NCBI RefSeq assembly: GCF_001194135.2
Contig: NC_069001.1
Span: 24,392,957-24,456,956, forward strand
Direction: 5' to 3'
DNA: 64,000 bases
Source: Octopus bimaculoides
Taxonomy: Eukaryota
A program made the translations under genes and the position numbers. Positions within the stretch are counted from its first letter, which is position 1, and every line of letters begins with the position of its first letter. This document shows positions 1 through 64,000 of the stretch, one piece after another. Below the pieces are notes generated by a model that had not been told where the DNA came from, did not search any database, and saw only the letters and a list, made by a program, of their open reading frames with translations.

Positions 1-38439: not shown

Positions 38440-39397
38440 ATTGTGAGCACATTGGCTGAAATGCTTAGAGGCATTTCATTCATATTCATGTTTTGAGTTT
38501 AAATATCACCGAGATGAACTTTGCCCTTCATCCATTTGGAATTGACAAAGGAAGTACCAGTTGAGCACTGGGGGGTTGATGTAATTAATGTTCTCCCTGC
38601 CCCCCAAAAAACTTGCTGGCCTTGTGCCAAAATTTGAAGCCAATATTTGCTTACATGCTTATGTTCTGTTTCCAGTTTCTGTTCAGATCAAATTTATATT
38701 TCATTCTTCAGCATTTCAATAAACTAAAGTACTAATTGAAATTCTGGTCACTTTTTGATAAAATTGATGTAGAATATCTTGGACATTTACTGAGTGTGTC
38801 CATTATTTTACTGAAGATATTTGTTAGGAGTATTATTTGAGAGTGATTTGTTCTTCTATTTCTAACAAACCAATTAACCACCAAGAAGTCCTTTATTTCT
38901 CGCTCCAGTGTCACATTAAAAGCTCCCAGCATATACTGTGAAGTGGTTGGCATTAGGAAGGGCATCCAGCCGTTGGGACCAAGCTAAATCAGACTGGAAC
39001 CTGGTGCACCCCCTCCAGCCTGCCAGCCCTGGTCAAACCGTCCAACCCATACCAGCATGGAAAATGGCTATTAAAGGATGATGATGATGATGATGAAGGC
39101 TCAAGGAATTTGACCTTAATAAAACCCCTACAAATTACATCAGTCTCTCTCTCTTTTTACTCTTTCATTTGTTTCAGTCATTTGACTGCAGCCATACTGG
39201 AGCATCACCTTTAGTCAAGCAAATCGACCCCAGGAGACTTATTCTTTGTAAGCCTAGTACTTATTCTATTGGTCTCTTTTTGCCGAACTGCTAAGTTACA
39301 GAGGCATAAACACACCAGCATCAGTTGTCAAGCGATGGTGGTGGTGGTGGTGGGGAACAAACACAGACACACACGCATACACACACACACACACACG

Positions 39398-39437
<40 letters not shown>

Positions 39438-39735
39438 NNNNNNNNNNNNNNNNNNNNNNNNNNNNNNNNNNNNNNNNNNNNNNNNNNNNNNNNNNNNNNN
39501 NNNNNNNNNNNNNNNNNNNNNNNNNNNNNNNNNNNNNNNNNNNNNNNNNNNNNNNNNNNNNNNNNNNNNCATGATGGGCTTCTTTTTAGTTTCCGTCTAC
39601 CAAATTCACTCACAAGGCTTTGGTCGGCCCAAAGCTATAGTAGAAGACACTTGCCGAAGGTGCCACGCGGTGGGACTGAACCCAGAACCATGTGGTTGGT
39701 AAGCAAGCTACTTACCACACAGCCACTCCTGCGAC
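38440..39735. mobile_element. Meta-like SINE (38440-38645 plus), family D 3' end (38900-39095 plus), family A SINE (39155-39735 minus, spanning a gap)
   Basis: Similarity to the other copies. Confidence 0.75.
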
Positions 39736-39814
39736 TGTGAAATTCTACAAAACATCATTTTCCCCTCTCTGTCTGTTAATCATCTGTCTGTTTGTCTGCT
39801 TGTCATTGCTGTCT

Positions 39815-40050
39815 GACAGGTTTATGATCAAGCCTGTGGAAGTGGAGACCTCCTGCATTTTCGACTCCCAGACCATATCCCTGCTCACTGCAATCAAGGC
39901 AGAGATGGATGTTCACCAAGTGTGAGCCCTGCAAGTCAGAGTAGGTATTCCAGTGCATCTCCCACACCTTTCTCTGGGACAACACCTTTTCCATTTTGTC
40001 TGCTGGGACCATGAGGGAGTCTGAATCACAGGAAATCACAAGAATATAAG
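39815..40050 (+). mobile_element. Degenerate CRE-like non-LTR retrotransposon 3' end (RLE C-terminus)
   Basis: FMIKPVEVETSCIFDSQTISLL, then after a frameshift EPCKSE*VFQCISHTFLWDNTFSILSAG; compare F.P.AVET.G.FG..GEPRES.WLFQR.S.A..RGNA.SIL. Confidence 0.65.
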
Positions 40051-40834
40051 AATTCCATAGCTTACTACACGAACAAGATGTCAGTGAGAAAAGCAAGAAA
40101 AAAATCTAATGCTGCTTTGAAACAGATTAAGAAACGACTATGAAAATGGTGATACATTTTAACCAATTCTCCTTGTTCCACTTAATTTTGTTTTACCATA
40201 GATAAATACCTGAACATCATTCATTTCAACAATTTATCTGTCCTTATCACTAAATACATAGTTTTGTTCCTTCACAAATTTTTATTATTAATTCTGTGGT
40301 TTGCTCTTTAATTATTCATTTCTAGGCCAATAATATTACATTTGTCTCCACCTGCCAACCATGTGTGAAAACAAGTCGGCAGTGCCAAACCGAAAGCCAG
40401 GAATAACTATCTAACAAATGCCAATGTGGAACGAATCGTGTAAAATGGCATTATTAAGACTATTAGTAACGATGTAGCGGAGGGGGTCGGTGGTGATAAT
40501 AATAGAGTTATAATAATGATAATAATAATAATCGTTGTGGTTGGTATCCATGGGGGCATTGATAGTCGTAATAATGGGAATATTAAAATTGGAGATAGTT
40601 GCTGTACAATGGTACTCCAGTATGGCCACACTTTAATAGGTGGAAAGAAAACTATAAAAGCATAATGGTAACGGTGTTGTTGTTGTTATTGTAGTGGTGG
40701 TGTCATTGGGAGATTTTATAGTAACAAGAGAAATATTACTGTTTGTGACAGTGGTTGTATAGTTGGTGTTGCTGGTGATGGTAGTAGCAGTAGCAGCAGC
40801 AGCAGCAGTGGTTGTAGTAGTAGTCGTAGTAGTG

Positions 40835-40866
<32 letters not shown>

Positions 40867-41004
40867 GATGGTGATGGTGGTGGCAGGGGCAGAGTTGGTA
40901 ATGGTAGTTGTAGTAATTGTACCAGCAGCAGCAGCATCAGTAGTAGTAGTGGTGGTGGTGGTGGTGGTAGTAGAAATGACTGTATTCTTAACGTTGGTTT
41001 AACA

Positions 41005-41470
41005 TTGGTTTCAAATTTCGGCACAAGGCCAGCAATTTTCGGTGGGAGAGGGTAGGTTGAGGATATCGACCCCAGTGCTCAACTGGTACTTATTTTATCA
41101 AACCCGAACGGATAAATGAAAGGCAAAGTTGACCTTGGCAAAATTTGAATTCAGAACGCAATGGCACTAGCGTAGCTGGGATNNNNNNNNNNNNNNNNNN
41201 NNNNNNNNNNNNNNNNNNNNNNNNNNNNNNNNNNNNNNNNNNNNNNNNNNNNNNNNNNNNNNNNNNNNNNNNNNNNNNNNNNNNNNNNNNNNNNNNNNNN
41301 NNNNNNNNNNNNNNNNNNNNNNGTAGGAGTGGTACTTTTTGGTCTGCTGTAGGTAATATGTGTTTTTTGTGGGGTCCAAGGCAGCAGATGGAAGGGCCGC
41401 CCCAGGCAGCATACACTCTAGCCACGCTGGTGCGTAATGGCAATTAAAATGCTGTTAAGCACTTTGCCCA
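41005..41470 (-). mobile_element. Meta-like SINE interrupted by a hAT MITE
   Basis: SINE core at 41005-41160; its head resumes after 41440. Confidence 0.7.
41165..41432. mobile_element. hAT-type MITE (interior partly in a gap)
   Basis: TIRs cactagcgtagct and agccacgctggtg; 8-bp TSD cgcaatgg (41157-41164) and cgtaatgg (41433-41440). Confidence 0.7.
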
Positions 41471-41679
41471 GTAAAAAAACGATGCTGCTGCCCTAATTGA
41501 TGGTTTACTATTGAGGATGGTGGTAGTGGTAGGGGGTTGATGCTAGTCAATTTGATTGTGGTAGTGGTAGTGGTGGTAGTGTCAGAGATTCTGCTTGATG
41601 TATCTGACTCATCTGTCTTTTATTTTTTCTCGTTGATGCAATGTGTCTAAAACTACCTTGGTCATGGAATGTCCTAAGT

Positions 41680-42135
41680 ACCATTGTATCACCATTTCAT
41701 CTGTTTTTATGTTCTGAGTTCAAATTTCAACAAAGCGGGCCTCACCCTTCATCCTTTCAGAATTGATAAGATAAGTACCAGTGATGCACTGGGGTCAATG
41801 TAATCAACTGACATCCTCTCCTGATCTTGTTGGCTTTCAATGAGCTGACAGAACCCTTAGCATGCTGGGTAAAATGGTTTCAAATTTTAGCCTTGAAATC
41901 AATATTAGAAATAAAGTTGAGGTGTTGAGGTGGCAGAATGGTTAGCATGTTGGGCAAAATGCGGAGTGGCATTTCATCTGTGTTTTGAGTTCAAATTTCA
42001 CCAAGGCTGACTTTACTTTTCATTGTTTCAGGGTCGATAAAATAAGTACCAGCTGGATAGAGGGGTTGATGTAATTGACTCATTTCCTCCTCAGAAATTG
42101 CTGGCTTTGTGCTAAAATCCAAAACCAATATTAGA
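41680..42135 (+). mobile_element. Meta-like SINE copies
   Basis: Two cores (41700-41830 and 41925-42135). Confidence 0.7.
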
Positions 42136-42384
42136 AATAAAGCTAGCAGCAATACATGTTGGCGAGGGTAATGACAGGGACCCACAGAATGAAGGGTGGG
42201 CATGGGGGAAGGAGACCTCAAACTGTGCACTGAAAATAACTGCATGCATTAATGTGTCTCAGCTCTTTCAACTTTCTTTCTTTCTTTTCCTTTATGTCTT
42301 CTGCCATCCTCTCTGCTTTTACACAATTACACATACATGCATGCACCTATATTTGCACGCACACACACACACACATGTATATTA

Positions 42385-42775
42385 TCATCATCATCATCAT
42401 CATCATTTAACGTCCGCTTTCCATGCTAGCATGGGTTGGACGATTTGACTGCGGACTGGTGATCCAGATGGCTACACCTGACTCCAATCTGATCTGGCAG
42501 AGTTTCTACAGCAGGATGCCCTTCCTAACGCCAACCACTCAGAGAGTGTAGTGGGTACTTTTTACGTGCCACCAGCACGAGGTCCAGTCCGGCGGTACTG
42601 GTAACGGCCACACTCAAATGGTGTTTTTTACGTGCCACCTGCACAGGAGTCAATCCAATGTTTTGTTCACATGCCACTGGCACAAGTGCCAGTAAGGTGG
42701 AACTGGAAACGATCACGTTCAAATGGTGCTTTTTACGTGCCACAGGCACAGAAGCGAGACTGCTGTTCTGGCAAC
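42385..42775 (-). mobile_element. Family D RTE-tailed element
   Basis: (CAT)n, RTE tail and internal tandem units. Confidence 0.85.
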
Positions 42776-42798
42776 GGTATACACACACACACATACAT

Positions 42799-42844
<46 letters not shown>

Positions 42845-45316
42845 GCATACATATACACACATGTACATACATACACCCACACACACATATGCACACACAT
42901 ACACACCACCACACACATGCATATACATACACACACAAAGTATACATAAGGCTGTCTGCATCATTCAGTCTACGCAAAACGGTGCATTCTTTTTGGCAAA
43001 CTCAGAGCCTGGAAACATTATTTTTGCTTTTAATTTGAAGGTCCATTAATTAAAACAGAGTTGTCACTTAATTGGTTCGAATTTGTCGTGATTAGTTATC
43101 TTCTATTCAATAATTGACTATCACATGAAGAACAATTTCAAATTACCCAATATATCAAATAATTAAGGCAAGATAGGAGAGAGGAAGGAAGAAAAAGAAG
43201 AAAGTAGAGGAAGGAACGGGGGAGTAGGGGTTAGGGATAAAGGGAGGGGAAAGGGAAAGAGAGAGAGAAAGAGAGTGAATAAGCTGTGAAGGGGGAGAGA
43301 GAAGGTTATCCTCTTGGCTATTTCACAAGTATTTTTAAAGAAGACTTCTTTCTAATTCAGTGGACAGCTTATTTTCACCTCTGTTCAAATAACCAAAGAT
43401 ATCTCTGGATATTCTCCAATAATGCTTACTATAACTGTGTTAACTTATCTTAAGTGGTTCGGAGAGGTTCAGGGCAAGGAGCGAGGAGGAGGAGGAGGAG
43501 GGAGAAGTAAGGAGGGGCAGAGGGGGAAAGCAAAAAAAAGAAAGACCCCTGTCCCCACCTAAGGCAAATATTTTGCCAACGACCTGATGACATGATGACA
43601 ACGATAAGGATGCTGCTGAAGATGATGATGACGATGATAATAATGATGACGTTGATGATGTTGATGGTGATGGTGATGATGATGAAGTTAATAATGATGA
43701 TTTTGTTAAAAGGGTTAACGCTTATAAAACGTGTCAGGCTGATAACATTGTTTGGCTGTATCTTTAGCAGCCGTCATCATCATCATCATCATCGTTGTCA
43801 TTGTTGTCTCCACCTTCATCATCATTGTCATCGTTATCATCATCACCATTCTCATGAAATTTTTCCTGTTTCTTTTAACCTAAAATAGAATCATCCACAT
43901 CATTGTTATTATCATCATCATCATCATCACCAGTACAACCACACCCACCACCACAACCACGTTGATCACCCCAACCACCTCCACCACCATTATTATAATC
44001 ACAGTTGCTATTATTGTCGTCATTGTCATCATCATCATCATCGTCGTCACCGTCATCATCATTATTATCATTATTCTTATCATCAACATTCCCTGCCAAA
44101 ATGCTGGCATGGGAAAGGCCTTCTCTAATGGTACCCAGGGCCAAATGTAGCTGTTGTTGTTTAGTCTGAAATCAGACTCAATTAAACAGCGTTAGGATCT
44201 AAATCATTATAGTAGCAGTGACCATCATGTAATTTGTTTTTGTTCATTTCCATAATCAGCATTCAGTTTTGAAGGTAGTGGAGATTTCAAAGAGATTTGG
44301 CTGCTGTTTCTAGCAGATCAAATAACCAGTTTGACCTTCCCATAATTGTCTTGATTGAGAACTTTGTTTCTGACCGAAACGAGCGACTTAGAGAGAGAGA
44401 GAGAGAGGGAGAGGGAGAGGCGGAGAGAGAGAGAGAGAGAAGGAGAGAGAGGTAGAGATAGAGAGAGTAACAAGGTTGGAGAGAATGAAAGCTCCTCTCT
44501 GGACTTAAGCATAATCCTAACTGTAAACGCTAAGCTGTATTATATGCTCGCATGTTTTTGGCTTTCACTAGCAAAGGGGCCACATGGTCAGCAGCTCAAG
44601 TGTCTGGCAATAAAAAAAGGGAACAAGACAACAAGTATAGATAAGGAGCTGTTTTATCCCAAAGCCAGCACTTTACCAGAAAGAAATTTTCCCAAAATGG
44701 AAAATATTTTGTCACAGTGTGAACCTGACTCAATAAACACTGAAACTCAATGATTTCTAAATGTCTCTCACACATGGTGCACTTTAGAGTGGATAAAATG
44801 CATTATATGCAAGAAAAAAAGTTGAAAAAAATTTAATGTAGAAAAAAAACTAGAGGGTTTTTATGCATTTCACTCTATAAATATATTTTATTTGGAAGTC
44901 GTACTTGTGTAGCAAATGGTTTGACCTGAGGCTATGTGTAGAAACTGAAGCAATTACATTATGAAAGAGCCACTTTAGCCAAGTAAAAACACAGAAAAAA
45001 AATAAATGATTTCATACAATGGCTCTTATGAGTATTTAGATGGCTAAAATGTTACTTCTGTGATGTAATGGGTATAAATAATTTCAAGTGAAGAAAATCA
45101 TTAATAACTTATTCTCTCACTAAACGAAGCATAATTATCATGACTTTATATTCAGAATTTCAGTTTGCAGTTTTGTATTCTTTAAATAAAATCGCATTAT
45201 TCTGTTGTGTCTGGGGAGAGTCATTTTCTTTTCGCATTACTTTTGCCAGTAAACCTTGCTGCACCCTTCATTACAACCCTGGGCTGTAGCATCTCATTTG
45301 GGTTTCACTGGCTTGA

Positions 45317-45540
45317 CCCTTTAGTATTCAGATCACTCTGTCAAATATAATGTTTGTTTATTTAAATTGCTTTGAATTAATCATGCATTATCTTGTAGAT
45401 TAGAGAGTTCAATGATGTAAGTGTTTAGTTTTAGAATGACATTGCAGGGTAGGAGTGAGAGGCCAGATCTAGCCAGTTTCAATGTAAAGCATGTTAAATA
45501 TTCTGGCCAGATAAATATGGCCTATTTGAATGTGAAAGGG
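45317..45540. mobile_element. piggyBac-type MITE
   Basis: TTGA|ccctttagtattca and tgaatgtgaaaggg|TTAA termini. Confidence 0.55.
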
Positions 45541-45587
45541 TTAAAATGAATCCTGGATTATTTATAGAAGGATTTCATAAGCTTTGC

Positions 45588-46222
45588 TGTATGGTGAGAA
45601 GTTTACTTCCTAACCATCTGTGTGGTGTGTGTGTGGCATATTTGTTGTGTGTGTGGTGTGTGTGAGTGTGTGAGTGTGTGTTTGTATTAGTGTGTTAGTG
45701 TGTTTGTCCTCTCATAGTTTGATGACTGGTGCTAGTTTGTTTACATCCCTGTAACCTAGCAGTTTGGCAAAAGTGACTGATAGACTTTAAAAAATATATA
45801 TACTTGGGCTGATTTGTTTGACTAAAACCCTTCAAGGCAATGCTCCAGCATGCCCATGGCCCAGTGACTGAAACAAATAAAAGAGGATAAAAGATATGAA
45901 ATGGTAAACAAGATTGCGGAATATCAAATTAAAAGTATTGAATAACATTTCTGTTAACATTTGTTTTGAAAGTATGAAAGTAGTCATTTGGCAGAAAAAT
46001 GGCCTCGTGGAACATGTTTTAATTATTCTTTTAATTGTTTTTATTCTTTTACTTGTTTCAGTCATCCAACTGTGGTCATGCTGGAGCACAGCACTTTTTT
46101 TTAAAGCCTAGTACTTATTCTATCGGTCTATTTTGCCAAACTGCTAAGTTACAGAGACGTAAACACACCAACATTGGTTGTCAAACGGTGATAAGGGGAT
46201 AAACACAGACACAAAGACACAC
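45588..46222. mobile_element. Family A SINE remnants (45588-45900 plus; 46040-46222 minus)
   Basis: Similarity to family A. Confidence 0.65.
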
Positions 46223-46838
46223 ATGAGTTCAAATCCTGCTGTAGTCAACTTTGCCTTTCATCCTTTCATCCTTCTATAAATAAACATACCAGTCTAAGAT
46301 TGTTGATTAACAGAATTTGGAAAGCCTTGACCATTTGACCATGGAACAGGTAGTAATGGTTTATATTATAGTAGTAACAGGTCTCATCANNNNNNNNNNG
46401 GTAGTAATGGATTACCTTATAGTAGTAACAGGTCTCATCAGCCCTTGATGAGATCTTTGACCTGACTGTGCACCTTGTAATTTCAGTTCTGGTGCAGTGC
46501 TTATTAGGACACTAGTGTCAAGCTGTACCTGTTCCACCTTTCCCTCAGAAAACATTAGAGGCATGGAAGAGGGAAACTTACACACATGTGCAAATGTAGG
46601 GTCTTCATAAACGACCCCCTTGACCTAGCTTTTAAATTAGAGAGGTGCTTTGCAGGTGCTGATCTATGATCTCATAATACATGCAAGGATTTGGCAGTGT
46701 TGGTAAGAGCATTAGACAAAATGTACCTCGGCATTGGTTTCAACATTCTATACTCTGAGTTTCTGAGTTCAAATCTTACCCAAGGGCACATTTGCTTTTA
46801 AGGTGCCAAGCTGGCATAATTGTCAGCATATTGGGCAG

Positions 46839-47910
46839 AAAGTGCTTACCAGCATTTCATTCATTTTTATGTTCTGAGCTCAAATTCTGCCAAGTTTGAC
46901 TTAGCTTTTCAAAGTGCTTACCAACATTTCATTCATTTTTATGTTCTGAGCTCAAATTCTGCCAAGTTTGACTTAGCTTTTCAAAGTGCTTACCAACATT
47001 TCATTCATTTTTATGTTCTNNNNNNNNNNNNNNNNNNNNNNNNNNNNNNNNNNNNNNNNNNNNNNNNNNNNNNNNNNNNNNNNNNNNNNNNNNNNNNNNN
47101 NNNNNNNNNNNNNNNNNNNNNNNNNNNNNNNNNNNNNNNNNNNNNNNNNNNNNNNNNNNNNNNNNNNNNNNNNNNNNNNNNNNNNNNNNNNNNNNNNNNN
47201 NNNNNNNNNNNNNNNNNNNNNNNNNNNNNNNNNNNNNNNNNNNNNNNNNNNNNNNNNNNNNNNNNNNNNNNNNNNNNNNNNNNNNNNNNNNNNNNNNNNN
47301 NNNNNNNNNNNNNNNNNNNNNNNNNNNNNNNNNNNNNNNNNNNNNNNNNNNNNNNNNNNNNNNNNNNNNNNNNNNNNNNNNNNNNNNNNNNNNNNNNNNN
47401 NNNNNNNNNNNNNNNNNNNNNNNNNNNNNNNNNNNNNNNNNNNNNNNNNNNNNNNNNNNNNNNNNNNNNNNNNNNNNNNNNNNNNNNNNNNNNNNNNNNN
47501 NNNNNNNNNNNNNNNNNNNNNNNNNNNNNNNNNNNNNNNNNNNNNNNNNNNNNNNNNNNNNNNNNNNNNNNNNNNNNNNNNNNNNNNNNNNNNNNNNNNN
47601 NNNNNNNNNNNNNNNNNNNNNNNNNNNNNNNNNNNNNNNNNNNNNNNNNNNNNNNNNNNNNNNNNNNNNNNNNNNNNNNNNNNNNNNNNNNNNNNNNNNN
47701 NNNNNNNNNNNNNNNNNNNNNNNNNATGTTCTGAGCTCAAATTCTGCCAAGTTTGACTTAGCTTTTCAAAGTGCTTACCAGCATTTCATTCATTTTTATG
47801 TTCTGAGCTCAAATTCTGCCAAGTTTGACTTAGCTTTTCAAAGTGCTTACCAGCATTTCATTCATTTTTATGTTCTGAGCTCAAATTCTGCCAAGTTTGA
47901 CTTAGCTTTT
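46839..47910 (+). repeat. 72-bp tandem array derived from a Meta-like SINE, spanning a gap
   Basis: Unit aaagtgcttaccagcatttc..ttctgagctcaaattctgccaagtttgacttagcttttc at 46839, 46911 and 46983, and again after the gap; the SINE head precedes it and the SINE tail follows (to ~48015). Confidence 0.9.
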
Positions 47911-48299
47911 CATCCTTTCAGGGGTCAATAAAATACATACCAGTTGAGCACAGGGATTAATGTAATTGACTTGCCCTTCCCCGAAATTTCTGGCTTTGTC
48001 CAAACTTTGAAATCAATACATGCAAGTAGTCTAAGTGTCCAGACTAAAAACCTCCTAATGTCCATTTTGATGTTAATTAATCTGGAATTGATAAAGCTTT
48101 GGTCAGACAAAGAAGCAGAACCTAGAAATATTTTGCAGAGCTCAGAAAGAAGTGATGGTGTGGAGCTAGAGGAAGCAGTTACTCCAGATCAAAGACCTAA
48201 TCTACTTGTTTGCAACAGTATATGTTATACTAAAAGACACCCTAATACTTGGCAGTGGTGTTAAACCTGACAACAGAGTAAATTCTGCCAGTCCAGCAC

Positions 48300-48688
48300 T
48301 GTTGTTGTTGTTGGCACTCCATCGCTTACGACGTCGAGGGTTCCAGTTGATCCAATCAACGGAACAGCCTGCTCATGAAATTAATGTGCAAGTGGCTGAG
48401 CACTCCACAGACACGTGTACCCTTAACGTAGTTCTCGGGAATATTCAGTGTGACACAGTGTGACAAGGCTGACCCTTTGAATTACAGGCACAACAGAAAC
48501 AGGACATAAGAGTGAGAGAAAGTTGTGGTGAAACAGTACAGCAGGGTTCGCCACCATTCCCTGCCGGAGCTTCGTGGAGCTTTAGGTATTTTCGCTCAAT
48601 AAACAATCACAACGCCCAGTCTGAGAATCGAAACCGCGTTCCTATGACCCCGAGTCCGCTGCCCTAACCACTGGGCTATTGCGCCTCC
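48300..48688 (-). mobile_element. tRNA SINE family C2, well preserved
   Basis: Head ggaggcgcaatagcccagtggttagggc..gtttcgattctc; (AAC)n tail. Confidence 0.88.
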
Positions 48689-48859
48689 AGCACATATACA
48701 GATCATCTGACAAGCATCTGCTTAAATTCCCTAACAAGAACTAAGTTAATGAGGTTATAGAAGGAAACACTTGCTCAAGATCTGTGCTGTGCAATTAAAC
48801 CCAGAACTCTTCTTTTACTTTGAGTATCTGTGCATCATGTTGATGTCACTATAATGAAA

Positions 48860-49130
48860 GTCTTCGTAATTAAGCACAAGTTCTCCTCTTGGATGAGGCC
48901 GTAGCATTATTTCCTTCTGAATTTCTCATAGTGTTTTCTTGGCAGAGATATTGAGGTGGTTTAACATTGCCTTTTCCAACTTGGTGGCCACTGGTCCACA
49001 AGGAGCTCATCCGCCCTTTAACAGGTTCTGTTTTTAGTCTTGCTTGGTGTCAAGACATCCTTGCTCACATGGGTAGCAGTCTTTGCATGTAGGAGGGAGC
49101 CAGTTCAGTCGCCAACCCCTCCACCATGGA
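48860..49130 (-). mobile_element. RTE/BovB-like terminal domain fragment
   Basis: Minus strand ggaaaaggcaatgttaaaccacctcaatatctctgccaagaaaac resembles the RTE/BovB terminal motif. Confidence 0.35.
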
Positions 49131-50030
49131 ACACGTAGTCCTTATTTACATTGTACCAGTTGTAGATCTCAACTGTCTCTTATGGGATCACTGATCTGAC
49201 TATAAAACCAAAAATTACATCTTTACAGAATAAAAGTTCTTAAGCACAAGGATATATCGACATCTCATTTCAAGGCCCACATCAACTGAAGGCTATAGTA
49301 GACAACAAAATAATTACCTCACTTACACTACCATTAGTCCTATTGTCTATCTTTATGCTTCCCTTACAAATACAGTCATAGAAGAAACCGTTTTTTGGTG
49401 TTTTACTAATTATGGTTATTATTTCTTGATTGGAAATGAAATAACAAAATTTTACAATTTTTCATATAAAATGAAATTAGATATTAGAAACACTAATTTA
49501 CTCTCTTTTGTCTCAAACTGTTTCCTATAATGCCTAGGAACATTTTTATATTGAATATTTTAGCTGTTCAGTCATTCATAATGTAATTTTTCCTACTTGC
49601 TTTCTAAAAACAAAAAAAAAAAAAAAAATGACTTTTAGACCCGAAGGAAATTTCAAAACTTTTCTCTAAGTTGACCTTTACATGTTTAAGCAAGCTGCAC
49701 ATGCTTTGATAGCTGTTAAATGCAGCAATCATTGCTATTACTGTCATTAAATGCTTCACAATGAAATAAACATAACATTCAAGAAGTAAAATATCTACCT
49801 AGAGCTCTGTATCATTACAGGGTGAGAAGCATGTAGAAGTGTGTTACACTGCATGTGCGTTTGTCTCTAGCAATTGAAGCAATTATGAAGACAATTTTAT
49901 TGTATTTGAATGAATGCTAATATAAGTATATCTATGTATGTAACTGAAACTTTGTGAGCTCTTCTTCTCACCAGTTAATACATTCAATACAGAGTGTATG
50001 AGAAAGATAGAGTTGTTTTTTGATGCATCT

Positions 50031-50069
<39 letters not shown>

Positions 50070-50265
50070 GTGTGCCTGCGTGTTATAGGAGTTATGTTAG
50101 CAGGATTAATTAGGGGGTTTATTGTAGGTTGAAAGGGAGTTATATTAGTGATGGTTTGTCATGGGTTATGTTCATTGGGGTTGTTTTGTGCTGGAAATTC
50201 AGGTTATGAGAAGATTAATAGGTGAATATTGTTTTTGAGTGATGAAATAATTAATTACAATTCTA

Positions 50266-50392
50266 CAGGGTGTCCACAAAGTCTGGGTACATGGAGTAAA
50301 TAAAATCATAACATAAACAATTAAATATAAGAAATAATAATTTCTTAAAGTATGTGTTAATCCCCATGTACCCAGACTTTGTGGACACCCTG
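50266..50392. mobile_element. 127-bp Tc1/mariner-type MITE
   Basis: Perfect 29-bp TIR cagggtgtccacaaagtctgggtacatgg; TA at 50264-50265 and 50393-50394. Confidence 0.9.
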
Positions 50393-50443
50393 TATAATGA
50401 GGTTGTTATTTTTGTTATGTATTTGTGTGTGTGAGTGCATGTG

Positions 50444-50493
<50 letters not shown>

Positions 50494-51557
50494 ATATATA
50501 TATATGTGTGTATGTGTGTATGTGTGTGTATAAATATATATGTATGCATGCGTATTCTTACATGTGTAGTCTTACATGTGTATGTATATGTTTGCATGTA
50601 TGCTTGTATGTATCAATACATATTTATAGGCATGTGGAATGGTGTGCCTGTGTATGTATTTGAGTCACCCCCACTCTCTGTCAAAATTACCTTCACTATT
50701 CAACAAATGGAGATTGATAAAGTAGCTGATTGAGATAATTGCTGAAATTAACATGATCATCTAAAATCCATGAATGTGGTGCCCTAGCATGGCAACACTT
50801 TTATGATTAAAACCATTAACGGACTAAATTCACATGAAACCATAACCCCAAACTCTTATTTACCCTGTATATGATTCAATTATATTAAATTCTCATTTAT
50901 CTTCCACTTTCTCCATCATCATCCTCCTCCACTCTCATAAGTGTTGTTTTCCCAAATTCTTTTAGCTCCATATCAGCATGACTTCCGTATGCCTACATCG
51001 CTACATAGCGTAAGTTCTCTAGATATTTCAATGAAATTGAACTTGCTTCTCATCATCTCAATAGAATATGGTTTACCATTCTTTGCATTCATATCAGCAT
51101 GGGTTTGGCAGGTTTGCTGTAAAAGACAATAATTTTTCCATATATAAATAATGCAATTCAACTCCTTGTCATCATTATAATTTATCACAGAATTTATAAG
51201 CCAATATTTCACTGAAATTCCCAACACTCATTAAATTTTAATCTCTAAAATTATACTTGTAGATTGAACTTCCATGCAGAAGAGTTTTGTCTATTCTTGA
51301 CCAAGCTATTTTGCAAAGTTTATTTGAATAAATTGTTATATACATTGTAACACCCTTCGCGCCACTTATATGTATAATCAGCAATTTGTAAATTTTTGGC
51401 TCTCCATGAAAACCATCAAATATCCTGAACTCTGGAGAATTGGCTGTTCTTTATTTGAAATATATAACTCTAAACTACTGCAGTGTGCAAATTAGGAAGT
51501 CTATTATGGCAGTTTTTAGAAAAATTGGCGGCAAGAGAGAGAGAGAGAGGGAAAGAA

Positions 51558-51590
<33 letters not shown>

Positions 51591-53392
51591 AAGGAGGGGT
51601 AATGATTGAGATAGCAAGAGGAGAAGGTAGTTTAGTAATATGTACATGAGAGATACATTTGTCTCTTTCCTCCAACTCATGTATTCGCATGCCCACTGCG
51701 TATTTATAGACATCAGGTTAAAGAGAAAAGATACAATTGCTCGACCTGCTAGAAGTAGTAGCCAAATCTCCCTCTTAGGTAAAAGCCACACATTGGATAA
51801 TGTAACTAAATGAAAGAGACAGGATGGTCACAGCTGAGCTGGGGCTAAATTGCAACACTCAGTATACATACATACATACGTACCTACCTACATACATACA
51901 TACGTACATGCATATATACATACATACATGCGTACATACCTACCTACGTATGTACGTGCGTACATACGTACCTACCTACCTACCCACATACATGCAAACA
52001 TGCATACATGCATATGTACATACATATGTACATATATTCGTAAGTACGTTTGTACATATATACATGCATACATATATTCTTTCGTACATACATACATAAA
52101 TACATGCAATGCATGTGTACATATGAACATACATTCATATGTACGTGCGTACGTACATACATACAGGCATGAATGCATACGTACGTACATACATTCTTAT
52201 ATAGAGACATATAGAAGCAGTATTGTTGTTCATTAAGAAACAGAGTAAAAGAGAGAAGCAGAGTATATTTGAGAAAGACAGAGGGACAAAGAGACTAGTG
52301 TGTATAGGTATGTCAGAGGGAGATATACAGATGGCGCTCTTAGAGAGAGAAAAAATGAGAGAGATAAGACCATTGCTCCATACACAGAAACATATACACA
52401 AACATTTACTGGTGTCACGGAATCATTATCATATGCAAATTTGGATAGAGTGTTAGGTAGAGAGAGGGAGAGAGACAGACGGACAAACAGAAAGACAGAG
52501 GAACGGTGGGTGTGGGGAGGAGTGAGTGGATTGTGGGAGGTGTTGGAAGGAGAAAGCTTAAATTCTCATGATAATAAATTTTGCTCATGATTAGCAAGTC
52601 TACCAATTAGAATAATTTAGTTTCAATTACATGCTTCATGAATGTTAAACTTGAATATACGGTGTGGGTTATGTCTTCGAAAGTATCGACCGAAAACTCT
52701 CATGTGTGTATCAGGTGCATACACACATGCACAAACACACACACACACATACACAAAACCACAGAGAGAGGAAGAGAGAGTAAAAGAGAGAGGGAGAAAG
52801 AAAGAGAGTGAACGAGATGCATATATTTACACACACATGCACATAGCGAGAGAGAGAGAGAGAGAAGGTGAAAGAGGGAGAGAGAATGAGATGTATATAT
52901 CTACACACATGTATGCACACACATACACATAGCCAGAGAGAGAGAGAGAAAGAGAGAAGGTGAAAGAGAGAGAGAGAGAGAGGAGGTGAGAGAAAGTGAA
53001 AGTGAGAGAGAGAGAGAGAGAGAGAGAATGAGATGCATATATTTACACACATGTATACACACCCACAGACACACATATAGTGTATGTTTGTGAGTATATA
53101 TAAAATTATACATGTTATGAATATAATTATGTATGTATGTATTTGTACCTACATATACATATATCCATACATTAGAGTATATCCATATGTGTATGTGTGT
53201 ATAAGCACACACCACAATGCAAGCTGAAGGCGAAACAAAAACACAACTGCAGCGATTTATGCGTTTACCTTGTATTTTATTACTTCGGATTAAAAAAAAA
53301 TAGACTTCAAAAAATGAAGAACACTTAAATTTGATCCGCACTGATATATGGTGGGGTTCTCACCTGATCGGAATTGTGATATTCTTTTCTAC

Positions 53393-54635
53393 TCACTCTA
53401 GGCACAAGGCCTGAAGTTTTGGGGGAAGGGGACAGTCGATTAGATCAACTCCAGTATGCAACTGGTGCTGAATTTATCATACCCGAAAGATGGAAGGCAA
53501 AGTCGACCTCAGCAGAATTCGAACTCAGAATGTAAAGACAGACAAAATACCGCTAAGCATTTCTCCCGGCGTGCTAACGTTTCTGCCAGCTCACCGCCTT
53601 AAAATATTCTTTTCTATTCTAGGCACAAGGCCTGAAATTTTGAGGGAGCAGGCCAGTCGATTAGATCGACCCCAGTATGCAACTGGTACTTAATTTATCG
53701 ACCCCGAAAGGATGAAAGGCAAAGTCGACTTCACAGAATCAAATTAGCTATAACTACATTAATTAAGGTGACAAAGCTGGCAAAATTCTTAGTGGCATTT
53801 CGGCCGTCTTTATGTTCTAAGTTCAAATTCCGTCCAGGCCGACTTTGCCTTTCATCTTTCTGGGTCGATAAAATATGTACTAGTTGAGTGCTGAGGGTCG
53901 ATGTAATTGGCTCATCCCCACTCCCACCAAATTGCTGGCCTTGTGGCAAAATTTAAAACCAATATTATTATATTAATTAAGGCAGCGAGTTCGCAGAATC
54001 GTTAGCATGCTGAAAATACTCAGCGGTATTTCCACAGTCTTAACTTTCTGAGTTCAAATCCTTCCAGAGTCTACTTTGCATCTCATCTTTTTGGGATCAA
54101 TAAAATAAGTACCAGTTGTCTACTGGGGTCAATGTAATTGACATGACTCCACCCCTGAACTTGCTGGTCCTTTCATTAATTAAGGCAGCGAGCTGGCAGA
54201 AAAACTTTAGCACGCTGGACAAAAATGTTTAACGGCATTTCATCTGTCTTTACGTTCTGAGTTCAAATGTTACTAAAGTCAACTTTGTCTTTCGTCCTTG
54301 TGGGGTAAATACCAGTTGAGTACTAAGGGTCAATGTAACTGTCTTACCCACTCCTCTGAAATTGCTGGCTTTGCTCCAACATTTGAAACTAATATTATTA
54401 CATTAATTAGCCAATTAATCAAAGGCAGTGATCTGGTAGAATCATTAGCACATCTGACAAAATCCAAAGCAACATTTCTTCTGGGTTTACGTTCTGATTT
54501 CAAATACTACCGAGGTCAGCTTCGCCTTTCATTCCTTGTGAGGTCAATAAAACAAGTACCAGATGAACACTGGAGTTGATGTAATCGATTTGCACCAGCG
54601 CCTAAATTTGCTGACCTTGAATTAAAATTTGAGAC
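53393..54635. mobile_element. Cluster of six Meta-like SINEs (two on minus, four head-to-tail on plus)
   Basis: Minus copies at 53393-53601 and 53615-53735; plus copies start near 53762, 53977, 54179 and 54420. Confidence 0.85.
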
Positions 54636-55271
54636 TAATTCATTTAATAACCGATTAATTTAACGCAGGTATTGTCAGTTGGTGATGGAAAGATATATTT
54701 TAATATAAGATTATTTTCCTTAATCATCGAATTTTCAATATTCCCTACTGTATATATTAGGGGAGGCTACGACTATTCTCCAGATATTTCTTTTTAATGG
54801 AAGAAGCACAAATATCTCTCTTAGCATAAGTATGCAATTTAAAAATATTTCTTGCGGCGTAAAATCCTGAGCAATCATTGCATGCAAAACGGTGCACCAG
54901 GCATTTCCACAGGTACATACTCGAAGTGTTGGTGGTAGAGTGAGCCAGTTACCGAGTAGCGGACTAATACTTAGGCGAACCCAGGTGAAAAAAGTCCCAA
55001 GTAAAAAATGTCGCTGGGAAAAAGTCACGGAAAAGAAGTTCATCCAATGCGATGTGATCAACAAAAAGGAAAAAAAAAAGTCAGAATCCAACTCAGAGAC
55101 ACAGTGTCATTAAGATGTCTTATGCTGTTAGTAATACACCTGTTTCTGGAATATGGCAAAAACTGACTTTATCATGAGAACTCAGTATGAGATTGTAACT
55201 TTCTCATTTAGAGGATAAGGTTCCAAGGATTACAAGTTTAAAGAGCAATGTGCTGTAGCTACTCTATAAAT

Positions 55272-55960
55272 ATTATAGCTAATTAACATAATAGGGTAAA
55301 AATTTGATATTAATTAATATCAATTTAATACCATGAAACTAGCACATTAAAAGAATCAGAATGTTCAGGAAAAATTTTTTGGAGATCCTAAAAGGATTAT
55401 AGTACTTGTGTATATAAAAGTGACCAGCAAGTGGTCTGGTAATATGCTAGAAAAAGATCACTTAAAAAATTCTCAAAGAAAGATTCAGCGGAGCAAAATC
55501 AGGCGGGCGAGACCAGTGAAAATTATAAATACCTCGGTTATCTGTAGACTATAGTTTCAAAATCAATGCTTCCAAATTAAAGTATCTATTTATCATCAGT
55601 ACAAATTGCCGATATTATTATAATCGAACAGAATCTCGTGCTAGTTGTCTCCGACCAGTGCAAACGTGCACGTGATTCTATCCATTATAAAGATTAAAAT
55701 TCAAAAGTCTTAGTTTTGGCGCACTCTACAGAAAATAATTTCTGATTTGAATTTACCAACTTTGAGAAATGTGATTATGGTTAATTAACATAATGGGGTA
55801 AGAATTCGATATTAATTAATATCAATTTAATACAAGGAAACTAGCACATTAAAAGAATCAGAAGGTTCAGGAAAAAAATTTTGGAGATCCTAAAAGGATT
55901 ATAGTACTTGTGTATATAAAAGTGACCTACTGGTCACTTTTATATACACAAGTACTATAA
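55272..55960 (-). mobile_element. Terminally redundant hammerhead-containing unit (502-bp period) with terminal fold-back
   Basis: About 154-bp direct repeats at 55272-55425 and 55774-55927, with a hammerhead between them and a 29-bp perfect hairpin at 55899-55960. Confidence 0.65.
55542..55604 (-). ncRNA. Type I hammerhead ribozyme
   Basis: Minus strand uugua-CUGAUGA-[34-nt helix II, 11 of 14 positions paired]-GAAA-cuauag-UC-uacag. Helix III is the palindrome ACUAUAGU; GUC cleavage between 55547 and 55546. Confidence 0.85.
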
Positions 55961-56839
55961 ATATTATATCTAGTAGATCCGTTACACGTCACACAAGAGG
56001 GAGTCACGATTATAGTTTATGTATACAATCATCTAAAAAAGTGCTGTTTACTGTGATTATCAGAGGTCCACACACACACACACACATTGCAAATTTTTCA
56101 CTTTCATTGTGAGCACCTATTTATATGTATATCTATCTATCTGTCTGTTTGTCTGTCTGTCTGTCTGTATGTATGTATGTAAGCACGCATGTGTAAATGT
56201 ATACGCATACCCTTGCATAAAATGCATGCGTGTGTGTGTGTGCATGCATCATTCTACGGTTAGTTTGTAATATTCCTAAGGTCAACATTGACTCTTTCGT
56301 GACAGTTACATTCTTTAAACAATTCAACTCTTAACCAAATTAAATGTGGTTAAGTTCATTGAAAAGGATCAATGCTTCACTGTATTTTGATAAGTACTGG
56401 TAGAAAGTTGGTTGGGTAAACAGAGGATAATGATGAAATATGTGATAGATAGAAATTTTTAGCAGTGCAGTTTAATCATTTTTTTTATTAAGTTTACCTA
56501 AATTGCACTTAAGTAAATATCTTCAATGCAGAAAACTATTTTTGTAAATCGGGTTAAGATCAATGTAGAAGACAAAACTTATGAATTAAAAAGTGATCTG
56601 ATTTAAATAAGAGGAAGGTCTTAATTCATTTACAATCATGTCTGTTAGCATAAAAATAACAAAGACATTCAGTATAATTATGTTTATTTTTAAAAGATCG
56701 TAATGGAGGAGACTATTTTAGCAAACTTAGTTAAAAATGGTGCAGTAGCAAATATATACGAGGCAAAAAACGATCAGATTGTTAAGGAAATAAAGTTTGT
56801 TAAATCATCCTGTTTCTATTGTTTTAGAAAAAATAAGTA

Positions 56840-57224
56840 TACTCTTTTATCTGTTTCACTCATTTCACTGTGGCCATGCTGGAGCACCGCCTTTGGTCGA
56901 GCAAATCGACCCCAGGACTTATTCTTTGTAAGCCTAGTACTTATTCTGTCGATCCCTTTTGCCGAACTGCTAAGTTACGGGGACGTAAACACACCAGCAT
57001 CGGTCATCAAGCAATGTTGGGGGAACAAACACAGACACACACATATATATATACATATATACGGCGGGCTTCTTTCAGTTTCCATCTACCAAATCCACTC
57101 ACAAGGCTTTGGTTGGCCCAAGTCTATAGTAGAAGACACTTTCCCAAGGTGCCATGCAGTGGGACTGAACCCGGAACCATGTGGTCGGTAAGCAAGCTAC
57201 TTACCACACAGCCACTCCTGCACC
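56840..57224 (-). mobile_element. Full-length, young family A tRNA SINE
   Basis: Complete head to tail with CpGs retained. Confidence 0.9.
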
Positions 57225-57809
57225 TAAGTTTTCGTAAAGGATCTAAATAAGAGGAACCTAATACTGACATCATCATCAAAACTGATGCAGTGGAAAAAAA
57301 GAAACTAATAGACAAAATGTGGCCAAATTGAGGGTGATTACAGAGAAATTTTGTCACTTGGAAAGTTTTGTAAGTAAACGTGCAAAAAAGTGGCGAAATA
57401 TTCCACTGGTTACAAATTTTGCCCAGTTTCAGTTTGGTCTTTCGTAGATTGTATGTATGATGTAGGTTTTTTTTGCTGGGTATTTTTGCTGAAGCTAAAT
57501 GTTTTCTGATTTTCCAATATTTTGAAAATATATATATTTAATATGAATAAATTGTATATATTTAATAAATTATATGTAGAAAACCCTTTTAAATGTAAGA
57601 TATCAGCCTTTAAGGTGCGACTTTTGAAGGAAAAAATAATGGTTTTAGATGTAAGTTTAGGTACAAAATATGTCTCATTCAAATTTAATGAAACTAAGAA
57701 GATTCTTTGAGAATAAGATCATTCTAAGATTTAGTGCATAGATTTATTAATTTAAGCTCATCAGATTGAACGTTTCACTTGTTTACGAAGCAACGTATTC
57801 CAACCTGAC

Positions 57810-57990
57810 ACATTTGAGACATTTGGAGGGCTGGGCCACTAACCACGAAGTTCTTGTCATCGTTGACAGATCGCTTCACCAAGGTATCAGGTAATGCCCG
57901 TGAGGGCACTTGGTTTTTCCAACGCCTTAGCTTCGCCATTGCCCGGGGTAATGTTGTGAGCGTGCTGGCTTGCTTCAGTAGATTCTGTTG
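57810..57990 (+). mobile_element. CRE-like non-LTR retrotransposon 3' fragment
   Basis: FETFGGLG, then TKVSGNAREGTWFFQRLSFAIARGNVVSVLACFSRFC* (FQRLS.AI.RGN motif). Confidence 0.75.
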
Positions 57991-58852
57991 AGCCTTGTGG
58001 TGTTGTATTGATCTTTTCTTTTCTTTTTCCTCACTCTCCCCTTTTCCTTATTTTGCCACTTCCCCTCTTCTTTGTCTTTCGTTTGTAAAAACTTATATTA
58101 TGGAAGAATCATGGCTAGTGTTTAAAATACACAGTTTCAGTATTGTTTTCAATAAAAGAAGTGCAATAAAGGAATTGTTTTTATGACTATTTTCGTCAAA
58201 ATCGTAAAAATTAAATTAGATTAATAAACTTGAAGAGTAAGTTGCAAATTTAGACTTATATTAAGGAAAATTATTATAAAGTATTAAAATTTGATATATT
58301 AATAAAATTAATCACTAAACATTTACCACAGCCAAATTTATGATATCAAAATATACTACTTATTTTTATCTAAGCAATTTAAAGATTTATTTCTTAGGTT
58401 TGGTAACCATTGAAACAAAAAGATTCCAAAATGTTTTTAAAATATCAAAAAATAAATTTGGCTTCCGTAATTTATTATTGAAAAAAGTAAAGTAATTTCA
58501 CATCGCTACTTATTGCAGTAACCACTTAACCACTTTTTTGACATTGACACAGATACCTCAGTCTCATTTTTATATAATTTAGTTTTCGTCAAAGTATAAA
58601 ATTCTTTTTCTTTTAACATTTCAATTATTGAAAAAAATTTTCTTTTATATTTTTTACGTTTTCTCTCAATATCAAATATATTTTGTATGTAAAAAAGAGT
58701 GGAATATCAGGAAAATGTTCATGCAGGAGTGTTATAATTCTTTACCAAATGATTCAGGAAAAGTACAGTCGACGAAGTGGAAGCTGATTAAAGGGAAGAC
58801 TAGAAAGTTCTTGGGAAGCATGTTGGTTATGTTAAATTTGATAATAATCGTT

Positions 58853-59040
58853 TCTACTCTGGGCACAAGGCCTGAAATTTCAAGAGAGGGGACTAATCGA
58901 CCCCAGCTCTCGGCTAGTACTTATTTTATCGACCCTGAAAAAACGAAAGGCAAAGTGAACCCCAACAGAATTTGAACTCAGAACATAAAGACAGATGAAA
59001 TCCCAGTGTGCTAACGATTCTGCCAGCTCACCGAATTTGA
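58853..59040 (-). mobile_element. Meta-like SINE
   Basis: Core present. Confidence 0.75.
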
Positions 59041-59949
59041 AAATAATGCTAGAGCAGACTGTTAGGTATATGCACAATTGTTAGTGGTGTGTATGGAGGT
59101 TGCCTTGTAAAATTTATATTTGGGGATATTTTGCTAATGATATTAGAATAATGAGGCTTTTCATAAAGGATTTTGTAACTTTCTATGAGGCAAAAATTAC
59201 AGGGATTAATATTCTCTGCATAAGGACTAGCCCTAGAAAGTATACATCATTTAACGTAATATTGTAATGAATTATCCTTTAACGACCAAATATTTGTAGC
59301 CAAGGAGATTATATTTCTTCTGCCATTGTTTCACAAGGAATGCATGTGTGATTTAATGCTTTATTTAAATGTTTTTGAGGTTTTACTAACGCAAGCTTTT
59401 GCAGTGTTGTCAGTGGAAAAAGAAATCTATATATAACACCTTCAGCGCATTCTAGTGTGCACCTGTCGGAATCAGAGTAGTTTCCAAGGTAGATGTTTCG
59501 GTGGACAATGTTTTTTTTTTAATATTTATTTAGTGGAGTTATGATAGAGTAGATTACGATCATAATTAATGGTAGCTGATTAGTAAAGTTTCAATGCATT
59601 TTTGTTAAAGATCTAGTGGTAATAAATGGCTTAAAATGAAATTGCTTTTTAACAAGCACAATGAAAGTTTTGAGTCAAAGGCCTGACATTGTGCCAAAGT
59701 TGTAACCTTCGTTAAATATAAGAAGTTATTTTCCACCGTTTTGTTTATAAAATGCCAGAAAGAAAAGCATCCATGCATAATGCATTCGAACATGAAAGCC
59801 ATTTCCAGTTAAGTATTCAGTTCAGCTCTGTCTTGTGTTGCGAAAGATTTGTTCATTTGCCGAAAGCTGAAAATCCCATGTGAGCTGTTCAGGATAATGG
59901 GAGCAAATAACATGTCAGCGGGCATGATTTAGTGTCTCATTAGGTGCGG

Positions 59950-60205
59950 GTAACGTTTATACATACATACATTCATGCATGCATACACACACACTCATAT
60001 ACACACACACACTCATATGCATACATACACACACACTCATATACATACATACACACACACTCATATACATACATACATACACACACACACACACTCATAT
60101 ACATACATACACACACACTCATATACATACATACATACATACACACACACTCATATACATACATACATACATACACACGCACACACTCATATACATACAT
60201 ACAAA
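59950..60205. repeat. Higher-order (CA)/(CATA) minisatellite, unit ~18-24 bp (cacacactcatatacata)
   Basis: Direct sequence. Confidence 0.9.
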
Positions 60206-60210
60206 CAAAA

Positions 60211-60530
60211 GGCGCATGGCTTAATGGTTAGATCATTCAGTTCACGATCGTAAGGTCGTGAGTTTGATTCCTGGCGACGCGTTGTGTCCTTGGGCAACAC
60301 ACTTTATTTCACGTTGCTCCTGTCCACTCAGCTGACAAAAATGAGTAGTAATTGTATTTCAAAGGGCCGGCCTTGTCACGCTATGTGTCATGCTGAGTCT
60401 CCCTGAGAACTACGTTAGGGGTACACGTGTCTGTGGATTGCTCAGTCACTTGCACATTAATTTCATGAGCAAGCTATTCCGTTGATCGTATCAGCTGGGA
60501 CCCTCGTCGTCGTAACCGACGGAGTGCTCC
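60211..60530 (+). mobile_element. Full-length tRNA SINE family C1 (CORE-like central domain)
   Basis: A box tggcttaatggtta, B box gagtttgattcct, central ccactcagctgacaaaaatgagta, T-rich end. Confidence 0.88.
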
Positions 60531-61269
60531 TTTTTTTTAGAAACTAAAACAGTAACAAAGATTTTCATATATATATATATGTACGTATGAATGCATATAT
60601 GTAGGTATGTATGTATGTATGCATGTATGAATGAATGTATGCATGTATTTCAAGAAATATAGCATTTCAGGCACCAAAGTTGTTCTTACTTAATCTTCGT
60701 TTAAATGAATTGGTCATATAATCTGACGAGAGATTTGTTCCAACCCACTATTCTTTAAAACAGCTAACTTTTAACGCAGTATACAAAAATGTTATTTGAC
60801 GTCCGTAAGATAAACTGAAATCGTACGTAGCTAATACGAATATAACATATTCAAAAAGAATTTTGACAGATCACTAATTATGGACAAAATGATATTAGTA
60901 TGCTGTCAGATTAGATAAGCCACAAGAAGAGAAAAAATTGTAAAAATTCAAATTTAATTTGTCACCAGACTGCTTCCGTCATGCTGTGATCCGTGAGGAC
61001 TGGATCATTGTTTGAAAATCTAAATCTAGTTTGATGTCACTGTAGGCACAATGATTAGGTATTTAACTGAGCAAGTGAACATTCTTTCTCGTCATCGCTT
61101 CACAGAATCTATATGTATATGTATAGATATGTGTGTGTAGGTATTTGTATGCATACACTCAAAGAAACAAGTATATATATATATATATATATGAAGAATA
61201 TATATGTAATGTGCAGGCACACATACACGTATATATATGTATACACATATAGCATTTATGCTATTAAAT

Positions 61270-61391
61270 GACGGCGTGTGGTTTAGTGATTAGGGAATGT
61301 GGCTCACGATCATAAAGATGTGAGCTCAATTCCTGGTGGTGCGTTGTATTCGTATTTCACACATATATATATAAATATACTCGCACACACG

Positions 61392-61463
<72 letters not shown>

Positions 61464-61690
61464 CATACACACACACACACACACATATATATATACACAC
61501 ACACACACACATTGCTCCAGTCCGCTCAGCTGGCAAAAATGAGTTGTACCTGTAATTCAAAGGGCCAACCTTGTCACACTCTGTGTCATGCTGAATCTCC
61601 TTGAGAACTGCGTTAATGTAACACGTCACTGTGGAGTGTACTGTGATGAGCAGGCTGTCCCATCGATCGGATCAACTGGATCGATGGAGT
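61270..61690 (+). mobile_element. Family C1 SINE split by a (TA)n/(CA)n expansion
   Basis: Head 61270-61350; the body resumes at cattgctccagtcc (~61510). Confidence 0.8.
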
Positions 61691-61811
61691 TCCAGTTTGA
61701 GTTTTTAAGTTCTGTAAGCTCATGAATGAAATATCACAAAATCCCATGAAATATAATATTGATTGATGTAGATGTAGCTCTACATGGTGAGCACAAACAG
61801 TCTCGACATAG

Positions 61812-63500
61812 GCACCGGCGTAGCTGTGTGGTAAGAAGTTTGCTTCCCAATTATATGGTTCTGGGTTCAGTCCCATGTGTGGTATCTTGGGCAAGTGTCT
61901 TCTACACTAGCCTCAGGCAACCCTTGTGAGTGAATTTGGTAGATGGAAATTGGAAGAATCCTATCAGGTGGTGCTATTAAGTTAGACATGGCCTGGACCA
62001 ATCTTTGGTCGAAACACATCTAAGTTTATCTAAGTTCTAAGTTTATCTAAGTTCTAAGTTTATTGCACAATGAGGTGGAAACTAGGACTTTATGCTTGTA
62101 ATGTCAACTCATTAATCAATCAACTATTTCTGCAAATCCCAAATTCAAACATGTCACTGTGGTATAGCTGGGTAATATTAAGATAGAAATGTAACATTGT
62201 CATAGCCTTGTGTGTTAAAAGTGCAGAAAAATAATTTCTAGTGTTTGTTTTCTTTTCCTATTTTGATTGACACATAAAATCCCCAAAACCTCCTTTCACC
62301 CCAAACATTACATATCTCTTCTCATGCGTATTTACGTACTGTAACACATAAACACACCTTAATGTATACCGTTTTTATTAAATCGACTTTTCCTAAAGCA
62401 GACCACCATAGGCCTCAATGGATGCCATTAATTATATTGAATTAGCTTCACTACATACTTTCTATTATTGTAAACATTAGGGTTTGATTTATATTTATTT
62501 CTCTTTTGAAATATTGAGGAAATTGCCTAATTGACAAATTGACGAAACTGTGATGCATGTATATACTCAAATCAGAACTTGATAAAAATTGAACAAAAAG
62601 AAGGAAAAATAGACTTTAATTTGAAATTAAAATCTGAACAAAAATACAATTCTTAAACATAAAAACAAATTCCAGTTTGATTGAAATCTAAATTTCAATT
62701 TCATAAGTAATTTTGATTTGATATTTTACATTTTCATTTCAATTATTTAATTTTTTATTTTCATTCAGAAAATTTGGAGCTGCTGCAATGCAAATTTGAA
62801 TTGAACAAAGATTTATTTTTTCGTAATATTTTGAATATAAGAGATTTTTATCAAATAATGCAGGGAAATAGAAATATAGTATGGCTTAGGTTGACTGGTA
62901 GGTAAGCTTAAGTAGATTAGCAAACAAGCTCAAGAAGAGAATCAAACCTGGCTCAAGAAAGTAATTAAAGCAGGATCAAGTAGATTAGAACTCAAAAATA
63001 GGGTGTCTAGAAAATTCTTCTGATTAGTCAGCAGCTTCCATTACTACACCCATAATCCATCTGTACCAGTGAAATATAGCAGTTTCTCCCAGAAATTACA
63101 GTTACATTACAAAATGTTCACATCTGTCATCAGGTTTAAGGATAAAATCTCTTAAATTCCCATTCAAAATCCAAATCATTCTTCTCCGTGAGATGTTAAT
63201 AGTAGAAGCTATTTGAAACATTGGACCTGCTTCATTGATTCTCCTCGACATCATCTCAGTTTCAAATTTTGTACCAATTGAAATCAAACAGAAATATTGG
63301 TTTCAAATTTTGGCACAAGGCCAGCAATTTCTAGAGAAAGAGTAAATCAATTACATCAACCTCAATATGCAACTGGTACTTATTTTATTGACTCCGAAAG
63401 GATGAAATGCAAAGTTGACCATGGAATTTGAACTCAGAACAGATGAAATGTTGCTAAGCCATTTGTCCCGCATGCTAACTATTCTGCTAGCACATTGCCT
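61812..63500. mobile_element. Family A head (61812-61960 plus) and Meta-like SINE (63295-63500 minus)
   Basis: Similarity to the other copies. Confidence 0.7.
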
Positions 63501-64000
63501 TAGAATCAAAAAGAATCCGAGAAAATGCAGTTTGGAATGAAGTGATTAATTATTCTTTACTTCATAATAATTAATCACAACGTATGTTTATCAAATCCTA
63601 TATTAAAATAAAAATAAGCTATGCTGTTAAGGTAGGATCACTCGGTCTGGATTCAATAAACGATATCTGAATAATGCTCTTTGGTAGGTCAGCACTTACT
63701 CTTCCAATACTTACAAATGGCAGCTTATGGTTTGGTACAAAAAAAATCAACATCCATTGAAAAGGACAGAACAACTTGAACCAGTGTTCTTGATGTAAAC
63801 CCTTACTAGTTTTTCTTTACACATCTTTACATGTTCAGCCTTTTGGGCCTTTTTTGTTTATGCGTTTGCAAAAAAGTCACAATTGCTCAAGTAGTGTCAA
63901 TGTGATGCTATACTGAAAAAATACACGCTTGTTTGTACACAAACTGAAAATTTTATACATATATATATATAAAATTATATATATATATATATATATATAT

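What the first reader, a model, noticed from the sequence alone, without database searches (positions are those of the whole stretch)
55272..55960. 502-bp unit with terminal redundancy and one hammerhead: footprint of a circular or tandem RNA template
Seen: 55272-55425 recurs at 55774-55927 (offset exactly 502, about 10 differences). One minus-strand hammerhead lies between the copies. The second copy ends in a fold-back. A 14-mer (ctataaatattata) occurs at both outer edges (55264-55277 and 55955-55968). Known: Penelope insertions are often partial tandems with inverted ends, and reverse transcription around a circular RNA gives more-than-unit-length inserts. Inference: a ~1.3-mer insertion of a ~502-nt self-cleaving, non-coding mobile RNA mobilised in trans.
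Basis: partly seen in the sequence, partly recalled or inferred. Interest (0 to 1): 0.88.

Follow-up and report, generated by a model that had tools for sequence, protein, structure and literature searches.

The report
Hammerhead-bearing short retroelement copy in octopus
This looks like one old, dead insertion of a roughly 500-base non-coding mobile element that carries a hammerhead self-cleaving RNA motif and was probably copied into an octopus genome by the enzymes of a Penelope-like retrotransposon; elements of this kind are already described in other animals.

Summary
There is a 154-nt direct repeat at offset 502 with 10 differences. A perfect 29-bp fold-back follows the second copy. An identical 14-mer flanks the whole block. 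A complete hammerhead core lies on the minus strand between the copies.

The layout reads best as one retrotransposition event. On the minus strand it runs: target-site duplication, short inverted piece, 5'-truncated copy, full 502-nt unit, target-site duplication. This is the published insertion architecture of Penelope-like elements, here applied to a short, AT-rich, ORF-less unit. That makes it a non-LTR retrozyme-like, non-autonomous Penelope-type element.

I found no second copy in the window or in 61 kb of Octopus vulgaris. No tool available here can search octopus genomes by DNA. Family status, ribozyme activity and the circular-template idea are therefore untested. A circular RNA, a multimeric RNA and a template jump between linear RNAs all predict the same single-locus structure.

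The locus has only one ribozyme, so it cannot release a unit-length RNA. Interest is modest.

The parts
55264..55277 (.). Left copy of the flanking duplication CTATAAATATTATA (17 of 18 match through 55281). It is a putative target-site duplication, and its last 6-10 nt overlap the start of repeat A as microhomology.
   Evidence: (D5)
55272..55425 (-). Repeat copy A. This is the 3'-terminal 154 nt of the full unit in the minus (hammerhead) sense. It holds an AT-rich stem-loop (55295-55332) close to the RNA 3' end.
55426..55773 (-). Single-copy 348-nt part of the unit. Together with A it forms the 502-nt unit (55272-55773). GC is 31%. There is no ORF longer than 48 aa and no tRNA-like part.
55535..55612 (-). 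Type I hammerhead motif. Helix I is 7 bp, then a 2x2 internal loop, then 3 bp. The core is CUGAUGA (55599-55593). Helix II is 34 nt and AU-rich (55592-55559), with either a U.U pair at its base or an extra U plus A10.1-U11.1. Then comes GAAA, followed by a 2-bp helix III with the palindromic loop UAUA. C17 is at 55547, and the predicted cleavage lies between 55547 and 55546.
55774..55927 (-). Repeat copy A'. In the minus sense it is an upstream, 5'-truncated second copy, equivalent to a pseudo-LTR. It differs from A at 10 positions, all within its first 105 nt.
55925..55960 (+). Inverted piece at the minus-sense 5' end. Its reverse complement matches unit positions 55397-55432 at 34 of 36 nt. 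Positions 55932-55960 pair perfectly with 55899-55927 (29 bp, loop TACT). It shares a 3-nt overlap (ACC) with A' and a 6-nt overlap (CTATAA) with the right flanking duplication.
   Evidence: (I1, I3)
55955..55968 (.). Right copy of the flanking duplication CTATAAATATTATA (17 of 18 match through 55972).
   Evidence: (D5)

Best explanation
The block 55278-55954 is one retrotransposed, now inert copy of a short non-coding element. The unit is 502 nt with 31% GC, and its sense strand is the minus strand. It carries a type I hammerhead motif. It is best described as a non-LTR retrozyme-like, non-autonomous Penelope-type element.

Inferred mechanism, step by step:
1. A staggered cut was made in the TA-rich target CTATAAATATTATA.
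2. The plus-strand 3' end annealed by 6-10 nt of microhomology to the 3' end of the element RNA and primed reverse transcription.
3. The enzyme copied one whole unit and then 154 nt more. The extra length came from a longer-than-unit or circular template, or from a jump onto a second RNA. This produced the terminal redundancy, which corresponds to a pseudo-LTR.
4. The 5' junction was closed by a short inverted cDNA. This piece was either primed from the other target strand at the CTATAA/TTATAG microhomology (twin-priming geometry) or made by snap-back at the unit's own small hairpin GACCA-GCAAG-TGGTC.
5. Gap repair produced the 14-18 nt duplication.

Shown directly: the repeat, the fold-back, the flanking duplication, the microhomologies, the intact hammerhead core and the absence of coding capacity.

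Inferred: the RNA intermediate, the enzyme (a Penelope-like reverse transcriptase and endonuclease acting in trans) and ribozyme activity.

With a single hammerhead, this locus cannot release a unit-length RNA.
For: - The composite is bounded by an exact 14-mer (17 of 18 nt) at both outer edges. The whole block therefore arrived as one piece (D5).
- In the minus sense the order is inverted piece, 5'-truncated copy, full unit. Craig et al. 2021 (PMC8557442) give this architecture for Penelope-like elements, together with TA-rich targets and non-autonomous derivatives that form pLTRs.
- The hammerhead core is complete, with a 7-bp helix I and a 2-bp helix III capped by a palindromic tetraloop. 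This is the metazoan type I design (PMC4209133). It is very unlikely to arise by chance.
- Three more hammerhead-like motifs occur in the same window. One of them has a homologue in O. vulgaris.
- A U.U pair at the base of helix II is also reported for the axolotl retrozyme ribozyme HHR_Amex2 (PMC7229834).
- Unit length, low GC, a duplication longer than 4 bp and the lack of ORF, PBS and PPT all fit non-LTR retrozymes.
- The window is octopus-lineage DNA, and Penelope-like elements are reported in O. vulgaris (PMC13282606).
- The insertion runs uninterrupted across the predicted cleavage site. The template was therefore not a linear, ribozyme-cleaved monomer.
Against: - Only one copy is known. 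There is none elsewhere in the 64-kb window and none in 61 kb of O. vulgaris, so a family is not demonstrated.
- No Penelope-like ORF, and no sequence shared with one, was found.
- No Rfam hammerhead model matches above noise.
- Helix II is AU-rich with internal mismatches and lacks G10.1-C11.1. The 78-nt motif folds no better than shuffled sequence (z = -0.10).
- In this copy the hammerhead lies outside the repeated segment, whereas in Penelope elements it sits in the pLTR.
- The inverted piece is internal to the unit rather than an inverted 3'-terminal copy.
- The two direct copies differ by 6.5%, while the last 49 nt and the fold-back arms are identical. By my arithmetic this uneven pattern has P of about 0.02. 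A single clean event followed by uniform decay does not explain it.
Confidence: 0.58

Rival explanations
1. This is a DNA-level local rearrangement. An older sequence that already held a decayed hammerhead, for example a Penelope pLTR remnant, underwent a replication-based partial duplication of 154 nt. A palindrome then formed by template switching at the small hairpin. The flanking 14-mer would be AT-rich microhomology or chance.
For: - The duplication is unique to this locus as far as could be searched.
- Microhomologies sit at every junction, as also expected from replication template switching.
- Identity is uneven: 10 differences in the first 105 nt and none in the last 49 nt or in the fold-back. 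This hints at more than one event.
Against: - The 14-18 nt direct repeat sits exactly at both outer edges of the whole composite (D5). A later internal duplication does not predict this.
- The combination of partial tandem, inverted piece and hammerhead is the specific published signature of Penelope-type insertion.
Confidence: 0.18
2. This is another class of element with an incidental or captured hammerhead-like motif. Candidates are a non-autonomous Helitron or Helentron (subterminal 3' hairpin, CTAG end) or a small LTR-type element (TRIM or plant-style LTR retrozyme) with A and A' as its LTRs.
For: - A long hairpin ends 9 nt before a CTAG followed by T at 55970-55974.
- A and A' are direct repeats flanking a 348-nt core.
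- Helitron expansions are reported in O. vulgaris.
Against: - Helitrons make no target duplication and insert between A and T. Here a 14-18 nt duplication flanks the block, and the base before the candidate 5' TC is C.
- On the LTR reading, the repeats lack TG...CA ends and there is no convincing PBS or PPT.
- The duplication is 14 nt rather than 4-6 nt.
- The ribozyme is type I and lies outside the repeats. An extra inverted piece also sits outside the right repeat.
Confidence: 0.07
3. This is an assembly artefact. The near-duplicate and the perfect palindrome would come from mis-joined reads or a chimeric fold-back read in a draft assembly.
For: - The window is a gap-rich draft, with 16 runs of N totalling 4002 bases.
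- Craig et al. note that such tandem and inverted structures trouble short-read assemblies.
- The fold-back is 100% perfect.
Against: - The two direct copies differ at 10 of 154 positions. Duplication artefacts are usually near-identical.
- The locus lies in a 16-kb gap-free stretch.
- The junctions carry orderly microhomologies and a flanking duplication.
Confidence: 0.07

Closest known systems
Metazoan non-LTR retrozymes (Cervera and de la Pena 2020, PMC7229834; Li, Clavereau and Pollet 2026 preprint, 10.64898/2026.07.22.740005)
   Same: - Short, non-coding, low-GC units carrying a type I hammerhead.
- The unit length of 502 nt lies within the reported 51-972 bp range.
- Flanking duplications are longer than 4 bp when present.
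- Monomer or near-monomer derivative copies are described.
- A proposed dependence on Penelope-like elements and movement through circular RNA.
   Different: - The defining arrangement is a tandem array with a hammerhead in every unit, from dimers to multimers. Here there are 1.31 units and one hammerhead.
- No family, no expression data and no circular RNA have been shown.
- Helix II is far longer and weaker than in the described ribozymes.
Penelope-like element insertion architecture (Craig, Yushenova, Rodriguez and Arkhipova 2021, PMC8557442)
   Same: - 5' truncation and a partial tandem that forms a pseudo-LTR.
- Inverted material at the 5' end.
- A TA-rich target.
- A hammerhead in sense orientation.
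- Non-autonomous derivatives that still form pLTRs are known, for example MRC1 among Chlamys elements.
   Different: - There is no RT or GIY-YIG ORF, and no known autonomous partner.
- In this copy the hammerhead lies outside the repeated part.
- The inverted piece is a 29-36 nt internal fold-back, not an inverted 5'-truncated copy that reaches the 3' end.
Minimal or dimeric hammerheads of Penelope-like elements and other metazoan type I hammerheads (Cervera and de la Pena 2014, PMC4209133); axolotl HHR_Amex2 (PMC7229834)
   Same: - Complete conserved core.
- Helix III of 2 bp with a palindromic 4-nt loop. ACUAUAGU is an 8-nt palindrome that could extend helix III in a dimer.
[quoted passage not shown]
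- A larger than usual helix II.
- A U.U pair at the base of helix II, as in HHR_Amex2.
   Different: - The highly conserved G10.1-C11.1 pair is absent.
- Helix II is 34 nt with three internal mismatches, against 4-8 bp in the described families.
- Helix I is longer, at 7 bp.
- There is no alignment of relatives, so no covariation support.
Twin priming of LINE-1 5' inversions
   Same: - The inverted cDNA is attached to the opposite target strand.
- There is microhomology at the priming site (TTATAG) and at the inversion junction (ACC).
- A short overlap or duplication occurs at the junction.
- The flanking target duplication is intact.
   Different: - The inverted segment is only 29-36 nt and almost wholly overlaps the direct copy.
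- The element is not a LINE and has no poly(A) tail.
Plant LTR retrozymes (Cervera, Urbina and de la Pena 2016, PMC4918200)
   Same: Non-autonomous, non-coding, hammerhead-bearing elements thought to propagate through circular RNA.
   Different: Plant retrozymes have type III hammerheads inside true LTRs, a PBS, a PPT, 4-bp duplications and GC above 55%. None of these is found here.

Membership tests
Hammerhead ribozyme, type I (metazoan / Penelope type) | Conserved core C3-U4-G5-A6-N7-G8-A9 ... G12-A13-A14, the A15.1-U16.1 pair, and H17 at the cleavage site | tested here: met
   The motif reads CUGAUGA ... GAAAC-UAUA-GUC on the minus strand from 55599 to 55547.
Hammerhead ribozyme, type I (metazoan / Penelope type) | Three helices around the core, with helix I open-ended and helix III short with a palindromic loop | tested here: met
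   Helix I is 7 bp plus 3 bp. Helix II has about 11 pairs with 3 mismatches. Helix III is 2 bp with the loop UAUA. The design criteria come from PMC4209133.
Hammerhead ribozyme, type I (metazoan / Penelope type) | G10.1-C11.1 pair at the base of helix II | tested here: not met
   The base of helix II is U.U, or A-U if the first U is read as the extra nucleotide after A9. A U.U base is reported in the weakly active axolotl HHR_Amex2.
Hammerhead ribozyme, type I (metazoan / Penelope type) | Match to a curated covariance model | tested here: not met
   No hammerhead family passes at gathering threshold. The best match is RAGATH-1-hammerhead at 17.1 bits, E about 1, with a non-canonical alignment. 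As a control, the canonical motif at 12431 also scores only 17 bits.
Hammerhead ribozyme, type I (metazoan / Penelope type) | Self-cleavage activity; covariation among relatives | not testable with these tools
Metazoan non-LTR retrozyme | Tandem array of at least 2 units with a type I hammerhead in each unit | tested here: not met
   There are 1.31 units and one hammerhead. At best this is a monomer-type derivative copy in the sense.
Metazoan non-LTR retrozyme | Short non-coding unit with low GC and no LTR, PBS or PPT; a duplication longer than 4 bp when present | tested here: met
   The unit is 502 nt with 31% GC. ORFs are no longer than 48 aa. There is no tRNA-like part. The flanking repeat is 14-18 nt.
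Metazoan non-LTR retrozyme | Multicopy family in the genome; expressed as linear and circular RNA | not testable with these tools
   No octopus genome or transcriptome can be searched by DNA here. The protein-route negatives are uninformative, because an abundant SINE used as a positive control returned only 3 annotated proteins.
Penelope-like element (insertion architecture; non-autonomous derivative) | Partial tandem forming a pseudo-LTR, with 5' truncation | tested here: met
   A' (55774-55927) equals the last 154 nt of the unit and sits upstream of a full unit in the minus sense.
Penelope-like element (insertion architecture; non-autonomous derivative) | Inverted 5'-truncated copy at the 5' end and/or a 30-40 bp tail | tested here: inconclusive
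   A 29-36 nt inverted piece is present at the 5' end (I1 and I3). It matches an internal part of the unit, not its 3' end. Its length is close to that of the described tail.
Penelope-like element (insertion architecture; non-autonomous derivative) | Hammerhead located within the pLTR | tested here: not met
   The hammerhead lies in the single-copy part, 55426-55773. This depends on where the upstream copy was truncated, so it is a weak failure.
Penelope-like element (insertion architecture; non-autonomous derivative) | Sequence shared with an autonomous element that encodes RT and GIY-YIG | not testable with these tools
   The unit has no ORF longer than 48 aa and matches nothing else in the window. 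A survey of long open frames across the window by eye showed no obvious Penelope-like ORF, but only two window segments were scanned against Pfam, without hits. Octopus genomes are not searchable here.
Plant-type LTR retrozyme / TRIM | Type III hammerhead in each LTR, a PBS, a PPT, and 4-6 bp duplications | tested here: not met
   The hammerhead is type I and lies outside the repeats. There are no TG...CA ends and no PBS or PPT by inspection. The duplication is 14 nt.
Helitron / Helentron | 5' TC and 3' CTRR ends, a subterminal hairpin, insertion between A and T, and no target duplication | tested here: not met
   A hairpin and a downstream CTAG followed by T exist. However, a 14-18 nt duplication flanks the block, and the base before the candidate 5' TC is C.

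The most novel reading that the evidence does not exclude
The 1.31-unit copy would be a direct genomic footprint of reverse transcription running more than once around a circular, ribozyme-processed RNA. Synthesis would be primed on a nicked chromosome by a Penelope-type enzyme. That would be the first junction-level evidence for how animal retrozyme circles re-enter the genome. It predicts that family members start at circularly permuted positions.
Probability: 0.2. Interest if true: 0.6.

Novelty: new member of a known kind. Interest (0 to 1): 0.33.

Why it matters
How animal hammerhead-bearing repeats (non-LTR retrozymes) integrate is still inferred rather than shown. Their link to Penelope-like elements rests mainly on co-occurrence and on similarity to pLTRs.

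A short hammerhead element caught with intact flanking duplications, a partial tandem and an inverted 5' piece would tie the Penelope insertion signature to a retrozyme-sized RNA. A genome-wide survey of such junctions in octopus could show whether templates are circular, multimeric or linear.

As a single decayed copy, this locus is an anecdote. Its value is as a seed sequence for that survey.

Tried and rejected
- **Rfam.** I ran gathering threshold on the whole window, and E-value mode on the whole window and on narrow ranges. Hits at the fold-back were microRNA models, which simply reflect a perfect hairpin. Weak C/D snoRNA hits come from UGAUGA. I treat none of them as real.
- **Other copies in the window.** blastn with sensitive settings found none.
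- **Paralogous empty site.** The immediate flanks are unique in the window.
- **Relatives by the protein route.** I searched a 67-aa open frame and then all stop-free frames joined into one query. Both found nothing. A SINE positive control returned only three annotated O. vulgaris proteins, so these negatives carry no weight.
- **Exact-protein look-ups.** Four window ORFs are not on record.
- **DNA pattern scans.** A unit 22-mer in metagenomes gave 0 hits. The hammerhead with helix I in viral contigs gave 0 hits. A looser hammerhead pattern in metagenomes gave 120 loci. Most are a 57-nt repeat from plant-associated metagenomes with no helix I pairing, or scattered chance matches, and none resembles the unit.
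- **O. vulgaris sample.** The three loci total 61 kb and hold no copy of the unit.
- **tRNA-like or SINE head.** None found.
- **Alternative classes.** LTR-type and Helitron readings were rejected on their end features.
- **Circular folding script.** My own script with controls timed out. Linear folds replaced it: z = -2.67 for the minus strand and -1.89 for the plus strand. This is modest and not diagnostic.
- **Pfam on two window ORF remnants.** By eye they looked like mariner and LINE remnants, but Pfam gave no hits.

Full report
**1. Observation**

- **Direct repeat.** Positions 55272-55425 recur at 55774-55927. The repeat is 154 nt, ungapped, at offset 502, with 10 differences (5 transitions, 5 transversions). 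The JC distance is 0.068 and blastn gives E = 2e-51.
- **Fold-back.** The second copy runs into a perfect 29-bp fold-back, 55899-55927 paired with 55932-55960, with the loop TACT.
- **Flanking 14-mer.** CTATAAATATTATA sits at 55264-55277 and 55955-55968 and extends to 17 of 18 nt (D5). Given the window's composition, I estimate the chance of this at both edges at about 1e-5.
- **Hammerhead.** Between the copies the minus strand reads, from 55612 to 55535: CGG-CA-AUUUGUA / CUGAUGA / 34-nt AU-rich hairpin / GAAA / C-UAUA-G / UC, then UACAGAU-AA-CCG. All conserved hammerhead core positions are present. Helix I has 7 pairs, then an internal loop, then 3 more pairs. Helix III has 2 pairs with a palindromic tetraloop. 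The predicted cleavage lies between 55547 and 55546.

The core pattern occurs twice in the window against 0.03 expected. Motifs that also have helix I occur four times against 0.10 expected in 300 Markov-1 simulations.

Rfam does not recognise the motif. It also gives only 17 bits to the textbook-looking motif at 12431-12465, so that negative means little. The locus lies in a 16-kb stretch without assembly gaps.

**2. Context**

The window is repeat-rich, 34.6% GC, draft-quality animal DNA. Its commonest repeat is about 400 bp long. That repeat is 82-88% identical to copies on Octopus vulgaris chromosomes, and its translation matches only O. vulgaris proteins. The octopus assignment therefore holds at lineage level. 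Penelope-like elements are an established component of O. vulgaris repeats (PMC13282606).

**3. Anatomy read on the hammerhead strand**

On the minus strand the order is:
- flanking duplication;
- a 29-36 nt inverted piece;
- a 5'-truncated copy consisting of the last 154 nt of the unit;
- one full 502-nt unit, with the hammerhead 175-227 nt from its start;
- flanking duplication.

Craig et al. 2021 describe Penelope-like insertions as 5'-truncated and often in partial tandem, so that a truncated copy precedes a full one and forms a pseudo-LTR. They often carry inverted material at the 5' end and a 30-40 bp tail, and some clades prefer TA-rich targets. The authors also report non-autonomous derivatives that still form pLTRs.

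The unit here has 31% GC, no ORF above 48 aa and no tRNA-like part. It cannot be autonomous.

Every junction carries microhomology:
- The left duplication overlaps the start of repeat A by 6-10 nt (ATTATAGCTA against ATTATGGTTA in A').
- The right duplication overlaps the end of the inverted piece by 6 nt (CTATAA).
- The inverted piece overlaps A' by 3 nt (ACC).

The reverse complement of 55925-55960 matches unit positions 55397-55432 at 34 of 36 nt. That is 7 nt beyond the point where A' stops. This slightly favours an independently primed inverted cDNA (twin-priming geometry) over a simple snap-back copy of A'. Both models use the unit's own small hairpin, GACCA-GCAAG-TGGTC, at 55422-55436.

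**4. Mechanism**

The most economical reading is a single target-primed reverse transcription event on an RNA of minus-strand sense. The enzyme would be supplied in trans, most plausibly by a Penelope-like element.

The insertion crosses the predicted cleavage site without interruption. The template was therefore not a linear, ribozyme-cleaved monomer.

Three templates remain possible: a circle, an uncleaved multimer, or two linear RNAs joined by a template jump. All three give exactly the same 1.31-mer, so one locus cannot separate them.

**5. What could not be done**

No tool here searches octopus genomes by DNA. I tried several routes:
- the window itself;
- translated frames against the protein collection;
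- exact-ORF look-ups;
- DNA patterns in metagenomes and viral contigs;
- the three O. vulgaris loci reachable through SINE-derived proteins.

None yielded a second copy.

The protein negatives are uninformative. A very abundant SINE, used as a positive control, returned only three annotated proteins.

Family status, an autonomous partner, an empty orthologous site, ribozyme activity and RNA circles all remain open.

**6. Weak points of the preferred reading**

- Helix II lacks the usual G10.1-C11.1 pair and has three internal mismatches. The motif is no more stable than shuffled sequence (z = -0.10). A U.U base and weak activity are known for an axolotl retrozyme ribozyme, and another long-helix-II motif in this window has an O. 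vulgaris homologue with a U-A to A-U double change. Activity here is still only a conjecture.
- The hammerhead lies outside the repeated segment.
- The inverted piece is internal rather than 3'-terminal.
- The 10 differences between A and A' all fall in the first 105 nt. The last 49 nt and the fold-back arms are identical (P about 0.02 by my arithmetic). This hints at two templates, later conversion, or a second event.

**7. Rivals**

- A replication-based local duplication plus palindrome in an old hammerhead-bearing remnant (0.18) fits the uniqueness and the microhomologies. It does not predict the duplication that flanks the whole block.
- Helitron-like or LTR-like readings (0.07) fail on their end features.
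- An assembly artefact (0.07) is unlikely given 6.5% divergence between the copies and the gap-free context.

**8. Comparison with what is known, and novelty**

Functionally and structurally this matches the published class of animal non-LTR retrozymes. These are type I hammerheads in short, low-GC, non-coding units of 51-972 bp that occur as monomers, dimers and multimers, are related to Penelope pLTRs, and are thought to move through circular RNA.

Strict membership is not met, because the defining tandem array with a ribozyme in each unit is absent. At most this is a monomer-type derivative.

I rate it a new member of a known kind, of modest interest (0.33). Its use is as a seed for a genome-wide junction survey. 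That survey could test the circular-template idea, to which I give about 0.2.

Noticed in passing
window 12424-12478 (+): A very canonical Penelope-type hammerhead: GAGGC / CUGAUGA / AUGCC-AAUA-GGCAU / GAAA / GUACGUAC-U-C / GCCUU. Its helix III is a 10-nt palindrome. It lies about 5 nt before an AT-rich repeat, so it may mark the 3' end of a truncated element. Rfam HH9 gives only 17 bits (E = 0.05).
   Followed up: partly
window 36226-36268 (+): A hammerhead-like motif with a perfect 6-bp helix I (UUCAGG/CCUGAA), CUGAUGA, a short helix II (GAG/CUC) and GAAAC-AU-GUC. A GC-richer 200-nt stretch follows it. There is no other copy in the window.
   Followed up: partly
window 5399-5477 (-) and L123 9086-9161 (+): A hammerhead-like motif with a CUGAAGA core and a helix II insert of about 57 nt. 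It has a homologous copy in O. vulgaris (chromosome record OX597820.1). The two copies show a U-A to A-U double change in helix II. This suggests that a family of long-helix-II hammerheads exists in octopuses.
   Followed up: partly
window 4881-5287, 6786-7162, 21076-21507, 39135-39393, 56840-57226 and others: An abundant SINE-like repeat of about 400 bp, 82-88% identical to copies in O. vulgaris GCA_951406725.2. Its translation (…LLSVSIYQIHSQGFG…PRCHAVGLNPEPCG…) matches three 'hypothetical predicted proteins' of O. vulgaris, which look like annotated repeat ORFs.
   Followed up: partly
window 54306-54668, with copies at 53405-54428, 63293-63504, 47839-48021, 41000-42133, 38369-38644, 22627-22777, 4378-4603: A second dispersed repeat family, with hits of about 90-320 bp at 63-79% identity. 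Several adjacent copies lie just upstream of the studied locus. It has not been classified.
   Followed up: no
window 46839-47019 and 47726-47912: A near-perfect 72-bp tandem repeat (99-100% matches) lies on both sides of a 706-N assembly gap. It is probably one longer array that the assembler collapsed or could not resolve.
   Followed up: no
window 27168-27516, 14109-14277, 7720-7959: Further minisatellite-type arrays: 117 bp x 3.0 copies, 29 bp x 5.8 copies (97% matches), and 131 bp x 1.8 copies.
   Followed up: no
window 3870-4148 (+) and 285-626 (+): By eye, these open frames resemble a mariner-type transposase C-terminus (…LLLYDNACPH…SPGLTSSDYHIFGLLK…) and a LINE ORF2 C-terminal zinc-binding region. 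Pfam gave no hit at E <= 0.01 for either, so both calls are unverified.
   Followed up: partly
L001-L120 (metagenome contigs), e.g. L052 4538-4594: A 57-nt sequence, CTGATGATATTTTACCTGATTTTGTTGCACGCTCAAAAAACCATGGAAACTATAGTC, recurs in dozens of contigs from a few JGI metagenome projects (Ga03075xx, Ga03254xx). It has no helix I pairing. It is probably a host or eukaryotic repeat, not a ribozyme, and is unrelated to the finding.
   Followed up: no
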